Assembly (NCBI GenBank): GCA_963849085.1
Contig: CAWKFP010000007.1
Coordinates: forward strand, 20,893-84,892
Reading direction: 5' to 3'
From: an uncultured Solirubrobacteraceae bacterium
GTDB taxonomy: Bacteria; Actinomycetota; Thermoleophilia; Solirubrobacterales; Solirubrobacteraceae
DNA length: 64,000 nucleotides
Both the position numbers and the translations under genes were made by a program. Position 1 is the first letter of the stretch. Each line of letters begins with the position of its first letter. The notes under the pieces were generated by a model, which saw only the letters and a list, made by a program, of their open reading frames with translations, did no database searches and was not told where the DNA came from. Positions 1 through 64,000 of the stretch are shown piece after piece.

Positions 1-198
1 GTCACCGCCCGCGGGCAGGATCCACCCGACGCTGTGACGAGGACCGGCCTCGAGCATGCGCTCGATCAGCTCGGGCGTCACCGAGTCCCCGGGCCCGACG
101 GCCCGCGTCTGACCGTCGGCGGTGAACGAGATCCGGCCGTCGTGGACCACGAACGGCCCCCTGCCGGACGAGACGTGGACAGCCCCGGTGCCCGCCAT
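1..198 (-). CDS. hypothetical protein, N-terminal 66 aa only (gene runs off the left edge)
   Basis: ATG at 198 preceded by GAGGAGG (rc of 204-210). The frame is open to position 1 and about 90% of third codon positions are G/C. Translation: MAGTGAVHVSSGRGPFVVHDGRISFTADGQTRAVGPGDSVTPELIERMLEAG... Absent from the ORF track because there is no stop inside the window. Confidence 0.55.
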   Translation of the reverse strand, partial: MAGTGAVHVSSGRGPFVVHDGRISFTADGQTRAVGPGDSVTPELIERMLEAGPRHSVGWILPAGGD

Positions 199-302
199 AC
201 CGACCTCCTCGTCGATGCTGCGGACGCCCTAATCGAGACCCACCAGCGGCGCGCGATGATCGGAACCCCCGGACGCGGGTACTACCGTCGTGGTGGCGAG
301 CC

Positions 303-728
303 ATGAGTGATCCAGCGCCGATCGTCGTCCTGGAGGATGAACGCGCCATCGCGGCGCTCATCCCGAGGGTCCTGGAGGCGGCCGGGGTGATCAATCCGGT
401 GGCGTGCTTCCCCGACGGCGACGCGACGGAGGCCTATCTCCGGGACTCCGCCGTCGCGGCCGCGCCCGTTCCCGCGCTCGCCCTGCTCGACCTGCACGTC
501 GGCGGCCGCGGCGGCCTGGAGATCCTGCAGTTCATCCGCGCCACACCGGCGCTGGCCGGGATGCCGGTCATCATCCTCAGCGGCTCGGCGGATGACCAAG
601 ACGTCGACCGCGCAACCGCGCTCGGGGCCACCGCCTTCCTCATCAAGCCGCTCGGCCTCGTGAACCTGGCCGGCGAGCTTCAGACCCTGGGCCTGTGGGA
701 TCGCCTGCACCACGACGACGAACCCTGA
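303..728 (+). CDS. single-domain response regulator (CheY-like receiver)
   Basis: 141 aa. Receiver hallmarks: IVVLEDE acidic pocket, LALLDLHV phospho-acceptor Asp, IILSGS, FLIKP. No output domain. Confidence 0.9.
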   Translation: MSDPAPIVVLEDERAIAALIPRVLEAAGVINPVACFPDGDATEAYLRDSAVAAAPVPALALLDLHVGGRGGLEILQFIRATPALAGMPVIILSGSADDQDVDRATALGATAFLIKPLGLVNLAGELQTLGLWDRLHHDDEP

Positions 729-747
729 CCCGGCGCGGCCGGGCCGC

Positions 748-3700
748 TCACCGCAGCGCGTCGTTGAGCGCCCGCTCGGCCTCGCGATAGGCGTCATGGA
801 CCGCCCGGCAGCGCTCGGGCGATGGCGCCGTGCCCGCCCGGGCGTCGGCCTCGACAGCTTCCAGCAGCGCCACCAATCGCCGGGCGCCGGCCAGCGCGCC
901 GGTTCCCTTCAGGGCATGCGCCGACGTCGCCGCCTCCGGCGCGCGCCCGCCGGCGGCGGCTTCGCTGAGCGCCGTCAGATGAGCCGGCGAGTCGGCGAGG
1001 AACAGGTCGATGAACTGATGCAGCGCGCCGCCGTCGTCATCAAGCGCGCGCAGCCGCTCCAGCAGGTCGAGGTCAAGCGGGCCGGACTCGTCGCCGGCGG
1101 CCGGCGGGGCGGTCCGCTTCGGCGGGCGCGGACGCGGGGCGGGCACGCCATCCACCACGGCGCGCAGCGCGGCGTCGAGCTGCTCCATGGCGATCGGCTT
1201 GGGCAGGTGCAGGTCCATGCCCGCGGCCAGGACGCGCTCGGCGTCGCTCCTCATCGCGCTGGCGGTGAGGCCGATGACCGGCGTCCGGGGCCCGTCCCCC
1301 TCACGCCGGCGCAGCTGCTCGGTCGCGCCGTAGCCGTCGAGCACCGGCATCTCGCAGTCCATGAGGATCACGCCGAATCGCTGGCGTCCGGCGGCCTCGA
1401 GTCCCTGCTCGCCGTTGACCGCCTCGGTGACCGTCCAGCCCAGCCGCGTCAGCATCGCGGTGGCGACCTGCCGATTGGCCGCGACGTCGTCGACGACCAG
1501 CGCCCGCCGGAGCGCGTGATCCCCGCTCGCCGTGGCGCCGCGCGGGGCCGGGCCGGCGGCGTCGTCGTCGGACGGCCGCGGGTCCGACCGTGCGCCGAGC
1601 GCCGCGGCGAGAGCGTCCTGCAGCTGCGATCGACGCGGCGGCTTCATCATGAACGCCGTCACGTTGGCGGCCAGGCGGCTGCGCACCGACTCGCGGCCGG
1701 CGCCCGAGGAGAGCAGGATGACCGGCAGCGCGGGCGCGAGCCGCATGAGCTGGCCGGCCAGATCGACGCCGTCCGCGCCCGGCATCACCAGGTCGGCGAG
1801 GACGACGTCGAAGGGCTGACCGGCCGCCGCCGCCGCGCGCGTCAGCGCGATGGCCTCCTGCGCGTCGCGCGCCGGCTTGGCGCGCATTCCCCAGTACCCC
1901 AGCTGACGGAGCAGGATGGCCCGGTTGACGTCGAGATCGTCGACCACGAGGGCCCGCCGGCCGTCCAGCCACGTGTGGCGGGGCGCCGGAGGCCGCTCGC
2001 CGCGCGGGAGCGCGATCTCAAACCAGAACGTGCTCCCCGCCCCAGCCGCGCTCTGCACGCCGATCTCCCCGCCCATCATCTCCACCAGGCGATGGGAGAT
2101 CGTCAGGCCCAATCCCGTCCCTCCATAGCGGCGCGTCGTCGAGGCGTCGGCCTGCGAGAAGCTCTCGAACAAGCGCGCCTGGGCGTCCTGCGGGATGCCG
2201 ATGCCGCTGTCTGAGACCTCCACGCGCAGCGCGACCGGCGAGCGGGTCGCGGCGTCGCGGACGGTCACCGTGACGACGACCTGGCCCTGGTCGGTGAACT
2301 TGACGGCGTTGCCGACGAGATTGATCAGCACCTGGCGCAACCGGACGGGATCGCCGACGAGCATCTCCGGAAGCTCGGGATCCAGCGAGATGAGAAGCTC
2401 GATCGCCTTGGACCGGGTCGCGCCGGACAGCAGGACGCACACCTCCTCCACCAGTTCGCCGAGATCGAACGGGACCGCCTCCAGCTCGAGCCGCCCGGCC
2501 TCGATCTTCGAGAAGTCCAGGATGTCGTCGATCACCACCCGCAGCGCCTCCGCCGACGTGCGGACCGTCCGCGCGAACTCCGTCTGCTCGGCGTCCAGAC
2601 CCGTCTCGAGCAGCAGGCTGGCCATCCCGATGACGCCGTTCATCGGCGTCCGGATCTCATGGCTCATCCTCGCCAGAAACTCGGACTTCATCTGCGCCGC
2701 CTCGATCGCCGCATCCCGCGCCCGGGCCAGATCGTCGAGCAGCGCCCGCCGTTCGGTGACGTCGCGAATCGCGGCCTGGCTCTCCACGAACTCGCCGCTG
2801 CCGGGGTCGAGGATGCGGCGGACCGACCACTCGGTCCACACGTAGACCCCGTCACGCCGGCGCAGGCGCAGCTCGGCGACCCGGAAGGGCTCTCGATCAC
2901 CGTTGCGCAGGGCGCCCGCGAGAACCCCGGGGAGGTCGTCCGGGTGGATCAGCTCCAGGACATCGGTGCCCGCGAGCTCGTCGGGGGCGTAACCCAGCAG
3001 CCATTCGCTGGCCGGGCTCACGTAGCGGATCCGCTCCGCGAGGTCGACCCGCACGATGACGTCGCTCGAGTTCTCGGCCAGCAGCCGGAATCGCGCTTCG
3101 CTCTCGCGCAGCGCCTCCTCGGCACGACGGCGCTCGGTGATGTCCTGCGTCACCTTCGCGAACCCGCGCAGCTCTCCTGACCCGTCGAACACGGGCGTGA
3201 TCGTCACCTCCGCCCAGAATCGCGTGCCGTCCTTGCGGACCCGCTCGCCCACCTCCTCGTAGCGGCCGTCGGCAAGCGCGACCCCCAGCTCGTACTCGGG
3301 ATGGCCGCGCGCGCGGGCCTCCGGCGGATAGAAGACGGAGAAGTGCTGTCCGATGATCTCCCCGGCCCGGTAGCCCTTGATCCGCTCGGCTCCCTGGTTC
3401 CAGCTCGCCACCGTCCCGTCGGGGGCGAGCATGAAGATCGCGTGGTCGGAGACCGCCCCCACCAGAGCCCGGAAGCGCTCGTCGCTGTCATGGAGCGCCT
3501 CCTGCGTCCGGAGCCGATCGGTGACGTCGCGGGCAATGGTGAGCAGGATCTGACCGGCGAGGAGCGCCACCGAGTACTGCACCTGACGCGGTTCACCGTC
3601 GCGGCGCCGCAGCCCGGCGACGAACGTGCACTCCCACCCCTCCGCGGCCGTCCGGATCGACTCCGAACGCGCCGCGTCGGCGGCGGCGAAGCCGACCTCG

Positions 3701-3858
3701 AGCGCCGTGCGCCCGACGAGCTCCGCTTCCTCATACCCGCACATCGCGCAGAACGCGTCGTTGACCGCGAGAATCCGCCGCGATTCACGGTCGGCGACGA
3801 TGACCCCGTCCAGCGAGCGCCTGAGCAGCGCCTCGAACAGGTCATGAGCCTCGTTCAC
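748..3858 (-). CDS. hybrid sensor histidine kinase (3 PAS, HisKA, HATPase_c, 2 receiver, HPt)
   Basis: H-box MSHEIRTPMNGV, N/G boxes (GNAVKFT, DSGIGIP, GGTGLGLTIS), two REC domains (VVDDLDVNR..., VVDDVAANR...DCEMPVLDG) and a C-terminal HPt (SAHALKGTGA). Start placed at GTG 3858 because third-position GC collapses to about 65% between 3859 and 4017. The ATG at 4017 is an alternative. Confidence 0.88.
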   Translation of the reverse strand: MNEAHDLFEALLRRSLDGVIVADRESRRILAVNDAFCAMCGYEEAELVGRTALEVGFAAADAARSESIRTAAEGWECTFVAGLRRRDGEPRQVQYSVALLAGQILLTIARDVTDRLRTQEALHDSDERFRALVGAVSDHAIFMLAPDGTVASWNQGAERIKGYRAGEIIGQHFSVFYPPEARARGHPEYELGVALADGRYEEVGERVRKDGTRFWAEVTITPVFDGSGELRGFAKVTQDITERRRAEEALRESEARFRLLAENSSDVIVRVDLAERIRYVSPASEWLLGYAPDELAGTDVLELIHPDDLPGVLAGALRNGDREPFRVAELRLRRRDGVYVWTEWSVRRILDPGSGEFVESQAAIRDVTERRALLDDLARARDAAIEAAQMKSEFLARMSHEIRTPMNGVIGMASLLLETGLDAEQTEFARTVRTSAEALRVVIDDILDFSKIEAGRLELEAVPFDLGELVEEVCVLLSGATRSKAIELLISLDPELPEMLVGDPVRLRQVLINLVGNAVKFTDQGQVVVTVTVRDAATRSPVALRVEVSDSGIGIPQDAQARLFESFSQADASTTRRYGGTGLGLTISHRLVEMMGGEIGVQSAAGAGSTFWFEIALPRGERPPAPRHTWLDGRRALVVDDLDVNRAILLRQLGYWGMRAKPARDAQEAIALTRAAAAAGQPFDVVLADLVMPGADGVDLAGQLMRLAPALPVILLSSGAGRESVRSRLAANVTAFMMKPPRRSQLQDALAAALGARSDPRPSDDDAAGPAPRGATASGDHALRRALVVDDVAANRQVATAMLTRLGWTVTEAVNGEQGLEAAGRQRFGVILMDCEMPVLDGYGATEQLRRREGDGPRTPVIGLTASAMRSDAERVLAAGMDLHLPKPIAMEQLDAALRAVVDGVPAPRPRPPKRTAPPAAGDESGPLDLDLLERLRALDDDGGALHQFIDLFLADSPAHLTALSEAAAGGRAPEAATSAHALKGTGALAGARRLVALLEAVEADARAGTAPSPERCRAVHDAYREAERALNDALR

Positions 3859-4003
3859 CGCACGCCCCCCAGGACCCGGACTGGCGTCGTCATCCTCCCC
3901 GAGTAGAGCACCACCGAGGGCCGTATTCAAGCTCGCACCCCGCCTCGGTCCCCTCGGACATGGGTCCACCGGCCTGCGAGCGGGCCCGGGCGCGGACGAA
4001 GAG

Positions 4004-7000
4004 ATGACCAAAGACATCGGAATGGACTCTGTGATTCGACGGGCACATATCACGCTCGCACTCGCGCTGACGCTCGTCTGCGTGGGCGGCGGCACCGCGA
4101 GCGCGGCCACGCCCCAAGCGGCGTTCGCGTTCGACGCGCCCTTGACGGGCACGGCGACGCCGGCGTCGCCCGGCGCCCGGGATCCCGCCCCGGCCACCAC
4201 CGAGCTCGCCGCCGAGCTCGAGCAGAGCACCGGCCTGAGCCCGTCGCAGGTCACGACCCGCAGCGAGTGCCCGGCCGTCTCGCCCGGCCAGGCCCGGTGC
4301 GACGCGCAGGCCGTCGTGCTGCGCGCCGACGCCCAGCCCGTTCACCCTCGCCCGGGCGCGCGAGCGACCTTCACGCAGGTCTTCCCGCGCGATCATCGAG
4401 GAATCGCCTCGGTGGCCGCGATCGGCGGCGCGGCCGCGACGGCGCCCCTGGCCCATACGCCCGCCTGGCTGCAGCAGGCCTACGATCTCACCTATCTGTC
4501 GCAGACCGGCGGAGTCGGGGACACGGTCGCCGTGATCGAAGCCGGCGACGACCCCGACGCCGACTCCGATCTCGCCACGTATCGCAGCGCCTACGGGCTC
4601 CCGGCGTGCACGACCGCCAACGGCTGCTTTGAGAAGGTCAACGAGTCAGGCCAGCAGGGGGAGTATCCCGCCACCGCGCAGCCCGACTGGGAGGTCGAAT
4701 CGGCGCTCGATGTCGACGCCGTCTCCGCGCTGTGCCCCAACTGCCACATCCTGCTCGTCGAGGCCGGCACCTCGTACAGCACCGATCTCGACGCCGCGGT
4801 GGCGACCGCGGTCAGCCTGGGCGCCAACCAGGTGTCCAACAGCTACAGCCTCGCCTCGAATACCCCCTATGCCGGCACCTGGACGTTCCCCGGCGTGGCG
4901 GTCATCGCCTCCACCGGGGACACCGGCTACATCGCGGGCGGCGAGGGCAGCTATCCGGCGACACTCCCCGGCGTCACCGCCGCCGGCGGCACGAACCTCG
5001 CCCCGACCACGACGAGCGCCCCGAGCCCCCGCGGCTTCACCGAGGCGTCCTGGGCCCAGGCCACCGTCGACGGGGTGACCGACGGCGCATCGAGCGGCTG
5101 CGACCTCCAGGAGACCAAGCCGGCCTGGCAGACCGACACCGGGTGCACCGGGCGCTCCTACTCCGACGTGTCGGCCGACGCCGATCCCTACACGGGGCTC
5201 GACATCTACGAGAGCGCCGGCGGCGGATGGCAGCTCTACGGCGGCACCAGCCTGTCCTCGCCGTTGATCGCCGCCTACGAGGCGGTCACCGGGGTCACCG
5301 GAACGACACCGCAGTGGGCATACGCCGATTCGCACCTGCTGACCGATCCGACGACGGGCATGAACGGGCTGACGATCGAGACCGACAACGACGCCTGCGG
5401 CCTCGCCCTGGCGTATCTCTGCAACGCCGGCGTCGGCTACGACGGCCCCACCGGGGTCGGCTCGATCCTCGGCGACGTCGTCCCCGGCGCGCCCGGCGTC
5501 GGCGGGCCGTCGATCGGCGCGGGCTGGCAGGGCGCGGGAAACACCTACGCGCAGATGACGACCTCCACCACGGTGACGCTGACCGGCGGCGTCTATCCCA
5601 ACAGCCTGGACACCACGTATGAGTGGCAGTACGGGACGAGCACCGCCTACGGCGAGCAGACGGCGGCCACCGACATCGGCTCCGGCACCGCCGCCGTCGG
5701 CGTCACCGACACCCTGACCGGCCTGACCCCGGGCACGACCTACGACTATCGGCTCGTCGCCACCAACAGCGACGGCACCAGCTACGGCTACAACTACAGC
5801 TTCACCACCGCCGCGGCGAGCGACGTCGCGCCGGTCGACACCGTGCTGCCCGCCATCTCCGGCACCGCCACCGAAGGCCAGACGCTCGCGGTCACGACCG
5901 GCGGCTGGAACCCGAGCCCGACCGGATACACGTACCAGTGGCAGCGCTCCGCCGACGGCGCCAACTGGACGGCGATCACCGGGGCGACCGGCTCCACCTA
6001 CACCCTCGCCGCCGCCGACGTCGGCGACGACATCGACGTCGTCGTCACCGCCGCCGACGCCTGGGGGCAGACCGCCGCCACCGCCACCGCCGTCGGGCTC
6101 GTCGCCTCGGCCACGCCGGTCAACACCGGCGCGCCGGCGATCACCGGCAGCCCGCACCAGGGCGAGGTGCTGACCGTCACCTCGACCTGGACCCCCGCGA
6201 ACCTGACCTACACCTATCAGTGGCAGCGCTCCCCTGACGCCAGCACCTGGAGCAACATCAGCGACGCCACGGCCGCCACCTACACGCTCGGTGTCGCCGA
6301 CGAGGGCGACAGCATCCGTGTCGCCGTCACCGCCGCCGACGCCTACGGGGCGACGACCGCCGACAGCCCCGCGATCGGCCCCATCCACTCAAACCCGCCG
6401 GTCAACATCACCGTCCCCGGCGTCACCGGCACCCCGCAGCGAACGTTCACCCTGACCGCCGGGCAGGGGACATGGAGCGGGACCGGCAACGCCTACGAAT
6501 ATCAATGGCAGAGCTCGCCCGACGGCGGCGTCACCTGGAGCAACATCAGCGACGCCGACAGCTCGACCTACAAGCTGGGCGTCACCGACGAGGGCGACGA
6601 GATCCGCGTCGTCGTCACCGCATCCAACGTCGACGGCCTCACCACCCAGGCCAGCGCGGCCACGAACCCCGTGGCGCCCGACCCGCCGGGTAACACGATC
6701 GCGCCGACGATCTCCGGCACCGCGGAGCGCAGCGACACCCTCAGCGCCACCGCGGGAACATGGACCGGCCCCGACAACAGCTACGCGTATCAGTGGCAAC
6801 GTGACTGCGGCGGGGGCTTCGCCGACGTCACCGGCGCCACGACCGACAGCGACACGCTGACGGCCGCCGACGAGGGCTGCAGCGTCCGCGTCGTCGTCGT
6901 CGCCACCAACCCCGACGCGGCGATCGCGCAGGCCAGCCAGCCGACGGCGACCGTCACGGCCGACCTGCCGGTCAACACCACCGCCCCCGCGCTGACCGGT

Positions 7001-10000
7001 ACGGCGCAGCGCGGCTCGACGCTGAGCGCGAGTGCCGGGACGTGGTCGGGACAGGGCAACGCCTACAGCTATCAGTGGCAGGATTCGATCGACGGGAGCA
7101 CCTGGGCGAGCATCCCCGGCGCCACCGCCACCACGTACACGCTCGGGGTGGGCGATGAGGGAACCGAGCTGCGCGCCGTCGTCACCGCCACCAACCCCGA
7201 CGGGAGCGCGACCGCCGACACCGCCGACTCGACGCTCATCCCCGCCGCCCCACCGGTCGACAGCGCGGTGCCCACCGTCTCCGGAACCGCGCAGCGCACA
7301 GCGGTCCTGACCGGCACCCTGGGCACCTGGTCGGGGATCGCCAACACCTACACCGAGCAGTGGCAGCGGTCCGCCGACCACGGCGTGACCTGGACGAACA
7401 TCGCCGGCGCGACCGCCGGGACATACACCCTGGGTGCCGCCGATGAGGGCGACATCGTCCGGCTGCTCGTCACCGCCACCAATCCCGACGGGACCGCAGC
7501 CGCCGCCAGCGTCGCGACGGCGACCGTCGTCGGGGGCGCGCCGGTGGCGACCGCGCCCCCCGTCGTCACCGGCCCGGCGCAGCGCGCCGGCACGCTGACC
7601 GCCACCGCGGGGATGTGGGGAGGGCTGGGCAACACCTACACGTACCAATGGGATCGCTCCACCGATCAGGGCGCCACCTGGACGCCCGTCACCGGGGCCA
7701 CCGGTCTCACCGACACGCTCGGCGTCGCCGACGAGGGCTCTCAGCTACGCCTGTCGGTCACCGCCAGCAACCCTGACGGGACGGTGACCGCCGTCAGCAG
7801 CGCGACGGGCGTCGTCCCGGCGGCCCCGCCGGCCGACACCGCGCCGCCGTCCGTCACCGGGACACCGCAGCGCGCGAGCACCCTGACCGGCACCCAGGGG
7901 ACGTGGACGGGCATCGGCAACACCTACGCCGATCAATGGCAGAGCTCGCCCGACGGCGGCGTCACCTGGACTGCCATCCCCGGCGCGACCGCAACCACGT
8001 ACACGCCGGTCCTCGCCGACGAGGGCAACCTCATCCGCCTCCGGGTCACCGCCACCAACCCGGACGCCGTCGTCACCGCCGTCAGCGCGGCGACGATCGC
8101 CGTCGCCGCGGCGGCACCGGCCGACACGGCCCTGCCGGCGATCACCGGCACCGTCGCCCGCGGCTCGATCCTGACCGGCTCGCCGGGCGCGTGGTCAGGC
8201 GCGGGCAACAGCACGACCGACCAATGGCAGAGCTCGCCCGACGATGGCGTGACCTGGACGGCCATCACCGGTGCGACCGGGAGCACCTACACGCCGACCA
8301 TCGCCGACGAGGGCAGCGAGCTGCGCTTCGCCGTCACAGTCTCCAATCCGGACGGGACCGCGACCGTCGCCAGCGCCGCTACCCTCGCCGTGCCCAGCTC
8401 ACCCCCGGTCGACACCGCGGTGCCCGTGATCACTGGCACCGCGGCCCGCGCGTCGACGCTCGCCGTCTCGACCGGGACGTGGTCCGGAATCGGCAACACG
8501 TACACGTATCAGTGGCAGCGCAACGCAGGGACGGGCTTCGTCGCGATCAGCGGCGCGACCAATGCCACCTACGTCGTCGGCGTCGCCGACGAGGGCGCAA
8601 CGCTGCGCGCGGTGGTCTCCGCCGCCAATCCCGACGGGACGGTCACCGCCACCACGGCCGCCACCACCGTCGTCCCCAGCGCCCCACCGGTCGACACGGC
8701 GGTGCCGACGATCGCCGGCACCGCGCAACGCGGCGGGATCCTGAACTCGTTCCAGGGCACCTGGACCGGCATCGGCAATGCCTACGCCGATCAGTGGCAG
8801 CGCTCCGCCGACCAGGGCGCCACCTGGACCGCCATCGCCGGCGCGACCGCCGGCAGCTACACGCTGACCGCCGCCGACGAGGGCGATCTCGTCCGGCTCC
8901 AGGTCACCGCCACCAACCCCGACGGGATCGCGGTCGCCGACAGCGCAGCCACCGCCACCGTCGCCGCAGCCGCTCCCTCGGACACGAGCCTGCCGACGAT
9001 CGCCGGAACGCCGACCCGCAGCGCCATCCTCACCTCCACGCCGGGCGTGTGGAGTGGCTTTGCCAACGCCTACCTGCTGCAGTGGCAGCGCTCCGCCGAT
9101 CAGGGCGCCACCTGGACCGACATCTCCGGCGCCACCACCAGCGACTACACGCTCGCGGTCGCCGACGAGGGCGACCTCGTCAGGCTGCAGGTCACGGCGT
9201 CCAATTCCGACGGCGGCGCGATCGCCGCCAGCGCGCCGACGGCGACCATCAGCGCCGCGCCCGCGGTCAACACGGTCCTCCCCACGGTCACCGGCGTCGC
9301 GGTGCGCGGCTCCAGCCTGAGCTCGGCACAGGGCACGTGGACCGGAGCCGGAAACGTCTACACCAACCAGTGGCAGCGCTCCGCCGACGGCGGCACCACC
9401 TGGACCGACATCGCGGGCGCGACGAGCGCCGCTTATACGGTGGCGGTGAGCGACGAGGGGTCCGAGCTGAGGGTGGCGGTCACCGCCACCAACCCCGACG
9501 GCGCGCTGACCGTGACGAGCGTGCCGACGTCGGTCGCCGCCGCCGCGCCGCCGGTCAGCACGAGCGCGCCGGTGGTGTCAGGCATCCTGCAGCGCACGGC
9601 CCTGCTGACCGCCACCACCGGCAGCTGGAACGGGGTCGGCAATGTCTACACCGATCAATGGCAGCGCTCCGCCGACCAGGGCGCCACGTGGGTCAACATC
9701 CCCGGGGCGACGAGCGCCACCTACACGCCGGTCGCGGCCGACGAGGCCGACAACCTGCGCGTGCTGGTCACCGGGTCCAACCTCGACGGTACGAGCAGCG
9801 CCGCCAGCGCGGCCACCGCCCCCATCCAGGGCGCGCCGCCGGTCGAGTCCGCTCTGCCCGTCGTCTCCGGCACGGTCGGCCTCGGCGACAAGCTGACCGC
9901 GACATCCGGGACCTGGAAGCCGGACACGACCGGAATCGGCTACGCCTGGCAGCGCGGCACCCCGGCCGGCGGCTATCAGACGATCCCCGGGCAGACCGCC

Positions 10001-11926
10001 GCGGCCTACACCCTGACCGCGGCCGATGTCGGCGAGAGCATCCGGGTCGTCGTCACCGCGGTCAACGTCGATGGCAGCACGACCGCCACCAGCGCCCCGA
10101 CCGCGGTCGTGCTCGGCCCGCCGACGAACACCGCGGCGCCCGCCGCCCCGAGCGGAACGCTGGAGAACACCGACACGCTGACCGCCGCCGCCGGAACCTG
10201 GGACGAGCCGTCGGCGACCTTCGTCTACGCCTGGATGCGATGCCCGGCCACCGCCGCCGCCGTCACCGCAGCCTGCACCAAGGTCGCGACCGGCACCACC
10301 TACACGCTCGCCGCCGCCGACGTCGGCTCGACGATCGCGGTGGCCGTGACCGCCACCTCGATCGGCGGGCAGACGACGGTCGACGGCGCGCTGACCGCCG
10401 TGATCACCGGCCGGCCGCTGACCAACCTCACCGCGCCGGGCATCAGCGGCAATCCCCAGGTCCCCGACACGCTCGGCGCCACCCCAGGGCAGTGGAGCGT
10501 CACGCCGACCACCACCGCCTTCACCTGGGAGCGCTGCGACCTCGACGGCAGCTCCAACTGCGTGTCGGTCGGGACCTCCGGCTCCTACACCCTGTCGAGC
10601 GCCGACCTCGGCCACACGATCGTCCTGCAGGTGAGCGTCACCTCGCCGGGACAGACCGCGACCGCGGTCAGCAGCGCGCTGACCGTCCAGGATCAGCCCT
10701 CCCCGCAATCCGCCGCCGCCCCCACGATCAGCGGATCGCCGGTCCGCGCCAGCGTGCTGACCGCCACCGCCGGCACGTGGTCCAACAGCCCCACGCAGAT
10801 CCTCTACCAATGGATGCGCTGCGACGCGAGCGGGCACAACTGCCAGCCGCTGACCGGGCAGACCGCAGCCACCTACACGCCGACGCACGCCGACGAGGGA
10901 TCCACCGTCACCGTCACGGTCACCGCCGCCAACGCCGCCGGCAGCGCAGCGGCGACCGCCGCCCCGGCCGGCCCGATCGCCGCCGCCCTCCCGGTCAGCA
11001 CCGCCGCGCCGGTCATCCAGACCGACAGCGCGATCGCCGCCGACGGCGTCACCCTGACAATGGGCGGCTATCGCTGGCAGGCGACGCCGGACACGATCCT
11101 CACCACGTCGTGGCAGCGCTGTGACACCGCCGGCCAGAACTGCGTGACGATCGCCGGCGCCACCGGTACGAGCTACACGCTGGCCGACGCCGACGTCGGC
11201 TCCACGGTCAGGGCGGTCAGCATCGCCACCAACGCCGACGGCACCGTCTCCGCGGCCTCGCCGCGCACGGGGACCGTTCTGCCGCCGGCGCCGCGATGGA
11301 AGACGCTGCCGATCCTGGGGGCCGATCCCGGTCACGTGGGCGACGTGCTGAGCATCACCGCCGGAGTCTGGACGGGGCCGGCGGTCACCACCGACACGGT
11401 GCAGCTGATGCGCTGCACGAACGTCTGTCAGAGCGACGGCGCGGCCGGAGCGAGCGCGTACACGATCGCCGGCAGCGACGTCGGGGCGATCCTGCGGGTG
11501 CGCGAGACCGCCGCGAACGTCTCCGGGGACACCGTCGTCTGGTCGGCGAGCTACGTCGGACCGGTCATCTCGACGAGCGCCGGGGTTGCGGTGCTGGCCG
11601 GCGGCCAGGTTGCGATCCGCACCGACCAGGGCATGACCCTGGCGACGGCGCAGCTCGCCCCGGCGCCGGCGGCGATGACCGCCGACATCCGGATCGCCGG
11701 CGTGACGCGCCGGCGGGCGCCCGGGCGCGGCCCGACGGTCACCCTGCACCGCGCGCACGGGGTGCGCGGGAGCCTGACGGCGTGGGTGTGCCCGGTCACG
11801 CTCAACCCCGACGGCTCGCCGCGGGCCTGCAGCGCCCGCGTCGCTCTCCGAGCCCGCGCCCGGCTCGAGCTCCCGGCATCGATGACCGGGCGCCTTCGTG
11901 TCGTGGTGATCACGACACGGCGCTGA
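4004..11926 (+). CDS. giant secreted sedolisin (S53)-like peptidase fused to an FN3 domain and about 20 Ig-like repeats
   Basis: Signal peptide (ITLALALTLVCVGGGTASA). S53 motifs: WEVESALDVD (Glu/Asp), STGDTGY, DVSADADP, GGTSLSSPLIA (Ser). FN3-like YEWQYGTSTAYG...GTTYDYRLVATNSDG. Then about 95-aa units matching G.W.G..N.Y.YQWQRS.D.G.TW..I.GAT...YT....DEG..(I/L)R..VTA.N.DG. Arg-rich C-terminal tail. The ATG at 4022 is an alternative start. Confidence 0.9.
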   Translation: MTKDIGMDSVIRRAHITLALALTLVCVGGGTASAATPQAAFAFDAPLTGTATPASPGARDPAPATTELAAELEQSTGLSPSQVTTRSECPAVSPGQARCDAQAVVLRADAQPVHPRPGARATFTQVFPRDHRGIASVAAIGGAAATAPLAHTPAWLQQAYDLTYLSQTGGVGDTVAVIEAGDDPDADSDLATYRSAYGLPACTTANGCFEKVNESGQQGEYPATAQPDWEVESALDVDAVSALCPNCHILLVEAGTSYSTDLDAAVATAVSLGANQVSNSYSLASNTPYAGTWTFPGVAVIASTGDTGYIAGGEGSYPATLPGVTAAGGTNLAPTTTSAPSPRGFTEASWAQATVDGVTDGASSGCDLQETKPAWQTDTGCTGRSYSDVSADADPYTGLDIYESAGGGWQLYGGTSLSSPLIAAYEAVTGVTGTTPQWAYADSHLLTDPTTGMNGLTIETDNDACGLALAYLCNAGVGYDGPTGVGSILGDVVPGAPGVGGPSIGAGWQGAGNTYAQMTTSTTVTLTGGVYPNSLDTTYEWQYGTSTAYGEQTAATDIGSGTAAVGVTDTLTGLTPGTTYDYRLVATNSDGTSYGYNYSFTTAAASDVAPVDTVLPAISGTATEGQTLAVTTGGWNPSPTGYTYQWQRSADGANWTAITGATGSTYTLAAADVGDDIDVVVTAADAWGQTAATATAVGLVASATPVNTGAPAITGSPHQGEVLTVTSTWTPANLTYTYQWQRSPDASTWSNISDATAATYTLGVADEGDSIRVAVTAADAYGATTADSPAIGPIHSNPPVNITVPGVTGTPQRTFTLTAGQGTWSGTGNAYEYQWQSSPDGGVTWSNISDADSSTYKLGVTDEGDEIRVVVTASNVDGLTTQASAATNPVAPDPPGNTIAPTISGTAERSDTLSATAGTWTGPDNSYAYQWQRDCGGGFADVTGATTDSDTLTAADEGCSVRVVVVATNPDAAIAQASQPTATVTADLPVNTTAPALTGTAQRGSTLSASAGTWSGQGNAYSYQWQDSIDGSTWASIPGATATTYTLGVGDEGTELRAVVTATNPDGSATADTADSTLIPAAPPVDSAVPTVSGTAQRTAVLTGTLGTWSGIANTYTEQWQRSADHGVTWTNIAGATAGTYTLGAADEGDIVRLLVTATNPDGTAAAASVATATVVGGAPVATAPPVVTGPAQRAGTLTATAGMWGGLGNTYTYQWDRSTDQGATWTPVTGATGLTDTLGVADEGSQLRLSVTASNPDGTVTAVSSATGVVPAAPPADTAPPSVTGTPQRASTLTGTQGTWTGIGNTYADQWQSSPDGGVTWTAIPGATATTYTPVLADEGNLIRLRVTATNPDAVVTAVSAATIAVAAAAPADTALPAITGTVARGSILTGSPGAWSGAGNSTTDQWQSSPDDGVTWTAITGATGSTYTPTIADEGSELRFAVTVSNPDGTATVASAATLAVPSSPPVDTAVPVITGTAARASTLAVSTGTWSGIGNTYTYQWQRNAGTGFVAISGATNATYVVGVADEGATLRAVVSAANPDGTVTATTAATTVVPSAPPVDTAVPTIAGTAQRGGILNSFQGTWTGIGNAYADQWQRSADQGATWTAIAGATAGSYTLTAADEGDLVRLQVTATNPDGIAVADSAATATVAAAAPSDTSLPTIAGTPTRSAILTSTPGVWSGFANAYLLQWQRSADQGATWTDISGATTSDYTLAVADEGDLVRLQVTASNSDGGAIAASAPTATISAAPAVNTVLPTVTGVAVRGSSLSSAQGTWTGAGNVYTNQWQRSADGGTTWTDIAGATSAAYTVAVSDEGSELRVAVTATNPDGALTVTSVPTSVAAAAPPVSTSAPVVSGILQRTALLTATTGSWNGVGNVYTDQWQRSADQGATWVNIPGATSATYTPVAADEADNLRVLVTGSNLDGTSSAASAATAPIQGAPPVESALPVVSGTVGLGDKLTATSGTWKPDTTGIGYAWQRGTPAGGYQTIPGQTAAAYTLTAADVGESIRVVVTAVNVDGSTTATSAPTAVVLGPPTNTAAPAAPSGTLENTDTLTAAAGTWDEPSATFVYAWMRCPATAAAVTAACTKVATGTTYTLAAADVGSTIAVAVTATSIGGQTTVDGALTAVITGRPLTNLTAPGISGNPQVPDTLGATPGQWSVTPTTTAFTWERCDLDGSSNCVSVGTSGSYTLSSADLGHTIVLQVSVTSPGQTATAVSSALTVQDQPSPQSAAAPTISGSPVRASVLTATAGTWSNSPTQILYQWMRCDASGHNCQPLTGQTAATYTPTHADEGSTVTVTVTAANAAGSAAATAAPAGPIAAALPVSTAAPVIQTDSAIAADGVTLTMGGYRWQATPDTILTTSWQRCDTAGQNCVTIAGATGTSYTLADADVGSTVRAVSIATNADGTVSAASPRTGTVLPPAPRWKTLPILGADPGHVGDVLSITAGVWTGPAVTTDTVQLMRCTNVCQSDGAAGASAYTIAGSDVGAILRVRETAANVSGDTVVWSASYVGPVISTSAGVAVLAGGQVAIRTDQGMTLATAQLAPAPAAMTADIRIAGVTRRRAPGRGPTVTLHRAHGVRGSLTAWVCPVTLNPDGSPRACSARVALRARARLELPASMTGRLRVVVITTRR
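5828..11566 (+). repeat. about 20 tandem coding repeats, about 287 bp (95-96 aa) each, inside the giant gene
   Basis: Counted by eye from the translated protein. Repeats 1-15 carry WQRS..D.G.TW. Repeats 16-20 carry a W(M/E/Q)RC...C cysteine-pair variant. Confidence 0.9.
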
Positions 11927-12037
11927 GGCCGGGCGGCCGGCGGTCGGGCCGGGCGGCCGGCGGGGTCAGGCCGGGCGGCCGGCGGTCAGGCCGGGCGGCC
12001 GGCGGTCAGGCCGGGCGGCCGGCGGTCAGGCCGGGCC
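11927..12037. repeat. 20-bp tandem repeat GGCCGGGCGGCCGGCGGTCA, 5 units plus a partial
   Basis: Units at 11927-11946, 11947-11968 (22 nt), 11969-11988, 11989-12008 and 12009-12028. The array fills the whole gap between the convergent stop codons at 11924-11926 and 12026-12028. Confidence 0.95.
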
Positions 12038-12502
12038 GTGGCCGAGGGCGTCGGCGGCGGCGGCGACGAACCCCGTGGCCATCGATTCCCCGATGCCGCC
12101 GACCGGGACGAGCCGCGGCACCGACAGGCTCGCGCTGAGCGCGAGCCGGATCTCGCTCCCGGCCCCCCCGGCCGCCCCGGCCGCCGGCGCCAGCCGCCAG
12201 ACGACATCGAAGCGCTCGGGATCGGAGGGATCATGCGGGATCCGCGCGAGCGTGATCGTCCGCAGGTGCTCGGTCGTGACCGTCAGCCGCAGGTCGAAGT
12301 CCCGGACGATCGGTCCGACCGACGCGTGCAGGGTGGCCGTGGCGCGCGTCGGCCGGCCGTCGAGGTCGCGCTCCAGCACGTCGGCCCGGCGCACGACCGC
12401 CGGAAACCAGGACGGATAGCCGTCGATGGCCAGCAGAAAGGCGAACGTCTCCTCGATCGAGGCCGCGACCGACGTCGCGGCGGTTCCCTGGAGATCCTTC
12501 AT
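12026..12502 (-). CDS. SRPBCC (START / polyketide cyclase-dehydrase-like) family protein
   Basis: 158 aa from ATG 12502 with GGAGGG SD upstream. Sequence: MKDLQGTAATSVAASIEETFAFLLAIDGYPSWFP... The upstream part of the track ORF (to 12802) overlaps the S53 gene end and is not protein-like. Confidence 0.75.
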   Translation of the reverse strand: MKDLQGTAATSVAASIEETFAFLLAIDGYPSWFPAVVRRADVLERDLDGRPTRATATLHASVGPIVRDFDLRLTVTTEHLRTITLARIPHDPSDPERFDVVWRLAPAAGAAGGAGSEIRLALSASLSVPRLVPVGGIGESMATGFVAAAADALGHGPA

Positions 12503-12758
12503 TCCCTCCGACCTTATCGCCGCCCGGCGACTGCCGGTCGGCCGCGGACGAGACGCGCGCCGGCGGACCTGCGTATCCAATGGTCCATATCGGCGCGTTT
12601 GCGCAGCAGGTTCACGTGATGCCCGCGCCCGCCGATCCCCGCGCCCGCCGATCCCCGGGCCCGCCGGCGGCGGGCGGGAACCGGACGTGACGTGACGGAC
12701 GGCGGCCGGACCGTTTCGAGAACGGTCCGGCCGCCTGCACGTCAGCCTCTGCTCGTGA

Positions 12759-14873
12759 TCAGAAGGCGGCCAGGGTGCCGATGAAGTCCTGGCCGGGCGC
12801 ACCGAGCCCGGTCAGGCTGTCATAGCCGATCGCGGTCGTCTGCGTCTCCGGACGGCTGGCGCAGTTGCCGGTGCCGTCGCAGTAGACCTCCATGCCCTGC
12901 CAGCCGATCTCACGGAACTGCTGGACGGTCCCGGTGGCGTACGTCGTCCCGTTGTTGAGCCCGAGCCCGAGGTCACCGGCGAAGTCCGTCCGGGCCTGGC
13001 CGAGATCACCGTTGGGGACGATGTCCTCGATCGAGGAGGGGTCCGCGGTGTCCATCTTGTACAGCGCGGGATTGATGAACCCGAGCGGCGTCCCCGACGC
13101 CTGATCGGCGTCGGCGACGATCCCGGCCAGCAGCGGCGAGGCGAGGCTCGTCCCGCCGTAGCGGGTCTCGGTGTACAGCGACAGCCCGTCGGGCAGCGTC
13201 TGGTGCAGCCCGATCAGGAACCCGGTGGCCGGGTCGGCCTCCAGCGAGATGTCGGGCACGACCCGCGCGTTCGCCGTACCGTTGAACGCCGCGTTGCGCT
13301 CCGCGAGCGCGTCGGGGACGACGCCCGCCTGGTAGAACGGCTGCGCGTAGTTGTAGCTGGTGAAGCCACCGCTGCTGCCGTCCGCGGTCACCGGCAGCCA
13401 GGTGCCGGCGGTCGCCGCCGTGCAGCCCGGGTAGTCGCCCTCGATGTTGGCCGTGCACAGGAACGAATGGCCGGTCTGCCAGCCGTACTCCGCCGTCCGC
13501 TGGCCGTCGGCGCCGATCGCCAGCGTCGTGCCGCCGACGGCGGTCACGAACGGGCTGGAGGCCGGATAGTCGGCGGCCGAGACGCCGATCAACGCGAAGT
13601 TGTCGCCGTCGTCGCCCGAGGAGTACTGGACGGTGATCCCGGTGGCGTCGGCGAGCATGAACAGGTCGTCGACCGCCGTCCGGGTGGCGACGTCGTCGAG
13701 CAGATCCCCGCCGGTGTCGGCCCACGAGTTGCTGATCACGTTGGCCAGGCCGTTGTCGATCACCGTCTGCTCGGCGGCGTACAACCCGGTGACGCAGTCC
13801 TGGGCGCCGACGTAGAGGATGTGGGCATCCGGCGCCATCGAGTGCGCCGACTCGATGTCGATCGCCTCCTCGGTCTGCCATCCGCTGGCCGCGCACTCCG
13901 ACTCGTCGTCGAACGGCGTCTGGTCGATCTGGGTGAAGTCGGCCGCCGAGAACGGCTCGCTCGGATCGTTGTCGGCGAAATAGCGAGAGGCGTCGGAGGC
14001 GATCGTCGACGAGTCATAGGCGTCGATGATGGCGATCGTCTCGCCCGCGCCGGTGTTGGCGGCGGTCAGCCCGTAGGCCGAGCGCAGCTGGGCCGGCTTG
14101 TAGCCGCAGACGGTATCGGGCACCGTCGCCGGATAGCCGTTGCCGAACGGCGGATTCTCCGTCGTCGTCAGCGCGCCGAAGGACGAGGAGCACGGCCCGT
14201 GGGTGAGGAAGGCCGACGGCGCCGGCGGATCGGAGCTCGCGTTCCTGGTGACCGCGGGATCCTGGTCGGTGGACCCGGGGATGTCGGGGCTGCCGGCATC
14301 GGCGGGCGTGGCGATCGTCTGGTTGATCCCCATCGCGCCGGTGATGACCCCGGCGAGCGACGTCGGCACGCTCAGCTCGGTGGACGCCATCCGCTCGGTG
14401 TGGCCGGCGACGGAGTAGTTGGCCAGCGTCGTGTCGAACGCCGACTCCACCTGGGCGGCCGTGCCCGAGGCCGAGATCGTGATCCCGTCCTTGGAGGCGC
14501 CGCCGACGGTGAAGCCCTGGCTGGTCAGCCACTGCTCGGCCTGGGCGATCGTGGCGGCCGTCGGCGAGAACCGGGCCTCCCACTGCGCGGCGGTCAGATA
14601 GTGCTTGTACAGCGCGCTGCTCGGGTCGCTGACGGCGCGCACCAGCAGCGCCGCGCCGAGCGGGTCACGCAGCTTCATGACGAGGTCGAACTTCACCGCG
14701 GTCGACGGAGCGACCGCGCTCCCACCCTGCACCTGCACCTGGGCCGGCGCTGCCGTCCCGGCCAGCTGGGCACGGGCCGTGTCGGCCAGCGCGGCCGGTG
14801 TGGCCCCCGCAGCCACGACCGCTCCGGTACAGAAGACTGCCGACGCGGCAGCCATGAGCGACTTCCTTCGCAT
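12759..14873 (-). CDS. S53 family peptidase (sedolisin/kumamolisin-like) with pro-kumamolisin activation domain
   Basis: Signal peptide and prodomain (YLTAAQWEARFSP...AEQWLTSQGF...ISASGTAAQVESAF). Catalytic motifs EEAIDIESAH, SSGDDGD, GGTSLASPLLAG. The ATG at 14873 follows a TTG at 14876. Confidence 0.9.
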   Translation of the reverse strand: MRRKSLMAAASAVFCTGAVVAAGATPAALADTARAQLAGTAAPAQVQVQGGSAVAPSTAVKFDLVMKLRDPLGAALLVRAVSDPSSALYKHYLTAAQWEARFSPTAATIAQAEQWLTSQGFTVGGASKDGITISASGTAAQVESAFDTTLANYSVAGHTERMASTELSVPTSLAGVITGAMGINQTIATPADAGSPDIPGSTDQDPAVTRNASSDPPAPSAFLTHGPCSSSFGALTTTENPPFGNGYPATVPDTVCGYKPAQLRSAYGLTAANTGAGETIAIIDAYDSSTIASDASRYFADNDPSEPFSAADFTQIDQTPFDDESECAASGWQTEEAIDIESAHSMAPDAHILYVGAQDCVTGLYAAEQTVIDNGLANVISNSWADTGGDLLDDVATRTAVDDLFMLADATGITVQYSSGDDGDNFALIGVSAADYPASSPFVTAVGGTTLAIGADGQRTAEYGWQTGHSFLCTANIEGDYPGCTAATAGTWLPVTADGSSGGFTSYNYAQPFYQAGVVPDALAERNAAFNGTANARVVPDISLEADPATGFLIGLHQTLPDGLSLYTETRYGGTSLASPLLAGIVADADQASGTPLGFINPALYKMDTADPSSIEDIVPNGDLGQARTDFAGDLGLGLNNGTTYATGTVQQFREIGWQGMEVYCDGTGNCASRPETQTTAIGYDSLTGLGAPGQDFIGTLAAF

Positions 14874-15074
14874 CAATCCTCACCCCACCTGATTTGAGTT
14901 GGATCCGAGCTGCGGAACTCTATACCTGTGATTGGACGGGTGCGCCGGTGAACTCCGCCGGTCCGTGGAGCCGGTGATCCCGCTGACATCCGGAGTGGAG
15001 GCGAGGGCCTCGCACGGGTAGCTTGTGACCATGTCAGGACGGCTCATCTTGACCGTGTCAGGTCGGTGCGCGCC

Positions 15075-15389
15075 ATGCTGATCGGCTACGAGCTCTGGGT
15101 CGTCGCCGTCGTGCTGCTCATGCTCCTGCCGGCGCTCTTCTTCCGGGGACCGGGCCCGCCGCCCGACGCCTCGGACGGCGACTCCGACGACGGCCGGGGG
15201 CGGGGGCCGAGAGCTCCGTCACCCCCGCCTGAAAGGCCGCGGGGCGGCTTGGCGATGCCGCTGCCCGACGCGCAGCCCGCGCGCATCCGGCTGCGCGAGC
15301 ACGGCCGGCTCGCCGACCGCAGCCCCGGGCCGGCCCGCCGGCCGACGCGCGAGCCGGAACGCGCGCCGCGCCGGGTCTCACGGCGGTGA
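15075..15389 (+). CDS. small membrane-anchored Pro/Arg-rich hypothetical protein
   Basis: One N-terminal TM helix (LIGYELWVVAVVLLMLLPALFF) followed by a low-complexity tail. High third-position GC. GTG 15066 is an alternative start. The 3' end overlaps the convergent gene by 12 nt. Confidence 0.4.
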   Translation: MLIGYELWVVAVVLLMLLPALFFRGPGPPPDASDGDSDDGRGRGPRAPSPPPERPRGGLAMPLPDAQPARIRLREHGRLADRSPGPARRPTREPERAPRRVSRR

Positions 15390-16694
15390 CGCCGGCGCCG
15401 GGTCTCCCGCGTCCGGCCAACCCCGGCGGCGCGCGCCGCCGGCGCCGGACTCGGTGTCCGGCAGCCGCCCGGAGGTCAGGTCGTCGGGCACCTGGGGCAG
15501 GATGTCGGTGAAGTACGACCGGGCGGCGGCGCGGGTGCCGACGTCCTTGCGGGCGCTCTCAGACAGAAACCAGCGATGCTCGAGCACCTCGTGGAAGACC
15601 TCCACAGGATCAAGCTTGTCACGGAGCTCCGGTGGGATGCTCGCAACGACCGGGTCGTAGACCTCCTCCAGCCAGCGGTTGGCGGCGGCGACCGCCGACA
15701 CCGGCCGGCCGGACTTGCGCTCCAGCATCGCCCGATACTGGGCGAGGTCGTTGAGCAGGCGCCGGGCCTGGTTCTCCTCGGTGACGAGGCCGGCGCGCTG
15801 GTAGAGCAGCCGGCGGTGATGGCCGGGCTCTGAGACCCGCGGCGTCACCCGCAGGCGGACCTGACGCTCGCCGCCGGCGGTCAGGCCGGCGCCGTCGGAG
15901 AGCTCGATCTCGTCGACGTCGAAGCCGAGGTCGTTGAGCCGCTTGACGCGCTCGGCGACGCGCTGGTGCTCCTCGCCGGCCGGCAGGAGCCATTCCCCGG
16001 TCAGCTCGCTCCACAGCGCTCGATAGGCGCGCTCCACCCGCGCGGCCACCGCGAGCGGATCGACGGCGTCGTCGAGCAGCCCGCCCGCCTGAAGGTCGAG
16101 CAGCTCGCCGGCCAGGTTCTCGGTGGCGAGCAGCACGTCAGCCTCGCGCTGGCCGTCGGACAACGCGTCACGCATCTCGGCGGTCTCGGCATCGACCAGG
16201 TACGCCGCCAACTGCCCGGCGTCGAGCCGGAACAGCGTGTTGGACAGCGAGCAGTCCCCCCAGTAGACGCCCGCGAGGTGCAGCCGGGCGAGCAGCGCGG
16301 CGAGCGCGTCCAGCAGACGGCTGCGCGAGTGCAGGCCGCGCGGCTCGGAGAACAGCGCCCGATAGGTGGAGGAGTACTGCAGATAGCCGGTGACGAGCGC
16401 GGCGTCGAGGTCCGCTCCGCGGTCGGCCACCACCCCCTCGATGGTGACGCATGGGACGCCGATCTCGGCGAGATGGAGCAGGATGCGGTACTCGCGCTTG
16501 GCCAGCTCCTCGGGCAGCTCCTTGATCGCCCACAGGTGCCCGCGATCCTCGATGAAGCGCACGACGTGACGATGCAGTCCCTCTCGGGGCGGCGTGACCA
16601 GCCGGCGGTCCTCCCAGTCGGCCAGCGGGCGCGCCCAGGGCAGGTCGATCAACCCCGCCGACTCGATTGCCGCGGGCGCCAGGGTCAGCCGCAT
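15378..16694 (-). CDS. DUF4032 / Kdo-WaaP-type kinase-like protein
   Basis: MRLTLAPAAIESAGLIDLPW...LWAIKELP...REYRILLHL...GVYWGDCSLSNTLF...AYLVDAETAE is the typical DUF4032 architecture. The ATG at 16694 overlaps the upstream TGA (TGATG). Confidence 0.7.
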   Translation of the reverse strand: MRLTLAPAAIESAGLIDLPWARPLADWEDRRLVTPPREGLHRHVVRFIEDRGHLWAIKELPEELAKREYRILLHLAEIGVPCVTIEGVVADRGADLDAALVTGYLQYSSTYRALFSEPRGLHSRSRLLDALAALLARLHLAGVYWGDCSLSNTLFRLDAGQLAAYLVDAETAEMRDALSDGQREADVLLATENLAGELLDLQAGGLLDDAVDPLAVAARVERAYRALWSELTGEWLLPAGEEHQRVAERVKRLNDLGFDVDEIELSDGAGLTAGGERQVRLRVTPRVSEPGHHRRLLYQRAGLVTEENQARRLLNDLAQYRAMLERKSGRPVSAVAAANRWLEEVYDPVVASIPPELRDKLDPVEVFHEVLEHRWFLSESARKDVGTRAAARSYFTDILPQVPDDLTSGRLPDTESGAGGARRRGWPDAGDPAPASPP

Positions 16695-17484
16695 CAGTCC
16701 ACCAGGCGGGCCCGGGCCGACCAGCCGCCGTCGGAGGCGATCACCTGGCCGGTCACCCACTCCGCCTCGTCGCTGACCAGCCAGGCCACAAGGCGCGCGG
16801 CGTCCTCGGGCGTCCCCCAGCGCCCACCGGGATTCTGCGCGGCGACGGCGTCGCGCAGCGCGGGACCGGCATAGCCGGTGTCGGTGGGACCCGGATCGAT
16901 GCAGTTGACGGTGATCCCCCTCGGCATCAGCTCGACCGCGAGGCTTGCGGTGAGCTGATGCAGCGCGCCCTTGGAGGCGATGTAGGGCAGCTCGGAGGGC
17001 ATCGCTCCGTGGTACTGCCCGGAGGTGAAGAGGACGATTCGCCCGCCCGGGCCGGCCGGGCGTGCGCTGTCCAGGGCGCGCGCCACAAGCAGGGTGGCGC
17101 GGGTGTTGACGGCGTAGGTGAGGTCGATCTCGGCGGCGGTCAGCTCGCCGAGCGCCTGAGCGCCCGACCGGGCGTGGTTGGCCACGACGATGTCGAGCCG
17201 CCCGAATGCCTCGAGGGCGGAGGACACGAGCAGGGCCGGGGCCTGCGGATCGGCGAGGTCGGCGCTGACATGCTCGGCCCGCCCGCCGGCCGCCCGCAGC
17301 TCGGCGAGCAGCCCCAGCGGACCGCCGGGGTCCGCACGCCAGGGCTGCTCCTCGTCATGCGGCGCCCAGGAGTGCACGAGCACCGACGCGCCGTCGGCGA
17401 CGAGCCGGCGGGCGATGGCGGCGCCGATCGCGCGGCGGCGGCTGGCGCCGGTGACCAGCGCCACCCGCCCGCCGAGGTTGCCGG

Positions 17485-17494
<10 letters not shown>
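16694..17494 (-). CDS. SDR family oxidoreductase (start codon uncertain)
   Basis: GRVALVTGASRRRAIG (TGxxxxxG), NHA, and YIASKGAL (YxxxK). There is no ATG/GTG/TTG upstream of the Rossmann strand. Candidate starts are CTG 17494 or 17488, or GTG 17464. Confidence 0.7.
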
Positions 17495-18613
<1,119 letters not shown>

Positions 18614-18633
<20 letters not shown>

Positions 18634-20257
18634 CAGCGAGCGCTCCTTGCGAGACGAGGTTGGGCGTGTCAGGTTGCACGGTCGAGACCAGAGCCTCCCA
18701 CGGGCCCAGGCGAACCGGCCGATCTGCGGCAGGGGGGGCCGGCAGCTCGCCGGCGATCGTGCTGGACAGGACGAGAGAGGCATCCGGCAGCTCGATGTCG
18801 AGCTCCCGGCCGGTGAGGTTGGCGGCCACGACGAGATCGCCGCAGCGATAGGCCCAGGCCCCCTCGGGCGCAGGCAGTGGATCGTACGCGGCCCCGGGTC
18901 CGACGGCCTCTCGGCGCAGGGCGATCAGCCGGCGGGTCAGATGCAGCTCGGAGGTCGGATCGTCGCGCTGTTCCTGCACGCTGTGACCAGCGCGGTCACC
19001 GATCGGCAGCCACGGCCGGACGCCGGGGGCGGTGAACCCGGCTCCCGCTCCGGGCGTCCACGGCATCGGTGTCCGCGCCCGATCGCGATTGAAGCGCCCG
19101 TCCGTCGCCCGCCAGCTCATCCGATCGCGCTGGTCCTCCGGCGAGACGTCGATGTCAGGCAGGCCGAGCTCGTCGCCGTAGTACAGGGTGCCGGTCCCCG
19201 GCAGGGTGAGCAGCACCGTCAGCGCCAGCCGAGCGCGGGCGCGGTCATCGGCGCCCCAGCGGGTGGGGAAGCGCGAGATGTCGTGGTTGGAGCCATGCCA
19301 CACCGGGCACGCCCCGTCGGGCAGCGCCGCCAGCGTCTGCGCGACGCGCTCCGACAGCGCCCCGGCATCAAACGGTGCGAAGGCGAAGGCGAAGTTGAAG
19401 CCCAGCTGGAGCTCGTCGTCCTCGCCGTAGAAGCGGGCCAGGTCGGCCGGATCCAGCACCCAGGTCTCCCCCACCAGCAGCCGCTCGGGATCGTAGGAGC
19501 GGGCCACCCCGCGCCAGGCCCGGTAGACCTCGTGAACCTCTGGGCGGTTCTTCGAGTAACGGTGCGCGAGCCCGAACGGCGATTCGACGCTGACCGGGGC
19601 CGGGGGATCGTCACGCAGTTGCGCGTCCTTGTACAGGCCGTTGGCGACGTCGATGCGAAACCCGGCGATCCCGCGGTCGAACCAGAAGCGCTGGATCGCG
19701 ATGAACGCCTCGTGAACTTCGGGCTCGAACCAGTTGAGATCGGGCTGGCCGGCGAGGAAGTTGTGCAGGTAGTACTGGCCACTGAGCTCGTCCAGCGTCC
19801 AGGCGGGGCGCCCCGTGCTGTCCAGCCAGTTGTTGGGCGGACCGCCGCCGGCGGCGGGATCCGCCCACACATACCAGTTGCGATGGCTCGCCTCGCGACC
19901 GGAGCGAGCGTCGCGAAACCACGCGTGCTCGATCGACGTGTGGTTGGGGACGAGATCGAGCAGGATCGCCATCCCCAGATCGCCGGCGGCGGCGATCAGG
20001 CGATCGATGTCGCGCAGCGTCCCCAGGTCGGGATGGACGCCGGTGTAGTCGCTGACGTCATATCCCCAGTCGCTGTCCGGCGATGGCATCGTCGGCGACA
20101 GCCACAGGGCGTCCACCCCGAGCCACGCGAGGTAATCCAACCGCTCCAGCAGCCCGCCCAGATCACCGGACCCGTCACCGTCGCTGTCGGCGAAGGAGCG
20201 GACGTAGACCTGGTAGATGACGCCGCCGTCCCACCAGCGTGAGCGCAGTGGCGTCAT
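18614..20257 (-). CDS. GH13 alpha-glucosidase / oligo-1,6-glucosidase
   Basis: VIYQVYVRSFADSDGDGSGDLGG, DLVPNHTS, GFRIDVAN. ATGA overlap with the upstream permease stop. Confidence 0.9.
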
Positions 20258-21093
20258 CCCTTCACGGCCCCGGCGGTCAGGCCGGACACCACCGACTTGC
20301 GCAGGACGAGCACGATGATCGCGATCGGCACCGCGGCGACGGTGCTGGCGGCGAAGATCGTGCCGTAGGGGATCGTGAACTGCGAGCCGAACTCAGCGAT
20401 CCCCACCGGGATCGTCCTGAAATCGTTGGAGCTGTTGAACGACAGCGACATCAGGAACTCCGTCCAGCACGCGGTGAAGGTGAAGATGCCGGCGGTGAAC
20501 AGCCCGGGTGTGGCCTGGGGCAGGATGATCGACCACAGCGTCCGCAGCGGTCCGGCGCCGTCGATCCGGCCGGTCTCCTCCATCTCCTTGGGGATGCCCA
20601 GCATGTAGTTGCGCAGGATCCAGATCGCGAACGGCAGGTTGAACGCCGTGTAGGGGACGATCAGCGCCTGATAGCTGTTCAGCCACCCGAGATCCTTCAT
20701 GAGCAGGAACAGCGGGGCGATCACCGCGATCGCGGGGAACACCGAGATCATCAGCAGCGCGACCATCACCGGCAGCTTGCCGCGCATCGGCAGGCGTCCG
20801 AGCGCGTACCCGGCCAGCGTTCCCAGGAACAGCACGAGGATCGTGGTGATGACGGCGACGATCACCGAGTTGAGGATGTAGCGAGCGAACGTGTAGTCGC
20901 TGAACGCCACGTTGTAGTTGGACGTGGTCACGTCGTGCGGTATCAGGCTGGTCGTGCCGATGCCCGCCTGGCCCTTGAAGCTGCTGGAGATCATCCAGTA
21001 CAGCGGGATGATGACGAACAGGATCGTCACCACTGTGGCGATGTTGACGGCGTTGACGTAGCGCCGCCAGCCCTTGCGCTGTCGATTGCGCAT
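20254..21093 (-). CDS. carbohydrate ABC transporter permease (MalG/AglG type)
   Basis: Six-TM profile, EAA-like loop (PKEMEETGRIDGAGPLRTLWSIILP). Adjacent to the next permease with no gap. Confidence 0.9.
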   Translation of the reverse strand: MRNRQRKGWRRYVNAVNIATVVTILFVIIPLYWMISSSFKGQAGIGTTSLIPHDVTTSNYNVAFSDYTFARYILNSVIVAVITTILVLFLGTLAGYALGRLPMRGKLPVMVALLMISVFPAIAVIAPLFLLMKDLGWLNSYQALIVPYTAFNLPFAIWILRNYMLGIPKEMEETGRIDGAGPLRTLWSIILPQATPGLFTAGIFTFTACWTEFLMSLSFNSSNDFRTIPVGIAEFGSQFTIPYGTIFAASTVAAVPIAIIVLVLRKSVVSGLTAGAVKG

Positions 21094-22062
21094 TTACATC
21101 CCCTCCTGACCGACTTGAGCCTTGAACACCTGCAGGAACGCCATGCAGCCGATCACCACGAGCAGCGCCGTCGTGGTCGCCACCGCCGCTCCGGGGCCGA
21201 AGCTGAGGTTCTGGAACATCGCCTGGTAGCCGAGGATCGCGAGCGAGGTCGTCGCGTGCCCCGGACCGCCTCCGGTCAGCACGAACGGGAGGTCGAACAG
21301 TCCGAACGCCTGGAGAACGCGGAAGAGCACGGCCAGGGCGATCGTCGGGCGCAGCAGCGGGAACGTGATCTTCCAGAACGTCGTCCAGCCCGACGCGCCG
21401 TCGACGTCGGCCGCCTCGTAGATCTCCTGGGGCAGCATGACCAACCCGGCCAGCACGATAATGGCGACGAACGGCGTCGTCTTCCAGATGTCGGCCACGC
21501 ACAGGGCGACGATCGCCGACAGGTTGGATCCCAGGATGACGGGATGCCCAAGGCCGAGTGTCGAGAAGATGGAGTCGGCGATCCCGTAGGACGGGTCGTA
21601 GATGTATCCCCACAGCTCGGCCGAGATGACGGTGATCAGCGACCACGGGATCAGCAGCAGCGCCATCATCCAGCCCCGCCCGGCCACCAGCCGCTCCAGC
21701 ACGAGCGCGATCATCGTCCCGAACAGGAGCTCGAAGAAGACGGTGATCACCGTGTAGCCGAGCGTGAACAACAGCGCGTAATGCCACGTCGAGTTGCCCA
21801 GGACGAGCGAGTAGTTCCCGGTGGTGAAGCCGTTGAGCGAGAATCCCGAGCCCGTCACGTTGACGTTGTTGAGGCTGAGAACGACCGAGAAGGCGATCGG
21901 GAACAGGGTGACCAGCCCGATCACGAACAGCGCCGGAGCGGAGAACATCCAGCCCAGGCGGGCCATCCGCCGCCGGTTCTCGTCCGGGCGGCCCACCGCC
22001 GTGGGCGGACGCTGATCCGGACCCCCGCGATCGGGGACCCGGTCGGTGGTTATCGTCGCCAT
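21094..22062 (-). CDS. carbohydrate ABC transporter permease (MalF/AglF type)
   Basis: Multi-TM protein with EAA loop (YEAADVDGASGWTTFWKITFPLL). ATG 22062 with GAGGAG SD. Confidence 0.9.
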   Translation of the reverse strand: MATITTDRVPDRGGPDQRPPTAVGRPDENRRRMARLGWMFSAPALFVIGLVTLFPIAFSVVLSLNNVNVTGSGFSLNGFTTGNYSLVLGNSTWHYALLFTLGYTVITVFFELLFGTMIALVLERLVAGRGWMMALLLIPWSLITVISAELWGYIYDPSYGIADSIFSTLGLGHPVILGSNLSAIVALCVADIWKTTPFVAIIVLAGLVMLPQEIYEAADVDGASGWTTFWKITFPLLRPTIALAVLFRVLQAFGLFDLPFVLTGGGPGHATTSLAILGYQAMFQNLSFGPGAAVATTTALLVVIGCMAFLQVFKAQVGQEGM

Positions 22063-22094
22063 GAAGAATGTGCTCCTCGTGTCGAGATGAGGCC

Positions 22095-22135
22095 GCTCGC
22101 GGGGGGCCGGAGGAGGAGACAGGCCCCCCGCGAGC
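22095..22135 (-). promoter_or_regulatory. intercistronic 14-bp GC stem-loop between the SBP and permease genes
   Basis: GCTCGCGGGGGGCC (22095-22108) pairs perfectly with GGCCCCCCGCGAGC (22122-22135), with a 13-nt loop. Confidence 0.6.
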
Positions 22136-22149
22136 GACGGTTGCGATGG

Positions 22150-23577
22150 CTACAGGCCGCCGCCGCTCACAGCGGTGTTGATCGACGAGTTCATCGCGCT
22201 CACCGCTGCCGATGGTGACGTCTGACCGGCCAGGACCGAGCTGACGTTCTGATAGATCGCCTGGCTGACCTGTGGATAGTTCGGCGTCTGCGCCGGACGC
22301 GGAACGAGCTTGGTCTTGGGGACGACCGCCAGCACCGCGTTGGAGGCGATCACCTTGTGCGCGGTGCGCACCGACGTGATCGTCGGGATCTGCGAGAACT
22401 GCGTCGCCTCGATCGTCTGTGCCTGCTCGCCCGTCATCCATTTCACGAACGTCAGATCGGCCGCGAGATTCTTCGAATGCGGATTGATGTACAGGTTCCA
22501 GCCGCCGATGTTGGAGTAACCCGGGGTGGGCTGTCCGGCGAACGTCGGCATCGGCGCAACCCCGACCTTGCCGATCACCTTCGAGCCGGCGGCGTTCGAC
22601 GAGGCATACGCGTAGTCCCAGTTACGCATGAACGCCGCATCGCCCGTGACGAACTCGTTGAGCGCCTGGGGCTCCTGATAGGTCGACTCCGCCTGCGGGC
22701 TGACTCCACTGGACACCAGCTCGCGCTCGAACGTCAGCGCCTTCAGCGCGCCGCCGTTGGCCGTCAGCGACGACTTCGTGTCCGTCGCATTCAGCACCGT
22801 TCCGCCGGCGTCGGCGAGGAACTCCGCGAAGTCACACGTCGCGCCCTCGTAGTCGGCACCCTGGAAGACGTAGCCGTACTTGACCTGACCCTTGGACTGC
22901 ATGATCTTGGAATCGCTGAGGACCTGCTCCCACGTCGTCGGGACCGCCAGGTGATCCTTGGCCAGGAGATCCTTGCGGTAGTACAGGAAGCCCTGGTCCT
23001 CGAACAACGGAGCACCGTAGACCTGTCCCTTGTATGTCGCCCCCTGCACCAGCCCGGGCGCGAAGGTGGCGAAATAGCTCGCCGGCAGATACTTGCTCAG
23101 CGGAACGGCGAGCTGGTGGGCGCCGAACTGCGCCGGCCAGATGACGTCGCCCATGAACACGTCCGGACCGGCGCCGCCGGAGATCTGCGTGGCCAGCGTC
23201 GCGCGGTTGGTGTCGGTGTCGGTCGGCGCGGTGATCAGGTTGACCTTGATCCCCGGATACGCCTTCTCGAACGCCGCGATCCAGACCTTGCGCACGTCCG
23301 GGCCGCTGGTCGAGATCGGGCTGGCCCACCAGTTGATCGTGCCCGACGTCGCGTTGCCCGGCGCCGTGGCGGCGCCGTAGGAGACGGCGGCGGCCTTCGT
23401 GGCCGCCGACGACGCTCCGGCCGAGGACGCCGCGGCCGACGACGTCGCCGACGACGTGCTCGAGGACCCGCAGGCGGCCAGGCCGATACCGGCCGCCGAC
23501 ACGGCTGCCAGCGCAGCCACTCGGCGCAGCCTCCGACGACGATTCGCGTTCTCCCCAGATGCACAGTGTGGTCTCAC
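22150..23577 (-). CDS. ABC transporter substrate-binding lipoprotein (family 1 sugar SBP)
   Basis: Lipobox GIGLAAC after a basic n-region. Typical SBP_bac_1 length and composition. GTG start at 23577 overlaps the LacI stop (GTGA). Confidence 0.88.
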   Translation of the reverse strand: MRPHCASGENANRRRRLRRVAALAAVSAAGIGLAACGSSSTSSATSSAAASSAGASSAATKAAAVSYGAATAPGNATSGTINWWASPISTSGPDVRKVWIAAFEKAYPGIKVNLITAPTDTDTNRATLATQISGGAGPDVFMGDVIWPAQFGAHQLAVPLSKYLPASYFATFAPGLVQGATYKGQVYGAPLFEDQGFLYYRKDLLAKDHLAVPTTWEQVLSDSKIMQSKGQVKYGYVFQGADYEGATCDFAEFLADAGGTVLNATDTKSSLTANGGALKALTFERELVSSGVSPQAESTYQEPQALNEFVTGDAAFMRNWDYAYASSNAAGSKVIGKVGVAPMPTFAGQPTPGYSNIGGWNLYINPHSKNLAADLTFVKWMTGEQAQTIEATQFSQIPTITSVRTAHKVIASNAVLAVVPKTKLVPRPAQTPNYPQVSQAIYQNVSSVLAGQTSPSAAVSAMNSSINTAVSGGGL

Positions 23578-24686
23578 TTCGACGACCTCGACTTTCCCGT
23601 TGGTGATTGTGATACCGCGACGGTGTGCGGGCGTGGCGCACCGGTGCCGCCACCCGCCGCACGTCCCCCATTGCCGGTGCTGTTGCGCTCGATGACCTCG
23701 ATGCGCATCACCACGCGATTGACCTTCGGCGTCTCGCCGGCGATCAGGGCACAGAGCCGCTCGGTGGCGCGGACACCGGAGGCGAAGAGGGGCTGGCGAA
23801 CCGTGCTGAGGTGCACGAACTCCGCCGCTTCGATGTCGTCATAGCCGATGACGGCGAGGTCATCGGGGACGCGGGCACCGAGTGACTCGGCGGCTCTCAG
23901 GACACCGAGCGCCTGCGTGTCGGAGGCGGCGAAGATCGCCGTCGGCGGATCGGCGAGCGACAGCAGCTCGACGGCGTTCACGAACGCCGGTTTGGCGCCG
24001 TGCGCGCCGAGAGCCACGAGCTCGGGGTCGGGGTCGATCCGCGCGCGTGACAGCGCCTCCCGGTAGCCGCGCAGGCGGCGCCGGCTGGAGGTGAAGCCGA
24101 GGCCGTCCCCGAGGTCGTCGCCGATGAAGCCGATCCGGCGATGACCCCGGGCGAGCAGGCACTCCGCGGCCAGGCGGCCGCCGAGCACGTCGTCGACGAC
24201 CGTGCGGTGGACCCCGGGCGTGTCGGCGTCGACCATGACGAGCGGGACGTTGACGTCGCGCAAAGCTCGGATCTGGCTCCTCTCCAGCGGCAGCGAGGCC
24301 ACGATCACACCATCGGCGCGATGCTCGCGGACGAGCTCGTCGAGGTGACGGTCACGCTGCGCGGGCGTCTCGACGTTGCGCACGACGCAGTCGTAGCCCT
24401 GCTCGTCGAGCACGGCGATGATCCCGGAGAGGCGTGCCACCGATGCCGGTCGCGTGATGAAGGGGACGAGCGCGACCACCGACCGCGTGTTCCCCATCGA
24501 CAGGCTCACGGCGGCGCGGCTCGGCCGATAGCCGAGCTCCCGCATCGCCTCCAGCACCGCCTCGCGCGTGGAGTCACGCACCTGGCTGCTGCCGTTGAGA
24601 ACGCGTGACACGGTGCCCACGCCGACGCCGACCTTTGCGGCTACCTCGGCGATGTTCACCGTCCGCGGCTTGGCCGACGGTTGCAC
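23574..24686 (-). CDS. LacI family transcriptional regulator
   Basis: HTH VNIAEVAAKVGVGVGTVSRVLNG plus a periplasmic-binding-fold core. GTG 24686 is preceded by GGAGGGAGG. The upstream 21 codons of the track ORF have no support. Confidence 0.9.
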   Translation of the reverse strand: MQPSAKPRTVNIAEVAAKVGVGVGTVSRVLNGSSQVRDSTREAVLEAMRELGYRPSRAAVSLSMGNTRSVVALVPFITRPASVARLSGIIAVLDEQGYDCVVRNVETPAQRDRHLDELVREHRADGVIVASLPLERSQIRALRDVNVPLVMVDADTPGVHRTVVDDVLGGRLAAECLLARGHRRIGFIGDDLGDGLGFTSSRRRLRGYREALSRARIDPDPELVALGAHGAKPAFVNAVELLSLADPPTAIFAASDTQALGVLRAAESLGARVPDDLAVIGYDDIEAAEFVHLSTVRQPLFASGVRATERLCALIAGETPKVNRVVMRIEVIERNSTGNGGRAAGGGTGAPRPHTVAVSQSPTGKSRSSK

Positions 24687-24721
24687 TGACCTCCCTCCAC
24701 CTCTCTCCACAGCCGTCTGAA

Positions 24722-24735
24722 TGGAACGGCTTCCA
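24722..24735 (-). promoter_or_regulatory. candidate LacI-type operator TGGAAGCCGTTCCA
   Basis: 14-bp near-palindrome (arms TGGAA/TTCCA) on the minus strand, just downstream of the candidate -10 element. It resembles the TGnAAnCGnTTnCA operator class. Confidence 0.45.
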
Positions 24736-24740
24736 CGGGC

Positions 24741-24769
24741 AGTATGCACACATGGGATGGTTGTGTCAA
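24741..24769 (-). promoter_or_regulatory. candidate sigma-70-type promoter of the sugar operon
   Basis: On the minus strand: TTGACA (24769-24764), a 17-nt spacer, then CATACT (24746-24741). It lies in a lower-GC intergenic island. A second TTGACA sits at 24793-24788. Confidence 0.5.
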
Positions 24770-24876
24770 CCGAGAATCGATGACGGCTGTCAACTCCGGC
24801 GATCCCGGCGCTGAGGGCGGTCCCCGGACCGTCTCAGAATCGGCCGCGGCGGCCTCGTCGGTGGCGTCGAGGCCGG

Positions 24877-27441
<2,565 letters not shown>

Positions 27442-27560
27442 CTTCCGGTGTTGTAGCGCGCCGGACGCCACCGCGCCTCTTATGAAGTTGTGCAGGTTCC
27501 CCGGGCCTGGACTTTCTGAACGGGCGGTTAGATGATCTCATCCTCGGAAAGGACCCCATC

Positions 27561-27710
27561 ATGAGCACGATCCTCATCCTCAACCTCGTTTCCGGCTCAC
27601 TCGCCGCCACCGGCATCGGGGGCTATCTCGTGTACGGCATGCGCCGGGCTCGTCGCGCGGCGGCCGTCGAGCCGCTGTACGTGCCGGCCGAGCACGCTCC
27701 GCCGGCCTAG
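27561..27710 (+). CDS. 49-aa small membrane protein (not in ORF track)
   Basis: GAAAGGA SD 8 nt upstream of ATG 27561. Sequence: MSTILILNLVSGSLAATGIGGYLVYGMRRARRAAAVEPLYVPAEHAPPA. One TM helix, 88% third-position GC, TAG at 27708-27710. Confidence 0.55.
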   Translation: MSTILILNLVSGSLAATGIGGYLVYGMRRARRAAAVEPLYVPAEHAPPA

Positions 27711-27718
27711 GCCGATAC

Positions 27719-27746
27719 CGTGTGCGGTCATGCGGGACCGCACACG
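27719..27746 (+). promoter_or_regulatory. perfect 11-bp stem-loop with the MFS start codon in its 6-nt loop
   Basis: CGTGTGCGGTC (27719-27729), loop ATGCGG, GACCGCACACG (27736-27746). It begins 9 nt after the small ORF stop. Confidence 0.7.
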
Positions 27747-28968
27747 AGCGGCGCGGCGCGGGCGCCGGTCCGGCTGGATCGCGATCGGAGCGTTCGCGTT
27801 GCTGGCCTGCGCGACGCAGCTGCTGTGGCTGACCTACGCGCCGATCACGACGGGGGCCGCGCGGTATTACGGCGTCTCGGTGGGTGCGGTCGGATGGCTG
27901 GCCGAGATCTTCCCGCTCGTCTACGTCGTGCTCGCCGTGCCCGCCGGCCGGGTTCTCGATCGCTCCCTGAACGGCGGGCTGGCTGGGGGCGCGCTCCTGA
28001 CGGCGCTCGGCGCCGCGCTGCGGCTGTTCGGTGACGATTTCGGGTGGGCGTTGTGCGGACAGTGCCTTGTCGCGATCGCCCAGCCGCTCGTCCTGAACGC
28101 GGTCGGCAAGCTCGCGACGGTCCGCCTCCCCGAGCGCCGGCGCGCGGACGGGATCGCGCTCGGTTCCGCCGGGATGATCGTCGGGATGCTGCTGGCGCTC
28201 GTGCTCGGCGCGGCGCTCGGGGGCGGCCGCATCCACGCCGTGCTCGCGATCGGCGCCGTCGTCTCGACGGTCGCCGCGATCGTGATGATCGCCGCGCTGC
28301 TCGCACCGGCGGCGGTCCCGGCCACCGGCCTGCAGGCGCCCCGCCGAACGCTGCGCGCCGTCTGGACCGATCACGAGGTGCGCGTGCTCGCCGGTCTCCT
28401 GTTCGTCGGCTTCGGCGTCTTCATCGCCCTCGCCACCTGGCTGCAGGCGCTGTTGAGCCGCTACGGCGTGTCGGCGAACTCGGCCGGCGGCGTGCTGGTG
28501 GCGATGGTCCTGCTCGGGGCGGTCGGATCCGGAGTCCTGGCGCCGCGCGTCCTGGAACGCGGGACCGAGCAGAGCCTGATCGGCGCCTCGATCGCGGTCG
28601 GGATCGCCGGCTGCGGGCTGCTGGCCGTCGCGCACGGGTTCGCCCTCGACGCGGTCGTCCTGGCGATCATGGGGATGCTGCTGCTCACCGACCTGCCGGT
28701 CATCCTCGAGCTCTCAGAACGCCGCGCCGGCACCGACGGCGGCACGGTCGCGGCACTGATGTGGCTGTCGGGCAACGCGGGCGGCCTCGTCGTCGCCGTC
28801 CTCGTGCAGGCCCTGATCCACCACCCCGGTCCGGCCTTCCTGCTGCTCGCGCTCGTCGCCGCGACGGCGATCCCGCTCGTCCGCGCGCTCGGCGCATCGG
28901 CGCGCGCGGCACCGGCGGCGGCGCCGGCGATCGCCGACGCGGTGCACGCGGGCGATGGCGCGGTGTGA
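27730..28968 (+). CDS. MFS transporter
   Basis: 412 aa, about 12 TM segments, MFS loop motif (PAGRVLDR). No SD upstream of the ATG. Confidence 0.85.
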   Translation: MRDRTRAARRGRRSGWIAIGAFALLACATQLLWLTYAPITTGAARYYGVSVGAVGWLAEIFPLVYVVLAVPAGRVLDRSLNGGLAGGALLTALGAALRLFGDDFGWALCGQCLVAIAQPLVLNAVGKLATVRLPERRRADGIALGSAGMIVGMLLALVLGAALGGGRIHAVLAIGAVVSTVAAIVMIAALLAPAAVPATGLQAPRRTLRAVWTDHEVRVLAGLLFVGFGVFIALATWLQALLSRYGVSANSAGGVLVAMVLLGAVGSGVLAPRVLERGTEQSLIGASIAVGIAGCGLLAVAHGFALDAVVLAIMGMLLLTDLPVILELSERRAGTDGGTVAALMWLSGNAGGLVVAVLVQALIHHPGPAFLLLALVAATAIPLVRALGASARAAPAAAPAIADAVHAGDGAV

Positions 28969-29001
28969 CACCGCCGCCTCGCCGCGACGGTCAGAGGCTC
29001 G

Positions 29002-30681
29002 TCAGAGGAGCGTGGTGCGCGGTAGCGCCGCGTCACGGAACACGACCTCGGCGCGCTCGGCGATCCGGCCGGGCGCGACGATCGTGATCCACAGGCGGTC
29101 GCCGGCTCGATAGCGGCTCCCGACGAGCGCGCGTCGCAGCGCGGCGGCCGTACGGAGGGTCATCGCGCGGACGGCGCGGGGACAGCCGCGTCCCCGGCAT
29201 CTGAGCGTGATCCGCGCGTCGCGCGGGACTCCGCTGATCCGCAGCCGCCGCAGGCGCGTCTGTGGCCCCGACCACGTCCAGGACAAGAGGATCGTCGCGT
29301 GGATATGCCGGCCGGCCGAGGGTGGGACGGAGATCCTCGTCGGGACCGGCGTACTGACCGTGGCGGGCTCGACGGTGTAGGTGATGCTCGTGCCGGCGGT
29401 CTGCCCGTCGAGGCTCGTCGCGGTCACGGTGTAGGTCGCGGTCCCCGGCGCGCTGGTGTCGAGATGGCCGGCGCCGGCGCTGCCACCGTCGCTGTCGGCG
29501 CACGCGGCGATCCCCGGTGCGCCGCTCGCGTCGGCGCAGGCGTAGGCGGTGGGGACGTGCTGACCGACCAGGTACACCCCGCCGGGGGCCGGAGAGGCGA
29601 TCGACGCCACCGGCGCCGCGACGCTGAACACCTGAACCTCGTCGAGGCCGCCGACCACCGACCCCAGCAGGCCGCCATCCCGGCCGAAGGCCACAGACGA
29701 CACGCCGGAGCCCGAGCCGAGCGGTGAGCCGGCGACGGGCGTCAGCGCTCCGCCGGCGCTGACCGCGGACACCGCGATCGTCCCGTAGCCGAGGTCGGCC
29801 GCGGCCAGCAGGGCCCCGTTCGGGCTGAACGCCGCCGCGGTCGGATAGCTGCCCGCCCCCGCCGGGAACGGCGAGCCGGGAACCGCGGTCAGCGCGCCGG
29901 TCGACCCGATCGAGAAGAGGGAGAGCGCGTTCGCGCTCGAGTCAGAGACCGCGAGCAGACCCGCCGGGCTGAACGACACCGTGTTCGGCGGGCCGGCGAC
30001 GGCCACCGGCGATCCCACGGTGGCGAGCGCGCCGGCCGGTGACACCGAGAACACCGACAGCGCGTCGGTGCCGTGGTCGCCGGCGATCAGGTGGTCGCCG
30101 GCGGGACTGAAGGCCAGCGACGCGGGATCGCTGCCGGCCGGCGTGGCCTGAGCCCCGGCGGAGGTCAGGGCGCCGTTGGCGGCGACGGCGAAGTCCTGGA
30201 CGACATCGGCGCCCGAATCGGCCGTGGCCAGCAGCCCCCCATTCGGGCTGAAGGCGACGTCGTAGGGGCCGCCGGACAGCTGCACCGGCGAGCCCGGCGC
30301 TTCGGTCAGCGTCCCCGTCGAGGACACCGACAGCACCGTGACCTGGCTGGTGCTGAGGTCGGCGATCGCCAGCAGCCCGCCGCTCGGGCTGAAGCTCAGC
30401 GCCACCGGACCACTGCCGGCCGGAAACGACGCGACGAGCTCGCCGAGCGCGCCGCCGGGCGAGACCGAGAACAGCGACACGCTGCTGGTGCCGTAATCGG
30501 CGACGGCGACCAGCGAGCCGGCGGGATCGAAGGCGATTCCGTCCGGATCGGTCCCCGAGGGCAGCGCGAACGTCGTGGCCGGGGTGAACACCGCCGCCGC
30601 GCGGGCCGCCGGCGCGGTCGCAGCGGACATCAGCACAGCACCGATCATCAGTGCGCTCAGGAGCCGCCCGGTCAGACGCAT
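29002..30681 (-). CDS. secreted beta-propeller (lactonase-like 7-blade) repeat protein with Ig-like and Arg-rich C-terminal modules
   Basis: Signal peptide. About 48-aa units matching FSP.GGLLA.AD......V..FSV...GAL. Then an Ig-like segment and an RISGVPRDARITLRCRGRGCP tail. Confidence 0.75.
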   Translation of the reverse strand: MRLTGRLLSALMIGAVLMSAATAPAARAAAVFTPATTFALPSGTDPDGIAFDPAGSLVAVADYGTSSVSLFSVSPGGALGELVASFPAGSGPVALSFSPSGGLLAIADLSTSQVTVLSVSSTGTLTEAPGSPVQLSGGPYDVAFSPNGGLLATADSGADVVQDFAVAANGALTSAGAQATPAGSDPASLAFSPAGDHLIAGDHGTDALSVFSVSPAGALATVGSPVAVAGPPNTVSFSPAGLLAVSDSSANALSLFSIGSTGALTAVPGSPFPAGAGSYPTAAAFSPNGALLAAADLGYGTIAVSAVSAGGALTPVAGSPLGSGSGVSSVAFGRDGGLLGSVVGGLDEVQVFSVAAPVASIASPAPGGVYLVGQHVPTAYACADASGAPGIAACADSDGGSAGAGHLDTSAPGTATYTVTATSLDGQTAGTSITYTVEPATVSTPVPTRISVPPSAGRHIHATILLSWTWSGPQTRLRRLRISGVPRDARITLRCRGRGCPRAVRAMTLRTAAALRRALVGSRYRAGDRLWITIVAPGRIAERAEVVFRDAALPRTTLL

Positions 30682-30972
30682 ACGGCACCTAACACCGGCG
30701 CCCGGCGATTGTTTCGGCGGCTGACGCCCGCCGCGGGATCCGCCGGCCGGTCCGCGTCCCGCACGGCCGTGCCCGCTCCCGCCGGAGGGTCAGGGCGCGA
30801 GCAGCGCGGTGAACAGCTCGCCGGCCTCGGCGGCCGGGATGGCCAGCGCCGGGAGGCCGACGTTGAGACGGTGTCGAACAGCCCCGCGAGCAGTGAGCGG
30901 CGGAATCCGTACCCTCGTCGGTGAAGGTGCCGTGCGGCGAAGCGGCGCCGCCCCGTCGATGACCGAGAGCTC

Positions 30973-31677
30973 GTGACCTCATCCCGCACGACGCTGATCC
31001 TTGTGATCGCATTCGGGCTGGCGGGATGCGGTTCGTCGGCGGCGGGCGCAGGCGACGGCGCCACGGCGACCGCCGCGGGGCCGCGCCCCCGGCCTCAGGT
31101 CGTACAGCCGACCGCCGGCCGGCAGGCGGCGGTGACGCCCGCGCCGGGGGCGCCCGTCGGCGACGTCGACGCCCACGCGCCGCCGCTGTCCGCGGTCAGG
31201 CATGAGCTCGCGCTGGAGCTCGTGGCCGCGCGGGTGTCGGGCGCGACGTACATCGATCCGCTGCGATACGTGACGGTGTGGGAGCGCACCGATCAGGGCG
31301 TCGACGCCCAGTTGCCGGTCGGGGCGCCGATCCTGGCGCCGTGCACCGTCAAGATTCTCGCGATCATCCCGGACTGGTACGCCGGGCAGCCGCTCGTCTA
31401 TTTCGAACTGCTCGACGGGCCTGACGCCGGCCGGGTGCAGTACGTCGCCGAGCAGATCACGGGCATCGCCCCGGCGGGCGCGATCCTCCAGCAGGGACAG
31501 ACGATCGCCCGCTACGCGGCATCGGGGACCGGCATCGAATACGGCTGGTCGACGGCCGACGGGACGACCCTGGCCGTCGCTACCTCGGGCTATGAGGAGG
31601 GCGAGATCACGCCGGCCGGCCGGTCGATGCGGGCGTGGCTGAACGCGCTCGGCGCGGGCGCGGGCGCGAACAGCTGA
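30973..31677 (+). CDS. lipoprotein, possible degenerate LytM/M23-like fold
   Basis: Lipobox FGLAGC. The C-terminal half (GVDAQLPVGAPILAP...GQTIARYAASGTGIEYGW) loosely resembles the M23 beta-barrel. GTG start. Confidence 0.5.
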   Translation: MTSSRTTLILVIAFGLAGCGSSAAGAGDGATATAAGPRPRPQVVQPTAGRQAAVTPAPGAPVGDVDAHAPPLSAVRHELALELVAARVSGATYIDPLRYVTVWERTDQGVDAQLPVGAPILAPCTVKILAIIPDWYAGQPLVYFELLDGPDAGRVQYVAEQITGIAPAGAILQQGQTIARYAASGTGIEYGWSTADGTTLAVATSGYEEGEITPAGRSMRAWLNALGAGAGANS

Positions 31678-31700
31678 CGGCTTGGCGCGGGTGCGCCGCC

Positions 31701-31772
31701 GCCGCTATCCCGGCCGGACGGCGGGCCGCTATCCGGGCCGGACGGCGGGCCGCTATCCCGGCCGGCCGGCGG
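31701..31772. repeat. 24-bp tandem repeat GCCGCTATCCCGGCCGGACGGCGG, 3 units
   Basis: Units at 31701-31724, 31725-31748 and 31749-31772. Unit 3 contains the real 3' end and TAG of the minus-strand VOC gene. Confidence 0.95.
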
Positions 31773-32157
31773 GCGGGAGGGGCTGCAGAAGGCTGATGCG
31801 ATTGCCCTCCGGGTCGTGAATGCTGCCGATCAATCCGACGCCGGGGATCTCCTGGGCCGGGCCCGCGACCGTGCCGCCGGCCTCCTGCACCGCGGCCAGC
31901 GCGGCCGTGACGTCCCGGACGGCGATGACGATGCCGGGGGTGTGCGACGCGGGATCGTCGGTCGGCGTGAAGAAGCCGCCGTTGATCGTGCCCGGGGTCG
32001 TCGGGCGGCTGCCCTCCGACCCGGTCGTGGTGACGACGGTGTAGTTGCCCATCTCGGGGCCGAGGAACTCCGTCTGCCAGCCGAACACGGTGCCGTAGAA
32101 GGCCGCCAGCCGCTCCCGATCCGCGGCCGGAAGCTCGAAATGCACGACGGGATCCAT
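31753..32157 (-). CDS. VOC (glyoxalase/bleomycin-resistance) family protein
   Basis: MDPVVHFELPAADRERLAAFYGTVFGW...IHDPEGNRISLLQ. ATG 32157 with GAGGTGAG SD. Confidence 0.85.
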   Translation of the reverse strand: MDPVVHFELPAADRERLAAFYGTVFGWQTEFLGPEMGNYTVVTTTGSEGSRPTTPGTINGGFFTPTDDPASHTPGIVIAVRDVTAALAAVQEAGGTVAGPAQEIPGVGLIGSIHDPEGNRISLLQPLPPAGRPG

Positions 32158-32241
32158 CTGCTCACCTCGCTCGAGGTCGGTCACGGGCACCGGACGCAGA
32201 CGATACTCCGGGAGGCGTGACGGGCGCCGCCGGCGCGGCGC

Positions 32242-33075
32242 TCAGCTCCGATAGCCGTGCTTGCGCAGAAACGTCTGCAGCGCCGCGACGAATTTCGCTC
32301 CACCGGGAGCCCCGAGGCCCGACAGCGCGGAGTTCAGGTGCCCGTCGGCGGCCTGCCGGCCGAGGTAGCTGCTGACGAGCGAGCGGTGACCGAGCAGATC
32401 CTCGTCGGCGGCCCACGCGGCGATCACCCCGACGCTGTCGGCGTAATGCGGTGCCATCGCCTCGAACGCCTTCAGATCCCGGGCGGCGTCCGCGGCGATC
32501 AGCTTCGGATAGGCGCGCGTGACATCGTGGAACCGGCCATCGGCGAACGACAGGATCTCGATTGGCTCGGCGGAGGCGGCGACATCGGTGAACTCGCCGA
32601 CGAAGGCGCTGTCGGCGGTGAGGAACTCGAGCTTGCCGTCGTGGGCGAGATCCTCGATCCGGGCCCCCGCATAGCCGAGGTCCCGCTGGGCCTCGACGTA
32701 GGTCATCGTCCCCGGATCCCAGCTGAAAACCTCGTCGACGAAGCAGCAGTTGGCGCCGCCGGAGTAGAGCGCGAGCACGACGTCGGGCTGCCCGTCGCCC
32801 TGAAGGTCACGCACCGAGACCGAGGGCTGCGAGGTCGACGCCGGCGCGCACGGAAAGCTCCCGCAGAGCGACGAGGTGACCGGCCGTTGATAGAAGACCG
32901 TGCCCGAGCGCTCGATGGTCAGGGTCTCCCCGGAGAGCTTCGGATAGCTGCCGGTGAAGCTGAACGTCGCCGAGACGATGCCGGAGTGCGCCGTCTGCGT
33001 CGTCGCCAGCGCCGCCGGCGCCATCAACAGGGCGACCGCCAGCACCGACGTCACCGCGAGTCCTCGCTTCACCAT
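32242..33075 (-). CDS. secreted hypothetical protein with FG-GAP/VCBS-like Asp-Gly motifs
   Basis: Signal peptide MVKRGLAVTSVLAVALLMAPAALA. DLQGDGQPDVVL and DLAHDGKLEF motifs. High third-position GC. Confidence 0.6.
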   Translation of the reverse strand: MVKRGLAVTSVLAVALLMAPAALATTQTAHSGIVSATFSFTGSYPKLSGETLTIERSGTVFYQRPVTSSLCGSFPCAPASTSQPSVSVRDLQGDGQPDVVLALYSGGANCCFVDEVFSWDPGTMTYVEAQRDLGYAGARIEDLAHDGKLEFLTADSAFVGEFTDVAASAEPIEILSFADGRFHDVTRAYPKLIAADAARDLKAFEAMAPHYADSVGVIAAWAADEDLLGHRSLVSSYLGRQAADGHLNSALSGLGAPGGAKFVAALQTFLRKHGYRS

Positions 33076-33145
33076 CGGGCCATCGTATACCGGGGAGGCG
33101 GCGGGGATTACGGTGATTCGCCCGCGGGGTAGGTTGAGTCAGGCC

Positions 33146-34072
33146 ATGCCCAGCGCGCCGGAGGTCTTCCAGTTCGACGGTGCCGGCGTTCGCCTGACCG
33201 GCGAGCGCTGGTCAGGCGATGACCGGGGCGGGCCGGCCGTCCTGCTCCTGCACGGCGGCGGCCAGACCCGGCACTCGTGGAAGCGCACGGCGCAGCGACT
33301 CGCCGACACCGGCCGGACGGCGATCGCGCTCGACGCCCGCGGGCATGGCGACAGCGACTGGCACCCCGAATCTGACTACACGCTCGACGGCTTCGCCGCC
33401 GATCTGCTGGCGCTCGTCGGGACGCTCGAGCGCCCGCCCGCGCTCGTCGGCGCCTCGCTGGGCGGGATCACGGCGCTCGTCGCCGCCGGCGAGCACCCGG
33501 GGGTGGCGAGCTCACTCGTGCTCGTCGACGTCGTGGTGGCACTCGAGCACGTGGGCGTCGAGCGGATCCGGAGCTTCATGACCGCCAACCCGGACGGCTT
33601 CGCGTCGCTGGAGGAGGTCGCCGACGCGATCGCGGTCTACAACCCGCTGCGGCCACGGCCACGCAGCCACGATGGGCTGCGCAAGAACGTCCGCCGGCGC
33701 GCCGACGGCCGCTGGTACTGGCATTGGGACCCGGCGTTCATGACGATCGACGACGAGCCACAGCGCCACATCGATCCCGATCGCCTGCGGGCCGCCGCCT
33801 CCCGCCTCACGGTGCCGACGCTGATCGTCCGCGGCCTGCAGTCCGACGTCGTCAGCGACGCCGGACTGGCCGACATGCTCGAGACCGTGCCCCACGCCGA
33901 GAGCGTCGACATTCAGGCGGCGGGTCACATGGTCGCCGGCGACGACAACGACATCTTCGCCTCCCGGCTGGAGCGCTTCCTCGACGAGGTGCAGCGCGCG
34001 CCGTCGCCGACCGTGACCGCCCCAGATCGAACACGTACGCCGGGCGCTCCGGGGCCTGCTCGGGTCCGATGA
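33146..34072 (+). CDS. alpha/beta hydrolase
   Basis: LLLHGGGQTRHSW, nucleophile elbow GASLGG, and C-terminal AGHMV. ATG 33146 chosen because the upstream part of the track ORF overlaps the divergent gene. Confidence 0.85.
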   Translation: MPSAPEVFQFDGAGVRLTGERWSGDDRGGPAVLLLHGGGQTRHSWKRTAQRLADTGRTAIALDARGHGDSDWHPESDYTLDGFAADLLALVGTLERPPALVGASLGGITALVAAGEHPGVASSLVLVDVVVALEHVGVERIRSFMTANPDGFASLEEVADAIAVYNPLRPRPRSHDGLRKNVRRRADGRWYWHWDPAFMTIDDEPQRHIDPDRLRAAASRLTVPTLIVRGLQSDVVSDAGLADMLETVPHAESVDIQAAGHMVAGDDNDIFASRLERFLDEVQRAPSPTVTAPDRTRTPGAPGPARVR

Positions 34073-34138
34073 CGCCGGTGCACCGGCCCACCCGCGTTCC
34101 CGTCAGTGCGGGCTGAGGCACCGCGAGGAGGGAAGAAC

Positions 34139-34166
34139 TGCCCGCCGCCTATCCCCGCGGCGGGCA
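34139..34166. terminator. 10-bp GC hairpin between convergent genes (candidate bidirectional terminator)
   Basis: TGCCCGCCGC (34139-34148), 8-nt loop, GCGGCGGGCA (34157-34166). No U-tract. Confidence 0.4.
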
Positions 34167-34237
34167 TCAGGTTCATCGTCGCGGGCGGCCGCGGGCGTGA
34201 GGCCGGGGCGAGGCGGTCAACGGACGTTTGACCGGGC

Positions 34238-35146
34238 TCAGAGGGTGAGCACCTTCTCCAGCGATTGCGCGAGCAGCGCCGCGCCGGCGTAGCTCGGATG
34301 AATGCCGCACGTCCCGACCTTGCCGAGCTCGGTCAGCAGGCCGGCGTCGCACGTGTTGCCGCCGAAGTGCCTCGCAGCGGTCCGCAGCGCGGCGAAGCCG
34401 TTGGCGATCACGACGTGATACGGCCTCGCCGCCGCGTCGACCGTCGTGTTGAGCAGCATCGACTCGGCGTTGGTCGCCGGCACGGCGTAGTTGAGCGAGT
34501 AGTAGTTGACGATCGCCAGCTGGCCGTCGTAGTGCGCGGTGGAGCGGATCGCCGACAGGATCCGGCGGACGTTGGACCCGATCTCGGCGACCACCGCCCG
34601 CAGTTCGGACTTGGCGGCGCAGCTGTCCTTCGTCGTCTCCGTGCAGACGAAGTAGTCGTTGGCGCCGATCATCAGCGAGACGAGCCGCACGTCGTGATGC
34701 GAGCGCAGATAGGCGACGGCGTCGGCGAGCTGCGCGCCGTGATAGCGCACGTGGAGCGGATACTCGGTCCGATAGCCCTTGTGCGGGACGCCGGGGGCGT
34801 TCTCGCAGCCGTTGCTCTGGGCCGACGGGTCGATCAGGCTCGCGCTCGTCTCGCCCGGGCAGGCGAGGTTGACGACCTTGAGATGCAGCTCGCTTCCGAG
34901 CTGCTCGGGATAGCCGACGAAGCTTGCCGCGTCGTGGTAATCCGGCGCCGGGACGACCTGGGCCTCCTCGAAGCCGAAGGTCACCGAATCGCCGAGCGCC
35001 AGGTAGGTCGAGCCCGGCGTGACGGGCGGGGCGGCCGCCGCGGTGGCGGCGGCGCGGGCCGAATCGAATCGGGTCGCCGCGCCGGCGCTCGCCGCGGCGA
35101 CGACGAGCAGCGCGATGCTGCAGACGGCGATAACAAGCCTGGTCAT
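34238..35146 (-). CDS. secreted SGNH/GDSL hydrolase (lipase/esterase)
   Basis: Signal peptide, block I YLALGDSVTFG, block III GAND. ATG 35146 with a strong GGAGGAG SD. Confidence 0.85.
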   Translation of the reverse strand: MTRLVIAVCSIALLVVAAASAGAATRFDSARAAATAAAAPPVTPGSTYLALGDSVTFGFEEAQVVPAPDYHDAASFVGYPEQLGSELHLKVVNLACPGETSASLIDPSAQSNGCENAPGVPHKGYRTEYPLHVRYHGAQLADAVAYLRSHHDVRLVSLMIGANDYFVCTETTKDSCAAKSELRAVVAEIGSNVRRILSAIRSTAHYDGQLAIVNYYSLNYAVPATNAESMLLNTTVDAAARPYHVVIANGFAALRTAARHFGGNTCDAGLLTELGKVGTCGIHPSYAGAALLAQSLEKVLTL

Positions 35147-35290
35147 CTCTCTCCTCCTCTGGCTCAAGCCGGCGACCGCGGGGCACGACGCGTCCGCGGT
35201 CTTTGTGCAACCCGATCGTATCCGGCACGCTGTCCCCTCCGGGGCCGCTCGCTCGTCTCCACCTCGACCGCCATCCACAAGGAGGACGAC

Positions 35291-35638
35291 ATGAAGTACG
35301 CGATGCTCATCTACATGCCGGCGCAGCCGACGGATCTCGGGTCCGACGAGGATCCCGCCGCCGTCACGAAGGAGTACTGGGCGCTGCGCGACGACCCGGG
35401 GTGCATCGGTGGAGAGCACCTGTCGTCGGCCGACACGGCCACCACCGTGCGGCTCAGCGACGGCCAGACCCTGCTCACCGACGGTCCGTTCGCCGCCACC
35501 AAGGAGGTGCTCACCGGCTTCTTCCTCTACGAGGCCGACAACGTCGACGTCGCTCTGGAATTCGCGGGCAGGATCCCCGCCACCCGGTTCGGCGGCTCGA
35601 TCGAGGTGCGGCCGATGATGATGGAGCATCCGTCCTGA
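35291..35638 (+). CDS. YciI/DGPF-domain protein
   Basis: MKYAMLIY...LTDGPFAATKEVLTGFFLYEA. AGGAGGA SD. This is the classic partner found upstream of this ECF sigma type. Confidence 0.85.
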   Translation: MKYAMLIYMPAQPTDLGSDEDPAAVTKEYWALRDDPGCIGGEHLSSADTATTVRLSDGQTLLTDGPFAATKEVLTGFFLYEADNVDVALEFAGRIPATRFGGSIEVRPMMMEHPS

Positions 35639-36807
35639 TCGAGCACGTCTTCCGCGAGGAGTGGAGCCGCGTCCTGGCCTCCACGATCGGCTTCCTCGGC
35701 GACTTCGACCTCGCCGAGGAGGCCGTTCAGGAGGCGTTCGCCATCGCCGCCGAGCGGTGGCCTCGGGACGGGCTGCCGGTCAATCCCCGCGCGTGGCTGC
35801 TGACCACCGCGCGTCATCGGGCGGTCGACCAGCTCCGGCGCCGGCGGACGCTCGCCGGCAAGGTCCCGCTGCTGGCGGCCGCGCAGACCGATACCGAGAG
35901 CCCACCGGAGATGGACGAACCGACCTTTGTCGATGAGCGCCTGGAGCTGCTGTTCAGCTGCTGTCACCCCGCGCTCGCCCTCGAGGCCCAGGTGGCGCTG
36001 ACCCTGCGCGCCCTCGGCGGCCTGAGCACCGAGGAGATCGCGCGCGCGTTCCTCGTGTCGCCGGAGACGATGAAGCGACGACTGACCCGCGCCAAGCTCA
36101 AGATCAAGACGACCGGGATCCCGTTCAGCGTCCCGGCGGATCACCTGCTGCCCGAACGGCTGGCGGCGGTGCTCGCCGTCGTCTACCTGATCTACAACGC
36201 GGGCTACGGCGGGCGCGACGAGCTCATCGCCGAGGCGATCCGGCTGGGCCTGCTCCTGCGGGCCCTGATGCCCGACGAGCCCGAGGTGCACGGACTGCTG
36301 TCGCTCATGCTCGTCAACGACGCGCGCCGGCCCGCGCGCCTGGCCGGCGACAGCCTCGTCCCGCTCGCCGAGCAGGATCGCGCGCTGTGGGACACGCGAC
36401 GGATCGCCGAAGGACGCGCCGAGCTCGACCGGGCGCTGGCCCTTCGCGGCCGCGGAACGTACGTCCTGCAGGCCGCCATCTCGTCGCTGATGCTCGACGA
36501 CCCGCTGGATTGGCCGGAGATCGACGCGATCCACCGTGAGCTGTGGCGGCTGACGCGCTCACCGGTCGTCGAGCTCAACCGGGCGGTGGCGGTGGCCGAG
36601 ACCGAGGGCGCGGCCGCCGCTCTGGCGCTCGCCGACGCGCTGGCACCGTCGCTCGGCGACTATCCGTATCTCCATTCGACGCGCGGAGAGATGCTCGCGC
36701 GACTGGGCCGGGGCGGCGAAGCGAGGGCGGCGTTCACGCGGGCGCTCGCGCTGGCCGGCGACGAGCGCGAGCGCCGTTTCCTGGCCCGCCGGCTGAGCGA
36801 GCTCTGA
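35635..36807 (+). CDS. ECF-type RNA polymerase sigma factor with long C-terminal (DUF6596-like) extension
   Basis: Region 2 (FREEWSRVLASTIGFLGDFDLAEEAVQEAF...RAWLLTTARHRAVDQLRR) and region 4 (LTLRALGGLSTEEIARAFLVSPETMKRRLTRAK). The only nearby initiator is CTG 35635, which overlaps the YciI TGA (CTGA). Confidence 0.8.
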   Translation: MIEHVFREEWSRVLASTIGFLGDFDLAEEAVQEAFAIAAERWPRDGLPVNPRAWLLTTARHRAVDQLRRRRTLAGKVPLLAAAQTDTESPPEMDEPTFVDERLELLFSCCHPALALEAQVALTLRALGGLSTEEIARAFLVSPETMKRRLTRAKLKIKTTGIPFSVPADHLLPERLAAVLAVVYLIYNAGYGGRDELIAEAIRLGLLLRALMPDEPEVHGLLSLMLVNDARRPARLAGDSLVPLAEQDRALWDTRRIAEGRAELDRALALRGRGTYVLQAAISSLMLDDPLDWPEIDAIHRELWRLTRSPVVELNRAVAVAETEGAAAALALADALAPSLGDYPYLHSTRGEMLARLGRGGEARAAFTRALALAGDERERRFLARRLSEL

Positions 36808-36899
36808 CCTCTGCCTCTTACGATGCTCCGACGTGAATGACACAGTCCGCTGACACGGGGGCGCGACCCTCGCCGTTCACCCCCGGAGAGGATCCACGC

Positions 36900-37808
36900 A
36901 TGACCGACATTCGAGCCACGATCACCCGGCGCCAGGCGGTGCGCGCCGCGGGCGCGGCCGGCGCTGCCTACCTCGTCGCCCCGCCCCTGCTCGCCGGCGC
37001 CGGCGCCGGCGCCGCGTCCGCGGTCGCCGCCACGCGCTGCGCGACGCTGACGCCCGAGCTGACCGAGGGCCCCTACTGGGTCGACACGATGCTGCGGCGC
37101 TTCGACGTGCGCGCCAACACCGCGAGCGCCGGCACCTCGCCCGGGGTCAGGCAGGCCGGCGTCCGCCTTGATCTGACGATCAACGTGCTCGACGCCGGTC
37201 GTGATTGCCGGCCGCTGGACGGCGTCGCGGTCGACATCTGGCACGCCAATGCCCACGGGCTCTACTCCGACGAGTCCAGCCAGCAGGCCGGCGGGGGGAC
37301 GAGCGGCGGCGACACGAGCGGCGAGAACTTCCTGCGCGGATATCAGATCACCGGCGTCGACGCCGGCCTCAAGCGCCGTCCGGTCTCCGGCCAGGTCAGC
37401 TTCCGGACGATCTGGCCGGGGTGGTACACGAGCCGCGCCATCCACATCCATGTCCGCGTGCGACGGCTCGACCACCACGGGGCGACGATCGCCGGATACA
37501 CGACACAGATCTTCTTCAGCGACGCCGACAACGATCGGGTGCTCAGCGGCGCGGCGCCCTACAACACCCGCTCGCCGGAAGATGACCCGACGACCGACGA
37601 GACCGACACCGTCCTGACCAGGGCGAGCTTCGACACGAACATCGTCGCGGTCACCGGCGGCCTGCAGACGGGCTTCGCCGCGACGTTCGAGGTCGTCATC
37701 GACGGCTCGGAGGCGAGCGCGACAGGCAGCCTGGCCCGGCCGGTGTCAGGCGGCGCCCCCGGCGGCGGCACCGGGCCGGGCGCGAGCGGCGCCCCGCCCG
37801 CGACGTAG
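36900..37808 (+). CDS. TAT-secreted intradiol ring-cleavage dioxygenase family protein
   Basis: Twin-arginine signal TRRQAVRAAG, TEGPYW, DIWHANAHGLYS, RAIHIHVRV. GGAGAGGA SD before ATG 36900. Confidence 0.8.
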   Translation: MTDIRATITRRQAVRAAGAAGAAYLVAPPLLAGAGAGAASAVAATRCATLTPELTEGPYWVDTMLRRFDVRANTASAGTSPGVRQAGVRLDLTINVLDAGRDCRPLDGVAVDIWHANAHGLYSDESSQQAGGGTSGGDTSGENFLRGYQITGVDAGLKRRPVSGQVSFRTIWPGWYTSRAIHIHVRVRRLDHHGATIAGYTTQIFFSDADNDRVLSGAAPYNTRSPEDDPTTDETDTVLTRASFDTNIVAVTGGLQTGFAATFEVVIDGSEASATGSLARPVSGGAPGGGTGPGASGAPPAT

Positions 37809-37814
37809 CCGAGA

Positions 37815-38013
37815 CGGCGGGCGAAGCGCGCGGGGCACGCGGAGGGCGGGCCCGGGGGACTGCGGGCGAGCGGCCGGGCGGACGGCGGGCAGGCGGCAGG
37901 CCGGCAGGCGGGCGGGCGGCAGGCGGGCAGGCCGGCAGGCGGGCAGGCGGGCAGGCGGGCAGGCGGGCGACGGGCGGGCGGGCGACGGGCGGGCGACGGG
38001 CGACGGGCGGGCG
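37815..38013 (+). repeat. G-rich compound microsatellite (GGCGGGCA / GGGCGAC units), about 23 GGG tracts
   Basis: It lies in the intergenic gap directly after the dioxygenase stop (37806-37808) and 110 nt before the USP start. Confidence 0.95.
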
Positions 38014-38124
38014 CTTGACTTCACGGAGCCGGCGTTCACCGTTAAGCGGATGCCGCTTCGGCCGCTGCGCGGGATGCTGTTCATGGTGGGTTGTCCACCA
38101 GCCCGAGTTTCTTGGAGGTGCGCG

Positions 38125-39012
38125 ATGTTCGACAAGATCATCGTCGGTGTCGACGAGCTCTCCGGTGGCCGCGACGCGATCACCCTTGCGCGGAAGCTGG
38201 CCGGCGAAGGGGGCGAGATCGCACTCGCCCATGTCTATATCGAGAGCCTGCTGCCGGCGCGGGGCTCGCCGGGCGTGTTCCAGGCCGGCGAGGACCGTCA
38301 CTCGATGCAGCTGTTGGAGGCGGCACGGGCGGAGGCGGGGATCGCGGCCACCCTCTATCCGGTGGCATCGCCGTTCGTCGGCCGCGGGCTGCACGAGCTC
38401 GCCGAGCAGATCCACGCCGACCTGCTCGTCGTCGGCTCCTCGCACCACGGCCTGCTCGGCCGGGTGTTCCAGGGCGACGCGATGCGGGCCGCCCTCAACG
38501 CCGCGCCGTGCGCGGTGGCGATCGCACCGCTCGGCTTCGCCCAGCGCACGGCGGTCCTCGCCGAGATCGGCGTCGGCTATGACGACTCGCCGGAAAGCCG
38601 CAACGCGCTGGCGGTGGCGCGCGCGCTGGCCGGCGCCCGCGGCGCCCGCGTCTCGGTCTTCGAAGCCGTGACGCCGCCGCCCCGCGGATACGCCGACCCG
38701 CGTCACCGGGATCCGGTCGAGTTGGAGGCCGAGGTGGAGCAGACGCGCGAGCGCCTCGCCGCGCTCGGCGACGTCGATGCCCATGCGGCCTACGGCGACC
38801 CGGCCGAGGAGCTCGCCCTGTACGGCGCCTCGGTCGACCTGCTGATCGTCGGCTCTCGGGGCTACGGCCCCGTTGCGCGGCTCATCCACGGCAACACGTC
38901 GCTGGCCCTGGCGCGCTCGGCGCGGTGCCCGCTGCTCGTGCTGCCGCGCTCGGCTCCGCGCGCCCCCGCCGGCGAGCCGGAGGGCGGGCACGCGACGGCG
39001 GCCGTCAGCTGA
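38125..39012 (+). CDS. tandem universal stress protein (two UspA domains)
   Basis: MFDKIIVGVDELSGGRDAI...DLLVVGSSHHG... and a second domain ...DLLIVGSRGYG. GGAGGTG SD. Confidence 0.88.
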   Translation: MFDKIIVGVDELSGGRDAITLARKLAGEGGEIALAHVYIESLLPARGSPGVFQAGEDRHSMQLLEAARAEAGIAATLYPVASPFVGRGLHELAEQIHADLLVVGSSHHGLLGRVFQGDAMRAALNAAPCAVAIAPLGFAQRTAVLAEIGVGYDDSPESRNALAVARALAGARGARVSVFEAVTPPPRGYADPRHRDPVELEAEVEQTRERLAALGDVDAHAAYGDPAEELALYGASVDLLIVGSRGYGPVARLIHGNTSLALARSARCPLLVLPRSAPRAPAGEPEGGHATAAVS

Positions 39013-39064
39013 GTGTCAGACGACGAACCACAATCCTGACCCTTACTACGGATCAAGTCACGCA

Positions 39065-39085
39065 GTCTCCCGGGTCGCGGGAGAC
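39065..39085 (+). terminator. 8-bp hairpin downstream of the USP gene
   Basis: GTCTCCCG, 5-nt loop, CGGGAGAC. No U-tract. Confidence 0.35.
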
Positions 39086-39109
39086 CGCGTGTGCCAATAG
39101 GGTCCTGCC

Positions 39110-39292
39110 ATGTCACCAACCACCACACCTGACCGCCGTCTGGGCCACGAAGCGGGGGATCACGAGTGGGTGTACCGGCAGCTTCGGGAGAGAAACGCAC
39201 GTCAACTGCGCCAGCGCCAGGAGAAGATGCAGCGCCTGGTGGAGCAGAACACGCGTCAGACCCCGTTGCCCTTCCGGCACCCCAGCCGTTAG
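39110..39292 (+). CDS. 60-aa basic Gln/Arg-rich hypothetical protein
   Basis: Only an intact ORF in a lower-GC island. Third-position GC is about 77%, below the genome norm, and there is no clear SD. Confidence 0.3.
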   Translation: MSPTTTPDRRLGHEAGDHEWVYRQLRERNARQLRQRQEKMQRLVEQNTRQTPLPFRHPSR

Positions 39293-39407
39293 GTCCCGGG
39301 GTCTGCGCCACGCCGGCGTCCGCGCACGGTGACGTGCCCGGTCCCGGCGTGGCCTCCCACCGCCCGCGGGCGTCCGAGCGAGGACTCGGCGCTCGGGGCT
39401 CGAGCCC

Positions 39408-39788
39408 TCAGTGGACCGCGATCAGGTCGACGACGAAGACGAGCGTCTCGTCGGGACCGATCACCCGGCCGGCCCCGCGCTTGCCGTAGGCGAGCATCGG
39501 CGGGATCGTGATCCGGCGCCGGCCGCCCACCTTCATCCCGGCCACGCCCTGATCCCAGCCGGAGATCACCTGGCCCTTGCCGAGCGCGAAGCGGAAGGTC
39601 TCCCCGCGGTCCCACGACGCGTCGAACTGCTTGCCGTTGCGCCATGAGACGCCCACATAGTGGACCTCGACGATCCGCCCGGCGACGGCCTCCTCGCCGT
39701 CGCCGACGCTGAGGTCGTCGAGCTCCAGTTGATAGGACGGCGCCTGATCGGCGGGAAGGTCGACGACGGGTTTCTCGAGCTCGGTCAT
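39408..39788 (-). CDS. FKBP-type peptidyl-prolyl cis-trans isomerase
   Basis: VHYVGVSWRNGKQFDASWDRGETFRFALGKGQVISGWDQGVAGMKVGGRRRITIPP. Confidence 0.92.
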   Translation of the reverse strand: MTELEKPVVDLPADQAPSYQLELDDLSVGDGEEAVAGRIVEVHYVGVSWRNGKQFDASWDRGETFRFALGKGQVISGWDQGVAGMKVGGRRRITIPPMLAYGKRGAGRVIGPDETLVFVVDLIAVH

Positions 39789-39808
39789 GATCGCGAAGCT
39801 AGCGCAGC

Positions 39809-40990
39809 TCAGCGGAAGGCGTCGATGCCGGTCAGCGCCCCGCCGACGACGAGCGCGTGGACGTCCGCGGTGCCCTCGTAGGTGACGACCGACTCGAGGT
39901 TGTTCATGTGGCGGATGACCGGGTATTCGAGCGTGACGCCGTTGGCGCCGAGCATCTGCCGGGCGGTCCGGGCCACCTCGAGCGCCGCGTTGACGTTGCC
40001 CAGCTTGCCCATGCTCACCTGCTCGGGAGCGAGCCGGCCGTCATCCTTGAGACGCCCGAGGTGGAGCGCGAGCAGAGCGGCGCGGTTGACCTCCAGCGCC
40101 ATCACCGCCAGCTTCTGCTGCTGGATCTGCGTCGCGGCGATCGGCCGCCCGAACGCGATCCGCTCCTTGCTGTAGGCCAGCGCCGAGTCAAAGCATGCGC
40201 GGGCCGCTCCGACGACGCCCCAGACGATCCCGTAGCGGGCCTCGTTCAGGCAGGAGAGCGGGCCGCGCAGCGAGGTCGCCTCCGGGAGCTGCGCCGAGGC
40301 AGGCAGACGCACGTCGTCGAGCAGCAGCTCGGAGGTCACCGACGCCCGCAGCGACAGCTTGCGATGGATGTCCTGGGTGGTGAACCCCTTCGTCCCCCGC
40401 GGAACGAGGAAGCCACGGATGCCCTCGTCGGTGCGGGCCCAGACGACCGCCACCTCGGCTGCCGAGCCGTTGGTGATCCACATCTTCTGCCCGTGGAGGA
40501 TCCAGTCGCCGCCGTCGCGCCGGGCGCGGGTGCGCATCGCTCCCGGATCAGAGCCGGCGTCGGGCTCGGTCAGGCCGAAGCAGCCGATCGCCTCCCCCGC
40601 GGCCATCCGCGGCAGCCACTCCTGCTTCTGCTCCTCGGACCCCCAGCGGTGGATGGCGAACATCGCCAGCGAGCCCTGGACCGAGACGAGGCTGCGCAGC
40701 CCGCTGTCGCCGGCCTCGAGCTCCATGCAGGTCAGCCCGTAGGCGGTCGCGGTCGCGCCCGCACAGCCATAGCCCTCCAGATGCATGCCGAGGACGCCGA
40801 GCTTCCCGAGCGCCGGAGCGAGCTCGAGGGGGATGCGCGCCTCTTCGAACCAGTCGCCGATGTAGGGCAGGACCTGATCGGCGACGAACGCGCGCACGGT
40901 GTCACGGATCATCAGCTCCTCGTCGCTGAGCTGGTCGTCGATGCGCAGGAAGTCGTGGGGACGGATCTCGCGTGAGGTGGTGGCGGTCAT
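39809..40990 (-). CDS. gcdH: glutaryl-CoA dehydrogenase-type acyl-CoA dehydrogenase
   Basis: GCFGLTEPDAGSDPGAM...MWITNGSAAEVAVVWART..IRGFLV...KLSLRASVTSEL closely mirrors the GCDH signature regions as I remember them. Confidence 0.8.
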   Translation of the reverse strand: MTATTSREIRPHDFLRIDDQLSDEELMIRDTVRAFVADQVLPYIGDWFEEARIPLELAPALGKLGVLGMHLEGYGCAGATATAYGLTCMELEAGDSGLRSLVSVQGSLAMFAIHRWGSEEQKQEWLPRMAAGEAIGCFGLTEPDAGSDPGAMRTRARRDGGDWILHGQKMWITNGSAAEVAVVWARTDEGIRGFLVPRGTKGFTTQDIHRKLSLRASVTSELLLDDVRLPASAQLPEATSLRGPLSCLNEARYGIVWGVVGAARACFDSALAYSKERIAFGRPIAATQIQQQKLAVMALEVNRAALLALHLGRLKDDGRLAPEQVSMGKLGNVNAALEVARTARQMLGANGVTLEYPVIRHMNNLESVVTYEGTADVHALVVGGALTGIDAFR

Positions 40991-41157
40991 CGGCGCGGCT
41001 CCTTTGTCGTCTCGGACCGGATCTCCATCCCTGAGACAATGACACGTCGCCGCACTCTCAGCCGGGAAGGAACGGCGCGGAGACGCGTCTTGACCTGTGC
41101 CATCCGGTGAGTCAGCCCGCGCCCGGTCCCGTCACCATCGCCCAAGGAGATCGTCTG

Positions 41158-41649
41158 ATGCCCAGATCACTGCTGTCCCTGCTCGGAGCGAGCGTGCTCG
41201 CGATGGCCGTCGCCGCCTGCGGCTCGAGCTCCAGCTCCACGTCCAGCTCGACGAGCGCCGCGGGCGCGGCGTCATCAGCGACCGCTCCGGCGGCGACGAG
41301 CTCCGCGGCCGCCGCCACGACGACGACCGTCGCGCGCTCGTCGTCGAAGGCCGGCGCGACCGTGCTCTCGATCGCCGCCAACCCGGGCGGCGCGCTGATG
41401 TTCACCAAGCAGACGCTCTCGGCCAAGGCCGGCACGGTGAAGATCGAGTTCACCAACAGCTCTCCGCTCGCTCACAACTTCACGGTGCAGAAGGGCACGG
41501 ACGGGGCCGTCCTCGGCGCCACACCGACGTTCAGCGGCGGGACGAGATCGCTGACCCTGAAACTGGCCGCGGGACTCTACACGTACTACTGCAGCGTGCC
41601 CGGCCACCGAGCGGCGGGGATGCACGGCGTGCTGACCGTCACCCGCTGA
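41158..41649 (+). CDS. cupredoxin (plastocyanin/azurin-like) copper lipoprotein
   Basis: Lipobox AVAAC, Ser/Thr/Ala linker, type-1 Cu ligands LAHNF and YYCSVPGHRAAGMHG. AAGGAG SD. Confidence 0.85.
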   Translation: MPRSLLSLLGASVLAMAVAACGSSSSSTSSSTSAAGAASSATAPAATSSAAAATTTTVARSSSKAGATVLSIAANPGGALMFTKQTLSAKAGTVKIEFTNSSPLAHNFTVQKGTDGAVLGATPTFSGGTRSLTLKLAAGLYTYYCSVPGHRAAGMHGVLTVTR

Positions 41650-41684
41650 CGACGGCTCGGCGGAGCCGTGGATCAGCCTCGACC

Positions 41685-42593
41685 TCAGGTGGAGACCGGC
41701 TTTGCCGGTACGTCGAGCACCGTTCCGGCGAAGATGAGATTGGGGTCTCCGGTCCCGATCCGGGACTCGTTGCGATCCCAGATCGAGACGACCTCCTGCC
41801 AGACCGCTTCGTCGCTGGCGCCTGGCCCGAGCGCTTTCCGGGCGATCGTCCACAGCGAATCGCCGTGCTCCACGACGACTCTGCCCGTCGACGCGGGCGA
41901 TCGCGCGACGCGGGCGCTGACGCGCCGGATGAGCGGCGCGCCCCGGTCCATGAGCGTCACGACCTTGACCATCTCGCCCCGCGTGCCGAGCACGAACGCC
42001 GAGTAGGCGTCGCCCGCGAGGAGATGCATCGTCACGCCGGAGACGAGCGGCGTGGCGTCGCCGGGGCGCATCGCCGACAGGTGATGGGTACCGGGGGTCA
42101 GCGACACATAGGGCGTGGCCTGCGTGTAGGAGAGGCTCTTGACCGCCTCCTTGCCGTCGACGTCGAGCTGGGGGCTGCCGAGTTCAGGGGCGCCGTGGAT
42201 GACGCGCACGAGGCTCGCGCCGGCCCTGCCCCCGCGTGCCTCGTAGACGGCGACGAAGACCTTCATCCGGCGCTCGAGCAGGACGAGATCATAGGACCCG
42301 TTGCCGACGGTCGTCGTGCCCTGGGCGAGCGTCTTGCCGGCGCCCGAGAGGTTCCAGTGGAACCGCCCTGAGCGGATGCTGTGCCATTGCGTCGACTGGC
42401 CGAAGCCGATCACGCCCTGGTCCTCGTCGCCGCTGCCGGTGTTGACGGCGACGGTCACCGAGCCGACGCCCGGCACCCCATGTATGAAGCGAAGGAGAGC
42501 TTTGGCGAGGGCTTGCGCGGGCCAGAGCAGCCAAACGCACAAACCGACGATCAAAGGTGCCAGACTTCGGTTGTGCGGCAGGTTTCTTGTCAC
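41685..42593 (-). CDS. secreted DUF4397 protein with C-terminal LysM domain
   Basis: Two DUF4397-like halves (LRFIHGVPG..., VRVIHGAPE...). LysM: VVEHGDSLWTIARKAL...NLIFAGTVLDVP. GTG 42593 with AAGGAGG SD 6 nt upstream. Confidence 0.75.
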   Translation of the reverse strand: MTRNLPHNRSLAPLIVGLCVWLLWPAQALAKALLRFIHGVPGVGSVTVAVNTGSGDEDQGVIGFGQSTQWHSIRSGRFHWNLSGAGKTLAQGTTTVGNGSYDLVLLERRMKVFVAVYEARGGRAGASLVRVIHGAPELGSPQLDVDGKEAVKSLSYTQATPYVSLTPGTHHLSAMRPGDATPLVSGVTMHLLAGDAYSAFVLGTRGEMVKVVTLMDRGAPLIRRVSARVARSPASTGRVVVEHGDSLWTIARKALGPGASDEAVWQEVVSIWDRNESRIGTGDPNLIFAGTVLDVPAKPVST

Positions 42594-42676
42594 GTGTGCA
42601 GCCTCCTTGCTCGCTTGAACGAGACCGCGAGCCGACACGATTACGTAGCTCTCGCTACCCCAGGTCACTACGAGAC

Positions 42677-43978
42677 ATGCCGAGTCTAGCGACCCGCCGC
42701 TTGATCAGCGCCGCGGCGACGCTCGGGCCGGCGGACCGCGCGCTGCTCAATCTCTGGGTCAATCGCGGGCTCGGCGACGACGCGCTGGCGCGCCTGACGG
42801 GCCTGACGCCGCAGGCCCTGGACGGCCGCCGCCGTCACGCCGTCACATGCCTCAGCGACGAGCTCGGGCTCCCACCCGAGCACGTCCGCTCCGCGCTGGA
42901 CGAGATCGCCGCCGGAGCGAGCGCCGCGGCTCCCGGGTCACCGTTCGCCGACAGCCTCGGAGCCGTCGCGCGGGCGCTCGAGCGCCGGTTCGACAGCGCG
43001 GGACCCGAGCATGCCGGGGCGGGCGGCGCGGAGCCGTCGGCCTCGCGTGGCAACGGCGGCGCAACGGGTCACGACGCCCGCGCGCGGGTGGCCGCGGCGG
43101 TCGCGGCCAACGGCGCCGGGCCCGCCGAAGCGATACCCGTCCCGTCACCCGGCGCGCCGGCGACCAACGGGCGCGTCCACGACGCACCGGTCACAACGGC
43201 GCTCGCGCCGCCGCCGATCTCCTTCGCCGCACCGGCGCTCTCGCCTCCGGGCGGCGGCGGAACCGAGACCGCCGCTCCAATCCGCCGACGCGCCACAGTC
43301 AGCGCGATCGCGATCGTGATCCTGGCGATCGCGGTGCTCGCGATGATCGTGATCCTGGCGATCGCGCTCGGATCCGGCGGCGGGCGGCGCAGCGCCCCGC
43401 GACCGCCCGCCCGGGCCCCGAACGCGGCCTTCAGCAATCCGACCTCGGCGATCAGCACGTCGACCCTGCCGAGGCGCTCGCCGACGCCCGCAACGGCCTC
43501 GCTCACGCCCGACGGCCGCCCGGCCACGTTCGGCCCCCTGCCCGGCGGCCTGGTCGGCGCGCGCGGATCGGCCCAGCTCCTCGGACCCGCCGGACGCCTC
43601 AAGCTGAGGTTGACGGTCAGTGGATTGCCCGCGGTGCGGGGAGGTGGCTATGTGGCCTGGCTGTACGACTCGATCGAGGACTCACAGGCGCTCGGACCGG
43701 TCGCGCCGGTCCGCGGGACAGAGCTCTTCACCCTGCCCGCCGACGCGGCCCGCTACAGCTTCATCGACATCTCCTTCCAGCCGACGGGCGATGCGAATCC
43801 GAGTGGGGCGTCGAAGCTGCGCGCGCCCAACCCCGCCCGCACGACGGTCGTCACCGCGCTCGCCGCCGCCCACCGGCGGCGCGCCTCGACGGCCGGCGCG
43901 CGCCGGCGCCGGCCGCGGGCCCGGCGTCACCTCCGGCGCGACTTCAGACGCAGGAGGAGCAGCAGCACGTCGAAGTAG
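42677..43978 (+). CDS. membrane regulator: sigma-70 region-4-like HTH, one TM helix, RskA-like extracytoplasmic domain
   Basis: N-terminus DRALLNLWVNRGLGDDALARLTGLTPQALDGRRRHAV. TM IAIVILAIAVLAMIVILAIALG. C-terminus GGYVAWLYDS...ISFQPTGDANPSG. The Arg-rich tail overlaps the convergent SDR by 52 nt. Confidence 0.5.
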   Translation: MPSLATRRLISAAATLGPADRALLNLWVNRGLGDDALARLTGLTPQALDGRRRHAVTCLSDELGLPPEHVRSALDEIAAGASAAAPGSPFADSLGAVARALERRFDSAGPEHAGAGGAEPSASRGNGGATGHDARARVAAAVAANGAGPAEAIPVPSPGAPATNGRVHDAPVTTALAPPPISFAAPALSPPGGGGTETAAPIRRRATVSAIAIVILAIAVLAMIVILAIALGSGGGRRSAPRPPARAPNAAFSNPTSAISTSTLPRRSPTPATASLTPDGRPATFGPLPGGLVGARGSAQLLGPAGRLKLRLTVSGLPAVRGGGYVAWLYDSIEDSQALGPVAPVRGTELFTLPADAARYSFIDISFQPTGDANPSGASKLRAPNPARTTVVTALAAAHRRRASTAGARRRRPRARRHLRRDFRRRRSSSTSK

Positions 43979-44754
43979 CGATTCGGCGCCAGCCGCGACA
44001 GGACGTCGACGGCGTGGGCGTCGGGGCCGACGAGGATCCGGCTGCGGCCGCTCGTGACGCCGTCGTGGATGAGCTCGGCCGCCCGCTCGGCGGTCGTCGC
44101 CGCCCGCGCGTCGAACTCACGCGCGGCCTGCGCTCGGGAGCCACCGCCATCGGGATAGCGCGCGTTGAGGGCGATGTTCGTCCTGACGCCGCCGGGATAC
44201 ACCGTGACCGCCCGCACCCCGGTGTCCCGCAGCTCCTGGCGCAGCGCCTCGGTGTAGCCCCGGACCGCGAACTTCGAGGCGCAGTAGGCGCCGTGCTCAG
44301 GGAAGCCGACCAGGCCGAACGCGCTGGACGTGTTGACGATCACGCCTGAATCCTGCGCCAGGAGGATCGGCAGGAACGCCCGGACGCCGTTGGCGACGCC
44401 GCCGAAGTTGATCCCCAGCACCCAATCGTCGTCGGCGACCGTGGCGCCGGCGACCGACTGCGCGATCGTCACGCCGGCGTTGTTGAACACCATGCCGAGC
44501 GGCGCCGGCGCCCACGCCGCCACCTCGGCGGCAAACCCGGCCTGGGCCTCGCGGTCACGGACGTCCAGCGTGCGGGTCAGGACCGGAACCCCGACGAGGG
44601 CGGCTGTCTCGGCAAGCCCGGTCTCGTCCTGGTCGACGAGCGCCAGCGGGCATCCGTGCGCCGCCAGGCGCAGCGCGACCGCGCGCCCGATGCCCGAGGC
44701 GGCGCCCGATATGAACGCCGTCCGGCCGTTCACCGCCACCGTCGTCCGTGTCAT
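43927..44754 (-). CDS. SDR family oxidoreductase
   Basis: ISGAASGIGRA, NNAG, YCASKFAV. ATG 44754 with GAGGGGA SD. Confidence 0.88.
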   Translation of the reverse strand: MTRTTVAVNGRTAFISGAASGIGRAVALRLAAHGCPLALVDQDETGLAETAALVGVPVLTRTLDVRDREAQAGFAAEVAAWAPAPLGMVFNNAGVTIAQSVAGATVADDDWVLGINFGGVANGVRAFLPILLAQDSGVIVNTSSAFGLVGFPEHGAYCASKFAVRGYTEALRQELRDTGVRAVTVYPGGVRTNIALNARYPDGGGSRAQAAREFDARAATTAERAAELIHDGVTSGRSRILVGPDAHAVDVLSRLAPNRYFDVLLLLLRLKSRRR

Positions 44755-44797
44755 CCGTCCCCTCACGTCTCGTCCAGGACGTTAGTCGATGATCGTC

Positions 44798-46300
44798 TCA
44801 GGCGACCGCCGGCGCGCGCGGCCGTCGGGAGCGCGGGAGCTCGACGAGGTAATCGGCGGCGTCGAAGCGAGCGAGGCGGCGCTGATACGCGCGCACGCTA
44901 TCGGGCCACAGGACCGAGTTGCGCCCGGTCACATCGAGATACCAGCTGGCGCAGCCGCCGCTCGTCCAGACGCTGCCCTCCGTGTCGCGATCCAGGCGCT
45001 GGACATAGCGCGCCTGGGCGGCCGCGGTCGGCTCCAGCGTCGCCAGCCCGAGCCGGCGCCGGTGGCCGAGCGCCTGGCGCAGATAGGCGATCTGGGCCTC
45101 GATCATCAGCAGCACCGAGTTGTGCCCGAGGCCCGTGTTCGGGCCGAGCAGGAAGAACAGGTTGGGGAAGCCGGCCACACCGAGCCCGAGGTGGGCCTCC
45201 GGGCTCCCTCCCCACCGGTCGGCGAGCAGCGCCCCGTGGCGCCCGCGAATGTGGTGGCTGACCGGCGGGTCGGTGGCGAGAAAGCCGGTGGCGAAGATGA
45301 TCGTGTCGACGGGGTGGTGGTGCCCGGCGTTGTCGGTGATCCCGGTCTCGGTCACCTCGGCGATGCCCGCGATGATCACGTCGACGTTGTCCCGGCAGAG
45401 CGCCGGATACCAGCGGTCGGAGTTGAGCACCCGCTTGCAGCCGAGGCGATAGCTCGGGATCAGCTTGGCGCGCAGCGCGGGATCGGTGACCTGGCGCTCG
45501 ATCGCCCCCCGCGCCCGGCGTTCGGCCATCCCCATCAGCGCCGGATGGCGAAAACCGAGATGGAGGGCCTCCTGGGCCGAGAAGACGAGCTCGCGGGCCG
45601 CGCTCAGCGCCGCCGGGCGCCGCGTGAACAACCGGCGCCATCGCTCGGGGATCTCCGGATTGCCGCGGGGCATGACCCAGGGCGGAGTGCGCTGGAAAAG
45701 GGCCAGCCGGCCGACCACCGGTGCGATCTCGGGCACGAGCTGGATCGCCGAGGCGCCGGTGCCGATGACCGCGACGCGCCGGCCGCGCAGGTCGTGCTCG
45801 TGGTCCCAGCGCGCGGAGTGGAAGCTGTGGCCCTGGAAACGGTCGATCCCGGTCAGCGACGGGATCATCGGATCGGCGAGCGGGCCGGTGGCCGCGATCA
45901 CGATCTCGGCGACGAACTCGCCCCCCGTCGTGCTCAGCCGCCAGCGCTGCTCCGCGTCGTCCCAGTCGGCGGCCACCAGCTCGTGCCCGTAGCGGATGTG
46001 GGGCTCGATCTCGTGGCGACTCGCCACCACGCGCATGTAGGACCAGATCTCGGCCTGGCCGGCCCACACCCGGCTCCACTCGGGGTTCGGCTCCCCCGCG
46101 TAGCTGTAGAGCACGCTCGGGATGTCGCACGCGCACCCCGGATACGTGTTGTCACGCCAGGTGCCGCCGAGATCGCCGGCCCGCTCGAGGATGACGAAAT
46201 CCTCGACGCCCTCCTCGCGCAGGGCGATCGCCATCCCGATCCCCGACATGCCGGCGCCGATGATGGCGATCGTCACGCGGGCGGTTGTCTCGGTCGCCAC
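44798..46300 (-). CDS. type I Baeyer-Villiger / flavin-containing monooxygenase
   Basis: FAD GxGxxG (IIGAGMSGIG), BVMO fingerprint FQGHSFHSARWD, NADPH GxGxxG (VIGTGASA). GTG start shares one nt with the TetR stop. Confidence 0.85.
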   Translation of the reverse strand: MATETTARVTIAIIGAGMSGIGMAIALREEGVEDFVILERAGDLGGTWRDNTYPGCACDIPSVLYSYAGEPNPEWSRVWAGQAEIWSYMRVVASRHEIEPHIRYGHELVAADWDDAEQRWRLSTTGGEFVAEIVIAATGPLADPMIPSLTGIDRFQGHSFHSARWDHEHDLRGRRVAVIGTGASAIQLVPEIAPVVGRLALFQRTPPWVMPRGNPEIPERWRRLFTRRPAALSAARELVFSAQEALHLGFRHPALMGMAERRARGAIERQVTDPALRAKLIPSYRLGCKRVLNSDRWYPALCRDNVDVIIAGIAEVTETGITDNAGHHHPVDTIIFATGFLATDPPVSHHIRGRHGALLADRWGGSPEAHLGLGVAGFPNLFFLLGPNTGLGHNSVLLMIEAQIAYLRQALGHRRRLGLATLEPTAAAQARYVQRLDRDTEGSVWTSGGCASWYLDVTGRNSVLWPDSVRAYQRRLARFDAADYLVELPRSRRPRAPAVA

Positions 46301-46935
46301 TAGAGCAGCGCCCCGGCGAGGATCGCCTTGATCGTCTCGCCCACGCTCGAGCGCAGCTGGCGCATGTCCCGCCCGCGCTGCACGGAGATGACCGCCAGCT
46401 CCCGCAGGCCGCCGACGATGATGATCGCGGTGTCCATGGTCAGCGCGCGGGCGTTGAGGCCGGGCTGCGCGCGGCGGCTGAACTCGACGAGGTCGACGAG
46501 GAGGGCGGCGAACCGCTCCACCGTGGCGAGCCCGCGATCGGCCCCGGCCTGTCCGAGCCCCGGCATCTCACGAACGAAGCTGCGATACAGCGCGGGCTGC
46601 GCGACGACGCTGTCGATATAGGCGTCGACGGCGCCGTCGACCTGGCGCTCGAGCGGCTCGTCGGGATCGACGGCTCCGGCGACCGCGCGCATCATCGCGT
46701 CGTTGGTGGCGTCGAACAGGGCCAGGAAGCAGGCGTCGCGGTCCTCGAAGTGCTCGTAGAAATTGCGGCGGCTGGTGCGGGCGATCCGGACGACGTCGGC
46801 GACCGTCGTGTCCCGATAGCCCTTCTCCTCGATCGACGCCGCCATCGCGGCGATCAGCCGGTCGCGATGGCCGACGGGCTCTGAGTGCAGCGCCGGCGGG
46901 CGAACCGCCGGCGGCGCCGCCGATCGCTCAGACAC
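46300..46935 (-). CDS. TetR family transcriptional regulator
   Basis: HTH KGYRDTTVADVVRIARTSRRNFYEHF. Overlaps the P450 stop by 8 nt. Confidence 0.88.
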   Translation of the reverse strand: MSERSAAPPAVRPPALHSEPVGHRDRLIAAMAASIEEKGYRDTTVADVVRIARTSRRNFYEHFEDRDACFLALFDATNDAMMRAVAGAVDPDEPLERQVDGAVDAYIDSVVAQPALYRSFVREMPGLGQAGADRGLATVERFAALLVDLVEFSRRAQPGLNARALTMDTAIIIVGGLRELAVISVQRGRDMRQLRSSVGETIKAILAGALL

Positions 46936-48355
46936 CGCGGCGACGGGCGACGGCCACGCGCGCGCCGTGGCGGGGGATCATGGTGACGTTGCGCAGACGG
47001 GGGGCCTCCGGCGCGGGATCCGGCGCGACGAAGTCGACGCGCCGGGCGATCGCCTCGAGCACGACGCGCTGCTCGGCCATCGCCAGCGTCGCTCCGAGGC
47101 AGCGGCGGATGCCGCCGCCGAACGGGATCCAGGTGTAGGTCCCGGGCTTGCGGCCGAGGAAGCGCTCGGGACGGAAATCCGCGGGCTGGGGATAGACGTC
47201 GGTGCGGTGATGGATCCCGATGATGCTGACCGCGACCGGCGTGCGCTCGGGGAGGACGTACTCACCGAAGCGCCATGGCCGGGTGACGAGCCGGACGATC
47301 AGCGGGATGACCGGCCGGCTGCGCATCGTCTCGTGGATCGTCGCCTCGACGTAGGCGCGGCCGTCGGCGCCGGACCGCACCTCCTCGCGCAGGCGGTCGT
47401 AGGCGGGCGCGGTGCGCAGCAGCCGCTCGAAGGACCAGGCCAGCGAGTTGGCCGTCGTCTCGTGCCCGGCGAGCAGCAGCGAGAGCAGCTCGTCGCGCAG
47501 CTCGTGATCGGTCAGCGGCCGGCCCTCCTCGTCGCGGGCGGCGAGCAGCAGCGAGAGGACGTCGTCGCGCGGATCGCCGTCCGAGGCGTTCCGGCGCTCG
47601 GCGATGACCGCGTACATGTGGCGGTCGACCATCCCCAGCAGGCGGGCGAGCACGCCCCGGGGCTCGGGATGACCGGCCTGGCGCAGCTCGATGATGCGGT
47701 ACAGCGGGCTGGTGGAGGCGGCGAGCAGGCGCCGCATCACCTCGCGCATCCGGAACTCGGAGCTCCCGCGCGCCGGCTCGCCGTCGATCCCGAACACGCC
47801 GCGCATGATGACCTGGAGCGTCACCGCCTGCATGCGCGGCCCGAGCGCGAACGGCTCGTGCAGCGCCCAGCTGTCGATCTCCCGCTCGGCCACATCGCCG
47901 ATCATCTCGACGTACCTCGCCACCGCCTCGCCGTGGAAGGGCGGCAGCAGGAGCTTGCGCTGACGCATGTGGCGCTCGCCGACCGACGTCAGGATCGAGT
48001 TCGGGCCGAGGATCGGGCGCAGCGGCGACTCACCGGTCAGCGACGGCGCATCGGCCGGCGACGCGGTCAGCAGCGACCGCAGATGATCGGGATGAGCGGT
48101 GACGATGAAGCGACCGCGCCCCGTCGGGATCCGCAGCTCGAAGACGTCCCCGTAGCGGCGATGAGCGCCGAGGATGAAGCTCAGCGGCCGCGCGCCGAAG
48201 CGGACCCCCTGCAGGACCGCTGAGCCCGGGGCGACCGGTGGCGGGCTCGTAGGGCCGACACCGTCGACCGGTCCGGCCGGCGAGGGCGGAAAGCCCTCGG
48301 CGGGGTCGGCGGACGCCGTGGCCGGCGTGGGGGTGGACTGCGCGACGGCACTCAT
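46928..48355 (-). CDS. cytochrome P450
   Basis: I-helix LLLAGHETT, ExxR (ETMR), heme loop FGGGIRRCLGATLA. ATG 48355. The 838-aa track ORF is an in-frame upstream extension across the neighbouring gene. Confidence 0.9.
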   Translation of the reverse strand: MSAVAQSTPTPATASADPAEGFPPSPAGPVDGVGPTSPPPVAPGSAVLQGVRFGARPLSFILGAHRRYGDVFELRIPTGRGRFIVTAHPDHLRSLLTASPADAPSLTGESPLRPILGPNSILTSVGERHMRQRKLLLPPFHGEAVARYVEMIGDVAEREIDSWALHEPFALGPRMQAVTLQVIMRGVFGIDGEPARGSSEFRMREVMRRLLAASTSPLYRIIELRQAGHPEPRGVLARLLGMVDRHMYAVIAERRNASDGDPRDDVLSLLLAARDEEGRPLTDHELRDELLSLLLAGHETTANSLAWSFERLLRTAPAYDRLREEVRSGADGRAYVEATIHETMRSRPVIPLIVRLVTRPWRFGEYVLPERTPVAVSIIGIHHRTDVYPQPADFRPERFLGRKPGTYTWIPFGGGIRRCLGATLAMAEQRVVLEAIARRVDFVAPDPAPEAPRLRNVTMIPRHGARVAVARRRGV

Positions 48356-48392
48356 GGTACGGGACTGTACCAGGAGCTCGCCGGACCGGCAA
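48355..48392 (-). promoter_or_regulatory. candidate promoter plus palindromic operator at the P450 start (possible leaderless mRNA)
   Basis: On the minus strand: TTGCCG (48392-48387), a 17-nt spacer, then TACAGT (48369-48364), with 8 nt to the ATG. The palindrome TGGTAC-N6-GTACCA (48372-48355) spans the -10 element and abuts the ATG. No SD. Confidence 0.45.
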
Positions 48393-48417
48393 GCGCTGAT
48401 CGGCGACCGGATGCCGC

Positions 48418-49620
48418 CTATCCGCCGCCGGTCAGCCGAGCGTAGGCGCCCGCCTCGGAGTGCACGACGCCCAGCAGGTTCCCGAGCTCGATGTTGGCGT
48501 CGATGAGATGCAGTCCCCACGTCGGGTCCGGACTCGGGGTCGCCACCTGGGCGCCCCTGCGCGCGCGGATCATGAGGACCTCGGCGCCGTTGCTGTCCTC
48601 GCAGCGCGCGCTGTAGGCGCCCGGCTCGGCGAGGAAGGTGGTCGGCGGATGCGGCTGGGTCAGATGCAGCAGCCCGATCCCGGCGGCGATCAGCGTGCCG
48701 GGCGCGAACGGCGCCGACGGGAAGATCGGATCGGCCAGCCCCGATCCACCGGCCAGCGCCGCCGGGTTCGTGCACAGAACCGCGTCGCCGCGGACCGTCG
48801 TGCGGCCGAAGATGCTGTTCGACGGCGGCGTGCGGTCGAAGGTCGAGTACGCGATCACACAGCTCAGCTGGGTCGCCGAGCGGCAGGCCGGGATGTGCCG
48901 GAACGTGCCGCCGACGTCCGATCCGCGCCGGACGAGCACGTTGCCGCCGAGCAGGATCGCCGACAGCAGCCGGCGGCGGACGGCGGGTACGGGGTCGACG
49001 TCCTTGGCGATCAGCTGCTCGAGCACGAACGAGCCCTGCGAATGGCCGATCAGCACGAACCCGCGTCCGTGGTTGTAGCGGCGCAGATACGTGGCGAACG
49101 CCGCGCGGACGTCGTTCACCGGGGTGTCGAGCTGCCGGGGCGACTCGTGATCGCCGGACTGCAGCGCGGGCACGGTGACCTGGCGATACATCGGCGCGAA
49201 CACCCGGCAGTACTGCGAATAGCGGGCGACCTGGTAGAGGGCGATCGAGCGCTCCTCGGGATCGATCTGGAGGTTGGCGAGCGTCGTCTTCTGATCGGAG
49301 ACCGTCGGATAGACGTAGAAGCAGTCGATCGGCGGCGGCTCGACGCGGCGCGGATGGGCGACACCGAGCCGCTCCCGGGCCGGCGAGTAGATCGTCGTCG
49401 TCAGGTTGACGCTGCACGGGTTCGGCGTCAGCCCGGGCCGGCACAGCCAGACGACCCGCGCGGCGGCAGGCGCGGCGGCGACCATGGCGGCGGCGAGCAT
49501 CAGCGCGACGGCGAGCATCAGCGCGACGGCGAGGGCAGGGCCGAGGCCCGGGGCGAATGACCGGCCGAGCGCCGGCGCGGGCCGGTGCGAGGCGGAGATC
49601 GGTGTCGAACGGGCGGTCAC
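48418..49620 (-). CDS. secreted DUF3089 lipase-like alpha/beta hydrolase
   Basis: PIDCFYVYPTV, GHSQGS nucleophile elbow. GTG 49620 overlaps the amidase TGA (GTGA). The signal peptide contains an 18-bp tandem duplication. Confidence 0.75.
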   Translation of the reverse strand: MTARSTPISASHRPAPALGRSFAPGLGPALAVALMLAVALMLAAAMVAAAPAAARVVWLCRPGLTPNPCSVNLTTTIYSPARERLGVAHPRRVEPPPIDCFYVYPTVSDQKTTLANLQIDPEERSIALYQVARYSQYCRVFAPMYRQVTVPALQSGDHESPRQLDTPVNDVRAAFATYLRRYNHGRGFVLIGHSQGSFVLEQLIAKDVDPVPAVRRRLLSAILLGGNVLVRRGSDVGGTFRHIPACRSATQLSCVIAYSTFDRTPPSNSIFGRTTVRGDAVLCTNPAALAGGSGLADPIFPSAPFAPGTLIAAGIGLLHLTQPHPPTTFLAEPGAYSARCEDSNGAEVLMIRARRGAQVATPSPDPTWGLHLIDANIELGNLLGVVHSEAGAYARLTGGG

Positions 49621-51038
49621 GAGATCGGCGGTCGCTGCTGGGCCCACGGCGTCGCCGCCTCGATCTGTGCGGCCAGCGCGTACAGAACGTCCTCGGCGCC
49701 CAGCCTACCGATCAACTGGACGCTGAGCGGAAGTCCATCGGAGCCGATTCCGGCGGGAATCGCGATCGCCGGCTGACCGGTCAGGTTGACGACCGGCGTA
49801 TACGGGATGAAGCGCGCGGCGAGGTCGAGGGCGACCGGCGCGGACTTCCCGTAGCCGCCGGCCGCCGGCAGGGCGGTCCGGGACAGCGTCGGCGTCAGCA
49901 CGACATCGACCTCGTCCCACAACGCCATGATCCGCGCGCTCGTCGCCGCTCGGCCGGCGATCAGCGCGCGCCGGCGACGCGGCGGCACGAGCCGGTGCCC
50001 GGCGGCGGCCATCTGCCGCGTGCTGCGCGCCAGCGTCCGCCGGTCGGGCAGCGTCAGGGTCTGCTCGTAGATCCCGCGCATGAAGTTCTGCGTGAACTCC
50101 AGCGAGGCCATGCCGTACGCCGGATCACGCTCGCTGACCTCGTGGCCGAGCGAGTCCAGCAGCGCGCCCGTGCGCTCCCAGGCCCCGCGCTGGTCGGCCG
50201 ACAACCGGGCGAGCACGCCCGCTGGAACCTTGCGTGAGACGGCGATCCGCAGGCGGCCGGGCGCGGCCGCGGCGGCCGCCACATAGCTGCCGGTGAAGGG
50301 CGGCGCAGGCGAGGGATCGGCGGGCAGCGAGCCGTGCAGGACGTCGAGCAGCAGCGCGCTGTCGGCCACGGTCCGCGCCAGCGCGCCGTACACGACGAGG
50401 CCGAGCCAGCCACCGTCGCCGGGCTGGGTCGAGACGCGACCGCGGGTCGACTTCATGCCGACGAGGCCGCAGCAGGCCGCGGGGATGCGGATCGATCCGC
50501 CGCCGTCGGACCCGGTCGCCGCCGCCGCCATTCCCGAGGCGACGGCCGCGGCGGACCCGCCGGAGGAGCCACCCGGCGTGCGGGCGGGATTCCAGGGGTT
50601 GCGGGTGACGCCGTTGGCGTCGCTCGCCGTCCACGGGAACATCATCAGCTCGGGGACATTCGTCACGCCGAGCGGGATCGCGCCCGCGGCGCGCAGGCGG
50701 CGCAGCACCTCGGCGTCGGCGGTCGCCGGAGGCCCGTAGCTCCGGGTGCCGTACGTCGTCGACTGGCCGGCGAACGGGATGTCGTCCTTGACGGCGATCG
50801 GGACGCCGGCGAGCGGGAGGCCGGCGAGGGCGTCCGGGTCCGCCGCGAGGGCGTCGGCCTCGGCGAGGGCCTGCTCGGGACGGGTCACGCGAAACGCGTT
50901 CAGGCGCGGATCAAGCGCGTCGATGCGGCCCAGGAAGTGCTCGACGACCTCACGCGGATGCAGCTGCCCGCCGCGCACGAGCGCGGCCAGCGCGGCCGGG
51001 CCGGCGAAGGCGAGATCGCTGTCGGCGGTGGCCGTCAT
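49617..51038 (-). CDS. amidase (amidase-signature family)
   Basis: GGSSGGSAAAVASGMAAAATGSDGGGSIRIPAACCGLVGMK. ATGA overlap with the upstream gene. Confidence 0.9.
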   Translation of the reverse strand: MTATADSDLAFAGPAALAALVRGGQLHPREVVEHFLGRIDALDPRLNAFRVTRPEQALAEADALAADPDALAGLPLAGVPIAVKDDIPFAGQSTTYGTRSYGPPATADAEVLRRLRAAGAIPLGVTNVPELMMFPWTASDANGVTRNPWNPARTPGGSSGGSAAAVASGMAAAATGSDGGGSIRIPAACCGLVGMKSTRGRVSTQPGDGGWLGLVVYGALARTVADSALLLDVLHGSLPADPSPAPPFTGSYVAAAAAAPGRLRIAVSRKVPAGVLARLSADQRGAWERTGALLDSLGHEVSERDPAYGMASLEFTQNFMRGIYEQTLTLPDRRTLARSTRQMAAAGHRLVPPRRRRALIAGRAATSARIMALWDEVDVVLTPTLSRTALPAAGGYGKSAPVALDLAARFIPYTPVVNLTGQPAIAIPAGIGSDGLPLSVQLIGRLGAEDVLYALAAQIEAATPWAQQRPPIS

Positions 51039-52090
51039 TCGCCCAGCGCGGTCACGAGCTCGCGGATCGCCCCCGGATAGCGATAGGAGATCCCGCCGTG
51101 CCCGCCCTCGAAGAGCTCGAGCGAGTGCTCGATGCCGAGCCGCGTCAGCTCACGCGACACGGCCTGGGCGCCGAGGTCCAGGAAATACTCGTCCTGCTTG
51201 CCGGCGTCGAGGTAGATGCGCCGCATGCCCCGCAGGGCGTCGGCGTGGGGCTCGACCATCCGTACCGGGTCCAGCGCCAGCCAGCGCTCCCAGATCTCCG
51301 GCCGCAGCCGTCCGGTCGACACCTCGAAGGGCAGCAGCGGCCTGCCCGGGCGCTCGGGGTCAGGGGTGTACGCGCACGCGTAGGCGTACATCGAGATGGC
51401 GTCCCCGTAGCGCCCCCAGTCGAAGCTCGGCTCGTGCTCCAATCGCCGCCACAGCTCGTCGTAGGAGCCGTCGAACTCATCGCGCAGTCGTCGCGCGATG
51501 ACCGGGAAATCCCGCAGATAGCAGCACTCGAACAGCGCGTCGCCGGCATGCGAGGCCAGCCCGCCGAACACATCGGGACGCAGCATCGGCACGACCATCG
51601 CGCCGTAGCCGCCCGAGGACTTGCCGGCGATCCCGCGGTGATCTCGGCCGGCGAGCGTCGGATAGCGCTCGTCGACGAACGGGACGATCTCGTCGCAGAG
51701 ATGATCCAGGTAACGGCCGGTGCTCGACGAGTTCAGGAACTGTGAGCCGCCGAGCTTCGTCCAGGCGTCGACGAACACGATGACGGCGTCCGGGCACTCC
51801 CCGGCGGCGAACATCGCGTCGAGGCGCTCGACCATCGTCGGCGCGAACGGAGCCCGGGACAGCCACATGTCGACCTGGCCCGAGTATCCCTGGATGACGT
51901 ACACCGACGGCACCCGCGCGCCGCCCGTGACCGCGCCCGGAGAGCTGTAGACGTACAGCGGCCGTCGGGTGGGATCGTCCAGCGGGTTGCCGGCCAGCAC
52001 CTCGGACTCCACGACCAGCTGATCCAGGGATCCGCTCAGGGGACGCGCCCAGGGCGGACCGGCCGGCTCGGCGACCTCTCGCACGCTCAT
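51035..52090 (-). CDS. esterase family protein (esterase D / enterochelin-esterase-like fold)
   Basis: GKSSGGYGA nucleophile motif, PF00756-like layout. GTGAGGAC SD before ATG 52090. Confidence 0.75.
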   Translation of the reverse strand: MSVREVAEPAGPPWARPLSGSLDQLVVESEVLAGNPLDDPTRRPLYVYSSPGAVTGGARVPSVYVIQGYSGQVDMWLSRAPFAPTMVERLDAMFAAGECPDAVIVFVDAWTKLGGSQFLNSSSTGRYLDHLCDEIVPFVDERYPTLAGRDHRGIAGKSSGGYGAMVVPMLRPDVFGGLASHAGDALFECCYLRDFPVIARRLRDEFDGSYDELWRRLEHEPSFDWGRYGDAISMYAYACAYTPDPERPGRPLLPFEVSTGRLRPEIWERWLALDPVRMVEPHADALRGMRRIYLDAGKQDEYFLDLGAQAVSRELTRLGIEHSLELFEGGHGGISYRYPGAIRELVTALGE

Positions 52091-52177
52091 GTCCTCACGC
52101 TATCTCAGAAACGGTCGGGTGAGGTCGCGGTGAGCCATCCGTGCTGTGAGGGTATGATCGCCCGTGGTTCACCGTAG

Positions 52178-54879
<2,702 letters not shown>

Positions 54880-54883
<4 letters not shown>

Positions 54884-56265
54884 GTGTGAGCACGACACAG
54901 GTCGAAGTCCCTGACATCGGCGACTTCGACGACGTCCCGATCATCGAGATCCTCGTCACGGTCGGCGACACCGTCGCCGCCGAGGACCCGCTCGTCACGC
55001 TCGAGTCCGACAAGGCGACGATGGATGTGCCCGCGCCGTTCGGCGGCGTCGTGCGGGAGATCGTCGTCAAGGTCGGCGACCGGGTCGCGCAGGGCAGCGT
55101 GCTGATGACGATCGAGGGCGGCGACGGGGACGCCGGCGCGGGCGAGCCGGCCGAGCAGGCCGCGGCCGCCGCCCAGTCGTCCGCCCCCGCCACGACGCCC
55201 TCCGAGGATCTGGAGGTGGCCGAGCAGGAGTCCCCGTCCGCACCGGCGGCCTCGTCTGGCGCGGGGGCCGGACGGTCCGAGTCGTCCGAGTCCTCGGCCA
55301 GCCCGGAGCCCGCCGTGCGCTCCAACGGCGGAGGGCCGATCTACGCCAGCCCGTCGGCCCGGCGCCTCGCCCGTGAGCTCGGTGTGGCGCTCGTGGGCGT
55401 GACCGGCAGCGGCCGCAAGGGGCGGATCACCAAGGACGACGTCGAGCGCCTGGCGAAGGACGGCCCGGACGGCGGTGCCGGCACCGCGGCGGACGGCGGC
55501 GCTCGCAGCGCGGCGACCGGTTCGGGCATCGGCCTCGACCTGTTGCCGTGGCCGAGCGTCGACTTCTCCAAGCACGGGCCGATCGAGCGCGTCGCGCGGT
55601 CGCGGATCCAGAAGATCTCGGCGCCGAACCTCGCCCGCAACTGGGTGATGATCCCCCACGTCACCCACAACGACGAGGCCGACATCACCGACCTGGAGGC
55701 GTGGCGCAAGCGGCTCAACGACGAGCACACGCGCGAGGGCGTCAAGTTCACGATGGTGACCTTCCTGGTGGCGGCCTGCGTCGCCGTGCTCAAGCGCCAT
55801 CCGATCGTCAACTCGTCGCTGGACGGCGACGACCTCGTCCTCAAGCAGTACTACAACATCGGCTTCGCCGCCGACACGCCCAACGGGCTCGTCGTCCCGG
55901 TCATCAAGGGGGCCGACGGCAAGGGTCTGAAGGAGATCGCCGCGGACCTGACGACGCTCTCGGGCAAGGCGCGCGACGGCAAGCTCGGCCCCGGCGACAT
56001 GAGCGGCGCGACGTTCACCATCTCGTCGCTCGGCGGGATCGGCGGCACGAGCTTCACTCCGATCGTCAACGCGCCCGAGGTGGCGATCCTCGGGGTCACC
56101 CGTTCGACGATGAAGCCGGTGTGGAACGGATCGGAGTTCGTGCCGCGCCTGATGGTCCCGCTGTCGCTGTCCTATGACCACCGGGTGATCGACGGCGCGG
56201 CCGCGGCGCGGTTCGTTGCCGATCTCGTCACGGTGCTCTCGGATCTGCGCAGGGCGCTGCTGTGA
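54880..56265 (+). CDS. aceF: dihydrolipoamide acetyltransferase E2 (one lipoyl domain, PSBD, catalytic domain)
   Basis: Lipoyl LESDKATMDVPAP, PSBD ASPSARRLARELGV, catalytic SYDHRVIDGA. ATGA overlap with aceE. Confidence 0.92.
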
Positions 56266-58025
56266 GCAGCACCGAGGTCCGCGTCCCGGACATCGGGGAC
56301 TTCGGCGATGTCCCGATCATCGAGATCCTCGTCGCGGTCGGCGACGAGGTCGCCGTCGAGGATCCGCTCGTCACGCTCGAGTCCGACAAGGCGACGATGG
56401 ACGTGCCGGCGCCGCTGGCGGGCACGGTCGTCTCGCTGGCGGTGGCGATCGGCGACCGGGTCTCGGAGGGCAGCGTGCTGATGACCGTCGAGCCGAGCAA
56501 CGGCTCCGGGCCGGCCGACGGCGACGGGGTGCCGATCGAGGAGCCGACCAGCGCGCAGGTCGCCGTCGTCTCCGAGGCCGGCCCGCCTGCGGACGCCGCC
56601 GCCGCCGGTGATCGTGACTTCCAGGTCGTCGTGCTCGGCGCCGGGCCGGGCGGGTACACCGCGGCCTTTCGCGCCGCCGACCTCGGGCTGCGGGTGGCGC
56701 TGATCGAGCGCCACGAGCGGCTCGGCGGCGTCTGCCTCAACGTCGGCTGCATCCCCTCCAAGGCGCTTCTGCACGCCGCGCGCGTCGTCGCCGAGACCGA
56801 GGAGATGGCAGCCCACGGCATCGCCTTCGGTGCGCCGTCGATCGACCTGGAGAAGCTCATCGGCTGGAAGACCGGGGTCGTCGACCGTCTGACCAAGGGA
56901 CTGTCCGGGCTCGCCAAGCAGCGCGGCGTCGAGGTCGTGCACGGCGAGGCGCGCTTCACCGGGCCGACCACGGTGCGCGTCGGCGAGCGGGAGATCAGCT
57001 TCGAGAACTGCATCATCGCCGCCGGTTCACGGTCGGCCATGATCCCCGGTCTGCCCGACGACGAGCGGGTGATCGACTCGACCGGCGCGCTGTCGCCGAC
57101 GGCGATCCCCAAGCGGATGCTCGTCATCGGCGGCGGGATCATCGGCCTGGAGATGGCCTGCGTATACGATGCCCTGGGCGCCGACGTGACCGTCGTGGAG
57201 ATGCTGGACCAGCTCATCCCCGGCGCCGATCCCGACCTCGTGCGCCCGCTCGCCAAGCGCATCGGCGCGCGCTATGACGACGTGCTGCTCGGCACCCGCG
57301 TGGAGAGCGTCACCGCCCAGAAGAAGGGGCTGAAGGTCGAGATCGCCGGCTCGCCGGCGCGCGTCTTCGATCAGGTTCTGGTGGCGGTCGGCCGAGTGCC
57401 GAACGGCCACGTGATCGACGCGCAGGCGGCCGGCGTCGCCGTCGACGAGCGCGGGTTCATCGCGGTCGACACCCAGATGCGCACCGGGGTGCCCGGGATC
57501 TTCGCCATCGGCGACATCGTCGGCGGCCCGATGCTCGCCCACAAGGCGACGCACGAGGGCAAGGTGGCCGCCGAGGTGATCGCCGGCCATGACGTCACCT
57601 TCGATGCCAGGACGATCCCGTCGGTCGCCTACACCGATCCCGAGGTGGCCTGGATGGGGCTGACCGAGACCGAGGCCAAGGCGTCCGGAGCCGAGTTCGA
57701 GAAGGCATCGTTCCCGTGGGCCGCGTCCGGCCGGGCGCTCGCCCTCGGGCGCGAGGAGGGGCTGACCAAGCTGTTGCTGGAGCCCGGCACACGGCGGGTG
57801 CTCGGCTGCGGGATCGTCGGCGTCGGCGCGGGTGACCTGATCGCCGAGGCGGTGCACGCGCTCGAGATGGGCGCCGATGCCGAGGACCTGGCGCTGACCA
57901 TCCATCCGCATCCGACGCTGTCGGAGACGGTCGGGTTCGCCGCCGAGCTCGCCGAGGGCTCGATCACCGACATGATCTCCCCCGCCGCGGCGGCCGCCGC
58001 CCGCGCCCGGCGCTCGGCCGGCTGA
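56262..58025 (+). CDS. lpd: dihydrolipoyl dehydrogenase E3 with N-terminal lipoyl domain
   Basis: N-terminal 80-aa lipoyl domain (LESDKATMDVPAP), then GAGPGGY, the redox disulfide GGVCLNVGCIPSK and HPHPTLSE. GTGA overlap with E2. Confidence 0.92.
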   Translation: MSSTEVRVPDIGDFGDVPIIEILVAVGDEVAVEDPLVTLESDKATMDVPAPLAGTVVSLAVAIGDRVSEGSVLMTVEPSNGSGPADGDGVPIEEPTSAQVAVVSEAGPPADAAAAGDRDFQVVVLGAGPGGYTAAFRAADLGLRVALIERHERLGGVCLNVGCIPSKALLHAARVVAETEEMAAHGIAFGAPSIDLEKLIGWKTGVVDRLTKGLSGLAKQRGVEVVHGEARFTGPTTVRVGEREISFENCIIAAGSRSAMIPGLPDDERVIDSTGALSPTAIPKRMLVIGGGIIGLEMACVYDALGADVTVVEMLDQLIPGADPDLVRPLAKRIGARYDDVLLGTRVESVTAQKKGLKVEIAGSPARVFDQVLVAVGRVPNGHVIDAQAAGVAVDERGFIAVDTQMRTGVPGIFAIGDIVGGPMLAHKATHEGKVAAEVIAGHDVTFDARTIPSVAYTDPEVAWMGLTETEAKASGAEFEKASFPWAASGRALALGREEGLTKLLLEPGTRRVLGCGIVGVGAGDLIAEAVHALEMGADAEDLALTIHPHPTLSETVGFAAELAEGSITDMISPAAAAAARARRSAG

Positions 58026-58054
58026 CCGCCTGCCGGCGGCTGCCCTCGGCCGTC

Positions 58055-58166
58055 GCGCGCGCCTCGTCCCGCGCGTCTCGTCCCGCGCGCCTCGTACCTC
58101 GCGCCTCGTACCTCGCGCCTCGTACCTCGCGCCTCGTCCCTCGCGCCTCGCGCCTCGCGCCTCGCC
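58055..58166. repeat. 14-bp tandem repeat CCTCGCGCCTCGTA (degenerate copies, then 7-bp CGCCTCG copies)
   Basis: Perfect copies at 58097-58110 and 58111-58124, flanked by 13/14 copies. It fills most of the gap between the convergent stops at 58025 and 58184. Confidence 0.9.
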
Positions 58167-58183
58167 CGCGACCCTACCGGCGC

Positions 58184-59110
58184 TCAGGCCGCGCTCAGCA
58201 GGCGGGCGAGATCACGGGCCACCCCGGCCGGCTCGTCGGTGAGCCGGCGCGCCGTGACGCGGACGGTGCGCACCCCGATCAGCGCGAGCTCGGTGTCGCG
58301 CCGACGATCGGTCTCGAACGCCCGGCGGTCCCTGTGCCACATCCAGCCGTCGATCTCGACGACGAGCCGCTGCGCCGGCCAATAGGCGTCGACCAGCCGG
58401 CCCGCGACGAGCACGTTCGTCCGGGGCTCGGGCAGCCGGGCGACGCGGACGAGCTCCAGCAGCGCGCCCTCCGCGGGTGACTGGATCCACGGCGGCTCGT
58501 CGTCGAGCTCGGCCAGGACGGCGCGCAGCCGGGTGACGCCCGCGCGGCCGCCGGCGCGGCCGAGCACGTCGTCCAGCCCGCGAAGATCGAGCCGGCCGCA
58601 ACGCTGGGCCTGCTCGGCGATCGAGCGCAGGCGCTGCGCGCTGACGGTGGACAGGCCGGCGAGATCGAGCAGGGTGCGGCTGACGGTGGCGACCGGGATC
58701 GCGTCGAGGATCGTGGTGTCGCTGCCCGCGACGATCAGGCGGCTGGCGTGGCTGTGGATGCCGGGGATCGTTCGGCGGCTCGGGCCGGTGACGTCGATGT
58801 CGCCGCCGCCGACGGGGATCAGGTCGTGGAGCGCGGCCGCGGCGCGGTGGCTGAGGAAGGCGCCGTCCCCGCAGGCCAGAACGGCGGCCAGCCAGCGCCC
58901 GCGAACGGTCAGCCGGGTGTGGCCGACGGCGTAGACGCCGCGGTGCAGGCGGTGCAGGCGGCCGGTGCCCGCCCGCGTTTTGAGCGCCTGGACCGAGTAG
59001 CCAAGGCAGCTTAATTGGGCGCGGGAGACAACGCCGTGCTGCCGGGCGGCCAGGGCCGCCAGTGGTGTGTCGTCTGGTGGTTGATATTCAACCTCAGATC
59101 GCGCCACCAC
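58184..59110 (-). CDS. DUF559 (Vsr-like endonuclease fold) protein with AbiEi-like N-terminal HTH
   Basis: N-terminus QHGVVSRAQL...RLHRLHRGVYAV. C-terminus VDAYWPAQRLVVEIDGWMWH...RRDTELALIG. The GTG start at 59110 is uncertain because the first codons are low in third-position GC. Confidence 0.7.
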   Translation of the reverse strand: MVARSEVEYQPPDDTPLAALAARQHGVVSRAQLSCLGYSVQALKTRAGTGRLHRLHRGVYAVGHTRLTVRGRWLAAVLACGDGAFLSHRAAAALHDLIPVGGGDIDVTGPSRRTIPGIHSHASRLIVAGSDTTILDAIPVATVSRTLLDLAGLSTVSAQRLRSIAEQAQRCGRLDLRGLDDVLGRAGGRAGVTRLRAVLAELDDEPPWIQSPAEGALLELVRVARLPEPRTNVLVAGRLVDAYWPAQRLVVEIDGWMWHRDRRAFETDRRRDTELALIGVRTVRVTARRLTDEPAGVARDLARLLSAA

Positions 59111-59156
59111 CAGAGGATCGCGGCCGGGCGGTCATCCGCAAGGCACGAGCGGTGAC

Positions 59157-59672
59157 TTAAGTGGAACGTCTGCGCCAGAAGAGCGTCACGAGCAACGCGA
59201 GTGTGACGGCGCCCGCGACAGCGGCGCTCCAGGACCGCCCAGGGGAGGCTCGCGTGGGCGCCGGCGCCGGCGCCGGCGAGGACGGGGGCGGGGCGGGCAT
59301 CGCGAACTCCTCGGCCGCGAGCACGTCGTGCGGCTCGGCAATGCCGGTCGGATCCTCGGGTAGGACGACCGCGTGGTGATGATGGTGGAGGATCGGATCC
59401 GGGGCCGGCACGCCGAACTCCTCGGCGGCGAGGATGTCGTGCGCGGGGTCGCGGTGCAGGCGCCGATCCGGGGCCGGCACGCCGAACTCCTCGGCGGCCA
59501 GGATGTCGTGCGCGGGGTCACGGTGCAGGCGCCGGTCCGGGGCCGGCACGCCGAACTCCTCGGCGGCGAGGATGTCGTGCGCGGGGTCGCGGTGCAGCCG
59601 CCGATCGGGCGCGGGCACGCCGAACTCCTCCGCGGCCAGGATGTCGTGGGCCTCGTCGTCGCGCTCCGCCAT
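59157..59672 (-). CDS. tail-anchored repeat protein with 5 HD(I/V)LAAEEF-x-x-PAP units; no recognised family
   Basis: ATG 59672 with GGAG SD (ATG 59690 is an alternative). Three perfect 23-aa units, a fourth ending in HHHHH and a fifth diverged unit. C-terminal TM AAVAGAVTLALLVTLFW followed by RRRST. Confidence 0.7.
   Translation of the reverse strand: MAERDDEAHDILAAEEFGVPAPDRRLHRDPAHDILAAEEFGVPAPDRRLHRDPAHDILAAEEFGVPAPDRRLHRDPAHDILAAEEFGVPAPDPILHHHHHAVVLPEDPTGIAEPHDVLAAEEFAMPAPPPSSPAPAPAPTRASPGRSWSAAVAGAVTLALLVTLFWRRRST
59287..59650 (-). repeat. 69-bp coding tandem repeats (units at 59397-59465, 59466-59534, 59535-59603, a partial unit to about 59650, and a diverged copy at about 59287-59340)
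   Basis: The units differ only at synonymous sites within the shared core. Confidence 0.9.
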
Positions 59673-59745
59673 CGGCTCCGATGATCCCATACCCGGGAGG
59701 CGATCGCCGGGTCATCCGAGGCCGCCACATCACCCCACCCTGATA

Positions 59746-59768
59746 ATCTCAGTGACCTTGACTGAGAT
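59746..59768. promoter_or_regulatory. perfect palindrome ATCTCAGT-N7-ACTGAGAT (HAIR-like geometry) in the lon / repeat-protein divergent region
   Basis: 8-bp arms with a 7-nt spacer. It sits next to GATAAT (59742-59747), has TTGACT embedded at 59758-59763, and TATTCT lies at 59784-59789. Confidence 0.55.
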
Positions 59769-59833
59769 CCTCCGACCCCGTGGTATTCTGTGCTTATCGT
59801 GCGTAAGCAACTACTGAAAGTGAAGATAGCCCC

Positions 59834-62116
59834 ATGAGTCGTCTTCTTCTCGTCCCGCTCGATGACGTCGTCGTCTTCCCCGGGATGTCGCTCACGCTGG
59901 CGATCGACGCCGGCGATGAGGAGCGGGTTCTGCTCGTGCCCCGCCACGGGGGCGAGTTCGCGGCCGTGGGTACGGTCGCCGAAGTGACCGACCGCGTGCG
60001 CCTGCCCGGCGGCGGCCGCGCCTTTGCCCTGCAGGGCCAGCATCGTGGCGTCGCCGGTGCCGCCCACAACATGCCCGACGGCCGCCTGTTCGTCGAGGTC
60101 GAGGAACAGCCCGACCCCGTCCCGGTCGACGGCAGGACGCGCAATCTCGAGCGCGAGTACCGCGCCGTCGTCGAGGAGATCCTCGAGGTCCGCGGCGATG
60201 ACGGGCGCATCTCGGCCTTCCTGCGCAGCATCTCGGAGCCCGGCACGCTCGCCGACACGAGCGGCTACAGCCCTGATCTCAACTACGACCAGAAGGTCCG
60301 CCTGCTGCAGACGCTCGACGTGACCGAGCGGCTCGAGCTGGCGCTCGAGTATCAGCGCGAGCGGCTCGCCGAGCTCCAGGTCCGCAAGCGGATCCGCGAC
60401 GACGTCGAATCGGGCGCCGAGAAGCAGCAGCGGGAGTACTTCCTGCGCAAGCAGATGGAGTCGATCCGCAAGGAGCTCGACGAGGACGATGCCTCGATCG
60501 TCGAGGAGTATCGGACGAAGATCGAGGACGCCGGGATGCCCGAGCACGCCAAGGAGCAGGCCGTGAAGGAGCTCGGCCGTCTGGAGCGGATGGGCGAGCA
60601 GTCGGCGGAGTCAAGTGTCATCCGGACATATCTGGACTGGCTGATCGCGGTGCCGTGGAGCACGACCTCCGAGGAGAAGCTCGATCCGGAGGACGCCCGC
60701 AGGGTCCTCGACGAGGATCACGCCGGTCTTGACGATGTCAAGGACCGGATCGTCGAGTACATCGCGGTCAAGAAGCTGCGCGTCGAGCGCGGGATCACCG
60801 AGGACAAGCGCTCCGGCACGATCCTGACGCTGATCGGACCGCCCGGCACCGGCAAGACCTCGATCGGCGAGTCGATCGCGCGGGCGACCGGGCGCAAGTT
60901 CGTCCGCATGTCGCTCGGCGGAGTGAGGGACGAGGCCGAGATCCGCGGCCACCGGCGGACGTACATCGGCGCCCTCCCCGGCCGGCTGGTCCGCGCCCTG
61001 CGGGATGCCGGGACGATGAACCCGGTGATCATGCTCGACGAGGTCGACAAGGTCGGCGCCGACTGGCGCGGCGACCCGTCGGCGGCCCTGCTCGAGGTCC
61101 TCGACCCCGCGCAGAACCACTCGTTCCGTGACCACTATCTCGATCTCGAGCTCGACCTCAGCGGGGTGATGTTCATCGCCACGGCGAACGTCGCCGACAC
61201 GATCCCCGGCCCGCTGCTGGACCGCATGGAGGTCATCCGCTTCGACGGCTACACGACCTATGAGAAGGTGGCGATCGCCCGCGGCTATCTGTGGCCGCGT
61301 CAGCTGGAGCGCAACGGCCTGCGGTCCGAGGAGGTGGAGATCTCCGATCAGATGCTGGAGACGGTGACGACCGAGTACACGCGGGAGGCCGGCGTCCGCC
61401 AGCTGGAGCGTGACCTCGGCACGCTGCTGCGCAAGACCGCCACGCGGGTGGCGTCTCACAAGGCGACGCCTCCGGTGACGATCGACCTCGAGCAGATCCG
61501 CGACGCGCTCGGACGCCAGCGTCACTTCCAGGAGTCGGCGATCCGCACTGCGGTGCCCGGCGTGGCCACCGGCCTGGCGGTCACCGGCGCCGGCGGCGAC
61601 GTGCTGTTCGTCGAGGCGACGGCGATGCCCGGCAAGCCGGGATTGACCCTGACCGGCCAGCTCGGCGACGTCATGAAGGAGTCGGCGCAGATCGCGCTCT
61701 CCTACGTCCGCGGCCACACCGCGGAGCTCGGGATCGAGGACCCGCACTTCGAGGAGCGCTCGTTCCACGTGCACGTACCGGCGGGCGCGATCCCCAAGGA
61801 CGGCCCCAGCGCCGGTGTGACGATGGTGACCGCACTGACCTCGCTGCTGACCGGACGGCCCGTCAAGCACACCGTCGGGATGACCGGCGAGGTGACGCTC
61901 CAGGGCCGGGTCCTGCCGATCGGCGGGCTCAAGCAGAAGGTGCTGGCCGCGCACGCCGCCGGGCTGACCGACGTCGTGCTCCCGGAGCGCAACCGCGGCG
62001 ACCTCGACGACGTCCCGGAGGAGGTCCGCCAGGAGATGGCGTTCCATTTCGCGATGACGATCGACGAGGTGCTGAACGTCGCGCTGGAGCCGGCGGCGGT
62101 CACCGCCGGCGCGTGA
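59834..62116 (+). CDS. lon: ATP-dependent Lon protease (LonA)
   Basis: LON N-domain, Walker A GPPGTGKTS, Walker B IMLDEVDK, protease Ser-Lys dyad (DGPSAGVTMVTAL...GGLKQKVLAA). Confidence 0.95.
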   Translation: MSRLLLVPLDDVVVFPGMSLTLAIDAGDEERVLLVPRHGGEFAAVGTVAEVTDRVRLPGGGRAFALQGQHRGVAGAAHNMPDGRLFVEVEEQPDPVPVDGRTRNLEREYRAVVEEILEVRGDDGRISAFLRSISEPGTLADTSGYSPDLNYDQKVRLLQTLDVTERLELALEYQRERLAELQVRKRIRDDVESGAEKQQREYFLRKQMESIRKELDEDDASIVEEYRTKIEDAGMPEHAKEQAVKELGRLERMGEQSAESSVIRTYLDWLIAVPWSTTSEEKLDPEDARRVLDEDHAGLDDVKDRIVEYIAVKKLRVERGITEDKRSGTILTLIGPPGTGKTSIGESIARATGRKFVRMSLGGVRDEAEIRGHRRTYIGALPGRLVRALRDAGTMNPVIMLDEVDKVGADWRGDPSAALLEVLDPAQNHSFRDHYLDLELDLSGVMFIATANVADTIPGPLLDRMEVIRFDGYTTYEKVAIARGYLWPRQLERNGLRSEEVEISDQMLETVTTEYTREAGVRQLERDLGTLLRKTATRVASHKATPPVTIDLEQIRDALGRQRHFQESAIRTAVPGVATGLAVTGAGGDVLFVEATAMPGKPGLTLTGQLGDVMKESAQIALSYVRGHTAELGIEDPHFEERSFHVHVPAGAIPKDGPSAGVTMVTALTSLLTGRPVKHTVGMTGEVTLQGRVLPIGGLKQKVLAAHAAGLTDVVLPERNRGDLDDVPEEVRQEMAFHFAMTIDEVLNVALEPAAVTAGA

Positions 62117-62134
62117 CTCACGGACTGACCTGAT

Positions 62135-62174
62135 GCGCCGGTGCCGACGAGCGGACGCTCACCGGCACCGGCGC
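62135..62174 (+). terminator. 12-bp GC hairpin 19 nt after the lon stop
   Basis: GCGCCGGTGCCG (62135-62146), 16-nt loop, CGGCACCGGCGC (62163-62174). No U-tract, which is common in high-GC actinobacteria. Confidence 0.5.
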
Positions 62175-62340
62175 CGTCGTCCTTGAGGCCCGAGAAGAGA
62201 ATCTGACGGCTGCGGGGCCGGAGCCGTACAAACACGCACCTCGCCGCTGAGTGCGGCGCGGCGATTGATACGTTCGCATTCCTCGATCGGGAGACGGGTC
62301 GGGGACCGCTGGGTGGATGCAAAGCGGAAAGCGAGGGCAC

Positions 62341-64000
62341 ATGAGTACTCGACGTCATACGCCGGGACGGCCGGCGCGCGCGATCGGCGCCGCGGTCATC
62401 CTGGCCGCGGTCATCTCGGTCATCTCGGCCATATCGGCCGGGCCGGGAGTCGCCCGGGCGGATGCGGGACCGACAGCCGGCCTGACCGCGGCGACCGGAG
62501 CGCCGACCGTGACCGGCGCGCGGACGGCGATCTTCAACGGCCAGGTGCAGACCGGCGCCATGACGTCGTACGCCTTCCAGTACGGCGACGCCGGCTCGGC
62601 GTGGTGTCAGTCCGGCGGGACGTCCGGCGCACCGGCGGCGACGACGATCGCTCAGCGGCTCAGCGCCCGGGTCTCAGAAGCGCTGGTCAGCCTGCCGGTC
62701 GCCGGCCTCGTTCCGGGCGACGCGTACTGCGATCAGCTCGTGGCCACCGACCGCGGCGGCAGTGGCGAGGGCGGCACGACCGAGTTCACCGCCGGCGCGC
62801 CCTCGGCGCAGACCGGCGCGGCCGACACCGGGTCGCTCGGCACCGCGACGGTCCGGGGATCGGTCGATCCCTCCGGCCAGCTCACCACCGTGCGGGTCGA
62901 CTACGACACCGCCGGCTCGCCGTGGTGCGCGAGCTCGGGCGCGAGCGGCACCCCGACGTATGCCACCCGATCCTGGATCCTCGACGCCCGGGACGACGCC
63001 GGCCACGAGGTGTCGGCCGAGCTGACCGGCCTGCACGCGGGCAGCGGCTACTGCGCGGCGATCACGGCGACGAACGCCTCGGCCAGCGACCAGGGGGCGC
63101 CGGACACCTTCACCGAGGGTCAGGCGGCGGTGACCACCCTCGACGCCGTCGACACCGGTCAGAGCACCGCCGAGATCGACGGGACGGTCGACCCCGGCGG
63201 GCGGCCGAGCGCCTACTTCGCGCAGTACGGCCCATCCGGCTCGCGCTGGTGTCAGAGCTCAGGTGCACACGGCGTGGCTCCCGGCCGCACCCCCGCGCAG
63301 GACCTGGCGGTCGACGACGCCGTCTCCCACGCGGTGGCGGTGACGATCTCCGGCCTGACCGCGGGGTCGGCGTACTGCGCGGAGGTGGCGGCGCGCACCC
63401 CCGTGGGCACCGTCGCCTCGGGATTCGTCGACTCGTTCGTCGCCGGCGCGCCGAGCGCGGTCACCGACGACGCCAACGCCGCGGGCCTGACGTCGGCGGT
63501 CGTCGACGGGCAGGTCGATCCCGAGGGCGCGGCGACCACGTACGCGGTTCAGTACGCGCTCGCCGGCTCGAACTGGTGCACGACCGGCGTCGGCACCCCG
63601 GACGCGACGGCGGCGGTCGCCCTGCCCTCGACCGCTCCCGGGCCCGTCAACGTCTCGATCCCGATCGCCGGCCTGAGCACCGGGACGGCGTACTGTGCGG
63701 CGCTCACCGCCACCAACGCCTCGGGCACGAACGGCGGCGCGCCGGTGCAGTTCACGACCGGCTCGGCGCCGACCGCGGTCGCCCTCACCGCGCCGACGAC
63801 GATCACCGGCGCGGGGACCGCGACGCTCAACGGCCAGGTCGACACCGGCGGACCGGCGGCCGGCTATCAGTTCGACTACGCCCCGAACGGCAGCGCGTGG
63901 TGCGCGAGCGGCGGGGCCACCGGAAGCCCGGCGCAGACCCCGAGCCAGACGGCGACCGGCACGCCGACGCCCGTCACCGCCGACCTCACCGGCCTGGTCG
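62341..64000 (+). CDS. secreted protein of tandem FN3-like repeats with a conserved Cys pair (partial; continues past the right edge)
   Basis: ATG 62341 after GCGAGGG. I translated all 553 codons by hand and found no stop. Signal peptide AIGAAVILAAVISVISAISAGPGVARA. At least 5 units of about 105 aa with Y.FQYG...GS.WC.S.G and GL..G..YC. Absent from the ORF track. Confidence 0.8.
   Translation, partial: MSTRRHTPGRPARAIGAAVILAAVISVISAISAGPGVARADAGPTAGLTAATGAPTVTGARTAIFNGQVQTGAMTSYAFQYGDAGSAWCQSGGTSGAPAATTIAQRLSARVSEALVSLPVAGLVPGDAYCDQLVATDRGGSGEGGTTEFTAGAPSAQTGAADTGSLGTATVRGSVDPSGQLTTVRVDYDTAGSPWCASSGASGTPTYATRSWILDARDDAGHEVSAELTGLHAGSGYCAAITATNASASDQGAPDTFTEGQAAVTTLDAVDTGQSTAEIDGTVDPGGRPSAYFAQYGPSGSRWCQSSGAHGVAPGRTPAQDLAVDDAVSHAVAVTISGLTAGSAYCAEVAARTPVGTVASGFVDSFVAGAPSAVTDDANAAGLTSAVVDGQVDPEGAATTYAVQYALAGSNWCTTGVGTPDATAAVALPSTAPGPVNVSIPIAGLSTGTAYCAALTATNASGTNGGAPVQFTTGSAPTAVALTAPTTITGAGTATLNGQVDTGGPAAGYQFDYAPNGSAWCASGGATGSPAQTPSQTATGTPTPVTADLTGLV

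Follow-up and report, generated by a model that had tools for sequence, protein, structure and literature searches.

A conserved repeat protein encoded beside lon in Solirubrobacterales: a candidate membrane-tethered display of a short linear motif

What is made by a small gene, divergent from lon and built around 69-bp repeats, and does its place beside lon say anything about what it does? The gene lies in a stretch of 64,000 nucleotides from an uncultured Solirubrobacteraceae bacterium, and by "the window" I mean the whole of that stretch (Table 1). An earlier note on this DNA had taken the adjacency to suggest a Lon adaptor, anchor or decoy, and had offered a metal-binding stress protein as an alternative. 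Is it a gene at all? High-GC DNA has many long false open frames, several of which overlap this one, and Pfam offers nothing but noise matches below threshold, as might be expected of a chance frame in GC-rich DNA or of a recent tandem duplication. The open frame that the note had claimed is present, however, and its GC3 is 0.89-0.91. Among units 1-3 there are 8 variable nucleotide sites, and all 8 are synonymous changes at third codon positions, the codon pairs being exactly those the note had listed. About 28% of random substitutions within a 69-bp unit are expected to be synonymous, which puts P at about 4e-5. The repeat units of other species might have turned out to differ mostly at nonsynonymous sites, but they do not: in 89 within-protein unit pairs, synonymous codon differences number 372 and nonsynonymous ones 190. 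There are, moreover, thousands of homologues with invariant residues, and the start position and a promoter-like element are both conserved. A chance frame or a mere duplication of DNA is effectively refuted by the synonymous pattern and by the conservation of the motif across species, and I give the idea next to no credence. On the evidence of sequence comparison, the gene is confirmed as real and its peptide as subject to purifying selection, as the note had argued.

Table 1. Positions in the window of the repeat gene, of lon, and of the elements within and between them
Feature	Position	Strand	Basis or remark
Open frame of the repeat protein	59157-59690	-	177 aa including the upstream ATG; list of open reading frames
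Coding sequence of the repeat protein, likely true start	59157..59672	-	MAERDDEA..., 171 aa plus stop; conserved -10 element
C-terminal TM helix SWSAAVAGAVTLALLVTLFW and basic RRRST end	59160..59234	-	best Kyte-Doolittle window; AlphaFold2 helix
Pro/Ala/Ser-rich linker	59235..59288	-	length and sequence variable across the family; alignment
Fifth motif copy, membrane-proximal, HDVLAAEEFAMPAP	59289..59330	-	from aa 121; DPTGIAEP conserved before it
Unit 4, HDILAAEEFGVPAPDPILHHHHH, ending in HHHHH	59373..59441	-	seen in translation and alignment
Units 1-3, identical 23-aa HDILAAEEFGVPAPDRRLHRDPA	59442..59648	-	aa 15-83 in 177-aa numbering
Extended -10 promoter-like element TGGGATCAT	59681..59689	-	8 nt upstream of ATG 59672
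Perfect 10-bp palindrome GGCGATCGCC	59699..59708		7 occurrences in the window, six outside the spacer
Putative lon -10 hexamer GATAAT	59742..59747	+	abuts the operator; inferred from layout only
Interrupted palindrome ATCTCAGT-N7-ACTGAGAT	59746..59768		HAIR-like, assigned to lon
lon leader: GTGGTATTCT, GCTTA-N7-TAAGC, GAAAGTGAAG, then ATG	59780..59833	+	conservation in almost all of the 75 intergenic regions
lon (LonA, 760 aa)	59834..62116	+	TIGR00763 831 bits; Lon_C, AAA, Lon_lid, LON_substr_bdg domains

The open frame offers two starts. The ATG at 59690 lies just upstream of TGGGATCAT and overlaps the first base of that element. I take the ATG at 59672 as the likely start, because the conserved extended -10 sits immediately ahead of it at the distance given in Table 1. 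At 72 of 75 loci the pattern T(C/T)TGnnAnnAT precedes an in-frame start by 4-12 nt, and in 58 of those 72 the distance is 6-8 nt. It is found also in the Thermoleophilaceae-type loci and in the loci L077 and L091, and loci that lack lon, or in which lon has been displaced, still have it. A search for the same promoter layout across the window gave no instance besides the repeat gene. Such a short distance between a -10 element and ATG leads to the prediction of a leaderless transcript, probably made from the gene's own promoter.

As for the DNA between the genes, the earlier note had pointed to a perfect palindrome. The perfect GGCGATCGCC is indeed there, but it is not conserved: no other locus has it between lon and the repeat gene, and I rejected it as a regulatory site. 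The conserved palindrome is the interrupted ATCTCAGT-N7-ACTGAGAT, which occurs once in the window (0 expected by chance) and whose arms are conserved, with the spacer free, in 72 of 80 loci. On high-GC metagenome contigs the repeat stands ahead of clpB (35 loci), lon (18), hsp20 (6), groES (2), and dnaK (1). By its sequence it is a HAIR-like heat-shock operator belonging to lon, a reading adopted because the repeat also precedes the other four genes. As in the HspR/HAIR system of actinomycetes, the inverted repeat has its arms 7 nt apart and AGT-N7-ACT at its core, and it is found in the dnaK, clpB, and lon promoters, where it overlaps the -10; these make up the set controlled by HspR in Streptomyces, to which lon belongs. 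Unlike the HspR/HAIR system, the repeat here also precedes hsp20 and groES, and its arms read (G/A)ATCTnAGT in place of CTTGAGT. Set against the HAIR consensus CTTGAGT-N7-ACTCAAG (Grandvalet et al. 1999, as cited in PMC6102357), TCTnAGT and ACTnAGA agree at 4 of 7 positions per arm, or at 5 if the free n is counted.

Might the operator be a promoter element of both genes, or of the repeat gene in particular? As a shared element of divergent promoters it was rejected, a putative -10 hexamer abutting it only on the lon side; the arrangement there, TAnnAT-CTCAGT, is that of clpB promoters at other loci. As the promoter element of the repeat gene it was also rejected, since the -10 of that gene lies a variable 34-181 nt away and Thermoleophilaceae-type genes do without the operator. 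At L077, where a gene has been inserted, the operator remains with lon. The free arm position varies without compensating changes, so the repeat is better taken as a DNA operator than as a hairpin, and a repressor would presumably bind it; no hspR gene turned up in the sequences analyzed. Neither the spacer nor the lon leader gave a match in an Rfam search, and shuffled sequence folds at least as well as the leader.

The repeats themselves have a period of 69 bp, with 3.7 copies that match at 93% over 59396-59648 (Tandem Repeats Finder). All the parts that the earlier note had described are seen in the translation: three perfect 23-aa units, a fourth with its HHHHH, a diverged fifth copy, and after them the Pro/Ala linker, the C-terminal helix, and the RRRST end. 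In relatives the counterpart of the unit 4 stretch reads LHHGPVxLPxDPTGIAEP, and the membrane-proximal copy, which follows DP[ST]GIxEP across the family, is found in all members examined. The family motif is [AP]HD[VI]LAAEEFx[VML]PA, and in the form of a peptide the repeat motif is DPTGIAEPHDVLAAEEFAMPAP. Over 212 instances, conservation is 100% for D, L, A, and A, 93% for H, 98% and 91% for the two Es, and 97% for F. Among 73 intact proteins, 22 have 2 copies of the motif, 38 have 3, 11 have 4, and one each has 5 and 6, and in the minimal form a conserved segment outside the repeats links just two copies. The motif was sought throughout the window and found only in the repeat gene.

At the other end of the protein is a single predicted C-terminal transmembrane helix, as had been claimed. 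The Kyte-Doolittle maximum falls at aa 153-171, and AlphaFold2, given 23 sequences, places a helix at 153-176 (block-mean pLDDT 97 and 92 over residues 161-177) and, given 119 sequences, again a confident C-terminal helix at 148-170. In both monomer runs the rest of the chain has pLDDT of 55-75 and pTM of 0.20-0.22, with no fold predicted outside the helix; the region N-terminal to the helix looks disordered in these models, low AlphaFold confidence being no proof of disorder. Across the family the helix is followed by 3-6 Arg/Lys, and in 73 homologues the median hydrophobic length is 18 aa and the median C-tail 5 aa. Ahead of the helix come 70-175 residues of acidic chain that contain much Pro and His and have a net charge of about -12. 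Within the first 40 aa of the window protein no 12-residue stretch scores above 0.84 for hydrophobicity, 72 homologues begin with polar, charged sequence, and no N-terminal signal peptide was found in the window protein or in the homologues examined. A hydrophilic N-terminus without a signal and a single TM within about 30 residues of the C-terminus are two features of a tail-anchored protein; a third would be an N-terminal domain in the cytoplasm, and the balance of charge around the helix points away from that.

Similar proteins exist. E. coli ElaB and YqjD are small tail-anchored membrane proteins, and they, like SCO2900 and SCO7133 of S. coelicolor, have a hydrophilic N-terminus, no signal, and a TM with basic flanks at the extreme C-terminus. 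No sequence similarity is known between any of these and the repeat protein, which differs from them in its tandem linear motif and its long acidic chain without predicted structure. In SCO2900 the C-terminal TM is followed by 4 basic residues, and the N-terminus was proposed to face outward (Craney et al. 2011, PMC3087755). Which way does the repeat protein face? The mean charge in the family is +4.4 on the C-tail and +1.6 on the N-side flank of the helix, so the positive-inside rule favors repeats outside the cell, where contact with cytoplasmic Lon would be excluded. To attain this topology, the window protein would have to export 152 residues, including 12 Arg/Lys, without a signal peptide. 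The cues from sequence as to orientation conflict.

What sort of family is this? Pfam matches to the protein are all under gathering scores, NCBIfam gives no match, and a sequence-profile search of PDB gives one match, at the level of chance (E = 0.049). With no significant match in any of the three, the earlier note was right that the motif is not a named domain, and the same searches turned up no characterized family with an unrelated role. A full-text literature search with motif strings found no paper. Homologues nonetheless abound: at least 2,485 in a 90%-clustered database, then 4,002 in a further search. Among 1.84 billion proteins there are 307 representative clusters, all of 73-312 aa, and the longest members inspected are upstream read-throughs or frameshifted open frames, without fusion to other domains. 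The family is present in at least 310 species genomes, and the source names of its members are those of Solirubrobacterales families and Thermoleophilaceae; as far as sampled, it appears confined to the class Thermoleophilia. By its sequence, the repeat protein is a member of a conserved family that has no name.

I propose, with a little better than even confidence, that this small single-pass membrane protein is a tethered, multivalent display of its motif, with a promoter of its own beside an operator owned by lon. The C-terminal helix and its Arg/Lys end would fix the protein in the cytoplasmic membrane. Each copy of the motif would be a short docking site, ordered only when bound to a partner domain. 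Unequal recombination between the 69-bp units would shift the copy number and so tune the strength of binding, while selection would hold the peptide constant and let silent sites drift. The gene would be transcribed from its extended -10 as a probably leaderless mRNA. Membrane insertion, docking, and leaderless transcription are what I infer from the sequences, and what suggests a docking platform is one thing, the invariance of short motifs in a chain for which no fold is predicted.

Does the protein act on Lon instead? In that case cytoplasmic motifs would bind the N-domains of the Lon hexamer, making the protein a membrane tether, an adaptor or allosteric regulator, or a high-avidity decoy, which I consider quite unlikely. 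The head-to-head pairing with lon described in the earlier note is real, both here and, in 80 related species genomes, at 78 of the 79 Solirubrobacterales loci that could be assessed. The adjacency is kept although Lon identity drops to 79%, it outlasts the comings and goings of an AbiEi/DUF559 gene on the repeat gene's other side (33 of 80 loci), and the divergent member at L091 is also only 640 bp from lon. So near-universal an adjacency in one order, together with the proximity at L091, could reflect a functional tie. It may, however, be plain synteny: the convergent E2-Lpd genes on the other side are kept in 73 and 70 of 80 loci, and because that flank is equally conserved, adjacency to lon is not independent evidence of function. 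Thermoleophilaceae-type homologues lie between genes for DUF1244 and for ferredoxin/aldehyde dehydrogenase, with no lon within 8 kb in the contexts examined, L054 carries the repeat gene without lon, and at least 9 more distant lon loci that share the operator, with far-side sequence of 1 kb or more to look at, have no repeat gene. Tabulating the neighborhoods thus bears out the linkage in Solirubrobacterales but not, beyond shared ancestry, across the family. The motif can be argued either way. It has a hydrophobic/aromatic core, VLAA..F, and Lon recognizes, through its N-domains, exposed degrons of hydrophobic or aromatic character such as that of LarA, a heat-shock protein that docks its hydrophobic degron in a conserved groove of the N-domain (PMC10665427, PMC11882793). 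LarA uses a free C-terminal aromatic residue, though, and the motif here is internal and acidic. The Lon regulators LarA (Caulobacter), SmiA (B. subtilis; PMC9204741), and HspQ resemble the repeat protein in being small and acting via short exposed segments, but they are soluble and unanchored, with a single binding site, where the repeat protein has a membrane helix and a repeated motif; nor is larA reported to lie beside lon, its place being in a predicted operon that also holds an sHSP gene (PMC10665427, PMC11882793). Two to six copies would suit a hexamer. The specific claim that in Solirubrobacterales 2-6 PHDVLAAEEF motifs engage several N-domains of one LonA hexamer, as a tether or valency-tuned regulator, is if anything more doubtful. 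If it were true, the main quality-control protease would be recruited to the membrane or have its activity gated, and bacteria would have their first described partner of Lon that is both membrane-anchored and multivalent. Given a syntenic block, no lon near Thermoleophilaceae-type members, a promoter separate from lon and its operator, and a charge rule that favors repeats outside, the adaptor, anchor or decoy drawn from adjacency is unsupported.

If the repeats do face outward, as that rule would have it for a chain of charge -12, the basic C-terminal end would stay in the cytoplasm and the His-rich acidic chain might bind divalent metals, or an envelope protein, e.g. an HtrA-type PDZ protease. 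This seems to me unlikely, but it deserves a hearing. SCO2900, with its protease-accessible N-terminus, is a precedent; every unit has a conserved His, to which the window protein adds its HHHHH run, and another member (P0260) has a Cys/His-rich insert, though Cys-rich inserts are more typically met with in the reducing cytoplasm, and the invariant Leu, Ala, Ala, and Phe suit contact with protein over binding of metal. One or two Trypsin_2+PDZ genes are found 1-3.5 kb upstream in 4 of 4 long contexts of the Thermoleophilaceae type, but not adjacent, two to four genes lying in between. No member has an N-terminal signal peptide, and 70-175 residues with several Arg/Lys would have to be exported without one; N-tail translocation of such length and charge is unusual. 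The C-termini do resemble LPXTG, PEP-CTERM, and MYXO-CTERM tags in having a hydrophobic helix and then an Arg cluster at the very end, and Thermoleophilaceae-type members have a short conserved DPR[TS]L[IVL]P just ahead of the helix. A few members are labeled "MYXO-CTERM domain-containing" by JGI. The resemblance stays below threshold (MYXO-CTERM 13.5-17.6 bits, cut-off 20), the window protein matches no sorting-tag model at all, the Gly-Cys signature that defines MYXO-CTERM is not evident in the family, and, unlike those systems, there is no sorting enzyme gene nearby; with even the best score at 17.6 bits and no signal peptide, I rejected a C-terminal sorting domain. One might also imagine a polyprotein, its repeats cut apart into several acidic peptides that serve as signals or effectors, as in the multi-copy pheromone precursors of fungi. 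Identical tandem units under selection for the peptide, variable copy number, and basic or His-containing spacers between the cores (RRLHRDPA, DPxLHxxx) would fit, but the spacers are not conserved as cleavage sites, no gene for a protease, transporter or modification is consistently nearby, there is no export signal, and the minimal form has just two copies with a conserved segment between them. I regard this as very improbable.

If a tethered display of motifs is what these genes encode, what is the significance? Thermoleophilia, Actinomycetota that abound in soil, have seen very little experimental work, and the family is found in hundreds of their species, bearing a motif among the strictest to be expected in a chain without predicted structure. 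Conservation so strict implies that something important must recognize the motif. The natural series of 2-6 copies is a ready-made experiment in valency. The protein bears on the use by bacteria of membrane-tethered arrays of linear motifs; such arrays are well known in eukaryotes but rarely documented in bacteria. The heat-shock operator and its putative regulon (clpB, lon, hsp20, dnaK, groES) are now defined for Thermoleophilia and can be used directly in annotation.

Dissected in frame, the repeat gene has every part that an earlier note, made without database searches, had assigned to it. Identical 23-aa units (HDILAAEEFGVPAPDRRLHRDPA) begin at aa 15, 38 and 61, three in all. The next unit, the fourth, matches them over its first 15 residues and closes with HHHHH; motif five (HDVLAAEEFAMPAP) runs from aa 121, and after it come a Pro/Ala linker, the hydrophobic stretch SWSAAVAGAVTLALLVTLFW and RRRST. 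Tandem Repeats Finder puts the period at 69 bp and the copy number at 3.7, with 93% identity. The nucleotide differences among the three perfect units fall at eight sites, all of them third codon positions and all synonymous, just as had been claimed; random substitutions in a unit would be synonymous about 28% of the time, which gives such an outcome a P of about 4e-5. GC by codon position (0.82, 0.53, 0.89) is as expected for a real gene of this genome. Selection on the peptide, the note's reading of these differences, is borne out in units of other species, where 89 within-protein pairs differ by 372 synonymous and 190 nonsynonymous codon changes. Units are 87% alike within one protein, barely above the 80% between species, so the repeats are old and selected, with mild homogenisation.

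Features of the repeat gene and its surroundings, in window coordinates
Feature	Position	Strand	Remark
AbiEi_4 + DUF559/MTES_1575-type gene	58184-59110	-	46 nt downstream of repeat gene, same strand
Repeat-protein ORF	59157-59690	-	177 aa
Extended -10 element TGGGATCAT	59681-59689	-	8 nt before ATG at 59672
Perfect palindrome GGCGATCGCC	59699-59708		7 occurrences in window, six outside this spacer
Operator ATCTCAGT-N7-ACTGAGAT	59746-59768		single occurrence in window, 0 expected by chance
lon leader	59780-59833	+	highly conserved, 75 species
Large ORF beyond lon	about 62340-64000	+	signal-peptide-like N-terminus MSTRRHTPGRPARAIGAAVILAAVISVISAISAGPGVARA; runs off window end

The motif is no named domain, as the note had suspected: Pfam gives sub-threshold noise only, NCBIfam no match, a profile search over all PDB sequences a single match at chance level, and no paper turned up when the literature was searched for the motif strings. 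It is nonetheless a genuine, conserved, uncharacterised family. One search gave at least 2,485 relatives at E <= 0.01 and a second query 4,002; at least 310 species genomes have the gene. In a set of 1.84 billion proteins, the family accounts for 307 representative clusters (50% identity), whose lengths are all 73-312 aa. Those of the longest members that were inspected proved to be read-throughs from upstream or frameshifted ORFs, none of them fused to another domain. Organism names, where they accompany relatives, are Solirubrobacteraceae, Conexibacteraceae, Solirubrobacterales and Thermoleophilaceae, all of class Thermoleophilia. Nearly all relatives are called 'hypothetical protein' at their source, and a few 'MYXO-CTERM domain-containing protein' (JGI).

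The architecture is constant: a polar N-terminus (median 12 residues), the motif copies, a linker that varies (20-35 residues), a hydrophobic helix (about 18 residues) and a tail of median 5 residues and net charge +4.4. Among 73 intact proteins, the motif occurs twice in 22, three times in 38, four times in 11, and five and six times in one each. Its D, L, A and A never vary across 212 instances, and conservation of H, E, E and F is 91-98%. A conserved segment, LHHGPVxLPxDP[ST]GIAEP, precedes the last copy; the HHHHH run of the window protein occupies the position of its LHHGP. A second branch, one member of which is named Thermoleophilaceae, has a longer unit, DP[ST]GIxEPHDVLAAEEFAMP. In one metagenome protein, P0260, the last motif and the TM helix are separated by an insert of about 50 residues, rich in Cys and His (HLHVHQHHGHAHVCDCGHHAGQCDCGG...CHCGHEHDHE), which suggests metal binding in that lineage. 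Six Thermoleophilaceae-type proteins (P0292, P0298, P0331, P0346, P0361, P0369) have DPR[TS]L[IVL]P directly before the TM helix and Arg cluster, giving them a tripartite appearance like that of a C-terminal sorting signal; all six are without a signal peptide, and every model score is below threshold.

Then there is the spacer between the repeat gene and lon. The perfect palindrome that the note saw there exists, but it was never found in the spacers of other loci. What is conserved is the interrupted palindrome, present in 72 of 80 related species loci with its arms kept and its spacer and one internal arm position free. That free position has no compensating changes, which makes the repeat a predicted target of a dimeric protein; an RNA hairpin is rejected, Rfam and folding agreeing. 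Metagenome contigs scanned for an exact copy of the repeat gave 120 loci, 78 of them on high-GC contigs, and the genes directly downstream on those 78, with identities confirmed by Pfam, are clpB (35), lon (18), hsp20 (6), groES (2) and dnaK (1). In clpB promoters a TAnnAT hexamer abuts the left arm directly (e.g. GCTACAAT-CTCAGT), an arrangement usual for this -10 hexamer among heat-shock loci, and the window repeats it on the lon strand as TGATAAT-CTCAGT. In locus L077, where the repeat gene has been displaced, the palindrome stays beside lon. By layout, gene set and this one displacement, the palindrome is a predicted HAIR-like heat-shock operator of lon. HAIR, the operator of HspR, is CTTGAGT-N7-ACTCAAG (PMC6102357). 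The two are alike in spacing, AGT/ACT core and regulon, and unlike in the outer arm bases. In Streptomyces, groES and hsp20 are under other repressors, HrcA and RheA; the operator described here precedes these genes too, and is apparently the general operator of the heat-shock response in these high-GC bacteria.

Other genes lie beside this operator. Candidate ORFs of 108-109 aa (L113, L125, L157 and L170, which form one cluster, and L206) are acidic and enriched in Pro, His and Asp, their GC3 is 0.83-0.88, and they have no Pfam match; those of L125, L170 and L206 are divergent from clpB across the operator. Their position and composition parallel those of the repeat gene beside lon. A DUF6909 protein of about 580 aa is encoded there in L105, L177, L192 and L212, divergently from clpB in L177 and L192.

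The repeat gene seems to have a promoter of its own. T(C/T)TGnnAnnAT, most often TCTGGGATCAT, occurs 4-12 nt before an in-frame start codon in 72 of 75 spacers (6-8 nt in 58 of these) and fits the extended -10 consensus. So close an element makes a leaderless mRNA probable, and bears out the note's MAERDDEA as the probable start; another ATG, at 59690, is just upstream of the element and overlaps the element's first base. Within the window this layout is peculiar to the repeat gene. Ahead of that gene the element also occurs in L077, in the divergent member L091 and in Thermoleophilaceae-type loci, which have no operator, and its distance from the operator varies from 34 to 181 nt. Co-regulation with lon is thus possible, though not indicated by the sequence. 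The lon leader consists of GTGGTATCCT, CTTA-N7-TAAG with a free spacer, GAAAGTGAAG and ATG. GTGGTATCCT looks like a second extended -10, and the leader could be a second promoter with a second protein-binding site; it has no Rfam match, and that of the window folds no better than shuffled sequence.

How close is the link to lon? The neighbour is lon (TIGR00763, 831 bits), on the opposite strand and 161 bp from the likely start codon, much as the note had put it, and lon is immediately upstream and divergent in 77 of the 80 loci. In L077 it is 2 kb off, beyond an inserted gene for a 578-aa secreted protein; L054 has the repeat gene without lon, and in L006 the position of lon is not assessable. 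The convergent genes on the other side are also kept (Lpd in 73/80, E2 in 70/80), so that within the order it is the entire block that is syntenic. The AbiEi_4/DUF559 gene lies between the repeat gene and lpd in only 33/80 loci, including the window, and so looks like a mobile insertion. Beyond lon, the large ORF has internally repetitive Thr/Ala/Gly-rich segments and is conserved only in L044, so that side is not syntenic. Thermoleophilaceae-type repeat genes have no lon within 8 kb. They sit in another conserved block: PfkB, RF-1-like, HxlR, one or two HtrA-like Trypsin_2+PDZ genes, globin, an unknown gene and DUF1244 upstream, ferredoxin and aldehyde dehydrogenase downstream. The HtrA-like genes are 1-3.5 kb upstream in all four long contexts among L214-L219; three of the four (L214, L217, L218) also have partner-switching genes (STAS, HATPase_c_2, SpoIIE), 5-8 kb downstream, there are none in L215 and L216, and L219 ends too early. 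The divergent member in L091 is 640 bp from lon, with an HATPase_c_2 gene between the two; this and the neighbours just named may be coincidence. Conversely, at least nine lon loci (Lon identity 66-78%) with the same operator and at least 1 kb of far-side sequence lack the repeat gene. Adjacency to lon may be old, but it is dispensable.

An adaptor for Lon, as inferred from adjacency in the note, is for these reasons improbable: its sole basis is synteny within one order, the link is lost outside that clade, and Lon is excluded as a partner if the repeats face outward. Which way they face stands at roughly even odds, judged by sequence. A cytoplasmic repeat domain, which the note took for granted, agrees with the absence of a signal peptide from all family members and with the 12 Arg/Lys that the window protein would have to export in its 152-residue N-terminal domain. 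The charge rule points the other way: in 73 homologues the C-tail carries +4.4 and the 15 residues before the helix +1.6, the N-terminal domain being strongly acidic (in the window protein, 30 Asp/Glu, with 13 His and 25 Pro), and the positive-inside rule then predicts an N-terminus outside. There is an actinobacterial precedent in Streptomyces SCO2900, where four basic residues come after a C-terminal helix, as in this family, and the N-terminus is protease-accessible (PMC3087755). Similarity to the helix-plus-Arg sorting tags of surface proteins is seen in the family's C-termini too, though below threshold. An outward domain with an envelope or metal-binding role is still unlikely, about as likely as the adaptor.

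AlphaFold2 was run on 23 and again on 119 aligned sequences, and each time gave a confident C-terminal helix (aa 153-176 of 177) and no confident structure outside it (pLDDT 55-75, pTM 0.20-0.22). Invariant short motifs in a chain with no predicted structure would be the signature of linear docking motifs. I propose that the repeat protein is a membrane-tethered display of such a motif, variable in valency. This is the best-supported mechanism for the protein, and a Lon adaptor would be the most interesting possibility.
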